A DNA stretch of 64,000 nucleotides, taken from NCBI GenBank assembly GCA_963662315.1, contig OY759353.1:3040001-3104000 (forward strand). Reading direction: 5' to 3'. The notes beneath the pieces are model-generated. The model was not told where the DNA came from, did not search any database, and saw nothing but the letters and a program-made list of their open reading frames with translations. The first letter of the stretch is position 1. Each line of letters opens with the position of its first letter. Below, piece by piece: positions 1 through 64,000 of the stretch. Position numbers and translations under genes: made by a program. The stretch is from Geopsychrobacteraceae bacterium (GTDB taxonomy: Bacteria > Desulfobacterota > Desulfuromonadia > Desulfuromonadales > Geopsychrobacteraceae).

Positions 1-739
1 TCAGGGGCAGTTCACCTATTTCATCAAGAAACAGGGTTCCTTTATTAGCCTGCAGAATCAACCCCTGCCTGGCGTGATCGGCTCCGGTAAAGGTTCCTTT
101 TTCATGACCAAACAGCAGGCTTTCCACCAGAGTTTCCGGTAAAGAAGTACAATCGACCACAACAAACGGCTCGTGTCGGCGGCGACTATTATTATGTATA
201 GCGCGTGCAAATATTTCTTTTCCAGTTCCCGTTTCGCCATGGATAAATACCGTGGCATCGCTATCGGCTGATTGGGCAACCAGATTGAGGCACTCATTGA
301 GCCTGACACTGTTGCCGATAATTTCGTCCCGCTCTAAAGGAGTCTTTTTAACATTCTTTTCGACCTCACGTTTTTCCTGTCGATATTGCAATGCTCGCTG
401 CAGGGATAGGGATATTTCCTTGATTGAAAAACCTTTTTCAATGTAATCCCAGGCGCCACTCTTGATCGCTAGTTCGGCTCCGTTCGGATCACCATAACCG
501 GTCATGATGATCACTTCCGGATGCGACGGACAGTTTTCAAACTTTTCCAGCAATTCTATGCCGTTGCCATCCGGCATTTTGACATCGAGAAAAATGATAT
601 CAAAATCTTGTTGCTGAGCCGCAAGCAAGGCATTTTGGAGAGTCATTGCCGCGCTGACTTTGTGTCCTTTACGCTCTACCAAGGTACTTAGCGTCGAACA
701 CATCATCTCATCATCATCGACGATCAGAATAGCTGCCAT
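1..739 (-). CDS. Sigma-54-dependent (NtrC-family) response regulator, 3' end runs off the window
   Basis: Manual translation from ATG at 739: MAAILIVDDDEMM (REC domain), IHGETGTGKE (Walker A), LFGHEKGTFTGA (GAFTGA-loop variant), LFLDEIGEL (Walker B). Not in the ORF track because it is truncated. Confidence 0.9.
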   Translation of the reverse strand, partial: MAAILIVDDDEMMCSTLSTLVERKGHKVSAAMTLQNALLAAQQQDFDIIFLDVKMPDGNGIELLEKFENCPSHPEVIIMTGYGDPNGAELAIKSGAWDYIEKGFSIKEISLSLQRALQYRQEKREVEKNVKKTPLERDEIIGNSVRLNECLNLVAQSADSDATVFIHGETGTGKEIFARAIHNNSRRRHEPFVVVDCTSLPETLVESLLFGHEKGTFTGADHARQGLILQANKGTLFLDEIGELPL

Positions 740-789
740 ACCTGCTCCGCTGTGTGAATTATCTGTTCATCGCTACCAGCAAGAAACTG

Positions 790-3099
790 TTATTGATCAG
801 TTTTTCCAGCCATCACGTCCTGAATCACTTTTTGTAATTCATTTTTTTCCACCGGTTTTATCAGTACCTTATCGATTCCTATTTCATTGATGCTTTGCTG
901 ACTGAGGGTGGGATCAGATTCCGCTGTACCAGTGCACAATATGACAGGTAGATCCGGCCGTTTTTTATGGACCTGCATGACGAGAGCAGCCCCGGTCATT
1001 TGAGGCATCGTCTGGTCGGTGATCATCAGATCAAATCGTTGCTTTTCATCCTGGACTAATTTCAACGCCGTGCTTGGAGAGTTCGCAACCATGACAAAAT
1101 GGCCCGCTCGTTCCAGAATCTGCTTCATTCCCGTGCAATAATCTGCTTCATCATCAACAAACAGGATCGAGCCTTGCCATGGTTTGTCAGTTTCAGACCG
1201 TTTGACGGGCGGATCTGCATTCCGATGGATAATCTGGGGCAAATATATAACAAAAGTCGTTCCGACATTTTCAATACTGTTAACACTGATATGACCACCA
1301 TGATTTTTAATAATACCATGAGCTATTGCCAAGCCGAGGCCTGTCCCTTTGCCTTGTCCCTTGGTGGTAAAAAACGGGTCGAATATGCGTTCGAGAACAT
1401 CCCGTGACATGCCTTGTCCACTATCAGCAATGATCAGCTTCAGGTAATTTCCATATTCAAGACCAGGAAAACGGCCCTGATCTATACTAGAAATGACTGC
1501 ATCTTCAAGGCTGATGTCTAGAATACCACCGCGAAAACGCATTGCATCGTCGGCATTGGTACACAAATTCATGATGACCTGATGAATCTGGGTTGGATCT
1601 GCTTCTATCCAGCTATTCTCTGCCGAAAAGGACTGCCTGATTTCAACCGTTGCCGGCAACATGGGGCGCAGCATACTTGTGCATTCCCTGATGATGTCAG
1701 CTAAATTCACTGCACTCTTGGGTTGTTCACTTTTGCGGCTAAATGATAGAAACTGTTTGATCAGATGTTTTCCGCGTAGTCCTGCCTTATGAACCAGTTC
1801 CAAAGATTTCCTGCTTATGTCATCCTCACTTAAATCCTCCAGGCACATTTCGACATTCGTCAGAACAATAGCGAGAATATTGTTGAAATCATGTGCTATA
1901 CCGCTAGATAAGGTGGCCAATGCTTCCATCTTCTGCGCCTGACGCAACTGACGTTCCAGATCAACTTCATGTGTCACATCCCGGATCATGGCGACATAAC
2001 GGACAACATGGCCATCTTCAGCAAAAATCGGCGCAATTCTGGCGTCTATATCATAAAATTTACCATCGCGGTTTTTATTGACGAAATGGCCCACTACGGC
2101 TTTATTATTTTTAAAAACCTGTAAAAGCGCCAGATAGAATTCCTGGTTGCGTTGCGCACATTCAAATTCATGAATCTGGAAACCGACTCCTTCTTCTGCC
2201 GGTACCCCGCATAGCTCGGTAAACCTCGGATTGATGTACTGGATAATCCCCTTGTCATTAAAGGTAATAATCCCGTCCGAAGCTTGATCCATCACCGTCG
2301 CCAGCATCAATCTTTCCGCTACTTCCCTGGCACGCGCGACCTTGGTTCTTAGTGCGATTAAGCCATAAGCGAGATCGTCTGCCAATTCCACCAACAGTTC
2401 TGTTTCCTCATAATCAAAAGCATTTTTTTTCTCATCGTAAATGACCAGGGCAGCAAACGGTTCATCATTATCTTTCAGAGGTACTGCAATGCAGGAATTA
2501 AACCCGGCTTTGGCTACTGCCTTGCGCCAGGGCTCATACGGTAATTCACTGATCAGGTTTTGAAATATGGTTATCTCATTTTTCCTGATACAGATACCTG
2601 CAGGGCCCTGTCCCAAGGTGTTTTCGGCCCAACTCACCTGTAGATGATCGAAAAATTCGCCGCTTTCGCCCCAATTAGCAGCAGGTACCACCTTTTTTTC
2701 CACATCGTTGCACCTGAGCCCTACCCATGCCATTCGATGTTCCCCCACCTCTACACAAATCCGACAAATTCCGGTCATCAGCTGTTGCTCATTATCGGTT
2801 CTGGTCAGCGCTTTAGTACATTCACTAAAACTTTTTAATGATCGGTTTATTTTGCGCAAAGACGCTTCAGATTCAGTGCTGACAACATCCCAGTAGCGCA
2901 ATAAGGCATACAGTAATCCACTTGTGAAAATGATAAAAAACCAGTGAGTTGGCCCTGCTTCGCTGTTGGCAAGTTCTGTTTTATTTAAAAGAATGGCAAA
3001 GACTTGATGGGAAAAGAGTGTCCAGATCGAACTCAGGATAAAATATATCAGAGCGACCATAAAACTCGAATAGCGGATGGATCTGCATTTATAGGCCAT
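790..3099 (-). CDS. Membrane hybrid sensor histidine kinase (TM-GAF-PAS-HisKA-HATPase-REC)
   Basis: Two N-terminal hydrophobic segments, GAF-like region, PAS ([15 protein letters not shown]), H-box [29 protein letters not shown]-terminal REC (ILFVDDE...DQTMP). Confidence 0.93.
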
Positions 3100-3196
3100 A
3101 GGCTTATTCCATCACAGAAAATTTAATGGGTCTGCTACGCTACTAATAATTAAAGTTTTTTTTCCAGATATGTCAACCTCTCAGCAAATTATCCAT

Positions 3197-3224
3197 AAAA
3201 AAAGCCCTCTCTAAGGAGGGCTTT
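3197..3224 (-). terminator. Rho-independent terminator of the atp operon
   Basis: Stem AAAGCCCTC/GAGGGCTTT followed by a T-run on the minus strand, just downstream of atpC. Confidence 0.8.
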
Positions 3225-3250
3225 GCATTCAAATAATTCTTATTATCTGT

Positions 3251-3661
3251 TTACTGATTGCGACTGGCAACCTGAATACGGATTAAAGCACGCTGTAGCG
3301 CTGCCTCCATAATGGCATGCTGTTTATCGTCAGCAGCCATTTTTTTCAGGGCATCTTCAGCGCGGCCTAAAGCAGCCTTGGCTCGATTCAGATCAATCTC
3401 ATCAGCTTTCTCAGCCGTATCAACCAACACAGTGACTGTTTCCTCTTCAACCTCAAGATAACCCCAGTTCACCGCAACGTGATAAGATTGATTTCCCTTT
3501 TTATACGTCAGCTCGCCAACCTTTAAGGTTGTCAGAAGTGGGGTGTGCCCTGGCAAAATTCCCAGCTCGCCAATTAGCCCCGGAGCAGTCAGTTCATCGA
3601 CCTCTTCTGAAAGAACCTTTTTATAAGGTGTCACCATTTCCAGTTTTAATTTTTCTGCCAT
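3251..3661 (-). CDS. atpC: F1 ATP synthase epsilon subunit
   Basis: LEMVTP...GELGILPGHTPLLT motif and operon position. Confidence 0.97.
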   Translation of the reverse strand: MAEKLKLEMVTPYKKVLSEEVDELTAPGLIGELGILPGHTPLLTTLKVGELTYKKGNQSYHVAVNWGYLEVEEETVTVLVDTAEKADEIDLNRAKAALGRAEDALKKMAADDKQHAIMEAALQRALIRIQVASRNQ

Positions 3662-3699
3662 CGGGACACAGTCCTTTTATCGTGGTTAGGCAGCTATAA

Positions 3700-6040
<2,341 letters not shown>

Positions 6041-6059
6041 CTGTTCAACCTTTTAGATA

Positions 6060-7577
<1,518 letters not shown>

Positions 7578-8120
7578 TCACCCCTTTGCTAAGGTATCTG
7601 CAATCCGTTTCAGCTGGGTCTTTACACTACCATCAAATAGTTTTCCACCCATTTCAGCTTGTAAACCACCTATCAGGCTCTCGTCTTTTTCGATATTGAG
7701 TACAATCTTTTTTCCGGTCTGTTTTTCAAGACCCGCCTGAATTTCTTCTGTTTTAGCTGGTGGCAGATCATGAGCGGCTGTAATTCGTGCCCGAATCACT
7801 CCTGAACGTTCATCGGCAAAACGACAGAAACTTGCCTCAATATCTGGAAGAGCGGTTATCCGGCCCTTTTCAACAAGCAGATCGAGAAAGTTGCTCATTC
7901 CTTCATTCAATTTGAGCAACTTACCGATATCGTTGACAATAGCCAGTTTCTTATTAACATCGAATGTCGGACTATCAAGTAATAACCTTAGTAGGTCATT
8001 TTCTTTGATAACCGCTGTTATGTCAGAAAGCTCTCTCGTATACTGATCTATCGCATTCTGGTCTGCAGCAATACTGATCAGTGCTTTAGCGTATCTTATG
8101 GCAACGGCACCGTGACTCAA
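7578..8120 (-). CDS. atpH: F1 ATP synthase delta subunit
   Basis: RYAKAL N-terminus, LIGG...DGSVKTQL C-terminus, TTG start overlapping the atpF stop. Confidence 0.96.
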   Translation of the reverse strand: MSHGAVAIRYAKALISIAADQNAIDQYTRELSDITAVIKENDLLRLLLDSPTFDVNKKLAIVNDIGKLLKLNEGMSNFLDLLVEKGRITALPDIEASFCRFADERSGVIRARITAAHDLPPAKTEEIQAGLEKQTGKKIVLNIEKDESLIGGLQAEMGGKLFDGSVKTQLKRIADTLAKG

Positions 8121-8704
8121 TGTAACTCTCCCACTTTTTTCACATATTCATCAATTAAGCGAGCGTCATCGTCTTTATTAAAGTTATTCATCAATAACTG
8201 TTCTGCCAGGCCTACTGCCAATTGAACAGCCTCACGCTGCAATTGTTCTTTGGCTCTGGAGATTTCCAGGTTCACAGCAGCTTCTGCATCTTTTTCAATC
8301 TTGACTGCGGCGGCTTTAGCATTTTGAATAATTTTCTCTTTTTCCAACTCACCTTCACGCTGGATAGCAGCACTAATTTCCGCTATTTCTTCTGTGGCTT
8401 GAGTCAGTTTACGATCATATTCTGCAAATTTTGCTTCAGCTTCTTCCTTTGCTTTCTTAGCCTCTGCGAGATTTTTTTCAATCTCTTTGGTCCGCCCCGA
8501 CAAACCATTTTTTAATGGCTTTGCCAGGAAAAACCACAATATACCAACCACGATAGCAAAGTTTAAAACCCGGTAGAGGAAGTCCTTTAATAGAACTCCA
8601 CTGTCTGCGTGATGCTCACCACCAGAAGCAACAGCTACTCCCACAAAGATTGTCATGAACATTACGGTTAATAGAATGGTTCTGGTTTTACAGTTAAGCA
8701 TCAT
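8117..8704 (-). CDS. atpF: Fo ATP synthase subunit b
   Basis: Hydrophobic N-terminus, RVLNFAIVVGILWFF, long Ala/Glu/Lys coiled coil. Confidence 0.93.
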   Translation of the reverse strand: MMLNCKTRTILLTVMFMTIFVGVAVASGGEHHADSGVLLKDFLYRVLNFAIVVGILWFFLAKPLKNGLSGRTKEIEKNLAEAKKAKEEAEAKFAEYDRKLTQATEEIAEISAAIQREGELEKEKIIQNAKAAAVKIEKDAEAAVNLEISRAKEQLQREAVQLAVGLAEQLLMNNFNKDDDARLIDEYVKKVGELH

Positions 8705-8722
8705 GGGAACCGTCCTTATCGG

Positions 8723-9151
8723 TTAAGCTATTTTGCGTCCTAAAATCTTGGTTGCAATGTCGTTGGCCAGAATTTCCGTATTGGCTTTTAAAGTTTCACT
8801 TGCAACCAAAGCTTGTTCATTGACTTTATCTCTTATCTGACTGATACGCTCAGAAGCTTTATTGTGCGCTTCTGCAAGGATTTCATGTTCCTGTTCGGAA
8901 GCTACTTTTTTCAGAGCATCTCGCTCAGAAGCAGCAGCAGCTTTGGCACTCTGCAGTTGTTCTTGATACTTCTGCATTTTGATATCGATATCTGCCTGAA
9001 GATCTTTTGCGGTTTTTTTGGCAGACTCGATAGTATGAGATCTTTCGCGAAGAATTTTTTGCAGGGGCTTATAAAGAATTTGATTTAGAACGATCAGAAG
9101 GACTAGAAAATTAACCATCTGTAACCCGAGGGTCCAGTCTACACTTATCAC
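8723..9151 (-). CDS. atpX: Fo ATP synthase subunit b'
   Basis: DWTLGLQMVNFLVLLIVLNQILYKPL transmembrane segment, coiled coil, KILGR end; GTG start. Confidence 0.92.
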   Translation of the reverse strand: MISVDWTLGLQMVNFLVLLIVLNQILYKPLQKILRERSHTIESAKKTAKDLQADIDIKMQKYQEQLQSAKAAAASERDALKKVASEQEHEILAEAHNKASERISQIRDKVNEQALVASETLKANTEILANDIATKILGRKIA

Positions 9152-9238
9152 CGAGTTTACCTCTCTTCATGAAAGCACAGTTTGTATACTGTATACACTA
9201 AAAATCAAAATAAACGGGGTCACCGACTTGGAACGGCT

Positions 9239-9268
9239 TTACTAACATTTTTTTTATTTTTTTGTCAA
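9239..9268 (-). promoter_or_regulatory. Probable sigma-70 promoter of the atp operon
   Basis: Minus strand TTGACA (9268-9263), A-rich spacer of 17-18 nt, then TG-T-TAGTAA as a weak extended -10. Confidence 0.5.
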
Positions 9269-9298
9269 CCTGCTTTTTCTTTTAGTTCACTAAATACG

Positions 9299-9718
9299 TC
9301 ATTTTTTTTTAATAGCGGATTGTTGTTCCGCGTTATTATTTACTGTTTGGGTCATGGAAATCTGACCGTTAAAAAGAACTTTATCCTCCATGATTAAGGA
9401 TTTTGTCTCTATTGATCCTGTTACACTTGCCGGATTTCTTAAATCAACCTTATTTGAGGCTTTTATATCACCTTTAAATTTACCACTAAGGATTAATACA
9501 CCAACTGCAATCTTCCCTTCGATTTCAGCACTTTCTCCAACAATCAACGTATCAGTCGATGTTATTTCTCCGGTAAATTTACCGTCCAGCCTGACCATTT
9601 CGTCAAAACTTAATTTCCCCTCAAAACAGCTTCCAGCACCAAGAAATGCTTTAATTTCAGCTTTATCAATGGCGGTTGGTTTTTTCACGGGCATATTTTC
9701 CTTTTTTTTATTGAACAT
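9299..9718 (-). CDS. Bactofilin (polymer-forming cytoskeletal protein)
   Basis: Beta-helix repeats FEGKL..VRLDGKFTGEI..LIVGESAEIEGKI..GKFKGDI..VTGSI..FNGQISM. Confidence 0.93.
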   Translation of the reverse strand: MFNKKKENMPVKKPTAIDKAEIKAFLGAGSCFEGKLSFDEMVRLDGKFTGEITSTDTLIVGESAEIEGKIAVGVLILSGKFKGDIKASNKVDLRNPASVTGSIETKSLIMEDKVLFNGQISMTQTVNNNAEQQSAIKKK

Positions 9719-9729
9719 TTCATTTCCAG

Positions 9730-10605
9730 TTAAATTGAAAGTCCCAACAATTCAAGAATACGTTCAAGTTCCTCCTGGGTACCAAAGTTAATTTCTATTT
9801 TCCCCCCTTTCCCCTTTCTGGCTAATTTGACCTGCGTAGCAAAATGTTGTTTCAAGCATTGTTCCAATTCCAGAGCATCTGGATCCAGTCGGGGCGTTGC
9901 CGGTTCAGGCTTAATCCTGTTTGATTCTGTAAAGTTTTTGATCTTTTTGATTAATTTTTCGGTCTCTCGAACTGACAGTTTTTTTTGAATGACCTGATCA
10001 GCAGCTTCCAATATGTCTTCTTCATTTTCAAGAGATAATAAAGCCCTCGCATGCCCCATGGTTAATGTTGCACTCTGCAAATGGTCTTTAATCTTTTCTG
10101 GTAGCCTTAATAACCGAAGAGAATTGGCGACGGTGGAACGTTCTTTTCCAACTCTTTTTGCAACTTCTTCCTGAACCAGATCAAAATTTTCCATCAGATA
10201 TCGATAAGCACTTGCTTCTTCCAATGGATTTAGGTCTTCCCTTTGAATATTTTCTATCAGGGCCATTTCAAGCGCCCAATCTTCACTAACATCTTGAATA
10301 ACCACAGGAACTCGATCAAGCGATGCTTTTTGTGCTGCACGCCAACGTCTTTCTCCTGCGATTATTTGGTAATATTCTCCTTGCTGTCTGACGACCAAAG
10401 GTTGAATGATACCTTTTTCTTTAATGGAAGAGACGAGTTCCGCCATCTTTTTATCATCAAAGGTCTTGCGCGGCTGTTGACTGTGGGGCCTTAGTTCTTC
10501 AATTGGGCATAAAAAGTATTTTTTACCCCCTTCTTGCGCCGCGGAGCTCAACAGGGCTCCTATTCCTTTTCCTAACGCTGGTCTTTTGGGTTTTGTCATC
10601 GTCAT
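9730..10605 (-). CDS. parB: Chromosome partitioning protein ParB/Spo0J
   Basis: LGKGIGALL, QPRKTF, IIAGERRWRA (GxRR), ENIQREDLNPLEEA, HTH. Confidence 0.97.
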   Translation of the reverse strand: MTMTKPKRPALGKGIGALLSSAAQEGGKKYFLCPIEELRPHSQQPRKTFDDKKMAELVSSIKEKGIIQPLVVRQQGEYYQIIAGERRWRAAQKASLDRVPVVIQDVSEDWALEMALIENIQREDLNPLEEASAYRYLMENFDLVQEEVAKRVGKERSTVANSLRLLRLPEKIKDHLQSATLTMGHARALLSLENEEDILEAADQVIQKKLSVRETEKLIKKIKNFTESNRIKPEPATPRLDPDALELEQCLKQHFATQVKLARKGKGGKIEINFGTQEELERILELLGLSI

Positions 10606-10610
10606 TATAT

Positions 10611-11372
10611 TTACGCTCCCGCCACGATTTCCTTGGCTAAATCCATGTAAGCTTTTGCTCCCTTTGACCCAATATCATACATGAGAACAGGTAATCCATA
10701 GCTCGGGGCTTCCGACAATCGAACATTTCTTGGAATTACGGATTCAAAAACTTTATCTCCAAAATGATTTCTCATTTCGTCACTGACCTGGTGGCAGAGA
10801 TTATTTCGACCATCGAACATGGTCAATAATATCCCGTCGATTTTTAGTCCAGGGTTTAACTCCTGTTGAACAATGCGTATGGTCTGCATTAATTGGCCCA
10901 GCCCCTCCATTGCGTAAAATTCGCATTGTAATGGAACCAATACAGTATGAGCTGCAGTTAATGCATTGACAGTCAGCAAACCTAAAGAAGGAGGACAATC
11001 AATAATAATAAAATCATATGCCTCAGAAACTTCGTCTACAGCTTTTTTTAACTTTTTTTCTCTATCCGAATTGCTGATCAACTCTATTTCTGCACCGATC
11101 AGATTGGTATTTGAAGGGACGACTGTGAGATAACCAAGTTCTGTCGGCTGCATAACCTCTTGAATTGAGGATTCTTCCAACAAAACATCATAAATCGTTG
11201 ATAATACTGCTGTTTTATCAATACCTATGCCACTGCAGGCATTAGCCTGAGGATCCATATCAATGAGCAATGTATTTTTTTCAGCTGCGGCAAGAGAGGC
11301 GGCTAAGTTTACCGAAGTCGTAGTTTTACCTACCCCACCCTTCTGGTTGGCTATGGCAATAATTTTGGCCAT
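10611..11372 (-). CDS. parA: Chromosome partitioning ATPase ParA/Soj
   Basis: ANQKGGVGKTT, DMDPQAN, IIDCPPSLG, IPRNVRLSEAPS. ATG at 11372 (MAKII). Confidence 0.97.
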   Translation of the reverse strand: MAKIIAIANQKGGVGKTTTSVNLAASLAAAEKNTLLIDMDPQANACSGIGIDKTAVLSTIYDVLLEESSIQEVMQPTELGYLTVVPSNTNLIGAEIELISNSDREKKLKKAVDEVSEAYDFIIIDCPPSLGLLTVNALTAAHTVLVPLQCEFYAMEGLGQLMQTIRIVQQELNPGLKIDGILLTMFDGRNNLCHQVSDEMRNHFGDKVFESVIPRNVRLSEAPSYGLPVLMYDIGSKGAKAYMDLAKEIVAGA

Positions 11373-11466
11373 TTTCAACTCCTTATCTTGAAAGATCAAA
11401 CAAAAGACAGGGAAAGATATCACACCTTAAGGTGAAATTCAGCCTCTATAATAGAAAAATACCATT

Positions 11467-12096
11467 TTAGCGTGTAAGAATTATGATGGATCTTCTTGCT
11501 CTTGACCGTGGAAGTTCATAATCATAAAGCTCAATCTTATTATAGGCCGATATTATATGAGTATTTTGAAGCTGCGCTATTTCTTCCACACCTTCAGGAC
11601 CCTTCATAGAAATTATCTTTTTTTCAATAATGTGCTCTGAAATTTCAATAAAGTTTTTTAAGGAGGAAAAAGCCCGACTTATCGATGCTTGGTATTTTTT
11701 TGTTTCTATGGCTAATTTTTCAGCTCTACACTGTTGAACAATAAAATTATCAAGATTCAATTTTCTTTTGATATGTTTTTGAAAATTGACTTTTTTACCA
11801 ACACTCTCTATCGATATGACGTGTATGTCAGGACATATCAGAGCTATTAAGATACCAGGCAACCCTGCTCCTGACCCTATATCCAACAGTTCAGTAATAC
11901 CATTCAAATAAGGAATGACGGACAAACAATCATAGATATGCTTTTCATATATTTCTTGAATATTAGTAATTGCTGTTAAATTGATACTGGCATTCCACTT
12001 TAACAATTCTGCAACATATACTTCTATAGCTGCTAACTGTTCAGCTTTTATTAAAACACCAATATTTAGCAGTTGTTCAGTGAGTTCTTTTTGCAT
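11467..12096 (-). CDS. rsmG: 16S rRNA m7G527 methyltransferase RsmG (GidB)
   Basis: KWNASINLTA, LDIGSGAGLPG, SRAF, MKG; directly downstream of mnmG. Confidence 0.95.
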   Translation of the reverse strand: MQKELTEQLLNIGVLIKAEQLAAIEVYVAELLKWNASINLTAITNIQEIYEKHIYDCLSVIPYLNGITELLDIGSGAGLPGILIALICPDIHVISIESVGKKVNFQKHIKRKLNLDNFIVQQCRAEKLAIETKKYQASISRAFSSLKNFIEISEHIIEKKIISMKGPEGVEEIAQLQNTHIISAYNKIELYDYELPRSRARRSIIILTR

Positions 12097-13957
12097 CTTT
12101 ATTTTTACGAATAAATATAGTTATGACTGCAATTGCTGCAGGTGTGATTCCCTGTATACGACTAGCCTGACCAATGCTTATTGGTTTTATTTTATTTAGC
12201 TTTTCCACTACCTCTGAAGACAAACTAGGAATTTCCCGGTAGTCTAATGTATCAGGTAGCAATACATCTTCTTGGTCTCTAAACTTTTCTACCTGTTCTA
12301 ATTGTCTTTGGATATAGCCTTCATATTTTATCGATATCTCGGCTTGTTCTAAAGACTCTGCGCTAAAATTCTGCAATTCGGAAAATACTATTTTTAATTT
12401 TTCAATATCCATCTCTGGTCTTCTCAGCAGGACATCCAAATTGATTCCAGATTTCAGATTTTCCAAACCTAACTTCTGAACATGTTCTGTCTGAGAAGAA
12501 GTTATTTTTTCTTCTTGTAGATACTTACCAATCCTTACCACTTCTTCCTGCTTACGATTATACAGTTCCCAGCGGTGATCATTGACCAATCCAATTTTAC
12601 GGCCAATCGGTGTCAACCTTTGATCTGCATTATCTTCTCGCAATAACAACCTGTATTCAGATCTTGAAGTAAACATTCTATACGGATCTGTCGTTGGTTG
12701 TGTCACGAGATCATCTATCATAACTCCTATATAGGCTTGATCTCTGCCTAATATGAGTGGTTGCTCTTCCTTGCAATACTGAGCTGCATTAATACCAGCA
12801 ACCAATCCTTGAGCTGCCGCTTCTTCATATCCAGAGGTTCCATTTATTTGACCTGCATGAAACAACCCTGAGATATTCTTTGTTTCTAAACTATTTTTCA
12901 GTTGAATAGGTTCGATAAAATCATACTCAATCGCATAACCAGGCCGCATCATTTCCACATTTTCAAAACCCGTCATTGAGCGAAAATATTGCAGTTGTAC
13001 GTCTGCAGGCAATGATGTTGACAGGCCACTTGGATACATCTCGCAACTTCTTCGCCCTTCAGGTTCCAAAAATGACTGATGACTATTCTTTTGAGGAAAG
13101 CGAACCACCTTATCCTCTATTGAAGGGCAATACCTCGGACCTATACCTTCGATTATCCCGGCGTATAGTGGTGATTTATCCAAATTACTACGTATAATAT
13201 CGTGGGTTTTCTCATTCGTTACTGCGATATAGCAATTAACTTGTTCCCTGGTAATATTCTTATTCATAAAGGAGAATGGTTTAATATAATCATCTCCAGG
13301 CTGAATTTCTAATTTTGAATAATCAATTGAACGCGATGCTAGCCTTGCCGGGGTTCCAGTTTTCAACCTACCAACATTAAATCCCAATGAACGTAATGAG
13401 TCAGATAATGTTTCGGCTGAAGGCTCTCCAGCGCGCCCACCTGAATAATGATTTAATCCTACATGAATCAATCCCTTCATAAATGTACCAGAAGTAATAA
13501 CTACTGACTTAGATTCATAATCCAAACCTTCTCGCGTTTTAACACCCGTTACATTATTGCGGTCTGTTATTAGCTCAGTTACCAGCCCCTGCTTCAAATC
13601 CAAATTCAATTGATTCTCTATTACCCATTTCATCCTTGCGCTATAAGCCATCCTATCAGCCTGAGCGCGTGAAGCTCTAACCGCCGGCCCCTTTCGAGTA
13701 TTCAGACGTCTAAATTGAATCCCCGTTTCGTCGATATTTAAGCCCATCTCTCCGCCAAGGGCATCAATTTCGTGGACCAGATGGCCTTTAGCCAAACCAC
13801 CAATTGATGGATTACAAGACATTTGTGCAACTGTATCCAAACCTATTGTCAACAGCAAAGTTATACACCCCATACGTGCTGCAGCCAATGCTGCTTCACA
13901 ACCGGCGTGACCTGCCCCAATTACAATAACGTCATATTTTTTTCCGTAATTACTCAT
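12077..13957 (-). CDS. mnmG: tRNA U34 carboxymethylaminomethyl modification enzyme MnmG (GidA)
   Basis: VIGAGHAGCEAA, MSCNPSIGG, GPRYCPSIEDK, GQINGTSGYEEAAAQG, YRMFTSR. Confidence 0.99.
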   Translation of the reverse strand: MSNYGKKYDVIVIGAGHAGCEAALAAARMGCITLLLTIGLDTVAQMSCNPSIGGLAKGHLVHEIDALGGEMGLNIDETGIQFRRLNTRKGPAVRASRAQADRMAYSARMKWVIENQLNLDLKQGLVTELITDRNNVTGVKTREGLDYESKSVVITSGTFMKGLIHVGLNHYSGGRAGEPSAETLSDSLRSLGFNVGRLKTGTPARLASRSIDYSKLEIQPGDDYIKPFSFMNKNITREQVNCYIAVTNEKTHDIIRSNLDKSPLYAGIIEGIGPRYCPSIEDKVVRFPQKNSHQSFLEPEGRRSCEMYPSGLSTSLPADVQLQYFRSMTGFENVEMMRPGYAIEYDFIEPIQLKNSLETKNISGLFHAGQINGTSGYEEAAAQGLVAGINAAQYCKEEQPLILGRDQAYIGVMIDDLVTQPTTDPYRMFTSRSEYRLLLREDNADQRLTPIGRKIGLVNDHRWELYNRKQEEVVRIGKYLQEEKITSSQTEHVQKLGLENLKSGINLDVLLRRPEMDIEKLKIVFSELQNFSAESLEQAEISIKYEGYIQRQLEQVEKFRDQEDVLLPDTLDYREIPSLSSEVVEKLNKIKPISIGQASRIQGITPAAIAVITIFIRKNKDAKRTH

Positions 13958-13966
13958 ATTCACCAA

Positions 13967-13982
13967 TGTTCCACGTGAAACA
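13967..13982. promoter_or_regulatory. parS: parS centromere site
   Basis: TGTTCCACGTGAAACA, matching the widespread parS consensus TGTTNCACGTGAAACA, in the mnmE-mnmG gap near parAB and oriC. Confidence 0.92.
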
Positions 13983-13983
13983 C

Positions 13984-15342
13984 TTATTTACCGATGCAGA
14001 ACCCTGCGAAGATACCATCCAAGATATCTTCATTTGTGGTTTTGCCAGTGATTGAATCAAGACAAAGCAAAGCTTCTCTCAATTCAAATGCGATCAACTC
14101 TAAAGAGGGATCAGACTGAATAATATTAATACAATTATCTATATATTTAATACTTTTAATCAAAGCATCGAAATGTCTTCTTTCAGATAAAAGAACAGAA
14201 TCTTCAGAAATATGATCATTCCCTAAGAAATGCCTATAAACTAAATCTTTCAGGCGATCTAAACCATCATCAGACTTTACAGAAATAAAAATTGAATTAC
14301 CAACAACAGGAAGATTGTCAGATCTGCCTAAATCGGCCTTTGTAAAAACAATGAGATGAGAATAATCTTTACACTTGTTAATAATATACTGATCTTCGAC
14401 ATCAATATCTTTAGAAGAATCGATTAAAACAAGAATAAGATCAGCGCATTTTAATTTTTCTTCTGCGCGTCTTATCCCTTCCATTTCTACAGGATCTGAA
14501 GATGCGCGCAACCCAGCAGTATCAAAAATACGAACGGGAATATCATTTATAATAATTCCATCTTCAAGGATATCTCGCGTAGTACCAGGTATGTCGGTTA
14601 CAATTGCGCGGTTCTCACCTAATAAAGCATTCATAAGTGAACTTTTTCCAACATTAGGCTTACCAACCAAAACCAGATTAACACCTTCATTTAAAACGCG
14701 TCCGGCATGAAAGGTGGAAGTCAAAGATTTTAAATCATGCTGAATACCAATTAATTCGGAGGAAATATTACATAGATCCTCAACTGGCAGATCCTCTTCA
14801 GGAAAATCAATCCAGGCCTCAATAAAGACAAGATGATTTTTAACCACATTGGAAAACTGATAGATTTTTTGACTAAGAGCCCCGTTAACCTGGGCCAAAG
14901 CCATTTTACGTGAGGTTTCAGTACTGGATAATATAAGACGTGAAACAGCTTCCGCCTGCGACAGATCAATACGCCCATTAAGATAGGCGCGGTAAGTAAA
15001 TTCGCCAGGCTCGGCAAGTCTGAGACCAGAACGGATAAATGTGTCTAATATGACTTTAATAATATGACGGTTACCATGGCAATGAATCTCAACAACATCC
15101 TCAGCCGTATAAGAATGAGGACCTGCCATAAAAACAACCATAACTTCATCAATAATCTCACCGTCTCCATTATGGAGATGACCATAATAGAAACGGTGAG
15201 ACTCTAAATACTGAGCATTTACCTTGGCCCTAAAAAAATTTTGAATTTTATCTAAAGACTGCGCACCTGAAATTCTAACAACAGAGATACCACCACTACC
15301 AACGGGGGTAGCAGGAGCGATGATAGTATCCTTAGCATTCAT
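13984..15342 (-). CDS. mnmE: tRNA modification GTPase MnmE (TrmE)
   Basis: DTIIAPAT, GKPNVGKSSL, DIPGTTRD, DTAG, C-terminal FCIGK. Confidence 0.98.
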   Translation of the reverse strand: MNAKDTIIAPATPVGSGGISVVRISGAQSLDKIQNFFRAKVNAQYLESHRFYYGHLHNGDGEIIDEVMVVFMAGPHSYTAEDVVEIHCHGNRHIIKVILDTFIRSGLRLAEPGEFTYRAYLNGRIDLSQAEAVSRLILSSTETSRKMALAQVNGALSQKIYQFSNVVKNHLVFIEAWIDFPEEDLPVEDLCNISSELIGIQHDLKSLTSTFHAGRVLNEGVNLVLVGKPNVGKSSLMNALLGENRAIVTDIPGTTRDILEDGIIINDIPVRIFDTAGLRASSDPVEMEGIRRAEEKLKCADLILVLIDSSKDIDVEDQYIINKCKDYSHLIVFTKADLGRSDNLPVVGNSIFISVKSDDGLDRLKDLVYRHFLGNDHISEDSVLLSERRHFDALIKSIKYIDNCINIIQSDPSLELIAFELREALLCLDSITGKTTNEDILDGIFAGFCIGK

Positions 15343-15348
15343 AACAAT

Positions 15349-16932
15349 TTAATCTGCCTGTCTACGAATAAGATATTGCTGCAATATTGTGAGAACGTTA
15401 TTGACAAGCCAGTAAACAACGAGCCCAGCTGGAAAATTCAAAAACATGAAAGTAAAGACGACAGGCATAATCAACATGACCTTTTCCTGTGTCGGATCCA
15501 TGTTGGTTGGAGTCATCTTTTGTTGTAAAAACATGGTAACACCCATAACCAGGGGAGTTATATAATAGGGGTCTTTAGCAGAGAGATCCGTAATCCACAA
15601 TATAAAAGGTGCATGCCTTAATTCAATAGATCCCAACAACACGCGATAGAGAGCGAAGAAAACCGGAATTTGAATAAGCATAGGTAGACAGCCACCCATA
15701 GGATTGACTTTATTCTCCTTATAAAACTTCATCATCTCCTGATTGAGGCGCTGCTTATCTGAACCATATTTCTCGCGCATTTTCTTCATTTCAGGCTGTA
15801 GCTTCTGCATCCCCTTCATAGATTTGTAGCTTTTTTGAGTTAGAGGCCAGAAAATTAGTTTGATACAGACTGTTAAAAGAATAATAGAAAAGCCATAATT
15901 ACCAATAAAACTGTAGAAAAACTTAAGTACTACCATCAACGGTTTAGCAAGCGGGTGAAAAAAACCATAATGAATAATTTCTTCAAACTGTTGTCCACTT
16001 ACAGCAAGGTCTTCAATCTTTTTTGGACCAGCATATATATGATAGTTAACAGTTGTAAATTGGCCGCTAGGGATATTCAAAGATTTAGAAACGAACTCAT
16101 TTTTAATATATTCGCCATCTTTAGTAATCGCTACTTGAGCATTATTATTATCTGGATTAACAGCAATAAAGAAGTATTTATTAGTAAAACCTGACCAAAG
16201 AATATTATCTTTGTGAATTTTTGAAGATTCATCTAAATCCTTAACCTTATCTTCAATAAGTTCCTTGCCATTATAACTAACAGGTCCTTCAAAGGTGTAC
16301 ATTTTACCACCATCTGAATTATAAAAAGTATCTAAACTTAAAAAGAGAGAACCAGAAATATTCTGAGTTGATTTATTATAAATATTAATATCAAGAGAAA
16401 AGTTATAATTTTGTTTGTTAAAACTATATATTTTTTCAATAACGATATCACCATAAGAACCAGTAAATTTTATGGAGATATCATTATTAACAATAACAGT
16501 ATCATCACTATTAGTACTATAATTAATATTAGATGGAATAGTTAAACCATTATTACCATAACTTTTAAAGGTGTTATCAGCAAATTTGTCGCTATTGAGT
16601 AAATAGTAATTACCACTATCAGCAGTATTATCCTCTTTATAATTTTTAAAATCGACACTTTTAACGGTTCCACCTTTACTACTTAAAACAACGTCAAAAA
16701 CATCATTAGTAACTTTAATTTCCAAAGGAACTAAATTGTTATCGATTTCTGGTATAGTAACAATGGTATTAACCGGACCGGAAGAACTATCACTACTAAC
16801 AGGTGAAGTATTGCTATCAGCTTGAACACTTTCTATTGGTTGCTGAGGGGGTTTAGGAGCAAAAAACATGCTATAACCCGACCATAGCAATACAATAAGA
16901 GCAATAGCCAATATAGTTCTATTATTTTCCAT
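15349..16932 (-). CDS. yidC: Membrane protein insertase YidC
   Basis: KSYKSMKGMQKLQP, VNPMGGCLPMLIQIPVF, DLSAKDPYY. ATG at 16932 (MENNRTIL). Confidence 0.97.
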   Translation of the reverse strand: MENNRTILAIALIVLLWSGYSMFFAPKPPQQPIESVQADSNTSPVSSDSSSGPVNTIVTIPEIDNNLVPLEIKVTNDVFDVVLSSKGGTVKSVDFKNYKEDNTADSGNYYLLNSDKFADNTFKSYGNNGLTIPSNINYSTNSDDTVIVNNDISIKFTGSYGDIVIEKIYSFNKQNYNFSLDINIYNKSTQNISGSLFLSLDTFYNSDGGKMYTFEGPVSYNGKELIEDKVKDLDESSKIHKDNILWSGFTNKYFFIAVNPDNNNAQVAITKDGEYIKNEFVSKSLNIPSGQFTTVNYHIYAGPKKIEDLAVSGQQFEEIIHYGFFHPLAKPLMVVLKFFYSFIGNYGFSIILLTVCIKLIFWPLTQKSYKSMKGMQKLQPEMKKMREKYGSDKQRLNQEMMKFYKENKVNPMGGCLPMLIQIPVFFALYRVLLGSIELRHAPFILWITDLSAKDPYYITPLVMGVTMFLQQKMTPTNMDPTQEKVMLIMPVVFTFMFLNFPAGLVVYWLVNNVLTILQQYLIRRQAD

Positions 16933-17167
16933 TAGTAATATCCTGATGTTTAAAATTAGGAACAGGGTCAAATCCACCCTGATGATAAGGATGACATTTG
17001 CTTAGACGCTTAATAATTAAGATTCCACCCTTTATAACACCAAATTTGACAATGGCGTCTTTAGCGTATTGTGAGCAGGTGGGGTAGAATCGGCAATTGG
17101 CAGGGAATAATGGTGAAATAAAGTACCGATAAAAATCAATGAACAGTAATAACAAAGATTTTAACAT
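16922..17167 (-). CDS. yidD: Membrane protein insertion efficiency factor YidD
   Basis: CRFYPTCSQY...KCHPYHQGGFDPVP. Confidence 0.96.
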   Translation of the reverse strand: MLKSLLLLFIDFYRYFISPLFPANCRFYPTCSQYAKDAIVKFGVIKGGILIIKRLSKCHPYHQGGFDPVPNFKHQDITNGK

Positions 17168-17169
17168 CT

Positions 17170-17502
17170 TTATTTCTTTACAAAAATTCTATCAAGTTCA
17201 AAAAAAATATCCGAAGAGTTTAAGTGCGATATGCTCTTCTTAACGATGATAGAATAATCGAGAATATCTAACCGAGATCGGTTTTTCCTAAAAAATTCAC
17301 GAATAAGGCGCTTACTTCTATTTCTTTGAACAGCATTGCCTGTTTTTTTACTAGCGGTAATACCCAGTCTAGGATAAGAATTTTCCGGACTGGCGGCAAC
17401 CAGAATAAAATGGGGTGTAGTTAATTTACACCCCATTTTTCGTACATGCTTAAATTCCCAGGATCGTCTTAATCTAAATCGACTGGGAAACGATTTATGC
17501 AT
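17170..17502 (-). CDS. rnpA: Ribonuclease P protein component
   Basis: RLGITASKKTGNAVQRNRSKRLIREFFR. Confidence 0.96.
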   Translation of the reverse strand: MHKSFPSRFRLRRSWEFKHVRKMGCKLTTPHFILVAASPENSYPRLGITASKKTGNAVQRNRSKRLIREFFRKNRSRLDILDYSIIVKKSISHLNSSDIFFELDRIFVKK

Positions 17503-17503
17503 A

Positions 17504-17656
17504 TTACTTCTGAGTAATGGTTACAACAAGAGATTTACGGCCACGTGCGCGACGACGGTTCAAAACCTGACGACCATTTTTTGTTTGCATCCGTTTTCTG
17601 AAGCCGTGAGTCCGTTTTCTTTTAATCCGACTTGGCTGGTAAGTACGTTTAGACAT
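17504..17656 (-). CDS. rpmH: 50S ribosomal protein L34
   Basis: Manual translation (below the ORF-track cutoff): [50 protein letters not shown]. Confidence 0.98.
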
Positions 17657-17881
17657 ATTCGAAACTCCTCTATTCTGGGTTCTGACAAAGTCCTACTTTA
17701 GATCATAAAAAATCATCCAAGTCAATAATAAATAACAATAAAAAATCACTGGAAGATAATTATATAAACGATTATAGTTATCAACTGTTAGATTTAAAAA
17801 AATGTTAGATACTTATATTTTTTATTATTATTTCAAATACTTACATCACTTATTAACCTGTTTATATCCTGTGGAACTCGT

Positions 17882-19243
17882 ATGAAAAATCTCTGGAAAA
17901 AGGTTCTCAATAGATTACCGGACAAAATTAGCACACAAAACATCAAAACCTGGATAGAACCGATAAAACCAGTGAATATGGATAAATCCATCTTAAAAAT
18001 TGAAGTTCCAAATAAGTTTATAAAAGACTGGATTAAAGACAATTATCGGCAAATTATCTGCGAAACCATATTTGAGATAACTGGGGAAAAAATCAAGCTG
18101 GACATAGATATAAACAAAACCATAAAAAAACAGTCAGAGACAGAAACAATAACACTGGCTGTAGACCTACCGGAAAAAATTGAAAAATCAAAAAAAGAAA
18201 CGCCAAAAGAGGAAATGGAGTTTTCCAATTTAAACCCATCCTACACTTTTGAGAGTTTTGTATCTGGGCCTTCAAACCAATTCGCGCATGCTGCCGCACT
18301 AGCAGTATCCAATAATCCGGCTACGACCTATAACCCATTATTTATATATGGCGGTGTCGGTTTAGGAAAAACCCATATTATCCATGCAATAGGAAATGAA
18401 ATATTAAAAAACAAAAGTTCAATAAGGGTATGTTATTACTCCTCAGAAAAATTTACCAATGAACTTATCAATTCACTACGCCATGCGAAAATGGATGATT
18501 TTAGAAATAAATTCAGATCTATAGATATTTTACTCATAGATGATATTCAATTTATTGCAGGTAAAAAAAGTACTCAAGAAGAGTTTTTCCATACGTTTAA
18601 TGCCCTATACGAATCTCACAAACAGATAGTTGTCACTTCAGATAAATTTCCTAAAGAGATACCAGATTTAGAAGAACGTTTAAGATCACGATTTGAATGG
18701 GGTTTAATTGCAGATATACAATCTCCAGACACAGAAACAAAGCAAGCCATTCTTAAAATGAAAGCAGATCAAAATAAAATAGATCTTCCCGAAGATGTTT
18801 CATACTTTTTAGCAAATTCAATAACAAGTAATGTTAGAGAATTAGAGGGGTATCTTATCAGAGTTGGAGCATATGCAAGCTTAACATCAACCCCTATTAA
18901 CCTAGATATGGCTAAAAATATCCTCAAAGACATTATCGTCGAAAACAGTCGTGAAATAACCATAGAAAAAATTCAAAAAACGGTAGCAGAACACTTTCAG
19001 ATCAAAACATCCGAATTAAAATCATCAAAACGATTAAAAAACCTTGTTTTTCCAAGACAAATTGCCATGTTCATCTGCCGCAAAATGACGGATCTCTCAT
19101 ATCCAGAAATCGGTGTAAAATTTGGCGGAAAAGACCATTCAACAATAATCCACGCAATAAAAAAGATAGAAAAAAAGATTGATGAAGATATGCATACCCG
19201 TATGATGATCGAAAAGCTTATGGAAAAATTGAACACAATCTAG
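17882..19243 (+). CDS. dnaA: Chromosomal replication initiator DnaA
   Basis: YNPLFIYGGVGLGKTH, LLIDDIQF, RLRSRFEWGL, FGGKDHSTIIHA. Confidence 0.99.
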   Translation: MKNLWKKVLNRLPDKISTQNIKTWIEPIKPVNMDKSILKIEVPNKFIKDWIKDNYRQIICETIFEITGEKIKLDIDINKTIKKQSETETITLAVDLPEKIEKSKKETPKEEMEFSNLNPSYTFESFVSGPSNQFAHAAALAVSNNPATTYNPLFIYGGVGLGKTHIIHAIGNEILKNKSSIRVCYYSSEKFTNELINSLRHAKMDDFRNKFRSIDILLIDDIQFIAGKKSTQEEFFHTFNALYESHKQIVVTSDKFPKEIPDLEERLRSRFEWGLIADIQSPDTETKQAILKMKADQNKIDLPEDVSYFLANSITSNVRELEGYLIRVGAYASLTSTPINLDMAKNILKDIIVENSREITIEKIQKTVAEHFQIKTSELKSSKRLKNLVFPRQIAMFICRKMTDLSYPEIGVKFGGKDHSTIIHAIKKIEKKIDEDMHTRMMIEKLMEKLNTI

Positions 19244-19463
19244 TGGATATCTCCCGAAATTAGGGGATAAAACCAGATTAATGAAAAAGATTAACAGACA
19301 GCTTCAAAACCAGAGCAACTTATCCACAGCCGATTTTTATTAATTTTTCCTGTTAAATTAGATATATAGATACTTTTAAACATATAAACAAGCACTACTA
19401 TTACTACTAAAATATTTATAACTAATATATATAGTATACAGTTACCTGTTGACGGAGGATTTT
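19244..19463. other. oriC: Replication origin oriC (dnaA-dnaN intergenic unwinding region)
   Basis: Perfect DnaA box TTATCCACA at 19320-19328, degenerate boxes at 19242-19250 and 19262-19270, DnaA-trio run CTA CTA TTA CTA CTA at 19395-19409, then an AT-rich tract. Gene orientation flips from minus to plus at rpmH/dnaA. Confidence 0.88.
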
Positions 19464-20573
19464 ATGAATTTTGAAATTAGCAAAGAAGACTTTTTGAAAG
19501 CCCTTACCAAAGTCCAGGGAATTATTGAAAAACGCCACACTATACCGATTCTGGCCAATGTATTATTAGAAACTCGAAACAATCAGCTTCATATCACAGC
19601 GACAGACCTTGAGATCGGTTTAAAAGCGAAATTTCCCTGTTCTGTAGATGAAGATGGTAAAGTTACAGTTTCAGCTAAGAAGTTATTTGAAATTTTAAAA
19701 GAATTACCAAATTCTACGGTACAATTCAGTTCAAAGAATAATTTCTGGGTAGAAATAAAATGTGAAAAATCCATATTTAATCTAGTTGGACTCTCACCTG
19801 AAGATTTTCCAAGATTTCCTGAAATTACAGAAAATTTAACTTCTTTCGAAAGTTTAAGTTTTATTGAGATGATTGATAAAACAATATTTTCTGTATCTAA
19901 TGACGAAACAAAATTTAACTTAACTGGAATATTTATAAAATATGATTCTAGTATAAATGAAATTACTTTCGTATCTACAGATGGACATAGACTTTCATTA
20001 ATATCAAAAAAAATATCAACTAATCTCTCTGATAGATTTTCAAATGGTTTCATACTTCCTAAAAAAGGTATTTTTGAAATACGAAAATTAATTGATAATA
20101 CAGATGAAAATATTGAAGTTGGAATAATTGACAACAACTTTGTTATTAAGTACCAAGATACTATACTTGTGATGCGAATGGTGGATGGAGATTTTCCTGA
20201 TTATAAGCGTGTGATTCCTGAAAAATCAGAAAATTATGCACTTATAAATAAAGATGAATTTTTACATGCGCTAAAAAGGATATCAGTTCTTTCTAGTGAA
20301 AAATCCAAGGGAGTTAAAATTAATGTAAAAAAAGACACATTAATTTTAAGCTCAAGTAATCCTGAATTGGGTGACGCTAAAGAAGAAATTGATACAGTTT
20401 ATAATGCAGCTGAAATTTCAATTGGTTTTAACGCAAAGTATATTATAGATATCCTTCAGGTTATAAAGTCTACTAATATCATTTTTTATTTAAAGGATAA
20501 TATTTCCCCAGGACGTATAAGCCCAGAAGATGATGAAAATCATATCTCAGTTATTATGCCAATGAGATTATAA
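19464..20573 (+). CDS. dnaN: DNA polymerase III beta sliding clamp
   Basis: IPILANVL, ATDLE, STDGHRL, GDFPDYKRVIP, IMPMRL; GGAGG RBS before ATG 19464. Confidence 0.98.
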   Translation: MNFEISKEDFLKALTKVQGIIEKRHTIPILANVLLETRNNQLHITATDLEIGLKAKFPCSVDEDGKVTVSAKKLFEILKELPNSTVQFSSKNNFWVEIKCEKSIFNLVGLSPEDFPRFPEITENLTSFESLSFIEMIDKTIFSVSNDETKFNLTGIFIKYDSSINEITFVSTDGHRLSLISKKISTNLSDRFSNGFILPKKGIFEIRKLIDNTDENIEVGIIDNNFVIKYQDTILVMRMVDGDFPDYKRVIPEKSENYALINKDEFLHALKRISVLSSEKSKGVKINVKKDTLILSSSNPELGDAKEEIDTVYNAAEISIGFNAKYIIDILQVIKSTNIIFYLKDNISPGRISPEDDENHISVIMPMRL

Positions 20574-20578
20574 TTTTA

Positions 20579-24044
<3,466 letters not shown>

Positions 24045-24084
24045 TACGCGGCTATCGCTTCCTGTCGGAAGTTGGAGGAATTAA

Positions 24085-26589
24085 ATGCTCTCTGAAGAGA
24101 ATAAAGTTACAGTAAATATTGAGGATGAAATGCGTAAATCCTACATGGATTACGCTATGAGTGTCATTGTTGGACGTGCTCTGCCTGATATCAGAGATGG
24201 TTTGAAACCAGTACACAGGCGAATTTTGTTCGCAATGTACGACCTTAATAACGATTACAACAAGCCTTATAAAAAATCCGCCCGTGTTGTCGGTGATGTT
24301 ATCGGTAAGTATCACCCGCATGGCGATAGCGCAGTCTATGACACTATTGTTCGCCTGGCACAGGACTTTTCCATGCGTCATCCTCTGGTGGATGGGCAGG
24401 GAAATTTTGGGTCTATCGACGGTGATTCAGCTGCCGCCATGCGTTATACCGAAATTCGCATGGACCGCCTGGCCCATGAATTGCTCGCTGATATCGACAA
24501 AGAAACGGTAGACTTTGGACCGAACTATGATGATTCTTTAGAAGAACCACTGGTTCTTCCATGTAAATTTCCCAACTTATTGGTCAATGGCTCTGAAGGT
24601 ATTGCTGTTGGTATGGCTACAAAAATACCACCTCACAACCTTGGGGAAGTCATTGATGGATTGATTGCAATTATTGATGATCCACATGTCGGGCCGGAAG
24701 AACTGATGGTAAAAATTCCGGGCCCTGACTTCCCTACCGGTGGTTTTATTAACGGTAAAGAAGGTATTCATGAAGCTTACAATACCGGTCGCGGGATTGT
24801 TCAGATGCGTGCCCGGGCCTTGGTCGAAGTTGATCGACGCAGTGGTAAAGAATCGATCATTGTCACCGAAATACCTTTTCAGGTTAACAAAGCCAGACTT
24901 ATTGAAAAAATAGCTGAACTGGTCAAGACCAAGAAAATTGAGGGTATATCTGATTTACGTGATGAATCCGACCGCGATGGTATGCGCATTGTCATCGAAC
25001 TGAAAAAAGATATGGTTCCCGGTGTTATTTTGAACCAGCTTTACAAAATGACAGCGATGCAATCCTCTTTCGGAATCATTATGCTGGCTATCGTAAGTGG
25101 GCAGCCTAAGATTCTATCTTTGCGAGAAGTTCTTGATAGTTTTATTGATCATCGGCGTGAGATTGTTACCAGACGGTGTATTTTCGAGCTGAAAAAAGCG
25201 GAAGCCCGTGCTCATATCCTGCATGGTTTGAAACTGGCTCTGGAAAATCTTGACGAAGTTATTCAAATAATCAAGAGCAGCGCAACACCGGCTGATGCGA
25301 AGCAGAATTTGATTAATCGTTTTGCGTTCAGTGATATACAGGCTCAGGCTATTCTTGATATGCGTCTGCACCGACTGACTGGTCTGGAGCAGAGCAAGAT
25401 TCTTGAAGAACTCGAGCAGATTCTGGCTCAGATTGCACGTCTGAAAGAAATTCTTGCCAGTGAAGTTGAAATTCTCAAAATCATCAAGAGTGAGCTGATC
25501 GAATTAAAAGAAAAGTTTGCTAATCCACGCCGTACCGAAATCATTGACAGGTCTGCTGATCTGACTCTTGAAGATATGATTGTTGAAGAGGATATGGTTG
25601 TTACTGTTACCCATGGAGGGTACATTAAGCGTAACGCTGTATCTCTGTATCGCGCACAACGACGTGGAGGCAAAGGGAAAACAGGTATTCGGCCAAAAGA
25701 AGAAGATTTTGTTGAAAGCCTGTTTATCGCATCCACCCACTCTTACATTCTGATATTTACCAATCTTGGAAAAGTTTATTGGTTAAAAGTCCATGAAATA
25801 CCACAAGGTGGGCGTGCTTCCAGAGGCAAGGCGATTGTAAATTTATTGAAACTGGCGCCAGATGAAAAAGTGACAACAATTCTTCCGGTTAAAGAATTCG
25901 AGGAAGATAAATTTATTGTTACCGCTACAGCTAAAGGTATTATTAAAAAAACCGATTTAATGGCCTATTCAAATCCGCGTTCAGGAGGAATAATAGCACT
26001 GACGATTGATGAAGGTGATAGTCTCATTGAAGCCAGGTTAACCGATGGTAAGCGGGATCTCTTGTTAGCCACACGCAATGGCAAATCTATCCGTTTCCCG
26101 GAAACCGATGTCAGAGCGATGGGCCGACCGGCACGTGGTGTCAGAGCAATGACACTGGAAGGTGATGACGAGATCATCGGTCTGCAGTCAATTACCGACA
26201 ATACAGCACTCGCTCTTGTCACAGTTACCGAAAACGGTTATGGGAAGCGTACCGATATTGGTGAGTATCGTACTCAAAGTCGTGGTGGTAAGGGGATTAT
26301 TACCATTAAGACGAGTGAAAGAAATGGTAAAGTTGTCGATATTAAGATGGTCAGTGATGATTCGGACCTAATGTTTATTACCAACAGGGGCAAGTTGCTG
26401 CGGACTAAAGTTAAAAACATCCGTTCTATCGGCAGAAATACTCAAGGTGTCCGCATGATGGTTCTTGAGGAAGATGAATTCATTGTTTCTGTGGCACGGC
26501 TCGCCGAGAAGGAAGCCTCTGATGAAACTGCACCGACTGAAGAAGAGATTGAAGCAGGACTTGAAGCATCGGGAGATGAAGAAGAATAA
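24085..26589 (+). CDS. gyrA: DNA gyrase subunit A
   Basis: [19 protein letters not shown], GyrA-box QRRGGKG, acidic tail. Confidence 0.99.
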
Positions 26590-26616
26590 CAAGCAAAAAA
26601 AAAACTTTTTTTCTCT

Positions 26617-27411
26617 TTGTTTTTTGTTTTAACAGGTGTTCTTCTTTTCCAATATTTTACTGAGTATCAACTTCACCGGCCCGGTCAACTTGTTGACCGG
26701 GCTATAAATCTGGAAAATGCCGGAGAAATAAATCAAGCTCTGGCTGTTTATGCTGAAGTAAGTAATACCTATTCAGATACGCCACAGGCTGAAACAGCCC
26801 TGTACAATTCAGCTCTTATCTGGCAAAAAAGACTTCAGGACAACAAGCAGGCATTGCTGTTATACCTGCGTCTGGAATATCTATATCCCGATTCAAAATA
26901 TCTATTTCTGTCAAGAAAAGAAGCCGCCTGGATTGTTAAGTATTCTATGGCTGATTATTATCAGGCAATCGGTTATTATCAACGTTTATATGCAACGGTT
27001 GACGAAACTCATCCAGCAAATGAGTATTTTCTCTACGAGGTGGCCGATTGCTATTTCAGACTTGAAAATTATTCTCAGGCAAGGCTAGAGCTGGAAAATC
27101 TTCTGCTAAATCACCCAGACTCTCAGCTTAGAGCCCTGACTCTTTATCGTGTGGGTGAGTTATCTTTTCTTGAAGGACGGATAAAAAGTGCGAAAGAGTA
27201 CTGGCAGCAGGTGATCAATGAATTTCCTGAAAGCTCTTATAGCGAGGATGCCAAATTCAATATGGCGAGACTCGAAGAAGAAAACCAGAATCTGAAAGAG
27301 GCATTGCAGGCCTATGAAAGTCTGAAAAACTTTTCACAGCGTGATATTGTAGAGAATAAAATCCAGCATCTTAAAAAACGCATAACAGAAAAAAATAAGG
27401 TGATTGAATGA
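26617..27411 (+). CDS. Membrane-anchored tetratricopeptide-repeat protein (BamD/CpoB-like); start codon uncertain
   Basis: Hydrophobic N-terminus and repeated TPR-like units (YPDS..A, ALYNSA, LYEVADCYF, FPESSY). No in-frame ATG after the gyrA stop (see findings). Confidence 0.8.
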   Translation: MFFVLTGVLLFQYFTEYQLHRPGQLVDRAINLENAGEINQALAVYAEVSNTYSDTPQAETALYNSALIWQKRLQDNKQALLLYLRLEYLYPDSKYLFLSRKEAAWIVKYSMADYYQAIGYYQRLYATVDETHPANEYFLYEVADCYFRLENYSQARLELENLLLNHPDSQLRALTLYRVGELSFLEGRIKSAKEYWQQVINEFPESSYSEDAKFNMARLEEENQNLKEALQAYESLKNFSQRDIVENKIQHLKKRITEKNKVIE

Positions 27412-28415
27412 AACAGGACTATGCTGTTATTGGTGCAGGTAGCTGGGGAACAACACTGGCTAATCTTCTTGCAAAAAAAGGATATTCAGTAACCCTCTGG
27501 TGTTATGAACCGGATCTGGTTGAACGTATGGAGTCAACCAGAATCAATGATATTTATTTGCCCGATATCACTCTGGCAGAAAATCTAAAATTTACCAATA
27601 GCATTGGTGATGCGGTTTCACACAAGAAATTTGTCCTGTTTGTCACTCCATCTCAAGTAACCAGGGCGGTTTTGTCGCAGGCAGTTCCCTTCTTTGATAC
27701 GGATATGATCGTTGCCTCAGCATCAAAAGGTATTGAAAATAATACGTTGATGCTACTTTCCGAAGTTTTTAACGAACTTCTGCCACCAGTCCTGCAAGGT
27801 AATCTCGCGTTTATTTCTGGACCTTCCTTCGCCCGCGAAGTCAGTCAGGAAATGCCGACAGCCGTAGTTGCCGCTGCTCATAATGTTGCCGTCGCCAAAC
27901 AAGTTCAGCACATATTCAGTACCGATACTTTCAGGGTTTACACCCATACGGATATTATTGGAGTAGAATTGGGTGGGGCTATGAAGAATGTTATAGCGCT
28001 AGCAGCTGGAGTTGCTGATGGCCTTGGTTTTGGCTACAACAGCCGGGCTGCTTTAATTACCCGTGGTTTGGCTGAAATGACTCGTTTGGGTATCAAGCTT
28101 GGAGGAAAACCTGAAACTTTTGCCGGTTTGGCTGGAATGGGAGACCTGGTTTTGACCTGCACTGGAGATTTATCCCGCAACCGTACTGTAGGTATTGAAC
28201 TGGGCAAAGGACGTAAGCTGGATGAAATTCTTGCTGGCATGCAGATGATTGCTGAAGGAGTGAAAACAACTCTTTCTGCATATCAGTTGGCTCGTCGGGA
28301 ACAGGTTGAATTACCAATTATTGAGCAAATGTATGCCATTTTATATGAGAACAAGGATCCGCGACGAGCTGTCAGTGATCTTATGATGAGGGATCTGAAG
28401 GCAGAATCGGCATAA
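27408..28415 (+). CDS. gpsA: NAD(P)H-dependent glycerol-3-phosphate dehydrogenase
   Basis: VIGAGSWGT, ASKGIE, SGPSFA, GGAMKNVIA, GDLVLTC..SRN. Confidence 0.98.
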   Translation: MKQDYAVIGAGSWGTTLANLLAKKGYSVTLWCYEPDLVERMESTRINDIYLPDITLAENLKFTNSIGDAVSHKKFVLFVTPSQVTRAVLSQAVPFFDTDMIVASASKGIENNTLMLLSEVFNELLPPVLQGNLAFISGPSFAREVSQEMPTAVVAAAHNVAVAKQVQHIFSTDTFRVYTHTDIIGVELGGAMKNVIALAAGVADGLGFGYNSRAALITRGLAEMTRLGIKLGGKPETFAGLAGMGDLVLTCTGDLSRNRTVGIELGKGRKLDEILAGMQMIAEGVKTTLSAYQLARREQVELPIIEQMYAILYENKDPRRAVSDLMMRDLKAESA

Positions 28416-28484
28416 AACAATAGCCCTGCTTGAAACAAGGAAACTTAAAAATAGAAATTACTATGTAAGTACCTGGAGATTTAT

Positions 28485-29048
28485 ATGCGTCTTTTTTTGC
28501 TATCATTGGCCTTTTTATTATTCAGTGTGTCTTTGTCGTGTGCTGCCCCCAGGGTTGAAATGAAAACCTCCGCAGGGACTATGATTATTGAACTGAATCA
28601 GGAAGCAGCACCGGAAACTGTAAAAAATTTTCTCACTTATGTAACCGAGGGGTTTTATGACGGTACTATTTTTCACCGTGTTATAAAGGGATTTATGATT
28701 CAGGGTGGTGGCTATGATGGATCCGAACAAAGAAAAAGCACCCATGGGCCCATCAGTAATGAAGCAACAAATGGTCTGAAAAATATCAAAGGGACCATTG
28801 CCATGGCTCGAACTGGTGAAGTTAACAGTGCCACAAGTCAATTTTTTATCAATCTTGTTGATAACAGTTTCCTTGATCATCGCGATATGACTCCCCGTGG
28901 TTTCGGCTATGCGGTTTTTGGTCAAGTGATTGAAGGAATGGATGTCGTAGATAAAATTGGTCGAGCCAAAACTTTTGCAAAAAGTAACATGTTTAGAGAT
29001 TTTCCTCAGACACAGATTGTCATTGATTCCGTTAAATTGTTAGACTGA
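28485..29048 (+). CDS. ppiA: Periplasmic cyclophilin-type peptidyl-prolyl isomerase
   Basis: Signal peptide, FYDGTIFHRVIKGFMIQGGG, GTIAMART, ATSQFFIN, YAVFGQV. Confidence 0.93.
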   Translation: MRLFLLSLAFLLFSVSLSCAAPRVEMKTSAGTMIIELNQEAAPETVKNFLTYVTEGFYDGTIFHRVIKGFMIQGGGYDGSEQRKSTHGPISNEATNGLKNIKGTIAMARTGEVNSATSQFFINLVDNSFLDHRDMTPRGFGYAVFGQVIEGMDVVDKIGRAKTFAKSNMFRDFPQTQIVIDSVKLLD

Positions 29049-29109
29049 CGGATCTAGCTGTTTATCAGCTCAAATATTCTCTAACGACGAGAATGTAACC
29101 ATTTGGTTG

Positions 29110-29118
29110 TTATCCACA
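29110..29118 (+). promoter_or_regulatory. Perfect DnaA box
   Basis: TTATCCACA immediately upstream of the RBS of the EEP-family gene. Confidence 0.6.
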
Positions 29119-29129
29119 AAGGGAGCAGG

Positions 29130-29873
29130 ATGACGACGTTCCGGATCATGAGTTACCACATAAACGGAATGCAGGCGAATTCTGGTCGTATTACGCCAGA
29201 TTTGTATGCTCAGGTGATAACCTCCCAGCAGGCAGATATCGTTTTTTTGCAGGGATTAGCTGCGCCGGTTGGCGTCACTTCTGTCAAGCACCTGGCAAAT
29301 CTGGTAAACATGGAAAATTACGGTCCCGTTGAAGAAGGATCCTGCTCTTTTCTTTCCCGTTTCCCCCTTACCAATATTCAGAGTGCCCCACTTGGCTACG
29401 GAGCGCGCTGTCTAAGAGCTGATATTGACCATGAAGGAGGGCGTATCCACCTGTTTAATATTTTGCTGGGCTGGGATGTCTGGCAACGTTATGAACAGGT
29501 AAAAGTTTTCTTAAGTGATCAGGTGCTGAACAATCGATCGCTGCCATGCGGAACTGTCATTGCGGGTGATTTTGGCCTCCCTTTCTGGGAATATGGTGAA
29601 TTTGACCGGGCTCAACTATTAAAACGTGCGGGAAAGCCATTTTTTCATGCCAATTATCCGGCCCAGTTTCCACTCTGGGGGCGTGATCGCATTTATTTAA
29701 GGGGACCCTTAAAGCTACTTAGCTCAAAAGTGATCAAAACTAGCGAAAGCAAAGCTGCATCAGCTCACCTTCCTCTTGTAGCAGATGTTAAGGCTCAGGA
29801 CACACGCACTTTTCTGAAAGTGAAAAGCAGCTCTCCCATCGCGGCAAAGCAACCAAATCCCATCTGTGGATAA
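29130..29873 (+). CDS. Endonuclease/exonuclease/phosphatase (EEP)-fold protein with degenerate catalytic motifs
   Basis: Motif order RIMSYHI, DIVFLQG, LSRFP, IAGDFG, RDRIY, ASAHLPL corresponds to the EEP motifs TYNI/LQE/GDFN/SDHLP. ATG at 29130. Confidence 0.8.
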   Translation: MTTFRIMSYHINGMQANSGRITPDLYAQVITSQQADIVFLQGLAAPVGVTSVKHLANLVNMENYGPVEEGSCSFLSRFPLTNIQSAPLGYGARCLRADIDHEGGRIHLFNILLGWDVWQRYEQVKVFLSDQVLNNRSLPCGTVIAGDFGLPFWEYGEFDRAQLLKRAGKPFFHANYPAQFPLWGRDRIYLRGPLKLLSSKVIKTSESKAASAHLPLVADVKAQDTRTFLKVKSSSPIAAKQPNPICG

Positions 29874-29893
29874 AGCTGTTGATGTGTGGATAA
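29865..29893 (-). promoter_or_regulatory. Pair of perfect DnaA boxes upstream of nth
   Basis: TGTGGATAA at 29865-29873 and 29885-29893 (TTATCCACA on the minus strand). Confidence 0.65.
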
Positions 29894-29906
29894 GTGGATT
29901 TATTCG

Positions 29907-30551
29907 ATGACCCAAAAAACAGAAAATGCGCTGAATATGCTGCGTTCCTTAGAGCGTTTATATCCTCATGCTGAATGTGCCCTGAATTATGAGACACCGT
30001 GGCAGCTGCTTGTTGCGACTATTCTTTCAGCGCAATGCACAGATGTGAGGGTCAATATCGTGACGGAAAGATTGTTCAGGGAGATCCCGGACCCTCAAAG
30101 TATGGCAACAGCAAGTCAACAGGCCGTTGAAGATATAATCCGTACGACGGGATTCTTTCGCAATAAAGCAAAAAATCTGATTACATGCGCTGGGCAGATA
30201 GTCAGAGAGCACAAAGGGAAGGTTCCGGAGACCCTTGAGGAACTTGTGGCGTTGGCAGGAGTGGGACGTAAGACAGCAAACGTTGTACTTGGAAATGCAT
30301 TTCATGTTCCGGGGATGGTAGTGGATACTCATGTTAAAAGACTGGCACGCCGCTTTGGCTGGACCAAAGCTGATGATCCGGAAAAAATTGAACAGGATTT
30401 AAGCAAGTTATTACCCAAAGCAGAGTGGACACAATGCAGTCATACCCTAATAGCGCATGGAAGAGTTTGTTGCAAGGCGCCTGTGCCAAGCTGCAGTCAG
30501 TGTCAAGTAAGTGCGCTATGTCGAAAAGTGGGGGTAAATAAAGCTCGATAA
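29907..30551 (+). CDS. nth: Endonuclease III
   Basis: LLVATILSAQCTD, LAGVGRKTANVVL (HhH), VDTHV, C-terminal CKAPVPSCSQCQVSALC [4Fe-4S] motif. Confidence 0.96.
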   Translation: MTQKTENALNMLRSLERLYPHAECALNYETPWQLLVATILSAQCTDVRVNIVTERLFREIPDPQSMATASQQAVEDIIRTTGFFRNKAKNLITCAGQIVREHKGKVPETLEELVALAGVGRKTANVVLGNAFHVPGMVVDTHVKRLARRFGWTKADDPEKIEQDLSKLLPKAEWTQCSHTLIAHGRVCCKAPVPSCSQCQVSALCRKVGVNKAR

Positions 30552-30614
30552 TAAAAGTATTTAAAAAAGGTTGATTTATTTCTCCTTTGTTGAATATTAT
30601 GGATATCTAATATT

Positions 30615-32354
30615 GTGATTTGTAAGTTTCAGGGGTATTCAGTGTTCGAAAAAAATCAGCTCATCGGTAGTTATTCCATTAAACGCGTTCTTCCTCCGGA
30701 AGGTGCAATTCAGAAGTATTTATCTGAAGACCCTTTTTTTAATACCTCAGTAACCTTGAATATCCTTGATGTCAGACCCCTTTCCCAGGAACAGAAACAC
30801 CTCCTTTTCAGCTTTTTACAAAAGATATTTACCCTTGAGCACGATGCTTTACTGGCAGTTTATGATTCAGGATTTGAATCAGATTATGTTTTTTTTACCA
30901 ATCCTCGCGAGCATAAATGTTCTTTGCTGCAGAGAATGGAACAGGGACTTTCCACTGAAGAATCATTAAATATTTTAAGAAATATTGTTTCTGCTCTTGA
31001 TCGTGCTGCAGAAAACAATCTTACCCATGGATCTCTAACTGCTCAGCAGATTTATTTTTCTCAGAGCGATGTACCTTTTATCGAAAACTTTGGCGTTCAA
31101 CATTATTATTTTTCAGTAATAAATAATGAAAATACAGAGTATCCATTAAAAAATGTTTTTTCTGATATTGATAATTTATTCTTAAAATTAAGAATTTCAG
31201 TGACGGATAAAAATGTAATAAAACCGTACATAAATAATGAATTGGATAATTTATCTAAAAAACTAAAAGATACTTATAAATATAAAATAAACAGTATTCA
31301 TCAGATTATTAAAGAAATTGATAATATTATATCGAATTTTAACATCGATGATAATCACGTAGAAAATTTATCAGAAGATAGATTCGATATTAATAAGCGT
31401 GAGGATGTTCTTCCATTTATAAGAGGTGTCATAGAGGAAAAGAATAAATTAAAGTTTGAAATTATTGAATTGAGAAAAATAAACAAAAGTTATGAACAAA
31501 AACTCTTAGAGTGTGAAAATAAAAGTAAATATATAGAAAATAATAAAAATTTAACAATAAGCTATGATAGTGAAAATAATCGAAAATATTACATCACGAT
31601 TTTGGTTAGTTTTATATTCGGTATATTTATTACCACTATATTCATGAAATCATTCAATTTCCATGAGATTGAAAAATTAGATAACGCTAGATCAGATGCT
31701 AAAATTGTAAAAATACAGGACCCTATTTTTGAAAATTCTGCATTAGCAGCTGAAAAGGATATCAATAAAAATACTAATGAAAAAGTTGAAAACATTCCTG
31801 CTGGTGTTTCTGCTTCTAAGGTAAATGCGGAAAGTTTTCAGGCACCCGAACCGCTATCCCAAGTACCCGCACCGGGTCTGGAAAAAGAAGACAAACAGGA
31901 AAAAAGGCTGTTTGTCGAAACTCGCAACTGGTGGCCAAAAGGGGAGGAATTTCGCGATCCTGTACCACTTAAAGAGCAAAAAATAACAAGTCATAATGGT
32001 TTAACTGACATAGAAGCCGAAGCTGTCTTTAATCAGCTTATTAATTGGGCTGGCGCATGGGAAAAGCAGGATATTGATACCTATCTTGCCTGCTACAGCG
32101 ACAAATTTATTCCTCCTGGTCACAGGGGGTTGGAAGCCTGGAAAAAACTGAGACGCTCCCGCATAGCAAAGCCTGATTGGATAAAAGTTTTTATTCAAAA
32201 CATCTCAATGAGTAAATTATCTGCATCTGATGTGACAGTTGAATTTCAACAGGACTATCTGTCAGATACTTTTGAAGATCAGAGTATTAAGGTCGTTACT
32301 TTGTCTAAAAATGGGAATGCCTGGCTTATTACATCAGAAAAATCACTTCAATAG
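30615..32354 (+). CDS. Degenerate Ser/Thr-kinase-like domain, coiled coil, TM helix and periplasmic NTF2-like (Csd6 C-terminal-like) domain
   Basis: LEHDALLAVYDSG and THGSLTAQQIYF..IENFG (kinase subdomain remnants), TM YYITILVSFIFGIFITTIF, C-terminal WAGAWEKQDIDTYLACYS...VEFQQDYLSDTFED...WLITSEK. Confidence 0.7.
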   Translation: MICKFQGYSVFEKNQLIGSYSIKRVLPPEGAIQKYLSEDPFFNTSVTLNILDVRPLSQEQKHLLFSFLQKIFTLEHDALLAVYDSGFESDYVFFTNPREHKCSLLQRMEQGLSTEESLNILRNIVSALDRAAENNLTHGSLTAQQIYFSQSDVPFIENFGVQHYYFSVINNENTEYPLKNVFSDIDNLFLKLRISVTDKNVIKPYINNELDNLSKKLKDTYKYKINSIHQIIKEIDNIISNFNIDDNHVENLSEDRFDINKREDVLPFIRGVIEEKNKLKFEIIELRKINKSYEQKLLECENKSKYIENNKNLTISYDSENNRKYYITILVSFIFGIFITTIFMKSFNFHEIEKLDNARSDAKIVKIQDPIFENSALAAEKDINKNTNEKVENIPAGVSASKVNAESFQAPEPLSQVPAPGLEKEDKQEKRLFVETRNWWPKGEEFRDPVPLKEQKITSHNGLTDIEAEAVFNQLINWAGAWEKQDIDTYLACYSDKFIPPGHRGLEAWKKLRRSRIAKPDWIKVFIQNISMSKLSASDVTVEFQQDYLSDTFEDQSIKVVTLSKNGNAWLITSEKSLQ

Positions 32355-32376
32355 AGTTATATTTTTCTGCTCAGAT

Positions 32377-32410
32377 AAAAAAAGCTCCGTGCAGGCACGG
32401 AGCTTTTTTT
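32377..32410. terminator. Bidirectional intrinsic terminator
   Basis: A7-GCTCCGTGC-AG-GCACGGAGC-T7 between convergent genes. Confidence 0.88.
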
Positions 32411-32480
32411 ACTGGTCTACCCTCAAAACAATAATAATTATAGCGAAGTCAGCCTGATGGAGCTGACATTCATAAAAAAA

Positions 32481-32681
32481 TCAGACCTTGGTAACGTTGG
32501 CTGATTGTGGTCCTTTTTCGCCTTGAATCACGTCAAATTTTACACGATCACCTTCGGCCAGAGATTTGAAGCCTTCAGACTGAATCGCTGAAAAGTGTAC
32601 AAAAACATCTGGGCCATTGTCTTGCTCAATGAAACCGAAACCTTTAGAGTCGTTAAACCATTTAACTGTACCTTCTGCCAT
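32481..32681 (-). CDS. csp: Cold-shock protein (CspA family)
   Basis: [18 protein letters not shown]...[12 protein letters not shown] at 32681 with AGGAG RBS. Confidence 0.97.
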
Positions 32682-32835
32682 GCTTTTACTCCTTATGCTT
32701 TTCCGAGGGCAACCGAGACACGATACTTGCGCTTCTAGCATAAGAGTCTTTTAAAAACAACGTTATTTTTTTATGCGCAGATAATAAATGGTAAAAAATG
32801 CGTAAAAAAGTGGAAAAAAATAATATTTTTTTTAA

Positions 32836-32853
32836 TTCTCATAAAAAACTAAC
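32836..32853 (+). promoter_or_regulatory. Pho-box-like direct repeat upstream of phoB
   Basis: TTCTCAT-AAAA-AACTAAC (11-bp period), then 10 nt, then GATTTT. Confidence 0.55.
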
Positions 32854-32904
32854 AATTATCAACGATTTTCTTTTATCTTTTTATAAGAAAAGAAGAGGGA
32901 ATCT

Positions 32905-33606
32905 ATGAAAGAAACTAAAAAAACAGTTTTGGTTGTTGAGGATGAAGAAGATATTCTGGCATTGCTTCATTTTAATCTTATCAAAGCTGGTTATGAAGTT
33001 ATTTGTGCGATCTGTGGTGAAGAAGGTCTCAAAAGTGTCAGTGAGCATAAACCTGATATGGTGTTGCTTGATCTCATGTTGCCCGGTATTGACGGACTGG
33101 AAATATGTCGGCGCTTGCGTAGTCAGGATAGTACGAAGGATACCCCTATCATCATGCTGACAGCCAAGGGTGAAGAGAGTGATGTCGTCAAAGGCCTTGA
33201 GCTGGGAGCTGACGATTATGTTACTAAACCGTTTAGCATCAAGGTGTTACTGGCCCGGGTGAATACGGTGATTCGGCGGCGCAGCGAGCATACGGAAGCT
33301 TCCGAGACAGATGAAATTGTCTTTGATCAGCTCATGATTCATCGCGGTCGCAATACGGTACAGGTTGCCGGTGAAAGTATTGAATTGACCTATACCGAAT
33401 TTCGCGTGCTGGTTGCCTTGGCAACCCGTCCCGGGTGGGTTTTCACCCGCTACCAGATTGTCAATGCGGTCCGCGGCGAAGATTATGCCGTAACAGATCG
33501 GGCTGTTGATGTACAGATTGCCGGATTACGTAAAAAGCTTGGCCCCTGCGGTCACTATATTGAGACTGTACGCGGCGTTGGTTACCGTTTTCGGGAGGCA
33601 GCATGA
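32905..33606 (+). CDS. phoB: OmpR/PhoB-family response regulator, probably PhoB
   Basis: REC (VVEDE, LLDLMLPG, IIMLTAKGEE, GADDYVTKPF) plus winged helix (DRAVDVQIAGLRKKL..IETVRGVGY); overlaps a PhoR-like kinase. Confidence 0.85.
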   Translation: MKETKKTVLVVEDEEDILALLHFNLIKAGYEVICAICGEEGLKSVSEHKPDMVLLDLMLPGIDGLEICRRLRSQDSTKDTPIIMLTAKGEESDVVKGLELGADDYVTKPFSIKVLLARVNTVIRRRSEHTEASETDEIVFDQLMIHRGRNTVQVAGESIELTYTEFRVLVALATRPGWVFTRYQIVNAVRGEDYAVTDRAVDVQIAGLRKKLGPCGHYIETVRGVGYRFREAA

Positions 33607-35378
33607 AAGCAAGACGGCTTGTCTGGCAGCTTTATCCTACCTATATCCTGCTTAGCCTGTTCGTGCTGTTCGGCTTAGGTTGGTATATTTCTACGGCCCT
33701 GCGCAATTTTCATTATGAACAGACAACTGCGGACCTGAAAGCCAGGGCTCAACTGGTTCGCGAACAGTTTCAGGGGACCTTTGACAGTTCTGAGCGCAGT
33801 TCAATAGCGGAACAGATTAAGTGCTTGGGGCAGAGTTCCGGGACCAGGATAACCATCATCCTTAAAAATGGTGTTGTTATTGCGGACTCCGATGAAGATA
33901 TCACGAAAATGGAGAATCATAGTCACCGACCTGAAATAGTGGCTGCCTTGGCTGGTGATTATGGTCAGTCTATCCGTTTCAGCCGCACTCTGGGACAGAC
34001 ATTGATGTATGTAGCGATCCCCTTCTCCTCTGAATCACAGGTGCTGGGAACGGTACGGACGGCCATATCCATTTCTGACATTGATGATACTCTCGGTACC
34101 ATTCATCAGCGTTTGCTGCTGGCCGGTTTTATTATTGTATTGCTAGCAGTGCCGGTATCCTGGTGGTTGTCACGCCGTATCAGTCGTCCTCTTGAAGTGA
34201 TGACCAGTGCAGCACAACGTTTTTCCCAGGGCGAGCTGGAAAAACCCTTATCGGTTACTGGTTCCCTGGAAACACGGCGTCTGGCTAATGCCATGAACCA
34301 TATGGCTTCCGATCTTGCAGACCTTATTCACCGTGAAGTTGAGCAGCGTGGTGAAATAGAAGCAATTCTCGGATGTATGGTTGAAGGGATCATCGCGGTT
34401 GATAACGACGAACGTGTCATTCGCATGAATTCGGCTACCGCCAGGTTGTTTGGTATCAGCGTCAATTTTCAGACCGGTCGCCCTATTCATGAACTGATCA
34501 GAAATTCGGAATTGCAACGTTTTATCCGTCGCTCCCTTAACCTGCAGGAACCCCTCGAAGAGGAGTTGACTCTGCTGGATACGGAAAAGCGCTATCTGCA
34601 TGCTCAGTCAGCTCCCTTGACCGGCAAATTGAATGAGCGTATCGGGGTTCTTATCGTATTGCACGATCTGACCCGTTTACGTCAGCTCGAGTCGGTCCGG
34701 CGTGATTTTGTCGCCAACGTTTCCCATGAGTTGAAAACCCCGATCACCGCTATTCGTGGAGCTGTTGAAACGCTGCTTGATGAAGATGATATTGATGCAA
34801 CCAGTCAACGTTTTCTCGATATCATCTTTAAACAGAGTGAACGTTTAAATGCGCTGGTAGAAGATCTGCTCGATCTGTCACGCATTGAACAGGGAGTAAC
34901 CGAAGGTGGCTGGGAACTGCAGCAGGGGCCGGTCAAACCAATTCTCGAAAGTGCCCGCAATGCCTGTGAATCGATGATCAGCCAGCAAAATATCACGTTG
35001 CAGATCAATTGCCCGGAAGGGATCAAGGCAAAAGTGAACCAGAGCCTGCTCGAACAGGCTATCATCAATCTGCTCAGCAACGCGGTGAAATACAGTCCAG
35101 TAGGCAGTAACGTCATCATGGAAGCAACGGAAGATGTCGACCAGGTTTTGATTCATGTTAAAGATGCCGGTCCTGGTATCGCAGAAGAACATTTACCCCG
35201 ATTATTTGAACGTTTCTATCGGATCGATCTCGCCCGCAGCAGGGCGCTTGGTGGTACCGGTCTGGGTTTGGCGATTGTCAAACATATTGCTCTGGCGCAT
35301 CAGGGAAATGTTTTCGTCGACAGCACAGTTGGAAAAGGGAGTACCTTTACCATCGCACTTCCAAAGAAAAAGTCCTGA
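33603..35378 (+). CDS. phoR: PhoR-like sensor histidine kinase (TM-periplasmic-TM-HAMP-PAS-HisKA-HATPase)
   Basis: MENHSHRPEI periplasmic motif, [39 protein letters not shown]. Confidence 0.87.
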   Translation: MKARRLVWQLYPTYILLSLFVLFGLGWYISTALRNFHYEQTTADLKARAQLVREQFQGTFDSSERSSIAEQIKCLGQSSGTRITIILKNGVVIADSDEDITKMENHSHRPEIVAALAGDYGQSIRFSRTLGQTLMYVAIPFSSESQVLGTVRTAISISDIDDTLGTIHQRLLLAGFIIVLLAVPVSWWLSRRISRPLEVMTSAAQRFSQGELEKPLSVTGSLETRRLANAMNHMASDLADLIHREVEQRGEIEAILGCMVEGIIAVDNDERVIRMNSATARLFGISVNFQTGRPIHELIRNSELQRFIRRSLNLQEPLEEELTLLDTEKRYLHAQSAPLTGKLNERIGVLIVLHDLTRLRQLESVRRDFVANVSHELKTPITAIRGAVETLLDEDDIDATSQRFLDIIFKQSERLNALVEDLLDLSRIEQGVTEGGWELQQGPVKPILESARNACESMISQQNITLQINCPEGIKAKVNQSLLEQAIINLLSNAVKYSPVGSNVIMEATEDVDQVLIHVKDAGPGIAEEHLPRLFERFYRIDLARSRALGGTGLGLAIVKHIALAHQGNVFVDSTVGKGSTFTIALPKKKS

Positions 35379-35403
35379 AAAACAAGACGATAAATGAATA
35401 ATG

Positions 35404-35440
35404 AACCCCTCTTACCCGCGTGGTGAGAGGGGTTTTTATT
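35404..35440 (+). terminator. Intrinsic terminator after phoR
   Basis: AACCCCTCTTACC-CGCGT-GGTGAGAGGGGTT followed by TTTATT. Confidence 0.8.
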
Positions 35441-35608
35441 TAATTTTCCAACAAAAAGAGGTGGGGAACTATCGTTTTCCGATAAAAATGTTTTAGAATT
35501 AACACATTGACTGGTCACCTGAATCAACGAAGAGTTCGGGGCTTAAAATCAATTTCACGAATTTCCGGCGATTCAGGTCTATAACCATACTTTTTAGAGG
35601 AGAGACGA

Positions 35609-38263
35609 ATGGCGGGAAATTCATTTAACACTCAGAAAACTCTCAATGTCTCCGGACAAAAATATCAGTACCACAGTCTGCAGGCCGCAGCTAAGGCGGG
35701 ACTTGTGGGGCTGGAAAAACTTCCGTTTACGATTAAAGTGCTATTGGAGAACCTGCTGCGCAAAGAGGATGGCGCCAGCGTTACAGCTGAAGATATTAAA
35801 GCGGTCGCAGCCTGGCAGCCACAGCAGTCACAGGATAGTGAAATATCGTTCAGTCCGGCGCGGGTCCTGATGCAAGATTTTACCGGCGTACCTGCCATTG
35901 TCGATCTTGCCGCAATGCGTGATGCCGTGGCGCGCAATGGTGGCGATCCGGCAAAAATCAATCCTCAGATTCCTGTGGACCTCGTCATTGACCACTCAGT
36001 TATGGTTGATCAGTATGGTAATTCGGGAGCTTTTGCCGCCAATGTCGACAAAGAGATGGAGCGCAACCGTGAACGCTATGCCTTCCTGCGCTGGGGGCAA
36101 AAAGCGTTCGATAACTTCCGCGTTGTACCGCCGGGCACCGGAATCTGCCATCAGGTCAACCTGGAATATCTGGCCCAGGCGGTGTGGAGTGAAAGTAAGG
36201 GTGGCGAAAAATGGGCCTACCCGGACACCCTGGTAGGTACTGACAGTCACACGACGATGATCAACGGCCTTGGCGTTCTTGGTTGGGGGGTCGGCGGGAT
36301 TGAAGCTGAAGCGGCTATGCTGGGGCAACCAATCTCCATGCTGGTCCCAGAAGTTGTCGGCTTCCGCTTGACCGGTGCTTTGGGTGAAGGGGTTACCGCA
36401 ACCGACCTGGTCCTCACTGTAACGCAGATGCTGCGCAAGCATGGGGTCGTCGGTAAATTCGTTGAATTTTTTGGGGCTGGCCTGTCTCAGTTGCCACTGG
36501 CCGATCGCGCCACTATTGCGAACATGGCTCCGGAATACGGCGCCACCTGTGGATTCTTTCCCATTGATCGCATAACCCTCGACTACCTTGCCCTGTCAGG
36601 GCGCAGTCAGGAGACGATCGACCTGGTTGAAGCCTATTGCAAGGAACAGGGGCTCTGGCGGACTGATGAGTTGGCTGATCCGGCCTACAGTTCTGTACTG
36701 GAGCTTGATCTTGGTTCGGTAAAGCCGAGTCTGGCCGGTCCTAAACGACCACAGGATAAGGTTCTGCTTGAGGAAATGCGCAGTGCGACAGAGGCTGTAC
36801 TTCCCGAACAGGATCGGGATAAAGGCGTTGCTATTCCTGGTAGCAGTGACGAGCTGAACCATGGAGATGTCGTTATTGCCGCCATTACCTCCTGCACCAA
36901 CACCTCAAACCCCGCTGTTATGATGGCGGCCGGGCTGGTTGCCAAGAAAGCAGTAGAAAAAGGTCTGAAGCAGAAATCCTGGGTAAAAACTTCTCTTGCC
37001 CCCGGATCCAAAGTTGTGACCGATTACCTGGCCAAGGCCGGACTTCAGAGTTATCTGGATAGCCTCGGTTTCAATATTGTTGGCTATGGCTGTACGACCT
37101 GTATCGGCAACTCCGGCCCGCTGACCGGTGCGATTGCCGATGCTATTGATGTCGGCGATATGACCGTGTGTTCGGTTTTGTCAGGGAACCGAAATTTCGA
37201 AGGACGTATCCATGCTCAAACCAAGGCTAATTGGCTGGCGTCCCCTCCCCTGGTTGTTGCTTTTGCCCTGGCCGGAACGACCCGCATCGATTTAACCAGC
37301 GAGCCGGTTGGCCATGATCAGGCCGGTGCTCCGGTTTACCTGAAGGATATCTGGCCCAGCAATGCTGAAGTTGCGGAAATGGTCGCCCTGGTGAATGCCC
37401 AGATGTTCCAGAAAGAATATGCAGAGGTGTTTAATGGCGATGAAACCTGGCGTAACCTGCCGGTGCCGGATGGCTTGACTTACGCGTGGGAAGACAAGTC
37501 AACTTACATCCGTCTCCCCTCTTTCTTTGATGAATTGAAGGTCACCGACACCTATCCCGGATTTGATCAGGCCAGGATGCTCGCCTTGTTGGGGGATTCC
37601 ATAACCACCGATCATATTTCACCAGCCGGTGCGATTAAGTCCAGCAGTCCAGCAGGACAGTACCTTAGGCAAAATGGTGTTGATGAGAGGGATTTCAATT
37701 CCTATGGTTCACGGCGTGGTAATCACGAAGTGATGATGCGCGGAACCTTTGCCAACATCCGTCTGCGTAATAAAATGCTGCCGGGAGTCGAAGGAGGAGT
37801 GACGAAATACTTAAAAACCGGGTCCGAGATGAGCATCTATGATGCCTCGAGTCTCTATCAGCAGGATGGCGTGCCACTGGTTATTGTTGCCGGCAAGGAA
37901 TATGGAACCGGTTCCAGCCGTGACTGGGCGGCCAAGGGAACCTTGCTTCTGGGCGTTAAGGCGGTTTTGGCTGAAAGTTATGAACGGATTCATCGTTCAA
38001 ACCTGGTTGGCATGGGTATCCTTCCCCTGCAGTTTCAGGATGGCATGTCAGCTGAAAGCCTTGCCCTTGATGGCAGTGAAAGTCTGAGTCTTGAGCCGGT
38101 TTCAGGGTTAAAAGCCAAGCAGACATTGACGATCACTGTTACTAAAGCTGATGGCCAGCAGCTGAAAATTGACGTTTTGTGTCGTCTTGATACCGATCAG
38201 GAAGTGACCTACTTCCGCCACGGTGGCATTTTGAATTATGTGCTGATGACGCTTATGAAATAA
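35609..38263 (+). CDS. acnA: Aconitate hydratase A
   Basis: [52 protein letters not shown]. Confidence 0.98.
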
Positions 38264-38275
38264 GAATACCTCTAT

Positions 38276-38317
38276 ACAGCGCAGGGCAGTTTTTCAGCCC
38301 TGTGCTGTCTGCCTTTT
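38276..38317 (+). terminator. Probable terminator after acnA
   Basis: ACAGCGCAGGGC...GCCCTGTGCTGT stem followed by CTGCCTTTT. Confidence 0.6.
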
Positions 38318-38441
38318 GTCTTATCCCCTTTGTTATTTTCTGTTAAATTATGTGTCCCTTTGTTGAGAAACTAACAAGCAGCGCTATACTCGAGAGAGTT
38401 GAAAAACAACAATCATTATTTATATAGGTTGGAGAAAAGCG

Positions 38442-38621
38442 ATGAATATGAAAGAGATCAAGGAAGTGGCAAAAGACCGCGGTGTTAAACCTGGACGTCT
38501 GAAAAAAGTTGAATTAATCCGGGAAATACAAGGAGCTGAGGGGAACCCTCAGTGTTTTAATACCGATTTTTCAGATCAGTGTGGGCAGCCGGATTGTCTC
38601 TGGCGTTCTGAGTGCTCCTGA
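38442..38621 (+). CDS. Small SAP/Rho-N-like protein with C-terminal four-Cys motif (59 aa)
   Basis: Manual translation MNMKEIKEVAKDRGVKPGRLKKVELIREIQGAEGNPQCFNTDFSDQCGQPDCLWRSECS*, GGAG RBS; below the ORF-track cutoff. Confidence 0.85.
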   Translation: MNMKEIKEVAKDRGVKPGRLKKVELIREIQGAEGNPQCFNTDFSDQCGQPDCLWRSECS

Positions 38622-38764
38622 TTTCTGATCCGGAAACGGCCCTTTTCCACAATCTCTGCGTCAGTCTGCGCATTTGCTTGTGCGGCGTAAAGTACTACGC
38701 CTCCGCGCAGATGCTATACTTCCTTGGCCTTGCGCAAAATTACCAGTTTCCGGATCAGAAATCA
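38619..38764. repeat. 146-bp non-coding element with perfect 19-bp terminal inverted repeats (MITE/REP-like)
   Basis: TGATTTCTGATCCGGAAAC (38619-38637) and GTTTCCGGATCAGAAATCA (38746-38764), with an internal hairpin GGCGTA-AAGTAC-TACGCC. Confidence 0.7.
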
Positions 38765-38840
38765 TTGGTGGTTTGATGCTTAACCGAGAAGGTGCGTGTA
38801 GGGCGGATGAGGGAGGAGTACGCGTTTTAACCAACCTTAT

Positions 38841-39545
38841 TCAGGCGTTGACTGAGGTGACAAGGACCTTATCAGCCACGACATGCCAGCGAATATTGTA
38901 TCCATCAAGCTCCACACCATACTCACGTTCATCGTCAGACTGGCGACGATAGGCCGGGCGTGGATCAAGGCTCAGGGTTTCGCGGATAACGTCTTCCAGG
39001 GGGGGATTTTTGTGCTTCAATGCCTGCAATTGAGCAAGTGCTGTGCTGCTGAATTCGACCTCGAGAATAGCTTGTGGGGCCTCTTGGGCAAATCCACTAA
39101 TCGCTTCGGGAAAACTGTCGGCATATCTGACGTAGGGTTTGATATCGATAATGGGAGTCCCATCGATCAGATCGGCACCTTCTACCTCCAGAGAAAAATC
39201 ACCTGTCTGGGAGTTGACCTTTAATAGCTTTACTGCAGAGAGGCCGACAGGGTTAGGGCGAAACGGGGAGCGCGAAGCAAAGACTCCTACCCTTTTATTG
39301 CCACCCAGACGCGGCGGCCGTACGGTTGGCTGCCAGCCTTTCTGCCAGTTTTGGTGAAATATGAACAACAGCCAGATATGACTGTATTCGCTTAGGCCAC
39401 GTAATGCTTCAGCACTGGCAAACTCAGGAAAAAAAACGACTTTGGCCTGAACCGAAGGAGCCAGACCCGCTTGGCGCGGGGTTCCGAATTTTTCAGTGAA
39501 CGGACTTTTTATAGTAGCAATCTGGGTAAGAGGATATTCCATCAT
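38841..39545 (-). CDS. tsaA: tRNA m6t6A37 methyltransferase TrmO (TsaA)
   Basis: EKFGTPRQ, SHIWLLFIFH, VRPPRLGGNKRVGVFASRSPFRPNPVGLS, DGTPIIDIKPY, DPRPAY. Start 39545 overlaps the stop of the DMT gene. Confidence 0.95.
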   Translation of the reverse strand: MMEYPLTQIATIKSPFTEKFGTPRQAGLAPSVQAKVVFFPEFASAEALRGLSEYSHIWLLFIFHQNWQKGWQPTVRPPRLGGNKRVGVFASRSPFRPNPVGLSAVKLLKVNSQTGDFSLEVEGADLIDGTPIIDIKPYVRYADSFPEAISGFAQEAPQAILEVEFSSTALAQLQALKHKNPPLEDVIRETLSLDPRPAYRRQSDDEREYGVELDGYNIRWHVVADKVLVTSVNA

Positions 39546-40468
39546 GTCTCTAATATTCCATTGGCTGGTGATGTCGTTGCCCGTCGACTGCTGATCCATA
39601 CCCCAGTAAAGACCAGAGCGCAGGCGAACCATTGTGACAGACTTAGCTTTTCATCAAGAATGAGCAGGCCCAGCATAACGCTAAAGACCGGAATCAGGTT
39701 AACAAAGCCGGCGGCCTGACTGGCTGGAACCCGGCTGACGCCAAAATTGAAGCAGCCGTAGCCGCCAAGGGTCACAAAGGTCCCCAGATAGATAATGGCA
39801 AACGCCGACAGTGGTTGCCATAGCTGCGGAAAACCGATCCCGGGCATAAGTAAGAAAGGGAAAAAAAACAGACTGCCAATAAATGCCTGAAAGGCGGTCA
39901 AAAATAAGGGTGGATAGTTGCTGGTCAGGTGTTTAAGAGCAATCGTATAGCCAGCGGCACAGACCATGGCCAGAAATTCACATAAATTACCCATCAGCGG
40001 GTTTGGGGCGTGAGTATCTGCCGAAGCACCAATGCTGAGCCAGCCGGCGCCGATAATCGCCAGGGAAAAGCCACTGATCGTCTGTTTGCTGATCCGTTCA
40101 CGCAGCATCAGCCAGGCCAGTATTGCCACCAGCAGGGGGAACATGGCGGTAATCATGCCAGCCTGGGAAGCGCTGGTCAATTCCAATGCTTTCGCTTCAA
40201 ACAGAAAATACAGGCAGGGTTCACAGATGGCCATGAGCAGCATGTATTTAATATCCTTTTTCCGCCAGTTCAGTTTGCGGAATGAGGGGTAGAAAATCAG
40301 CAGGCACAGGCTGGCAATGAACATACGACCGAAAATGACTTGCATCGGATGATAATTGCGAAAAGCGATTTTTAAGGCAACAAAGGAACTGGCCCATAAG
40401 ATAGAGGCCAGGATAAGACTCAGGGTTGGCAGCACGAGATTGTCTTTAGAGGTCACCGTTGACTCCAC
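39542..40468 (-). CDS. DMT/EamA-family transporter
   Basis: About 10 hydrophobic helices in two EamA repeats (LWASSFVALK, LTSASQAG, NLIPVFSVMLGLLILDE). Confidence 0.93.
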   Translation of the reverse strand: MESTVTSKDNLVLPTLSLILASILWASSFVALKIAFRNYHPMQVIFGRMFIASLCLLIFYPSFRKLNWRKKDIKYMLLMAICEPCLYFLFEAKALELTSASQAGMITAMFPLLVAILAWLMLRERISKQTISGFSLAIIGAGWLSIGASADTHAPNPLMGNLCEFLAMVCAAGYTIALKHLTSNYPPLFLTAFQAFIGSLFFFPFLLMPGIGFPQLWQPLSAFAIIYLGTFVTLGGYGCFNFGVSRVPASQAAGFVNLIPVFSVMLGLLILDEKLSLSQWFACALVFTGVWISSRRATTSPANGILET

Positions 40469-40559
40469 AGCAAAGCAAAAAAACAGACTGTTCCCCTCTT
40501 GCGCGTAACAGCCTGGTAAAGATAATCCTGTTTATAGGTGGACGCTAGAAAAATCGACC

Positions 40560-40568
40560 TGTGGATAA
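40560..40568 (-). promoter_or_regulatory. Perfect DnaA box in intergenic region
   Basis: TGTGGATAA with an adjacent degenerate TGTTGAAAA (40572-40580). Confidence 0.45.
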
Positions 40569-40597
40569 AGATGTTGAAAACTCGCTAAAGTGGCATT

Positions 40598-41785
40598 TTA
40601 AAGTGGAAAAGACAGGGAAAAGGTACAATTATCGTGATTGACAGGCTCTTCCAGGATCAAACTCCCGCCCATGGATTGAGCCAGGGTTCTCGCCATGTAA
40701 AGGCCTAAACCGGAACCGCTGGTCTGGCTGGCCTGGTTCTTTCCCCGGTAGAACTTGTCGAAGATTTTTTCCCGATCCTGCTCAGGTATTCCTGGTCCGT
40801 CGTCGCTGATACGGAAGCAGAGCCGGTTAGTGTCACAGGTCACCAGAACTTTTACTTCACCATCAAGCAAAGAATATTTCAGGGCATTTTCTATCAGGCT
40901 GGCCAGAATAATCTTCAGGCCGATCGGGTGAAGCTGGACCTCACAATCCCGTGGTAACGAGAAGATCAGTTGACAGGCTTTCTGTTCTGCGAGTGGTTGG
41001 AACAGCTTGTGTAACTCGTCGAGCAGTTCCTGCAACTGGAAGCGTTGCGGCTTCAGTTGACTCTGGCCATCTTCTACCTGGCGGATCAAGAGATAATGTT
41101 CAGCCAGGCTGCCTAAATAGTGGGAGCTGTGGGAGATCTGTTCAATAAACTGATCCCCTTCAACACAGCGCAGAGAATGCTGTTCATTGAGATGATCAGC
41201 CATACCGGAAATGACGGTCAGTTGGTTACGCAGTTCATGAAACAAGGCATGTTGCCAGTTATCCTGCAACTGCTGCCACTTCTGCATGGTTTCTAGCTGT
41301 CGGGTCAGACAGCGGTGTTCCTGGCTGCGCTTGATCAAGAGGCGGGTTTGCAGAATCACCTCTTTAACCGTATAGGGTTTGGGCAGATAAAGATCGGCTC
41401 CCAGATCATAGCCTTTCAGCTTGTCCTGTTCAGCACTCAGAGCACTTAGCATGATGACCGGAGTTTCTCTGATCTGGGCATCGTGATGGGCGCGAACCAT
41501 GCGGCATATCTCCCAGCCATTGAGCAGCGGCAGCATTATATCCAGCAGGATCAGATCCGGTTGCTCGCGACCGATTATCCGGCACGCTTCCAGTCCGTCA
41601 CCAGCTTTCAAAATAGTAAAACCCTGCCGCATGAGATTAAATTCAAGGATTTCAACGAGGGAATCCTCATCTTCGACAATAAGAACGCAACCGGCAGACT
41701 GGTTTTCAGACAGGCGCGAATGAACTTGAGTATAAGAAATCCGGTTATTGGTGGAATCTGGTTGAAAGGTGTTGGCCTGGACCAT
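40598..41785 (-). CDS. Cytoplasmic REC-HisKA-HATPase hybrid kinase
   Basis: PhoB-like REC (LIVEDE, LLDIMLP, GADLYLPKPY), LFHELRNQL, ENALKY, DDGPG, GSGLGL. Confidence 0.9.
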   Translation of the reverse strand: MVQANTFQPDSTNNRISYTQVHSRLSENQSAGCVLIVEDEDSLVEILEFNLMRQGFTILKAGDGLEACRIIGREQPDLILLDIMLPLLNGWEICRMVRAHHDAQIRETPVIMLSALSAEQDKLKGYDLGADLYLPKPYTVKEVILQTRLLIKRSQEHRCLTRQLETMQKWQQLQDNWQHALFHELRNQLTVISGMADHLNEQHSLRCVEGDQFIEQISHSSHYLGSLAEHYLLIRQVEDGQSQLKPQRFQLQELLDELHKLFQPLAEQKACQLIFSLPRDCEVQLHPIGLKIILASLIENALKYSLLDGEVKVLVTCDTNRLCFRISDDGPGIPEQDREKIFDKFYRGKNQASQTSGSGLGLYMARTLAQSMGGSLILEEPVNHDNCTFSLSFPL

Positions 41786-41831
41786 ATCTCCCCCTTGAGC
41801 AAAAGGTCGTAATAAATATTCAAGCTAACCT

Positions 41832-41860
41832 ATGAAGATATCGTTATAAATATATGAGAA
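41832..41860 (-). promoter_or_regulatory. Pho-box-like triple repeat upstream of the REC-kinase gene
   Basis: Minus strand TTCTCAT-ATAT-TTATAAC-GATA-TCTTCAT, then 10 nt, then GAATAT. Confidence 0.6.
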
Positions 41861-41910
41861 AATGATTGGAATTGTATTAGCTGGTTGAAAACAGGGGGGC
41901 ACAAATGAAA

Positions 41911-41939
41911 ATCTAACAGGGTCACAATCAGGCCATAAC
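41911..41939 (+). promoter_or_regulatory. Pho-box-like repeat upstream of the OlsF-like gene
   Basis: ATCTAAC-AGGG-TCACAAT-CAGG-CCATAAC, then 10-11 nt, then TTAAAT/TAAATT. Confidence 0.4.
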
Positions 41940-41984
41940 AGTAATCCGGTTAAATTGCAAAAATTTATCCTCAGGAGAAGCGTT

Positions 41985-43826
41985 ATGGCAGAAAATTGCG
42001 ATCAGGTTACCCCGTTTTTATTCAACAGGCCGGAAGGTGGTTTCAGTTCCCTGGTCCGTAAAAAAATATATGGCGCCTTGGAACTGACTGCTGGTCTGAA
42101 ACGCTGTCAGCATCTGTATGAGCAAATACCCCGGCAAGATTGTCTAACCGATTTTACCCGGCATGCTCTGGCAAAAATGGCTGTTGATTACCAGGTAAGT
42201 AACGAGGCGATATCCCGTATCCCCCAATCCGGAGCCTGTGTGTTGGTGGCTAACCATCCTTATGGTGGTATTGAAGGAGTCGTCCTGCTGCATTTGCTCA
42301 GTCGGGTACGTCCTGATTTTAAGGTGATGGGGAACTTTCTGCTGGGGAGGGTTCCGCAATTGCGCAACCACCTTATTGAAGTCGATCCTTTTGGAGGCAG
42401 CAGTGCTGCGCGCAGCAACGTCATCCCTATGCGTCAGGCCCGGCAACTATTGCGGGATGGTGGTTTACTGGTCATCTTTCCCGCCGGTGAGGTTTCTTCC
42501 TGGCAATCATGGCGCAGCGGGATTGTTGATTCGGCCTGGAGCATTAATGTCGGGCGACTGGTCCGCAGCAGTAAAGCTCCTGTGTTGCCGGTCTATTTTC
42601 CCGGACATAACGGACCGCTGTTCCAGGTCGCCGGTATGGTTCATTCCCGCCTGCGCACTTTCCTGTTGCCGCGCATGTTGCTGAATCGCCAGCAGCGCAT
42701 TCTGAGTCCCGTTATCGGCAATCAGATTCCGGCCAAACGCTGTGCCGCGTTCGAAGATGATCAGCAACTGATAAACTACCTGCGCCTGCGTACCTACTCT
42801 TTGGGGCTCGAGACAAAGCGTCGCATGACCGTTCAGCTCGCGTCCAAATCAGAACAGGGACGCGAGACAGCGGTCATCGAACCGGTAGCGGTGGAGCTGT
42901 TGAAACAGGATCTTGAGGCGTTACCCGAACAGCAACGGCTTGTCGATAGCGGTGAATATTCCGTTTTTTATGGGACCGCAGACCAACTGCCTCATCTGCT
43001 GGTGGAAATTGGCCGTTTACGCGAACTAACCTTTCGCCTGGCTGGTGAGGGGACCGGCAACGCGGTTGATCTTGACCAATTTGACCGCCAGTATCATCAC
43101 CTGTTCGTGTGGAACCGTGACAAGGAAGAGATTGTCGGAGCCTACCGTATTGGCCAGGTTGACCAATTGTTGGCCGTTCACGGCATTGGCGGGTTATACA
43201 GCTCGTCATTATTTGATTTTAAATCGCAACTATACCAGGCTCTCAGTCGGGGATTGGAACTGGGGCGTTCGTTTGTCCGTCCTGAATATCAGCGCACTTA
43301 TGCGCCGCTGTTGCTACTGTGGAAAGGTATCGGTCACTATTTGCTGCAATTTCCTCACTATCGTTATCTGTTTGGCCCGGTCAGCATCTCCCGCGACTAT
43401 GGGGAGGCTTCGCGCCAGCTGATGACGTCAACCCTGACCCGACATTACCAGGTTGAAGAGCTGGCCAGGCTGGTGCGGCCACGTTTGCCGGTGTCGGTAA
43501 AACCGATGTCCGTTCCGGGGTTCAGCCGCAGTTTATGTGATCAGTTGCTGCAGGATATTGATGATATCTCGGCGCTGGTCGCAGATCTGGAACATGATAG
43601 CAAAGGGATACCGGTGTTATTGCGCCATTATCTCGGGTTGGGGGGCAAGTTGCTGGCCTTTAACCTGGACCCAGATTTCAGCGATGTCATCGACGGTTTG
43701 TTGTTGGTTGATCTACCGCAAGCGGACAAGAAGCAGTTGCAACGCTATATGGGGCGCGATGGCTATGAGATGTATGTTGGGTATCATCATCGAAGCGATA
43801 AGGGTGAGGGGGACGTGGCTGCTTAA
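41985..43826 (+). CDS. Bifunctional PlsC-type acyltransferase plus GNAT N-acyltransferase (OlsF-like ornithine lipid synthase)
   Basis: N-terminal VANHPYGGIEG and IFPAGEV (PlsC motifs); C-terminal EIGRLRELTFR..GEGTG..DLDQFD, VGAYR, LELGRSFV, LLLLWKGI, IPVLLRHYL. AGGAG RBS before ATG 41985. Confidence 0.85.
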   Translation: MAENCDQVTPFLFNRPEGGFSSLVRKKIYGALELTAGLKRCQHLYEQIPRQDCLTDFTRHALAKMAVDYQVSNEAISRIPQSGACVLVANHPYGGIEGVVLLHLLSRVRPDFKVMGNFLLGRVPQLRNHLIEVDPFGGSSAARSNVIPMRQARQLLRDGGLLVIFPAGEVSSWQSWRSGIVDSAWSINVGRLVRSSKAPVLPVYFPGHNGPLFQVAGMVHSRLRTFLLPRMLLNRQQRILSPVIGNQIPAKRCAAFEDDQQLINYLRLRTYSLGLETKRRMTVQLASKSEQGRETAVIEPVAVELLKQDLEALPEQQRLVDSGEYSVFYGTADQLPHLLVEIGRLRELTFRLAGEGTGNAVDLDQFDRQYHHLFVWNRDKEEIVGAYRIGQVDQLLAVHGIGGLYSSSLFDFKSQLYQALSRGLELGRSFVRPEYQRTYAPLLLLWKGIGHYLLQFPHYRYLFGPVSISRDYGEASRQLMTSTLTRHYQVEELARLVRPRLPVSVKPMSVPGFSRSLCDQLLQDIDDISALVADLEHDSKGIPVLLRHYLGLGGKLLAFNLDPDFSDVIDGLLLVDLPQADKKQLQRYMGRDGYEMYVGYHHRSDKGEGDVAA

Positions 43827-43956
43827 CGGTGGGTTTGGTTTTATGATCAGCTTGAGTTGATACTAAAATGAACGATAAATACTAGTGAAAAACTCGGAAA
43901 TTATGTATAGTTTTTAAAAAATAAACACAACTTAATTTCCGAGGAATAAGAAACCC

Positions 43957-44637
43957 ATGAAAAATCGCACCGGCAAGCTGGCGATCATCACAGTCATTAT
44001 TGCCCTGATAGCAGCATTTATCATGCTGGATCTCCACCAGTATCTGACCCTCAGCTACCTGAAAAGCCAGCAGCAGGCCTTCGATGCGTATTATCAGCAC
44101 CACCAACTGGCATCTCTTCTCATCTACTTTTGTGTCTATGTTCTGGTGACCGCCCTGTCGTTACCGGGGGCTGTTGTGCTAACCCTGGCCGGGGGCGGGT
44201 TATTCGGTTTCTGGATGGCGTTGCTGATCGTCAGTTTTGCCAGCAGCATTGGAGCGACCTGCGCTTTTCTGGTATCGCGTTTTCTGTTGCATGACTGGGT
44301 GCAGGCCAAGTTTGGTAACCGGCTGAAGGCGATCAATGCCGGCGTGGACAAGGAAGGTGCTTTTTATCTCTTTTCCTTACGCCTGGTTCCCATTTTTCCA
44401 TTTTTTGTCATCAACCTGGTTATGGGGCTGACACCACTGAAGACCGGTCTTTACTACCTGGTCAGCCAGATCGGCATGTTGCCCGGAACCATTGTGTACG
44501 TTAATGCCGGTACTCAGCTTGGTCAATTGCAGAATGCGGCGGGGATTCTCTCCCCGGCATTGCTCTTGTCCTTTGCCCTGTTGGGAATTTTTCCCCTGGT
44601 GGCCAAACGGGTACTGTCTGCTTTCCAGGCACGTTAA
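43957..44637 (+). CDS. TVP38/TMEM64 (DedA superfamily) membrane protein, N-terminal part of a broken fusion gene
   Basis: LSLPGAVVLTLAGGGLFG, ASSIGAT, LRLVPIFPFFVINLVMGLT, GMLPGT. Confidence 0.9.
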   Translation: MKNRTGKLAIITVIIALIAAFIMLDLHQYLTLSYLKSQQQAFDAYYQHHQLASLLIYFCVYVLVTALSLPGAVVLTLAGGGLFGFWMALLIVSFASSIGATCAFLVSRFLLHDWVQAKFGNRLKAINAGVDKEGAFYLFSLRLVPIFPFFVINLVMGLTPLKTGLYYLVSQIGMLPGTIVYVNAGTQLGQLQNAAGILSPALLLSFALLGIFPLVAKRVLSAFQAR

Positions 44638-44990
44638 GTTTATGCCGGTTATAACCGCCCAGCCCGTTTTGATTACAATCTGGTGGTCATTGGGGCCGGC
44701 AGTGCCGGGCAGGTCAGTGACTATGACAGTGGTCTCTTCGCTGGTGAAGGGATCTTGGTCTTAACCGGCCGCAAAGCTCTTGAATTCAGGACAGTTGATG
44801 GTCAGAAGCAACTGCTGTGTCCGGTTGGCTCTGCATAGGTGGTTCCTTTTGATCTGATTCTGGTTGCTGTTGGCAGGAAGGCAAATGTCTCAGGTTTCGG
44901 CCTTGCAGGATTGAGGAATTTGCAAGCGGAATCCTTCACACTGACCCGTTTCTGCGGTCTAATTTCCCCAATATCTTATGGCCGGAGAAG
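44638..44990 (+). pseudogene. Remnant of an FAD-dependent pyridine nucleotide-disulfide oxidoreductase domain formerly fused to TVP38
   Basis: Same frame after TAA reads VYAGYNRPARFDYNLVVIGAGSAG (Rossmann motif), then jumps to ...*VVPFDLILVAVGRKANVSGFGL (stop at 44836-44838) and, in a shifted frame, DPFLRSNFPNI. Confidence 0.85.
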
Positions 44991-45050
44991 CAGATAGTTT
45001 TACGGCTGATGGAGCCCTAGCTGGATTTCAGGTTAAGGCCCACAGCAAAA

Positions 45051-47258
45051 TCAGCGCTTTTTATTGCGTTGCGGACCGGCCGTTTTGGTTTTCCGTTTTT
45101 TGGAACGCTGCGCCAGGATAACCCGTTTTTCAGCCAGTTTAATCTGTTTGTCCTGGCAACCCTCGCTGCCTTTGCGGGCATGGGGGTTGACCAAATGATA
45201 CTGGCCGTCAGATTGCAGTTCCCAGGCATTGACCCGATCTTCCAGCTGCAGGTCAAAAATTTCCCGTAACTGTTCGCGTATGGTTTTGCTTGCTACCGGT
45301 ACCAGGGTTTCTACCCGGTATTCAAGGTTGCGGCGCATGGCGTCGGCAGAACCAAGCAGAAATTCCTCGTTGCCACCATTTTTAAAATAATAGATGCGGG
45401 CATGTTCAAGAAACCGCCCCAGAATCGAGACCACCCGGATGTTGTCCGATAGCCCTTCGATACCTGGCCTGATCCGGCAGCTGTCCCGAATCAACAATTC
45501 CACCTTGACTCCATTTTGCGAAGCGCGATACAGCGCTTTAACGATATCAGGATCCTCGAGGGCATTCATTTTGAAGCGGATCAGACCCGGATTTTTACTG
45601 CTATGAACCTCGATCTCCCGGGCAATTTTGGCCAGCAACGCATTTTTTAACTGCTTCGGGGCCGGCAGCAGAGTGTTGTAGTGACGTTTCGGAGTAAAAC
45701 CGGTGGTCAGGTAATTGAACAGCTCGGTGGCGTCACGGCCGACATCCTTGTTGTATATCAGTAAACCGAGGTCACTGTAGAGGCGCGCGGTGACCGGGTG
45801 GTAGTTGCCGGTGCCGATATGTACATAGCGCCGCAACCCTTTAAAGTCCTGGCGAATAACCAGGATTACCTTGGCGTGGGTTTTCAGACCGACGACACCA
45901 TAGGTGACATGAATGCCGGCTTCTTCCATCTTGGTGGCCAGTTTGATGTTCGCCTGTTCGTTAAAGCTGGCCTGTAGCTCAACCACAACCGCCACTTGCT
46001 TACCGTTGCGGGCGGCCTGGATCAGATAATTGATAATGCCGCTGGTTGGGTCGGTGCGGTAAAGTGTCATTTTTATCCCCAGCACCTTGGGATCTGTCGC
46101 AGCTTCATGGAGAAAGCGTTCCACTGATGAAGAAAATGATTCATAGGGATGCTGGAGCAGCACTTCTTTTTGGTCACGAATGGTATGAAAGATGCTGCGG
46201 TCAGCCGGTAACAAGGGGTTGTCAATGGGATGATGGGGCTTGTCTTTAAGCTCGGGAAGATCGAGGCGATAGATTTCCCACAGGTCACGTAGACCGAGCA
46301 GATCTTCAGAGACAAAGACATCTGACTCTTCATCGAGTCCCAGTTCTGAAGCCAGCCGACCTCGGTAAAGCGGATCAATGTGGGGCAGGACCTGGAAGCG
46401 CACGATCGGCGCAACCCGGCGATGTTCCAGAGTTGATTCAATCAACTCCAGCAGGTCATCGGCATGTTCCTCGTCTTTGCTGGTGTTGGCATTGCGGGTC
46501 ACGCGGAATAACTCGCAGCGGACGATTTCCATCTCGGGAAAGAGCAGATCGAGATTGTTCTGCAGGATATCTTCAAGACGGATAAAACGATAGCCGCTCC
46601 CCGGCAGTCTTTGAAAACGATTGGCCCCCGCTCCCACAGGAACCTTGACCCGGGCCAGTTCCGTTGCCGATTCGCCCGGGTAGCGCAGTACGACCAGCAG
46701 GTTCAGGGATAGGTTGGAAATGAACGGAAACGGATGAGCCGGGTCAACGGACTGAGGTGTAACCAGGGGGAAAATATTATCGTAAAAATGATTCCGAATC
46801 TGGGCCTTTTCTTCGCCAGTCAGCTGGGTAAAATCCAGGAATTCGATCCCCTGCTTTTTAAGGGCATGAAAAACGTCGCGCGTGACTTGCTCACGACGTG
46901 GCTGTATCCGGTTGATTTCAGCAAAGCATTCTTCCAGTTGCTGGCGTGGTGTCCGTCCATCAACGGTTATATCGCTGACACCAGTGGCCATCTGCTGTTT
47001 CAGGCCGCCGATCCGTTTCATAATGAATTCATCAACGTTGGAACCGTAGATGGCCAGAAACTTGACCCGTTCCAGAAGGGGTATTTTCGTATTGGAGGCT
47101 TGATGAAGAACGCGTTCATTGAACTTCAGCCAGCTCAATTCCCGGTTAAGGAACAGTTTCGGGTCATTCAGATCGTTATCTTTTGCATATTGAGACACCG
47201 GCTGTTCCGGGTGTTTTTCAGCTTTATCCTGAAGTGAAAATTGTTTAGCTGCTTCCAT
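45051..47258 (-). CDS. ppk1: Polyphosphate kinase 1
   Basis: NRELSWLKFNERV, DPAHPFPFISN, HPYESF, KMTLYR, KTHAK (phospho-His), GTGNY, RFLEHARI. Confidence 0.97.
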   Translation of the reverse strand: MEAAKQFSLQDKAEKHPEQPVSQYAKDNDLNDPKLFLNRELSWLKFNERVLHQASNTKIPLLERVKFLAIYGSNVDEFIMKRIGGLKQQMATGVSDITVDGRTPRQQLEECFAEINRIQPRREQVTRDVFHALKKQGIEFLDFTQLTGEEKAQIRNHFYDNIFPLVTPQSVDPAHPFPFISNLSLNLLVVLRYPGESATELARVKVPVGAGANRFQRLPGSGYRFIRLEDILQNNLDLLFPEMEIVRCELFRVTRNANTSKDEEHADDLLELIESTLEHRRVAPIVRFQVLPHIDPLYRGRLASELGLDEESDVFVSEDLLGLRDLWEIYRLDLPELKDKPHHPIDNPLLPADRSIFHTIRDQKEVLLQHPYESFSSSVERFLHEAATDPKVLGIKMTLYRTDPTSGIINYLIQAARNGKQVAVVVELQASFNEQANIKLATKMEEAGIHVTYGVVGLKTHAKVILVIRQDFKGLRRYVHIGTGNYHPVTARLYSDLGLLIYNKDVGRDATELFNYLTTGFTPKRHYNTLLPAPKQLKNALLAKIAREIEVHSSKNPGLIRFKMNALEDPDIVKALYRASQNGVKVELLIRDSCRIRPGIEGLSDNIRVVSILGRFLEHARIYYFKNGGNEEFLLGSADAMRRNLEYRVETLVPVASKTIREQLREIFDLQLEDRVNAWELQSDGQYHLVNPHARKGSEGCQDKQIKLAEKRVILAQRSKKRKTKTAGPQRNKKR

Positions 47259-47324
47259 CAATGCCTGTTCTCCTGATGTTTTTTATATGGCGTTTTTTAA
47301 ATCAACGAACTTTACGCGGGAATT

Positions 47325-47342
47325 GTGAGAATCATGTTAGCG
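47325..47342 (-). promoter_or_regulatory. Pho-box-like repeat upstream of ppk1
   Basis: Minus strand CGCTAAC-ATGA-TTCTCAC, exactly 10 nt, then TAAAGT (-10). Confidence 0.6.
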
Positions 47343-47405
47343 TTGAGATTATTTTAACAGATAATCAGGGGGGTACGGTCGCCATATAATTGGGGCTGCC
47401 AGGGA

Positions 47406-47546
47406 TTATTTTTTGTCTTTGATCTTTTTCTTAATTTTTGAAGCCTTGCAGACATCGTCCTTGTTTTCGGCAAGGGCGCCACATTTTTCACAGATCACCT
47501 TGGCGTGTTTTTTTTTGACCTTTGATTTACCTTTCAGACAGGCCAT
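47406..47546 (-). CDS. Small lysine-rich protein with four Cys (46 aa)
   Basis: Manual translation MACLKGKSKVKKKHAKVICEKCGALAENKDDVCKASKIKKKIKDKK*, GAGGA RBS; below the ORF-track cutoff. Confidence 0.75.
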   Translation of the reverse strand: MACLKGKSKVKKKHAKVICEKCGALAENKDDVCKASKIKKKIKDKK

Positions 47547-47683
47547 TTTGTCCTCGCTAAATTGTTTTCACTGGTTATTATTGGTATATGTAAATTACCT
47601 TAAAAAGATAACTCAATTAGTAGTGATTGACAAGGCTGGTACGGCTCAGAAAAGAGTCACACAGCAATAAAGTGGAATTTGCC

Positions 47684-49246
47684 ATGAAAAAGACGAAGCA
47701 AAGACGTTTGGCCGCTATTGATATCGGAACCAACTCCATTCGATGCATCGTGGTCGAAACTGACGAACTGGAGGGTTTCCGGGTTCTGGATGATGAGAAA
47801 GCAGCCGTTCGTTTAGGGGAAGGGTTGAACGAGACCGGTTATATCTCGCAGCACGCCATTGAGCGTGCTCTGGAAGCTTTGCAGCGCATGGCAAAAATCA
47901 GCGCCGGTCTTAATGCCGAAGTGGCTGCCGTCGTTGCGACCAGCGCTGTTCGCAAGGCCGCCAATGGCAGTGATTTTGTTGCCGATGTCAAGCATAAGAC
48001 GGGGCTGGAAATATCTGTCATCTCCGGTGAGCAGGAAGCTGACCTGGCCATGTTGAGTGTGCGTCATAACTTCGATATGGATCAGCAGCGTTTTGGTATG
48101 GCCGATATCGGTGGTGGCAGTGTTGAAATTGTCACGGCCAGCGGCCGTCATGTTGAGGATGTCTGCTCTTTGGAATTGGGAGCAGTTTTTCTGACCGAAA
48201 AGTTTATCCATAGTGATCCACCGCTGGAAGAGCAGTTAAAGGCCCTGCGAAAATATGTGCGAAAAGCTTTAAAGCGGCATAAGGTCGGGGATGGTCTGCC
48301 GCTGAACTGCCTGGTTGGCTCGGGGGGAACCATGACCAATATCGGCAGCATGATTATGGCCATGCGTGCCGAAAAATACGGTACGGTTCATCGCTACGAA
48401 GTGCTGCATTCTGAGATCATTCATCTGCTGGCCATGCTGTCACGGCGCAGTCATAAGGAGCGTCAGGCCACGCCAGGGCTTAATCCTGAACGGGCTGACA
48501 TTATCCTGGCCGGCATGATTCTTACGGACGAAATGATGCGGCGTATGCGGACCAACCAGTTACGCATCAACGCTCAGGGGATTCGCGAAGGATTGATCCT
48601 GCGCAGTCTCCAGGAGCGCAACCTGATTCCTGATCCTGGCGATGGTCGTGACTGGCGGGATTCTATTTTTGAGTTTGCGCGGTCCTGCCGTTTCGATGAG
48701 CAGCATTCGGTCCAGGTCAGTCGCCTGGCCGTAAAAATCTTTGGTGTCGTTGCGGAACCGTATGGTTTGAACGCCCGCCATCAACAGTTTCTCGAAGCAG
48801 CGGCGCTGCTGCATGATATCGGATATTTCATCAGCTATGATGATCACCACAAGCATTCCTACCACCTTATCCGCCACGCCAATCTGTTTGGTTTTACCCC
48901 GCGTGAACGTGAGCTGATCGCCAATCTGGCCCGTTACCACCGCAAGGGCAAGCCGAAAAAACATCATGAGAATTATGCACCCTTAAGCCCGGATGACCAA
49001 CTGCTGGTGCGGCGCTTGGGTGGAGTATTGCGGCTAGCCGATGGTCTTGACCGGCGACGTAACAGCCAGGTGGCCGATATTGATTGTCGGCTTGAGCAGG
49101 GCGTATTTTCCATTCAGCTGCAAGGAGCGAGTGATCTGTCCGTGGAAGTGTATGGGGCGCGGAGTAAAGGTAACCTGTTTGAGGCAGCTTTTGATTGCAG
49201 TCTTGATGTCACGATAGAGGAGCTTTTGTGCGACGCGTTATCCTGA
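47684..49246 (+). CDS. ppx: Exopolyphosphatase / pppGpp phosphatase (Ppx/GppA) with HD domain
   Basis: AAIDIGTNSIR, ATSAVR, ISGEQEA, DIGGGSVE, GSGGT, RADII, GIREG, LLHDIG. ATG at 47684. Confidence 0.95.
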   Translation: MKKTKQRRLAAIDIGTNSIRCIVVETDELEGFRVLDDEKAAVRLGEGLNETGYISQHAIERALEALQRMAKISAGLNAEVAAVVATSAVRKAANGSDFVADVKHKTGLEISVISGEQEADLAMLSVRHNFDMDQQRFGMADIGGGSVEIVTASGRHVEDVCSLELGAVFLTEKFIHSDPPLEEQLKALRKYVRKALKRHKVGDGLPLNCLVGSGGTMTNIGSMIMAMRAEKYGTVHRYEVLHSEIIHLLAMLSRRSHKERQATPGLNPERADIILAGMILTDEMMRRMRTNQLRINAQGIREGLILRSLQERNLIPDPGDGRDWRDSIFEFARSCRFDEQHSVQVSRLAVKIFGVVAEPYGLNARHQQFLEAAALLHDIGYFISYDDHHKHSYHLIRHANLFGFTPRERELIANLARYHRKGKPKKHHENYAPLSPDDQLLVRRLGGVLRLADGLDRRRNSQVADIDCRLEQGVFSIQLQGASDLSVEVYGARSKGNLFEAAFDCSLDVTIEELLCDALS

Positions 49247-49728
49247 TTCGCCATGCCAAGTCAGATTGGGGCAATCCCGATCTAAATGATTTTGAGCGTC
49301 CGCTCAACGGGCGGGGTAAAAAAGCGGCACCTCTGATGGGGCAGTATCTGGCTTCAGGACCCTGGATTCCCGATTACCTGGCCAGTAGCCCGGCCAAACG
49401 TGCCCGCAAAACAGCTCGGTTGATAGCTGCTGAGCTTGACTTCGACAAAGGAGCGATTGTTTACCAGGATAGCATTTATGATGCCAGGGTTGCTGTTTTA
49501 CAGAATGTCCTGAAGGGGCTCCCCGATGTTGCCTGCCCGGCCCTGATCGGGCACAACCCCGGCCTGAGTGAGCTGGGCCAGTGGCTGTGCCCGGATGCTC
49601 CCGGGTGGCTGAAAACTGCGGCCGTGCTGATCCTGCAGTTGGAGATTGAAAGCTGGTCGGAAGTACGGCCCGGCTGCGCGACCCTGCTGGATTACAGTTA
49701 TCCTAAAAAGGTTATGGCTGAGCAATAG
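49228..49728 (+). CDS. sixA: SixA-family phosphohistidine phosphatase
   Basis: LIRHAKS, DFERPL..RG, SSPAKRARKT, IGHNP; overlaps the ppx stop. Confidence 0.9.
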   Translation: MRRVILIRHAKSDWGNPDLNDFERPLNGRGKKAAPLMGQYLASGPWIPDYLASSPAKRARKTARLIAAELDFDKGAIVYQDSIYDARVAVLQNVLKGLPDVACPALIGHNPGLSELGQWLCPDAPGWLKTAAVLILQLEIESWSEVRPGCATLLDYSYPKKVMAEQ

Positions 49729-49782
49729 GATCCATGCGGCAATGTTGAGAGCCTAAACGGTAATTTCACGTGCGGGGTTGAA

Positions 49783-50484
49783 TCAATGCAGGTCTGAACC
49801 TGCGACACGATTGCCTTGCTCATCAATCAAGTCAACCGTGGTGTCCGGCCAGCCTGGGGGGCCGCTCGGTCCCTGGTAGCGCACAAACAGACCATCGTTC
49901 TGGCGCAGCCAGTAGTGACAACTCCAAAAGACTGCCTTAAAACCAGGCAGTTGAATTTTGAGTTTGATGACCGGGGTTAGTTGTCCCTCACGTTCCAGCT
50001 CTTCTTCACCTTCCGGAATGACTTTCAGCTTGTGAACATCAAGGGTATCCGGGCGTACGCTCCAGAATTCTTTGGTGGCGATATTCGGGTTGGTAAATTG
50101 CCGCAATGAGACAGACAGTGCCTGGTACCAGGGGGCTGCGTCAATCGCAACGGATTTATTCAGTTTCTTCCCTTTAAAGGTGCCGCGCATCAGCAGATCA
50201 TTGCCTCGGCGGGTCACCAGCAAATCGGTATTGGCGGCAGGATCTTTGACACTCCAGGAGCGGGTTGCCAACTCCCGGTTGATGTGGGTGACGTCACGTT
50301 CCTGATCAATATCGGTAATCAGTCTGATTTCATCACCACGCTCCAATCGCCAGTTAAACAGCTGGACTGAGGGACCGGTCGCTTTCCGGTAAAGGTGTTG
50401 TTCCGAGGTCATAGCGTTTCCTTGTGCCGGTATCATGAACAGGCCACACAACAGAAAGGCACAACTGCTATTAAGAATAGACAT
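49783..50484 (-). CDS. Exported hypothetical protein
   Basis: 233-aa ORF with AGGAG RBS, N-terminal signal-peptide-like segment, beta-rich composition. Confidence 0.8.
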   Translation of the reverse strand: MSILNSSCAFLLCGLFMIPAQGNAMTSEQHLYRKATGPSVQLFNWRLERGDEIRLITDIDQERDVTHINRELATRSWSVKDPAANTDLLVTRRGNDLLMRGTFKGKKLNKSVAIDAAPWYQALSVSLRQFTNPNIATKEFWSVRPDTLDVHKLKVIPEGEEELEREGQLTPVIKLKIQLPGFKAVFWSCHYWLRQNDGLFVRYQGPSGPPGWPDTTVDLIDEQGNRVAGSDLH

Positions 50485-50530
50485 GTTTTACTCCTGATGG
50501 ACATTGAATGGGGTAAAATAGGACTGTAAT

Positions 50531-50548
50531 GTCAGGAAACGATGAGCA
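50531..50548 (-). promoter_or_regulatory. Pho-box-like repeat upstream of the exported hypothetical gene
   Basis: Minus strand TGCTCAT-CGTT-TCCTGAC, exactly 10 nt, then TATTTT. Confidence 0.55.
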
Positions 50549-50605
50549 AGGGAGATTTTCTTTCGTTTCCGGGGAACAAGGTATTGAAAAGTTAGTTCTT
50601 AAAGG

Positions 50606-50625
50606 ATATACAATGTATATACATT
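50606..50625. promoter_or_regulatory. Overlapping palindromes (candidate operator) upstream of the CHAD operon
   Basis: ATATACA-A-TGTATAT (50606-50620) and AATGTATATACATT (50612-50625), overlapping TACAAT. Confidence 0.45.
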
Positions 50626-50662
50626 TTGATTTCCTTTTTAACTCTTTCAAATTACTGTAATT

Positions 50663-52192
50663 ATGCTGATACATAGTGACTGGCGCATGACAACCCTGGT
50701 GACAATGACCGATCTGGAACAACTGATGCCAGCCGGATTTCACCTTGAACTCAAAGAAAAACAACACGTCACTTACACTGTTCTGGACGACTATGACTGG
50801 TCTGTCTGGAGTGCCGGACTGGTACTGTTTCGTAGCGGTGCCCGCACGTTATGTCTGCAACGCCCTGAAGGTGAACCTCTTGTTAATGAAGCTGTTGCAG
50901 ACAGTGTACGCTTCTGGTGGGAACTGCCTGCCGGGGAACTGGCTGCTCAGTTACAGAAACTGATTGGCTTAAGGGCGTTTACCGCAAAGTTCAGTGTCTG
51001 TGGCGATGATCAGCATATTGCTGTTTTGAATGATGATGACAAGACTGTTGCGCGCCTACAGTTGATACGCTTAGGCCAGGCCGAACAGGCTGAGAGTCAG
51101 CTGCTGAGCCTTCAGGCATTACGTGGTTATGAAGAGGAAACGCAGCTCATCACTGCTGCGTTGCAACGTTTGCCTCATGTGGACGTGCCACCTTTAATTC
51201 TTAGGCAGCAGTTACTGCAGGTCGGCTTAACGGTAGAAAAACCACTATCCAAACCGGACTTCAGGCTTAAGCCGGATGAATTTGTCGAACCGGCCGTAAC
51301 CAGGATGATTGCCCAGTTATTTGCTCTTGCCAGAGAACAGGAGGCAGGGCTGGTTGCGGATGTCGACAGCGAATTTGTCCATCAGTACCGGGTCAATATT
51401 CGCAAGGCACGCTCGCTTGTCAGCCTGTTTAAGAGGATCTACTCCCCTGCGCGTTATCGGCAGTTGAATGAGGCGCTGAAAGATCTCGGCAAACGGACCA
51501 ATGAACTGCGAGATCTGGATGTTTTTTTAATCGATTGCAGAGTCTATCCGGAGATGCTGCCGGACAATCTGCGTCCCGGGCTAAATCAGCTGGTCGAGCG
51601 TCTGCGACGCCGACGGAGAACAGTATTCCGCAAGGTAAGAAACCAACTGGTGGGCCACGATTATGACGAGCAGGTCATAACCTTGCAATCTGCTTTGCAA
51701 CAGGAGCCTGATTATGCAACCGCGCGGGCTCATATGCCGCTGAAACAACTGGTCTGCCATAAAATTAACAAACAGTATCGTGCCATTGTCAAAGATGGAG
51801 CTCTGATTGGGGATGATACTCCTGATCAGGCAGTCCATGCTCTGCGTATCAAGTGTAAAAAGTTACGTTATCTGCTTGAGCTGTTTGCCGAACTGTTCTG
51901 TAACACAGCAATTAAACCGTTGATCAAACAGCTGAAACTACTGCAGGACAATCTGGGACAGTTTAATGATTTTGTCGTTCAGCGCGAATTTCTCGGTCGT
52001 CTGGCACATCGCCGCCAGATAAGTGACGAACAGTTGGCAACTATCCATGGGCTGCAGGCGGTACTGTTTGATCGTCAGCGTCAGGAACGCAGTCAGGTGG
52101 TCGCCAATATCAGCAAATTCAGTGATGCAGAGGTTTTTGGCGCTTTCAGCCGAGTCTTTGCCTGTACGACTCAGGAGCCTGATCAGGAATGA
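50663..52192 (+). CDS. CHAD-domain (polyphosphate-binding) protein
   Basis: VHQYRVNIRKARS, LGKRTNELRDLDVF, VHALRIKCKKLRYLLE, LQDNLGQFND; start could be 50687. Confidence 0.92.
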   Translation: MLIHSDWRMTTLVTMTDLEQLMPAGFHLELKEKQHVTYTVLDDYDWSVWSAGLVLFRSGARTLCLQRPEGEPLVNEAVADSVRFWWELPAGELAAQLQKLIGLRAFTAKFSVCGDDQHIAVLNDDDKTVARLQLIRLGQAEQAESQLLSLQALRGYEEETQLITAALQRLPHVDVPPLILRQQLLQVGLTVEKPLSKPDFRLKPDEFVEPAVTRMIAQLFALAREQEAGLVADVDSEFVHQYRVNIRKARSLVSLFKRIYSPARYRQLNEALKDLGKRTNELRDLDVFLIDCRVYPEMLPDNLRPGLNQLVERLRRRRRTVFRKVRNQLVGHDYDEQVITLQSALQQEPDYATARAHMPLKQLVCHKINKQYRAIVKDGALIGDDTPDQAVHALRIKCKKLRYLLELFAELFCNTAIKPLIKQLKLLQDNLGQFNDFVVQREFLGRLAHRRQISDEQLATIHGLQAVLFDRQRQERSQVVANISKFSDAEVFGAFSRVFACTTQEPDQE

Positions 52193-52941
52193 ACATCATT
52201 GCCTTTTATTCCATCAAGGGGGGCGTTGGGAAAACCGCTTCGGCGGTTAATATCGCTTATTGGGCCGCTCAATCAGGTTATCGGACCCTGCTGCTTGATC
52301 TTGATTCCCAAGGGGCATCGTCCTTTTATTTCCGCGTTCAGTCGGTTACTAGCAAGAATTGGGGCAAGCGCTTTTTTAAAGCTTATGAGCAGCTTTTCAA
52401 GCAGATTAAAGCCAGTGATTTTGATCGTCTCGATATTATTCCGGCCCACCTGAGTTTTCGTAATTTTGACGTACTGCTGCAGGAACTGGGCGCGCGTAAG
52501 AAGCTGCTGCGTCAGATGTTGACAAGGTTGGATAAGGATTACGATCTGGTGATTCTTGACTGCCCGCCAACCATCAGTCAACTGGCGGAAAATATTTTTA
52601 ACGCCGCCGATCTGGTCCTGGTACCGGTGATACCAACAACCCTGTCACAACGGACCTTTTGTCAGTTACGCGAGTTTTTCAAGGAGGAAGATTACAGCCG
52701 CAAAAAGCTGATTCCGTTTTTTACCATGGTTGATAGCAGAAAGCAGTTGCACAAAGAAACAGCCCTGGCCATGCGCAAAGACTACAAGCGCTTCCTGAGA
52801 AATGCCATCCCCTTTTCCACAGATGTCGAAAAGATGGGGATCAACCGTTCTCCAATTGATCTCTATGCGCCGACCCGTCAGGCCAACCGGGCTTATCAGG
52901 CATTATGGCAGGAAATTGCGACACTGCTCAGGGAAGGATAA
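52189..52941 (+). CDS. Orphan ParA/MinD-family ATPase
   Basis: Deviant Walker A SIKGGVGKT, LLDLDSQG, VILDCPP, LVPVIP; 4-bp overlap with the CHAD gene. Confidence 0.93.
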   Translation: MNIIAFYSIKGGVGKTASAVNIAYWAAQSGYRTLLLDLDSQGASSFYFRVQSVTSKNWGKRFFKAYEQLFKQIKASDFDRLDIIPAHLSFRNFDVLLQELGARKKLLRQMLTRLDKDYDLVILDCPPTISQLAENIFNAADLVLVPVIPTTLSQRTFCQLREFFKEEDYSRKKLIPFFTMVDSRKQLHKETALAMRKDYKRFLRNAIPFSTDVEKMGINRSPIDLYAPTRQANRAYQALWQEIATLLREG

Positions 52942-52943
52942 AC

Positions 52944-53429
52944 ATGGAACAGCTGGAAATCGAGCGGAAATTTGTTCTAAAAGAGTTACCGGAAACTATA
53001 TTGGCTGGCGTCTGCGGGCAGTGTATCCGCCAGGGATACCTGCTCAGCGGTGATAGTGAATTGCGTATTCGCGAGCGGGGCGGAAAGTGTACCATGACCG
53101 TCAAACGTGGCACCGGACTTAAGCGTCAGGAGCAGGAATGCGTTATCTCTGCGCAGCAGTTTGACATGCTCTGGCCCTTGACGGAAGGACAACGCATCGA
53201 CAAGGTGCGCTATGTCGTTCCCTGCGTTGGGCTTAATTACGAAATAGATGTTTTCAAAGGTGACCTGGCACCCCTGAAGATACTTGAAATTGAATTTGAT
53301 AGTGTGGCCGCGAGTCGGGAATTCAACGTTCCTGACTTTGTGGCACGTGAAGTGACAGAAGATAAGGCTTATAAAAATGCTGCTCTGGCATTAATGGGCC
53401 TTCCAGTCGGGAGCTTACTTAATGGGTGA
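52944..53429 (+). CDS. CYTH-domain (triphosphate tunnel metalloenzyme) protein
   Basis: EIERKF (ExExK), IRQGYL, LRIR, KVRY, EIDVF, EIEF, YKN. ATG at 52944. Confidence 0.93.
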   Translation: MEQLEIERKFVLKELPETILAGVCGQCIRQGYLLSGDSELRIRERGGKCTMTVKRGTGLKRQEQECVISAQQFDMLWPLTEGQRIDKVRYVVPCVGLNYEIDVFKGDLAPLKILEIEFDSVAASREFNVPDFVAREVTEDKAYKNAALALMGLPVGSLLNG

Positions 53430-53607
53430 TGACAAAAAAGGGAAGAAAAAAAGCAAGAAAGACAGCCAATTACTGATCCGGATCAACAGTGATGAACGTG
53501 ACGATTTTATTTCTTTGTGCGAAGAGCTTGATACCAGCGCTGCCAGGGAAATTCGTCGCTTTATCAGGCGGTTTATTCAGGAGCACACTAACCAGAGTGA
53601 AGCGTAG
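53422..53607 (+). CDS. Small predicted ribbon-helix-helix protein with lysine-rich N-terminal tail
   Basis: KKGKKKSKK tail, strand QLLIRI, helix ERDDFISLCEEL, turn DTS, helix AAREIRRFIRRF; overlaps the CYTH stop. Confidence 0.75.
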   Translation: MGDDKKGKKKSKKDSQLLIRINSDERDDFISLCEELDTSAAREIRRFIRRFIQEHTNQSEA

Positions 53608-53616
53608 GAGGGTTGT

Positions 53617-53979
53617 ATGGCAACACCATTGGAGGATGTCACAGGGATTGGTCCTGCTACGGCAAAAGTGCTGGCGGAACACGGAATAGCCAGTGCGGAA
53701 GATCTGGCCGCTAGACAGGTCGAAGAAATTGCGCTTGTCCACGGTTTCAGCACGATTCGTGCCGCACAGGTTGTTGCCGCAGCCAGAGACTTGTTTGTGC
53801 TTAAGCCGGTTGTCGCAGAGACAGAGCCGTCCGCACCGGGAAAAGTGAAAAAGGCGAACAAGGGTGTGGGTAAAAAGCCCGAAAAAACAGACAAGAAAGA
53901 CAAGAAAAAGGGGCACAGGGACAAGAAGAAAGACGCTAAGAAAAAAGGCAAAAAAAAGGCTAAAAAGTCAAAAAAATAA
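53617..53979 (+). CDS. Helix-hairpin-helix protein with histone-like lysine-rich C-terminal tail
   Basis: LEDVTGIGPATAKVLAEHGI (HhH), second HhH-like LVHGFSTIRA, tail KKDKKKGHRDKKKDAKKKGKKKAKKSKK; AGGAGG RBS. Confidence 0.87.
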   Translation: MATPLEDVTGIGPATAKVLAEHGIASAEDLAARQVEEIALVHGFSTIRAAQVVAAARDLFVLKPVVAETEPSAPGKVKKANKGVGKKPEKTDKKDKKKGHRDKKKDAKKKGKKKAKKSKK

Positions 53980-54098
53980 AGGCTTTCCTGGCCATTTAAG
54001 TGGGAAGAATCGCCTTTGAAACTCGGCGGTGAGCATTTTGCTGCTGCCCACTTTTCCTGTTACAATTGCGGTAACAGCTTTCCAACAGGAGGTGATTT

Positions 54099-54797
54099 AT
54101 GCCTCATTGGCTGGTTACCGCAGTTTTGATAACTGCTTTGTGGTGTATGGATAGTCATGCCGCGCAATATCAGTGTCCAAATTCATCCGCCGTTACCATC
54201 GTTGGCGATGACACGGCGGATAACGACTTTATCTGCGCCAGCGCGGCACGAGCCTTTGCGTTTCTGGATCGTTTCGGTCTGTTAAGTGAACGACCGGTTA
54301 CCGTCAGAATGATAGAGCGTCCCGTTGTCAGTACGGTTGGTTTGGTCTATGGTAGCTATGATCCTTATACCGACCAGGTTCTGCTGATGCATTTCGCCGC
54401 GATTATGTCCCTGCCTGATGTTTCAACGCTTTTCTCTGATCGCTTTGATCGAGATGACTATGCCGGAATTATTGCTCACGAACTGACCCATGCCATGGTT
54501 CAGGATTTATTAGCCATTGATCCCTATGCCGGGGCTCATGAGTATGTTGTCGCCCAAGAATACCTGGCTTATGCAACGCAGATTGCGGTTATGCCAGAAC
54601 AGCGTAAGCGCAGCCTGGTTGAGAAACTGGATGTTGAGGCATGGCAGCCGGGTCATATCATAAGTGCTGTTTATATGGCGTTTGCCCCGCATAAATTCGC
54701 CGTGAAGTCTTACCTCCATCTGGTGGGGATGGACGATCCGCAGCCATTTATAGCGTCGCTGTTGAAGACCCCTGGTTTGGATATTTATGCTCCCTGA
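54099..54797 (+). CDS. Exported protein with HExxH motif (putative zinc-metallopeptidase-like)
   Basis: Signal peptide, IIAHELTHA and downstream AQEYLAY; AGGAGG RBS. Confidence 0.75.
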   Translation: MPHWLVTAVLITALWCMDSHAAQYQCPNSSAVTIVGDDTADNDFICASAARAFAFLDRFGLLSERPVTVRMIERPVVSTVGLVYGSYDPYTDQVLLMHFAAIMSLPDVSTLFSDRFDRDDYAGIIAHELTHAMVQDLLAIDPYAGAHEYVVAQEYLAYATQIAVMPEQRKRSLVEKLDVEAWQPGHIISAVYMAFAPHKFAVKSYLHLVGMDDPQPFIASLLKTPGLDIYAP

Positions 54798-55010
54798 AGC
54801 ATGCTGCTACTTTTCGGTTTTTGGGAAGTTTGTCGCAGCAACTGTGAGTAAAATAGTAATCATTGCTAACCAACACTTAACTTGATCATTGCTACACGTT
54901 TGATTACTGTTCACCCCTAATAGGGGGATCTTGCCACGCAGTTTTCTGTGTCCGTTACTTGACCGTTCCCCAAGAGTGTCTGATGGCGACACCTACTTTA
55001 TGGAATTACC

Positions 55011-57362
55011 GTGTCACACCTTCTTAACAAAGAGGGGCGCTCATTACCACTGAAGAGCCAGACCCTGTACCTGCAAATTGGTTTGTCCATGGCATTTGTG
55101 CTGGTTATTGCCCTGAGTTGGGGAATGACCTTGAGCCAGCTCAGTGAAAACCGGCGCTTTATCCTTCAAGGGATGCGCACCCAACAGGCTAATCTGACCG
55201 CCATTATTGCTGAAAACATCTATCAGGTTATTGATCAGAACCAGGCTATCGGGCTGGTGGCTCAGGGCTGGATCCGTAATCACCAGCAGGGGGCACCAGC
55301 TGAGATCAATAATTTCATTTACAGCGAGCAGGCTTTCAATCGGATCGCTCTGTATGACATCAAAGGCGCGCAACTCTATCAGACCTTGCCCGCTGATCAA
55401 CAGCCGGCCACCCCTGCAGAAATCAAAAGTTATCTTGCCTCTTTAGCCGCAGGCATTGGGGACAACGTCAGGATTCTGATACCTGGTGATAATTCCCGCA
55501 CCAACTGGCAGTTGCCGATTCTGTTTCCCCTAAAATCTGGTAAGCATCTCGAAGGGGCCATGCTACTGGAAATGAACCTGGGCTACCTGCTGAATTTTCT
55601 GCAGGGGCTCAATATCGGTCGCAGTGGCCGCATCTCCATTTACAGTGAGCAAGGTGACATTCTGGCCCGGTATGAAAATTTCGGTCTGGTCAATATCGAC
55701 CAGTATGAAGCCAAGCCCGATTTTCGCCAGGTTGATGATACCAGCAAATCGGTTATTTTTACCTACAGCCATGAGACAGACAAATATCTGGTTGCCGCCC
55801 GCAAGGTCCGCAACTACCCTGTTATTATTGCTCTGAGTCAGGGACTTGAAGATTCCCTGGCCGAGTATTACAGCTACCGTTCCCGAATATTTCTGGGCAT
55901 GGTGATTCTGACCGCCTTTGGCAGTATCGGCTTTGTTCTGCTTTTGAAAATTCTTAATCGCACCGACCAATATTTAGACTCCCTCAAAGAGTCGGACTCA
56001 GAAAAACAGAGCCTGCTGGCCAAGCTGGAGGATGAGCACAAAAATGCGGTCAATGCCGCTTCTTTTGATGCCCTGACCGGTTTGTATAATCGGCGACTGT
56101 TCGTATCACTGGCCAAACAGAACCTCTATTCCGCCAGAAGAAACAATGCCAGCTACGCCATCCTGTTTATCGATCTTGATCGTTTTAAGACCATTAATGA
56201 CACTCTCGGACACCGTATTGGTGATCTGCTGCTGCAAGAGGTTGCCGACCGGCTGACCGGTTGCGTACGCAAAAGTGATGTGGTGGCCCGTTTTGGCGGT
56301 GACGAATTCGTTATTTTGCTGGGTGAGATGGTGTCCCTTTCGGATATTTCCATTGTGGCGGAAAAAATTATCGAGACAATCACCCTCCCCTGCTACCTGG
56401 ATGGTGAGGAGCTGTCGGTGAGCCCGAGTATCGGCATTGCAATTTTTCCCAGAGACGGGCAGGAACTGGAAGATCTGATCCGTAATGCGGATGCCGCCAT
56501 GTATGCATCGAAAAAAGCCGGGCGGGGGCGCTACAGTTACTTCGACGCGAGCCTGAACAATAATTCCTCAATCCAAAAGTTTGAACTTGAACAGGGCGTT
56601 GGCAGGGCGACGGAGAAGGATGAATTCGTTCTCCATTTTCAGCCCAAGGTCAGGCTGGATGATTCCCGGGTTGTTGGCCTGGAAGCGTTGATTCGCTGGC
56701 AGCACCCGCAGCATGGCCTGTTATATCCGAATGATTTTATCGAGTGTATTGAAGAGAGCGGCCATATTGGCAAGCTGGGCAGCTGGGTTCTTGAGGCCGC
56801 CTGCAGGCAACAGGTGAGATGGCGGGAACTGGGCCTTCAGACGGTTCCTGTTGCGGTAAATGTTTCTCCAACCGAGATAAAAGAAAAGGACTATGCGACC
56901 AATTTTATGGCCATGCTCGACCGCTATGGACTGGCCCCAGAAGATATCGAAATAGAGGTCACTGAAGGAGCCATTTTTGAAGATAAACAGGCTCTGCATG
57001 ATAATTTGACCCACCTGGCAGATAGGGGGGTGACAATTTCTCTGGATGATTTCGGCAATGGTTTTTCCAGCCTCAGCCATATCCGTTCTTTACCGATCTG
57101 CACCCTTAAGATTGATCGCAGCTTCATCAACGACATGCAGAAAAGCCGCAATGACAATGCCATTGTCACCTCAACCATAGCACTGGCCAAAAAGCTCAAG
57201 CTGACCGTTGTTGCGGAAGGGATAGAACGGCATGATCAACTGATCTATCTGAAGCTGGCCGGTTGTGATCAGGTTCAGGGGTATTTTTTCAGTCGCCCTG
57301 TTGATGAAGAACAGACCCGGGACTTTTTAAGAAAACCGGTTAGGAGCTACTTAAATGAATAG
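55011..57362 (+). CDS. Membrane diguanylate cyclase/phosphodiesterase (TM-Cache-like-TM-GGDEF-EAL)
   Basis: Two TM helices flanking a periplasmic region; DALTGLYNR, RKSD I-site, RFGGDEF; LEALIRW, DDFGNGFSSL, VVAEGIE, QGYFFSRP. Confidence 0.94.
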   Translation: MSHLLNKEGRSLPLKSQTLYLQIGLSMAFVLVIALSWGMTLSQLSENRRFILQGMRTQQANLTAIIAENIYQVIDQNQAIGLVAQGWIRNHQQGAPAEINNFIYSEQAFNRIALYDIKGAQLYQTLPADQQPATPAEIKSYLASLAAGIGDNVRILIPGDNSRTNWQLPILFPLKSGKHLEGAMLLEMNLGYLLNFLQGLNIGRSGRISIYSEQGDILARYENFGLVNIDQYEAKPDFRQVDDTSKSVIFTYSHETDKYLVAARKVRNYPVIIALSQGLEDSLAEYYSYRSRIFLGMVILTAFGSIGFVLLLKILNRTDQYLDSLKESDSEKQSLLAKLEDEHKNAVNAASFDALTGLYNRRLFVSLAKQNLYSARRNNASYAILFIDLDRFKTINDTLGHRIGDLLLQEVADRLTGCVRKSDVVARFGGDEFVILLGEMVSLSDISIVAEKIIETITLPCYLDGEELSVSPSIGIAIFPRDGQELEDLIRNADAAMYASKKAGRGRYSYFDASLNNNSSIQKFELEQGVGRATEKDEFVLHFQPKVRLDDSRVVGLEALIRWQHPQHGLLYPNDFIECIEESGHIGKLGSWVLEAACRQQVRWRELGLQTVPVAVNVSPTEIKEKDYATNFMAMLDRYGLAPEDIEIEVTEGAIFEDKQALHDNLTHLADRGVTISLDDFGNGFSSLSHIRSLPICTLKIDRSFINDMQKSRNDNAIVTSTIALAKKLKLTVVAEGIERHDQLIYLKLAGCDQVQGYFFSRPVDEEQTRDFLRKPVRSYLNE

Positions 57363-58257
57363 AATGACCCGAGTCATGATCACTGTGCTGCTATGGGGCT
57401 GCATATTTTCGGTCCAGGCTGTGCAGGCCATGGATAATGGCAGATCTTTATATTTTTCGGTGATTCCGAAAAAAAACCTCGATCAACAGATTGCAGAACT
57501 GCATCCGTTGCTGGACTTGCTGGAAAAACGTTTAAACCGGTCGATTAAGATCGTTCGCCCCCAGTCGTATCAATCGGTCATCGAAGGTTTGGTTTCACAC
57601 AGCATCGATTTTGGGGTATTGGGGCCGGCATCTTATGCCTATGCCAAGCGTCGGGATGACCGCATCGACGCGTTTGCGTCCTTTATGATGAAGAACGGTT
57701 ATGCTACTTCCAGGGGTGAGTATTACAACTCAATTCTCATCACCAGTAAACAAACCGGCTTTAGTACCATTGACGATTTACGCGGGAAAAATGTAGCGCT
57801 GATAGATCCGGTCAGTACGTCCGGTTCTTTGATTCCCAATATGGAATTCTCAAAAATTATCGGGGAACCGCTGCAGCGTTTTTTTGCCAAGCAGATCTAT
57901 ACCGGTGCCCATGACCGCTCCGTCGAAGCGGTTACGACTGGCAGGATTGATGCGGCATTTGTCGCCAGTTCACGCCTTGATGAGGAAATCAGAAAAGGGG
58001 TTGTGAATGGCAATGATATATGCATTCTCTGGAGATCGCAGCCCATTCATTATGATCCCTTCGTTTTTGGCAGTAGCCTTGATGATGATTTGCGCGACGA
58101 GATCCGTGCCGTCTTTTTTTCCCGGGATCCAAGTCTGACGCTATTGTATGAAAATATGCAGGTGAAAGGACTGATCCCCGTTGAAGACCAAGACTATCAG
58201 CCTATCCACGACATTGTCGCCAGGGAGCAGCAGGAAAACAAAAGCAGTTTAAAGTGA
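57355..58257 (+). CDS. PhnD-family phosphate/phosphite/phosphonate substrate-binding protein
   Basis: Signal peptide, SYQSVIEGL, LGPASY, YNSILI, DPVSTSGSLIP, GAHDRSV..GRIDAA; overlaps the GGDEF-EAL stop. Confidence 0.9.
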   Translation: MNRMTRVMITVLLWGCIFSVQAVQAMDNGRSLYFSVIPKKNLDQQIAELHPLLDLLEKRLNRSIKIVRPQSYQSVIEGLVSHSIDFGVLGPASYAYAKRRDDRIDAFASFMMKNGYATSRGEYYNSILITSKQTGFSTIDDLRGKNVALIDPVSTSGSLIPNMEFSKIIGEPLQRFFAKQIYTGAHDRSVEAVTTGRIDAAFVASSRLDEEIRKGVVNGNDICILWRSQPIHYDPFVFGSSLDDDLRDEIRAVFFSRDPSLTLLYENMQVKGLIPVEDQDYQPIHDIVAREQQENKSSLK

Positions 58258-58290
58258 TGATCTGCAACAATACTGAATCGGCTACCGACC

Positions 58291-58325
58291 AAAGGCCCAC
58301 CCTGTAAGAGAGGGTGGGCTTTCTT
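58291..58325. terminator. Intrinsic terminator between convergent genes
   Basis: GCCCACCCT-GTAAGAG-AGGGTGGGC followed by TTTCTT, preceded by AAAG. Confidence 0.75.
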
Positions 58326-58370
58326 GTCACGCCGGTAATGGAGGAAGGCTCTGATCTGTGGAGTATCTGA

Positions 58371-59654
58371 TCAGATGTGTGTTGCAGATGGCGCCTGAAC
58401 AAGATGATGCCAGTTTTTCAGGCGGTGAGAGTTGGGAGCGATACGACCGTTAAAATAATGACAGGCCCGGTAGTAGAGCAGATCTTCCAGCCATAGTTTG
58501 AAAAAGGTACGATCTTTAAACAGGCGCCTGCCAAGCTGAACCGGTGATTGCCGCAGATCCACCAGGGGGGAAAACAGTTCGGACGGGTCACGGAAACATT
58601 CCCAGTCGCATTTACGACAGTTTTCTTGCGGGGCTTTACCTGACAGGTCAAGCTGGCAGAAATCACCCAGATTTTCAGTCCCGCGATAACCACAGGGGTA
58701 AGTCAGGCCATTTTGGCTGTCGATAAAAAAATAATCGATGCCACCGCGACACGCAGCGGCCAGTTCCGGACGGCCCTGATACTGTTGTAACAGGGTGTGA
58801 ATGCTGCTGCGCGGGGTAAAAATACGGATTTTGTTGCGGTGGATGGGGATCACATCAGACAAGGCCCGAAACAGGTTGATCTTTTCCTGGGTGGAAAACG
58901 AAACGACTCGGGCACTGGCGGTGGCGCCATAGACGGCTGCCTCGGCGGGCTGATCGGGATCTGTATGCATTGGGTAGCAGACATTGGCGATAGTAAAGCC
59001 CAGCTCCTGGACAAAGCGGTAAAATCGATCAAAGCCCTGATAGAAATCGGCGTATTCAAGCTTGTCTCGGTCTTTTGAGGCGCCAGCAAAGTTACGATTC
59101 AGGCCAAGGTTTGCCGATAGAAACAGGCCACGTTCAGCGAAAACAGGCAGGGCTTTTTCAATGCCGCGCATCACGCCGGGCAGGCCACGCATCTGTTCGT
59201 GTGTGGCGATGTCGGCCGAATCGATACTGACCCAGATGTTACGAATCGGGGTTGCGGCCAACTGATCGGCAAGGCGTTTGATACGATCATTGAAGTGGGC
59301 TGCATCAGAATTGCGGAACAGGAAGCCATTTGTGCCGGTGCGGATATACCTGATGCCATGCTGACCGGCAAAGGTGGCCAGCTGGCAGATTTGATCAAGG
59401 TACAGAAAAGGCTCGCCACCGGTAAAAGACAAGGCCGATATCCCCTTGGCTGCGGCACTGCGGATAATCTTTTTAACGCGGGCTTTTTCCAGGGTTGCAC
59501 GCTCAAACTGGTTGCTGATGCGCATGCCGCACTGTGGGCAGCTGGCGTTGCATTGGTCGGTGTACTGGATAACCAGTTGCCCGGGAATGCGGTTTTTCAG
59601 TAATAGGCGGCTACTGATCCGGACTGCACAGGACATCGTGTCAAGCAGAGGCAT
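58371..59654 (-). CDS. Radical SAM protein with C-terminal SPASM/twitch-like Cys cluster
   Basis: CNASCPQC (CxxxCxxC), FTGGEP, TNG, VSIDS, CRGG..YPCG..CRKCDWEC. Confidence 0.92.
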   Translation of the reverse strand: MPLLDTMSCAVRISSRLLLKNRIPGQLVIQYTDQCNASCPQCGMRISNQFERATLEKARVKKIIRSAAAKGISALSFTGGEPFLYLDQICQLATFAGQHGIRYIRTGTNGFLFRNSDAAHFNDRIKRLADQLAATPIRNIWVSIDSADIATHEQMRGLPGVMRGIEKALPVFAERGLFLSANLGLNRNFAGASKDRDKLEYADFYQGFDRFYRFVQELGFTIANVCYPMHTDPDQPAEAAVYGATASARVVSFSTQEKINLFRALSDVIPIHRNKIRIFTPRSSIHTLLQQYQGRPELAAACRGGIDYFFIDSQNGLTYPCGYRGTENLGDFCQLDLSGKAPQENCRKCDWECFRDPSELFSPLVDLRQSPVQLGRRLFKDRTFFKLWLEDLLYYRACHYFNGRIAPNSHRLKNWHHLVQAPSATHI

Positions 59655-59658
59655 GATA

Positions 59659-62079
59659 CTAGTGCACCATCATGTTCGAAGCGAGCTTCAGAATCCGCTT
59701 CAGCGAGCCATGCTGATGACGCTGCTGGCGGGGGGGACCGGGTGCGACCATGTCGTGAAGGATGCTGTCCCAGCTGAAATGCTCTTCAACCCGGTTGCGA
59801 GCCGCAATGCCAAATTGCTTGCATAAGCCACTGTCACTGGCTTTATCCGTCAGCATGTCGCTGATCGTGTTCACCCATGGTTCGCAGTTTTCAACACTTA
59901 AGGCATAACCGGTTTCACCATCGACAATAATTTCTTTTGGTCCGCCGATATTGGAGACCAAGGCCGGAATGCCGCAAGCCTGGGCCTCCAGCACGACCAT
60001 ACCGAAGGTTTCCGTAGTGCTGGGAAAAACAAACAGATCGTACTGATTATACAATTCCGGTAACTCACGGTAATCGACCCGCCCGAGAAACCTGACTTCA
60101 GGCATATCACGGCAATTTTCCTTTAATTCGTCAAGGTATGGCCCGGTTCCTGCCAGTGTCAGGCTGGCATCAGGGTGACGTACCCGCACCTGGCGGTAAA
60201 CATCGATCAGGAAATCGAGATTTTTGTCCTTGGAGATGCGCCCGACATAAAGCAGGCGAGATCGCCAGGTCTGAGATTTATAGGGTCTGGGCAGCGGTTT
60301 GAAATGTTCGCTACGCAAGCCGCGGCGGAATAATTCCATGTGCCGGTAGCGGTAGCCCCGTTCTTTCAAGAGATCGATATATTCCTGGGTCGGGACCAGC
60401 AGGGTATCAAACTGGTTGAAGAACCACTTGTTGTAGGCTTCGATCATGTTACTGATAGCCGGTTCGGCAACAATGGCAGCCGACTCCTCGGTGAAATCCG
60501 TGTGGTAAATTCCCTTGATGGTGGTTCCCAGCATGCGACCCATGAACATGCCGAGCAGACCAACCGGACCGGGGGTGGAAATGTAAATTTCATCAGGGTT
60601 GTAGTCATACACCAGTTTCAGCATCCGCAGCACCGATGGCACATTGATATTCAGCTCTTCATAATGGGGTAGCTGGAAACTGTAGAGGGGGGGGATCGCC
60701 AGGGTTGTCAAAGGCAGGCGACTGTCCTGCTGCTTTTCACTGAGGCTCGACATGATACGGATATCATATCCCTTTTCCTCGGCCAGGTTACCGATGGTCT
60801 GTAAGGTCATGGACACCCCGTTGAGGTCAGTCAGGGTATCGGTCAGCCACAAAATCCGCTTACTGCGCTCGGTATTGTGTTTGCCCAGGCTGCCTTCCAG
60901 TTGGTTGATCACTTCGCGGTCACCGAACATGTGACGGAAAGCAGAAAAGAAGGGAACCGACAGGAAAATGCCGGGAATACTCGACGACAATCCCTGAATA
61001 ATACTGATGATATCCATCTCTTCAATGTTGGTATTGAGAGATTCAAGAAGCGAGCGGAAATACTGGTCGGATATGTTGCTGATGCACTCGTATAGCAGAT
61101 TCAGGCGTGCATCGATATCATCATGATCAAGACTGCGGCTGGTTTCGATCAACTGAACGATATTCTGATAGATAGCATTATTCTTTTGTGACTTCATGCG
61201 GTTCAGGCGCAGCCGGTCCTTAAAGCTCAGACGCTGTTCACTGAACAGAAAGCGGGTCATGTCACTCAGGGTCGAGTGGGAAAAGGCGGTGCTTTTGTGC
61301 TGAGAGAAGTCAAAGGCGATTTTATAGATGGCAAAGGTCAGCCCCTGAAAATCATTCTGCCGACCCTGCGGTGCCATGCGCCTGTTTTTAAGTTGCTCAA
61401 GGAACTCCTCGGGGGTGGTGGCGTCGGCGCTTGTGTAGGTTTTGGCGATAAAGAAACCGGCATGATCGTCCGACCCACCGGTCAGCCCTTTGCGCCATGG
61501 CTCCGGGCCCCAGGGTTCAATGCCATGTTTTAGTTGCAGACGCTCAATGTCTTCAGGGGTGAACTCTTTCAAAACCTTGCTCAAGACATCGTTATTCAAC
61601 ACACTGCGGCTGCCGTTACGCCCTTCAAAATTATTGAACAGCAGGATCAGTTTTTCCAGATGCTCAAGGGTTAGCTTGCCGTTGACTGAGTAGGTGGCAT
61701 GAGCGACGACACAGGCGAGGTCTTCCTGCATCAGGTAGTCGCGCAGCTTGTAGATATTCAGGCGTTTTTTCTGGATTTTAATAAACTGTTCACGATCAAG
61801 ACCGTAAATCAGCACGTGGACCTTGCAGTTATCTTCAGGAAAGTAAGCGGTCGATTCCACCCCGGTAAAGCAGTGTTTGGGGTGCTTTTTGACCAGCTCC
61901 ATGGAGGCTTTGATGCGGTTGTGGTCGGTCACCGTCACAAAATCCATGCCCCGCTTGCGGGCCATTTTATAGATGGTATCCGGGTCAGTATAGGATTCGG
62001 ACGCTCCGAGGCGTTGCAAAAACCATTCTGAAGGGTGATTGGAATACTTGGAATGTACGTGCAGGTCGGCTTGTGCCAT
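59659..62079 (-). CDS. PHP-domain / GT4 (GT-B) glycosyltransferase fusion
   Basis: ADLHVHSKYS, VTDHN, HVL, GGSDDH (PHP); TDTLTDLNGV, STPGPVG, YHTDF, YVGRISKDKN, FPSTTETFGMVVLEAQACG (GT4). Confidence 0.93.
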   Translation of the reverse strand: MAQADLHVHSKYSNHPSEWFLQRLGASESYTDPDTIYKMARKRGMDFVTVTDHNRIKASMELVKKHPKHCFTGVESTAYFPEDNCKVHVLIYGLDREQFIKIQKKRLNIYKLRDYLMQEDLACVVAHATYSVNGKLTLEHLEKLILLFNNFEGRNGSRSVLNNDVLSKVLKEFTPEDIERLQLKHGIEPWGPEPWRKGLTGGSDDHAGFFIAKTYTSADATTPEEFLEQLKNRRMAPQGRQNDFQGLTFAIYKIAFDFSQHKSTAFSHSTLSDMTRFLFSEQRLSFKDRLRLNRMKSQKNNAIYQNIVQLIETSRSLDHDDIDARLNLLYECISNISDQYFRSLLESLNTNIEEMDIISIIQGLSSSIPGIFLSVPFFSAFRHMFGDREVINQLEGSLGKHNTERSKRILWLTDTLTDLNGVSMTLQTIGNLAEEKGYDIRIMSSLSEKQQDSRLPLTTLAIPPLYSFQLPHYEELNINVPSVLRMLKLVYDYNPDEIYISTPGPVGLLGMFMGRMLGTTIKGIYHTDFTEESAAIVAEPAISNMIEAYNKWFFNQFDTLLVPTQEYIDLLKERGYRYRHMELFRRGLRSEHFKPLPRPYKSQTWRSRLLYVGRISKDKNLDFLIDVYRQVRVRHPDASLTLAGTGPYLDELKENCRDMPEVRFLGRVDYRELPELYNQYDLFVFPSTTETFGMVVLEAQACGIPALVSNIGGPKEIIVDGETGYALSVENCEPWVNTISDMLTDKASDSGLCKQFGIAARNRVEEHFSWDSILHDMVAPGPPRQQRHQHGSLKRILKLASNMMVH

Positions 62080-62127
62080 CTCTTTTTTCTCCGTCTCTTG
62101 TCGTTTTTGTCTATTGTGGACGGTAAG

Positions 62128-62156
62128 ATTAGGTGGGGATGAGGGGTTTGTGAGGA
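62128..62156 (-). promoter_or_regulatory. Pho-box-like triple repeat upstream of the glycosyltransferase
   Basis: Minus strand TCCTCAC-AAAC-CCCTCAT-CCCC-ACCTAAT, then 9 nt, then CACAAT. Confidence 0.5.
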
Positions 62157-62205
62157 TCTGATGTGAATTGTTGGATTATATCAGCATGAATTACAGGTCA
62201 AAGGC

Positions 62206-62247
62206 AAACCCAAGATCTCGGGGACGTACCTCCGAGGGCTTGGGTTT
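62206..62247 (-). terminator. Long hairpin, probable terminator of phoH-FRG
   Basis: AAACCCAAG..CTCGG..CCGAG..CTTGGGTTT just downstream of the FRG gene. Confidence 0.55.
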
Positions 62248-62279
62248 AAGGCTCTTCACTAACTCACAATACGAAATCA

Positions 62280-63119
62280 TCAACCCGCCACCTTTAACGA
62301 CCTGACCGCCCCCTGCTCCCCTTTCGGACTATACTGTCGCTTCAACCACGAACTCAGCCCATCCAGGCCCGGAAACAGCACGCGCTCAGAAATATTGGCC
62401 TGATCAAGTTTATCGCGAATTTCCCATTTCAAAGGTGCCGGGATAATGATGCGTCGCCACAGGTGAGGTTGGTGAACCAGCCAGTCATCCAAGGCACGGT
62501 CCGCACGGGGCATGATGGAGAAAAGGGCGTACTGGTTGGTGATGCGGTCATCGATGGACGGGGGTTCGATGAACAGAGCAAAGTCGGTCTGTGAGCTGGC
62601 CGCCAGGTCATTCAGGCTGGTCAGGGCGTCGGACAGCATTTCAACCGTAAAAACATTGGCGCCCTCCTCGTCCAGCTTGTCACGCAGGTCGGTTGGCAGC
62701 AGTTGATGTGATTTCAGGTAATTGACCACCCAGATGGCACCGTCACAGTCGTAACGTTCAATATTGGCCGTGGCAAAATGCAGTGCGACATAGGGGGAAT
62801 AGGTCCAGTCGAGCAGGCGGGTCGGCAGACCGTAGTGTTGGGCCACGGCGAGCCAGTGCCAGACGGAGTCCTGTTCCACCAGGTTGCGGCGCGCATACTT
62901 TTTGAAATTGCGCAGCAGGTGGCGTTCCAGGGTCTGATACGGTCCGCCGAGTCGGATCAAGGTGGTTTGCAGGTTGTAGGCGGAGTTCGACAGACCGCGA
63001 TAGGCATAGCGGGAACGGAAGCGGCCGATATCATCGTTCCAGGAATCTTCGAATAATTCCTCCTGCAGGTGAGACCAGCTGGTAACGCGGATATCCTGAA
63101 CATCATCTGGCATCGTCAA
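62280..63119 (-). CDS. FRG-domain protein
   Basis: YAYRG, AQHYGLPTRLLDWTYSPYVALHFA, RITNQYALF, LFPGLDG; start TTG 63119 or ATG 63113. Confidence 0.92.
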   Translation of the reverse strand: MTMPDDVQDIRVTSWSHLQEELFEDSWNDDIGRFRSRYAYRGLSNSAYNLQTTLIRLGGPYQTLERHLLRNFKKYARRNLVEQDSVWHWLAVAQHYGLPTRLLDWTYSPYVALHFATANIERYDCDGAIWVVNYLKSHQLLPTDLRDKLDEEGANVFTVEMLSDALTSLNDLAASSQTDFALFIEPPSIDDRITNQYALFSIMPRADRALDDWLVHQPHLWRRIIIPAPLKWEIRDKLDQANISERVLFPGLDGLSSWLKRQYSPKGEQGAVRSLKVAG

Positions 63120-64000
63120 AGTAACTCACAGGCGGCGTTGGCAAGGGGGGAACGTTCGCCCCGGTTTAACTGGATATGGCCGGCGAGGGGGTTGTCGCGG
63201 AAGCGCTCAACAACGTAGGTCAGACCGTTGCTCGAAGCATCGACGTAGGGATTGTCGATCTGTTCCGGATCCCCGGTCAGGATGATTTTCGTCCCTTCGC
63301 CGGCTCGGGTGATGATGGTCTTGACTTCATGGGGGGTGAGGTTCTGTGCTTCGTCAACAATCATATACTGGCGCGGAATGGAGCGGCCGCGGATGTAGGT
63401 CAGCGGTTCCACCGAGATAAGCCCCAGTTCCTTCAGTTCCTGATGGCGGCGTTGCCCTTTTCCTTTATGATTCCTGCCGTCGTTCAGCAGCAGATCCAGA
63501 TTGTCATTAATAGGTTGCATCCAGGGAGCGAGTTTTTCTTCGACATCACCGGGTAAAAAGCCAAGATCACGCCCCATGGGAAAGATCGGTCGGGAGACCA
63601 GCAGCCGTGAGTAAAGGTTGGCTTCGGTGACCATGTGCAGACCGGCAGCCAATGCCATCAGCGTCTTACCTGTACCAGCCTGGCCGATCAGGGTTACCAG
63701 GTGGATATCGGGATGACTGAGCAATTCAAAAGCAAATTTCTGCTCGAGATTACGTGCCGTAATGCCCCAGAAACCGTCACCCGGGGGTGTTTGAAGGGGC
63801 AGAATTCCTTTCTGGGCCGGGTCATAGCGACCAATGGCTTTTTGACTTTTATTATCAACGGCATTCAGGGTAACGCAAGTGTGAGGCGCCGGATATTGAT
63901 CAAGCCTGCACAGTTTCTGATGCAGGAAGAACAGGTCGATCTGCTCGCTGGTCAGGTCAAGATGCTGGCAACCGGTAAACAGGGTCGCGAAGGAAATTTT
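63116..64000 (-). CDS. phoH: PhoH-family ATPase (long PhoH2/YlaK type), 5' part outside the window
   Basis: WGITARNLEQKFAFELL, GQAGTGKT, GFLPG, YIRGRS, DEAQNLT, GDPEQID; the frame stays open upstream of the listed ORF start. Confidence 0.92.
   Translation of the reverse strand, partial: KISFATLFTGCQHLDLTSEQIDLFFLHQKLCRLDQYPAPHTCVTLNAVDNKSQKAIGRYDPAQKGILPLQTPPGDGFWGITARNLEQKFAFELLSHPDIHLVTLIGQAGTGKTLMALAAGLHMVTEANLYSRLLVSRPIFPMGRDLGFLPGDVEEKLAPWMQPINDNLDLLLNDGRNHKGKGQRRHQELKELGLISVEPLTYIRGRSIPRQYMIVDEAQNLTPHEVKTIITRAGEGTKIILTGDPEQIDNPYVDASSNGLTYVVERFRDNPLAGHIQLNRGERSPLANAACELL

Follow-up and report, generated by a model that had tools for sequence, protein, structure and literature searches.

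A conserved CHAD–ParA gene pair as a candidate organizer of polyphosphate granules

Many bacteria space their polyphosphate (polyP) granules evenly or partition them. In the available sections of a 2025 review, the ATP-dependence of granule positioning is listed as unknown (PMC13052382), and a 2026 paper calls the positioning mechanism undefined in the part available (PMC13556221). Could an ATPase of the ParA type be involved? The question is raised by an operon in a 64,000-nucleotide stretch of DNA (hereafter the window) from a Geopsychrobacteraceae bacterium, in which a gene for a CHAD protein is followed by an orphan parA. A literature search found no published mechanism for this pair, and one paper that mentions the gene linkage in passing.

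The five-gene operon (50663..53979) is real: its open reading frames are co-directional and, as the first-pass annotation had claimed, tightly packed, with junctions of -4, +2, -8, and +9 bp. The features of the locus are as follows:

9730-10605: chromosomal parB
10611-11372: chromosomal parA, 24% identical to the orphan ParA
13967: parS-like site
45051..47261, minus strand: ppk1 polyphosphate kinase, context (four PP_kinase Pfam domains)
47627..49246, plus strand: ppx/gppA exopolyphosphatase, context (PF02541, E 6e-65)
49228..49728, plus strand: SixA-like histidine phosphatase, context (PF00300; TIGR00249 under cut-off)
49783-50484, minus strand: 233-aa gene between the sixA-like gene and the operon
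50599..50627, no strand: predicted operator of the ribbon-helix-helix (RHH) protein, palindromic core 50607-50619
50663..52192, plus strand: CHAD protein, 509 aa, core gene 1 (PF05235, E 1e-55)
52189..52941, plus strand: orphan ParA, 250 aa, core gene 2 (AAA_31, E 9e-35)
52944..53429, plus strand: stand-alone CYTH/TTM protein, 161 aa, accessory (PF01928, E 1.5e-5)
53422..53607, plus strand: RHH protein, 61 aa, accessory (PF19839, E 0.003, under the curated cut-off)
53617..53979, plus strand: HhH-domain protein, 120 aa, accessory (PF14520, E 4e-12)

The chromosomal parAB genes and parS-like site lie apart from the operon, as had been stated. The reported neighbors ppk1, ppx, and sixA are indeed nearby, but the 233-aa minus-strand gene splits them from the operon, which thus has its own promoter region. 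A scan for sigma-70 promoters and terminators gave counts at shuffle level. The conserved core is two genes, CHAD and orphan parA; the three small downstream genes, which are absent from most CHAD–ParA pairs, are add-ons.

The CHAD protein comprises a degenerate N-terminal domain with the CYTH/TTM fold (about residues 1-190) and a pore-type CHAD domain (about 205-498). Its AF2 model (pLDDT 91.8) matches 6QVA (Foldseek TM 0.92 on the target), with two four-helix bundles and basic pore residues. Among 45 aligned CHAD sequences, the polyP-contact residues R243, R247, R283, R402, and Y403 are invariant and H240 is conserved in at least 90%. The role of cargo-side partner proposed for this protein fits. 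The N-domain resembles TTM structures such as 7NS8 (Foldseek E 5.5e-5); the metal-binding ExExK motif occurs in none of the 45 N-domains, and judging from sequence the domain is CYTH-like and catalytically dead. Its homology to CYTH is a matter of fold only, since hhalign comparison with profiles of fused or free CYTH domains returned probabilities of at most 8%, those for the fused ones being 2-8%. No conserved Lys or Arg was found in residues 1-12, the best being an Arg in 17 of 45 sequences, and the protein lacks a conserved basic N-terminal activating peptide of the McdAB type.

The orphan ParA carries the motif KGGVGKT with signature lysine K10, and the claim of an intact deviant Walker A is confirmed: K10, K15, T16, D37, D39, and D124 are conserved in all 85 CHAD-linked sequences. 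Together with the switch I Asp, the switch II DCPP, and the fold, this motif places the protein in the ParA/MinD superfamily, where it belongs to a distinct subfamily whose members score more than 260 bits, vs. at most 144 for generic ParAs. Positions of Soj were located by aligning the orphan with 20 generic ParAs and the chromosomal ParA of the same genome, and we take the R189/R218 numbering to map onto the aligned motifs. In Soj, both are basic, lie C-terminally, and serve to bind DNA non-specifically, according to the text available (PMC3778016). The first is kept in the orphan ParA as R184 (61%), beside K185 (93%), and the region stays basic. However, the R218 equivalent is F209, with Tyr or Phe in 86% of CHAD-linked sequences vs. 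Arg in 100% of the comparison ParAs, and the next basic site is acidic (D212; Asp or Glu in 93%). With an aromatic residue at the former position and an acidic one at the latter, action on the nucleoid, as first proposed, is doubtful. The protein is strongly basic overall, with a different conserved basic surface. No MinD-like C-terminal membrane-targeting helix is present: the model ends with core helix 231-249, and the C-termini of relatives fall no more than a few residues away.

Is the association of the two genes more than accidental? CHAD adjoins ParA in 8/9 other genomes of the same phylum that carry the ParA subfamily, vs. 0/20 generic ParA loci (1.5-kb flanks), which argues for adjacency beyond chance. 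The neighborhood survey called for by the first-pass annotation came out divided elsewhere. All samples, that of the phylum included, contain kin, whose counts are not independent. CHAD was adjacent in 39/48 of a Bacteroidota genome sample but in only 6/68 Pseudomonadota genomes with the ParA family. Likewise, one sample of ParA homologue loci showed adjacency in all 30 non-Bacteroidota loci and in none of the 50 Bacteroidota loci, mostly labelled Chitinophagaceae. The McdAB-like arrangement, with the ATPase gene next to cargo genes and a partner that binds the cargo, holds for the CHAD-linked subclade only.

The pair is kept together across several bacterial phyla. Where linked, the two proteins have congruent trees (the CHAD tree repeats 19 of 22 well-supported ParA splits, with a distance r of 0.86), and the 4-bp overlap of their genes is kept in 26/44 pairs. 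Among CHADs of the same phylum, ParA adjoins 8/11 with an N-domain vs. 0/14 without one; two genomes have an N-domain CHAD without ParA. ppk1 occurs in 7/9 genomes with the ParA subfamily vs. 13/191 without, and a SixA-like gene lies beside the pair in 6/9 loci of the phylum. On a quick tree, CHAD-linked ParAs do not form one clean clade (six changes). The window's ParA clusters with those of Oceanospirillum and Marinospirillum (support 0.995), which suggests that CHAD–ParA moved as a unit between lineages.

Gene fusions and structure prediction also connect the partners. A C-terminal CYTH-like domain is fused to ParA in 80 of the 120 longer family members listed; nine fusions have a CYTH with intact ExExK, and 15 join ParA to SBP_bac_3. 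ESM Atlas matches of the fused C-terminal domain were to hypothetical clusters, in one of which 10% of the members have CYTH. An intact ParA–N-domain–CHAD fusion occurs once, in two near-identical records. Another 19 records of apparent CHAD-then-ParA fusions were not counted, being read as results of frameshifts in the overlapping genes, most with truncated CHAD and Arg/Gly-rich off-frame linkers. ParA residues F48/R49 are kept in 98-99% of CHAD-linked sequences and 27/27 fused ones, vs. 24% of other unlinked ParAs. The predicted complex of two ParA chains with CHAD scored 0.60, compared with 0.00 for the best control, but was rated weak by the tool: a low pass of this kind was given to 18/157 solved complexes and to both of the passing mismatches (2/215). 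Its runs share at least 82% of contacts, with partner pLDDT of at least 81. Taken together, adjacency, congruent trees, ppk1 co-occurrence, ParA–CYTH fusions, and this weak complex support the link between CHAD, ParA, and polyP that had been claimed.

The stand-alone CYTH protein, found in 8/30 CHAD-linked loci, has the features of an active enzyme, namely an intact EIERK motif (residues 5-9) and a match to the NE1496 structures 2FBL/3TYP (E 2e-33). By sequence it is probably a short-chain (tri)polyphosphatase, a reading for which we presume the activity of NE1496. The HhH protein ends in a tail with 26 Lys among its last 58 residues (pI 10.1), and its ESM Atlas matches are unnamed. It occurs in 6/30 CHAD-linked loci, always beside the same RHH as here, and a related RHH–HhH pair without ParA is found in 14/80 RHH loci; we infer a possible role as DNA- or polyP-binding accessory.

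The RHH protein brings to mind type Ib partition (ParFG, delta/omega), in which the partner of a short ParA is an RHH protein with a binding site at the operon promoter. The operon could accordingly be a DNA-partition cassette, with the RHH as centromere-binding protein, the palindrome as parS, and CHAD and CYTH as passengers. The RHH does have a basic N-terminal tail and a short ParA as neighbor, an unrelated second RHH family fills the same role in 12/30 loci and in Paracoccus, and the Paracoccus protein weakly matches ParG (E 0.047). However, the two RHH families each go with an upstream palindrome of their own, and the RHH of this operon follows its operator, not ParA. The operator core predicted here, which precedes the CHAD start by 44-56 bp and probably overlaps the promoter, is unique as an exact sequence in the 4.7-Mb genome, and a matrix built from RHH loci without CHAD or ParA ranks its site first genome-wide (35.6 bits; next 20.8). 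Such palindromes precede RHH genes in 58/77 loci lacking ParA, vs. 8/1959 control windows and 24/1540 shuffles. None of 80 metagenome RHH loci lies near ParA or CHAD, and RHH and HhH are absent from all 39 Bacteroidota pairs examined, within the flanks read. A search for RHH in five genomes, run without a positive control, also found none. A repeat search found no centromere-like array, and the locus is chromosomal, with a separate parABS. The cassette is thus largely refuted and highly improbable. The RHH was likewise rejected as ParA activator or centromere binder, and with it falls the proposal that the Lys-rich small proteins activate the ATPase or tether it to DNA. The RHH is instead a predicted autorepressor of the operon, acting through the palindrome, and the operator is a smaller, firm result: the cognate site of an uncharacterized repressor family.

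For the core pair, we give about an even chance to CHAD–ParA being an ATP-driven organizer of polyP granule position or number. The CHAD domain would coat the granules, as shown for the family, and the dead CYTH-like domain would offer a docking site for the ATPase. By analogy with McdAB, ParA would then alternate between two states, bound as an ATP dimer to a polyanionic matrix or released by a trigger at the granule, and so set granule location or number. The matrix may be DNA, bound via a non-canonical surface, or polyP itself. CYTH, and elsewhere NUDIX, SixA, PPK1, or PPK2, would be co-transcribed polyP enzymes, with the RHH repressing the operon and the HhH-Lys protein a lineage-specific extra. 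A bolder version, in which ParA has exchanged Soj's DNA-binding surface for a new basic one and patterns on polyP itself, which would join nucleoid and membrane as a third kind of matrix, with the dead CYTH as activator and hydrolysis spacing, splitting, or partitioning the condensates, seems unlikely. Against positioning in general, granule spacing in S. elongatus is independent of its only ParA, according to the text available (PMC13556221).

The same partners might instead form a metabolic switch, with ParA bound to the CHAD/CYTH-like domain or granule surface and its ATP state gating access for PPK, PPX, CYTH, or NUDIX, so that polyP amount or chain length is set rather than location. Turnover enzymes do accompany the 30 loci in varying combinations (ppk1 8, ppk2 5, ppx 5, SixA 6, CYTH 8, NUDIX 17), ppk2 can stand in for CHAD directly upstream of ParA in four further loci, which counts for the organizer as well, and the nine fusions with intact ExExK and the lost DNA-binding arginine point the same way. 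Set against these are the minimal pairs without adjoining enzyme (L007, L028), the still basic R189-equivalent region, and the nearest folds, which are positioning ATPases; we consider the switch possible but rather unlikely. The divided survey leads to another reading, in which the ParA has a general, polyP-independent job, with other cargo or in the cell cycle, and, having been drawn into polyP operons in certain lineages, is only co-regulated with CHAD there. Most Pseudomonadota members, and the Chitinophagaceae-labelled ones, sit among housekeeping genes. Of the Pseudomonadota copies, 59/70 have no tested polyP gene within 1.5-2.5 kb (the flank is short in six), and in a clade of 36 members the neighbors are rnfH/truA/cysM-like genes. 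CHAD had no match in 4/5 Bacteroidota genomes tested with unlinked ParA, nor in 2/5 genomes of a second test, and the SBP_bac_3 fusions fit as well. Yet the recurrent 4-bp overlap, tree congruence, the preference for N-domain CHADs, the CYTH fusions, the way F48/R49 follows the partner, and the complex score go beyond what co-regulation would call for; such a job appears distinctly improbable.

As an organizer, CHAD–ParA would be a directly testable two-gene candidate, with carriers in the cultured genera Oceanospirillum, Marinospirillum, and Paracoccus, among them Oceanospirillum linum and Paracoccus aestuarii, the latter with its operon on a plasmid. Its CHAD is a near relation of one with a solved polyP complex. 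If true, the ParA/MinD family would gain a new cargo, a new type of partner (pseudo-CYTH), and possibly a new matrix.

Among known systems, McdA/McdB of carboxysomes likewise has an orphan short ParA beside cargo genes and a cargo-binding partner, as described in the text available (PMC11407121, PMC13052382). Here, however, the cargo would be a granule without a protein shell, the partner is a 509-aa pseudo-CYTH–CHAD without conserved basic N-terminal peptide, and the Soj-type arginine pair is incomplete; Cyanothece McdA is a weak sequence match (E 6e-6). Soj/ParA proteins (2BEK, 8RAY, 6IUB) have the same fold (TM 0.81-0.84) and every nucleotide-binding motif, but identity is 24-28%, ParB and parS are missing, the R218 equivalent is replaced, and the median pI is 9.3 vs. 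6.2. In contrast to type Ib systems, the RHH here is dispensable and exchangeable, with a single operator, on the chromosome. AlgP of P. aeruginosa, the only known polyP-spacing factor in the available sections, and the granule–nucleoid tethers PhaF, PhaM, and PhaH have a basic DNA-binding tail that, compared by description, loosely resembles the HhH-Lys protein, but each is a single protein without an ATPase (PMC9239181, PMC13052382). In Acidithiobacillus, a folD–ppk–parA–CHAD cluster, likened to the pair by gene order alone, has parA conserved beside CHAD and ppk, left uninterpreted in the part of the paper available (PMC10892726). The CHAD phosins also belong here, especially the pore-type CtCHAD of Chlorobium tepidum (6QVA), whose description mentions neither an ATPase partner nor a role for an N-domain in the sections available (PMC6537752); a ParA-adjacent CHAD (L275) matches its chain (E 1.6e-77), and its polyP contacts H253, R256, R260, R296, and R418-Y419 correspond to H240, R243, R247, R283, and R402-Y403 of the protein described here.

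The orphan ParA gene belongs to a run of five closely packed genes, whose junctions (-4, +2, -8, and +9 bp) were confirmed by ORF reading as the first-pass annotation had given them:

50663-52192, plus strand, CHAD protein
52189-52941, plus strand, orphan ParA-type ATPase
52944-53429, plus strand, CYTH protein
53422-53607, plus strand, RHH protein
53617-53979, plus strand, HhH protein with a Lys-rich tail

Pfam supports all five domain assignments, weakly for RHH. The polyphosphate (polyP) genes ppk1 and ppx and a SixA-like gene do lie upstream, although a 233-aa gene on the minus strand (49783-50484) separates them from the operon. This gene, which has no Pfam match and is divergent from the CHAD operon, keeps the same position in loci L001-L005. 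The genome (4.71 Mb, one contig) contains a single CHAD gene; its chromosomal parA, parB, and parS are indeed separate from the orphan ParA, to which the chromosomal ParA is 24% identical. At window positions 18000-22000, with parAB just upstream, cumulative GC skew turns and GC content drops to 27-32%; this is probably the replication origin, about 30 kb from the polyP cluster. Short ORF pieces at 44683-44997, behind a 226-aa membrane-protein gene, resemble, by their motifs, remnants of a pyridine nucleotide-disulfide oxidoreductase.

CHAD-ParA is a real, well-conserved two-gene module tied to polyP. Among the best 80 of 278 ParA relatives in named genomes, CHAD is directly upstream of ParA at all 30 non-Bacteroidota loci (Desulfuromonadales, Oceanospirillaceae, Chromatiales, Victivallales, and Calditrichia), and a Paracoccus plasmid has the gene order RHH-CHAD-ParA-CYTH-NUDIX. 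The ParA subfamily occurs in nine of 200 other genomes of the window's phylum, with CHAD adjacent in eight (seven tandem, one convergent); at 20 loci of generic ParAs, from outside the subfamily, CHAD adjacency was never found. Seven of these nine genomes contain ppk1, versus 13 of the 191 without the subfamily. Among 25 other CHAD genes of the phylum, ParA is the neighbor of 8 of the 11 that encode the degenerate CYTH-fold N-domain (residues ~1-190 of the 509-aa window protein) versus none of the 14 that do not. In 200 other Bacteroidota genomes, the ParA family was found in 48, with CHAD directly upstream in 39; the carriers are mostly close kin and are probably green sulfur bacteria for the most part, as suggested among other things by one ParA-adjacent CHAD that matches Chlorobium tepidum CHAD (CtCHAD; E 1.6e-77). 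A 4-bp overlap of the two genes is seen in 26 of 44 pairs, and their trees have 19 of 22 well-supported splits in common (r = 0.86, 47 pairs).

Other neighborhoods narrow this linkage. All 50 Bacteroidota loci among the best 80 of 278 relatives lack CHAD and show the order uvrB-parA-esterase-polA; a short CHAD is encoded elsewhere in three of five genomes with such loci, and four of five other Bacteroidota genomes with an unlinked ParA gave no CHAD match. In 400 other Pseudomonadota genomes, the family is present as 70 copies in 68 genomes: CHAD adjoins seven copies (six genomes), ppk2 is directly upstream of four, and 59 have no tested polyP profile within 1.5-2.5 kb (six loci with a short flank), a short CHAD without the N-domain being found elsewhere in 10/10 such genomes tested. 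One 36-member ParA clade sits among housekeeping genes. This clade (L123-L176) has a long branch and a median pI of 9.7, usually lies between rnfH/truA-like and cysM-like genes, and has short CHADs elsewhere in five of five genomes tested. On a Marinobacter plasmid, a CHAD-less family member (L115:6001-6747) and a phbB-containing cluster are divergently oriented. In a subclade of 80 rows (support 0.94), 79 are linked or fused to a partner, and the remaining one has a long CHAD elsewhere in the genome, beside ppk1. The polyP link that the first-pass annotation expected of this ParA is thus confined to the 80-row subclade and some outlying branches, and does not hold for the whole family.

The AF2 model of the orphan ParA (pLDDT 87) best matches Soj/ParA folds (TM 0.81-0.84), and neither the model nor the relatives have a MinD-type tail. 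Across 201 genomes of the phylum, a profile from close relatives scores the subfamily above 260 bits versus at most 144 for generic ParAs; a quick tree separates the family from 20 generic ParAs (100% SH-aLRT), and the nucleotide-binding residues of the subfamily are all invariant. We take the DxR and PRNVR motifs to hold the equivalents of Soj R189 and R218. These are the DNA-binding arginines of Soj, according to an excerpt of PMC3778016. Among 85 CHAD-linked rows, 61% keep the R189-equivalent Arg, 86% have Y/F at the R218-equivalent position, and 93% have D/E at the next basic position; in generic ParAs, the last two positions are 100% basic. The linked ParAs also have a higher median pI (9.3 vs 6.2 in generic ParAs) and new near-invariant basic residues (R49, K56, R91, R155, K185, H188, and R220). 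Judged by its residues, the DNA-binding surface of the orphan ParA is non-canonical.

In the CHAD protein model (pLDDT 91.8), the N-terminal domain matches triphosphate-tunnel (CYTH) folds and the C-terminal domain superimposes on polyP-bound CtCHAD (6QVA). The polyP-contact residues mutated in CtCHAD (excerpt of PMC6537752) correspond to H240, R243, R247, R283, and R402/Y403, which vary little or not at all across 45 rows. The ExExK motif is missing from 45/45 N-domains, which conserve D42, F44, W46, F84, R104, K127, and G155-Y156; the N-domain may be a pseudo-enzyme with a conserved surface.

Gene fusions also involve CYTH folds. Among 120 listed of the 234 longer ParA-family members found, 80 carry a C-terminal CYTH-like part (nine with intact ExExK, many of the others partial), 15 carry SBP_bac_3, and 20 carry CHAD. 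Nineteen of these 20 CHAD-carrying records resemble products of frameshift read-through and were not counted as fusions; one intact ParA-N-domain-CHAD fusion was found, in two 99.9% identical records. Two fusions to a sucrose-phosphatase-like domain (PF05116) occur in the same ATPase family. F48/R49 is kept in 27/27 fused ParAs sampled and in 98-99% of CHAD-linked ones, in 24% of other unlinked ParAs, and in 0-6% of the 36-member clade; we infer that this loop may meet a CYTH-fold partner. The ParA-CHAD complex that had been suggested for prediction (two ParA plus CHAD 3-498) scored 0.60 versus 0.00 for three controls, a support rated as weak, a score as low as this being shared by 18/157 solved complexes and both passing mismatches (2/215). 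Contact agreement was at least 82% and partner pLDDT at least 81, and the prediction gave no interface.

Accessory genes at the 30 CHAD-linked loci comprise CYTH (8), NUDIX (17), window-type RHH (6), an unrelated RHH (12), and HhH (6), none of which was found in the flanks of the 39 Bacteroidota pairs (1.5 kb for 29). A palindrome upstream of the window CHAD (50607-50619) is unique in the genome and recurs within 200 bp upstream of 58/77 metagenome RHH genes, against 8/1959 control windows and 24/1540 shuffles. With a matrix from 42 RHH-locus sites, the window site ranks first in the genome (35.6 vs 20.8 bits). The second-best site (G000:C1:2771281, 20.8 bits), weak and perhaps due to chance, precedes a gene that we take to be TetR-like. 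The matrix gives 11.6-34.1 upstream of seven CHAD operons containing the window-type RHH, 33.9 in one that lost it, and at most 7.3 in the other 17 tested. At L003:5425, the operator still precedes CHAD although the locus has neither RHH nor HhH; a search of that genome, run without a positive control, gave no RHH match. In 12/13 loci of the second RHH family (11 Oceanospirillum-like kin), the upstream region holds a separate, 8-bp palindrome. This operator evidence is most simply explained if the window RHH is an autorepressor, which would place the first four operon genes under one promoter.

A metagenome scan with the window RHH gave 214 relatives. In the best 80 (L290-L369), many on short contigs, neither ParA nor CHAD lies near RHH, and a coiled-coil plus HhH protein follows it in 14, so RHH and HhH look like a separate module appended to the operon. 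These loci represent a widespread RHH family whose cognate operator is clear, and the HhH proteins that follow are Lys-rich with a C-terminal HhH. The coiled-coil plus HhH architecture is, we presume, loosely like AlgP/PhaF. Single RHH loci adjoin ppk1 (L310), sixA (L316), and ppk2 (L325). RHH thus tracks its own operator and not ParA or CHAD, which argues against the proposal that the Lys-rich small proteins are a ParA activator or tether; an HhH-Lys gene upstream of a CHAD-less ParA (L175) is the single indication of a direct connection.

As the first-pass annotation had supposed, the literature searched, which covered few subscription journals, yielded no paper that puts forward or tests a ParA acting on polyP granules. 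The order folD-ppk-parA-CHAD is conserved in Acidithiobacillus and is left uninterpreted in the excerpt of PMC10892726; excerpts of PMC13556221, PMC13052382, PMC11894788, and PMC9239181 leave the mechanism of polyP-granule positioning open, AlgP excepted, and the word polyphosphate is absent from those of PMC11407121 and PMC10241942.

The most likely reading, to which we give an even chance, is that the CHAD-ParA module is an ATP-driven organizer of polyP granules. The main rival, in which the pair would be a metabolic switch, seems rather improbable. A granule organizer of this kind is not classed as a member of McdAB, the carboxysome-positioning ParA system, because the CHAD protein has no conserved basic N-terminal activating peptide of the McdAB type and the Soj DNA-binding arginines are only partly kept; by analogy, it would nevertheless work in a McdAB-like manner.
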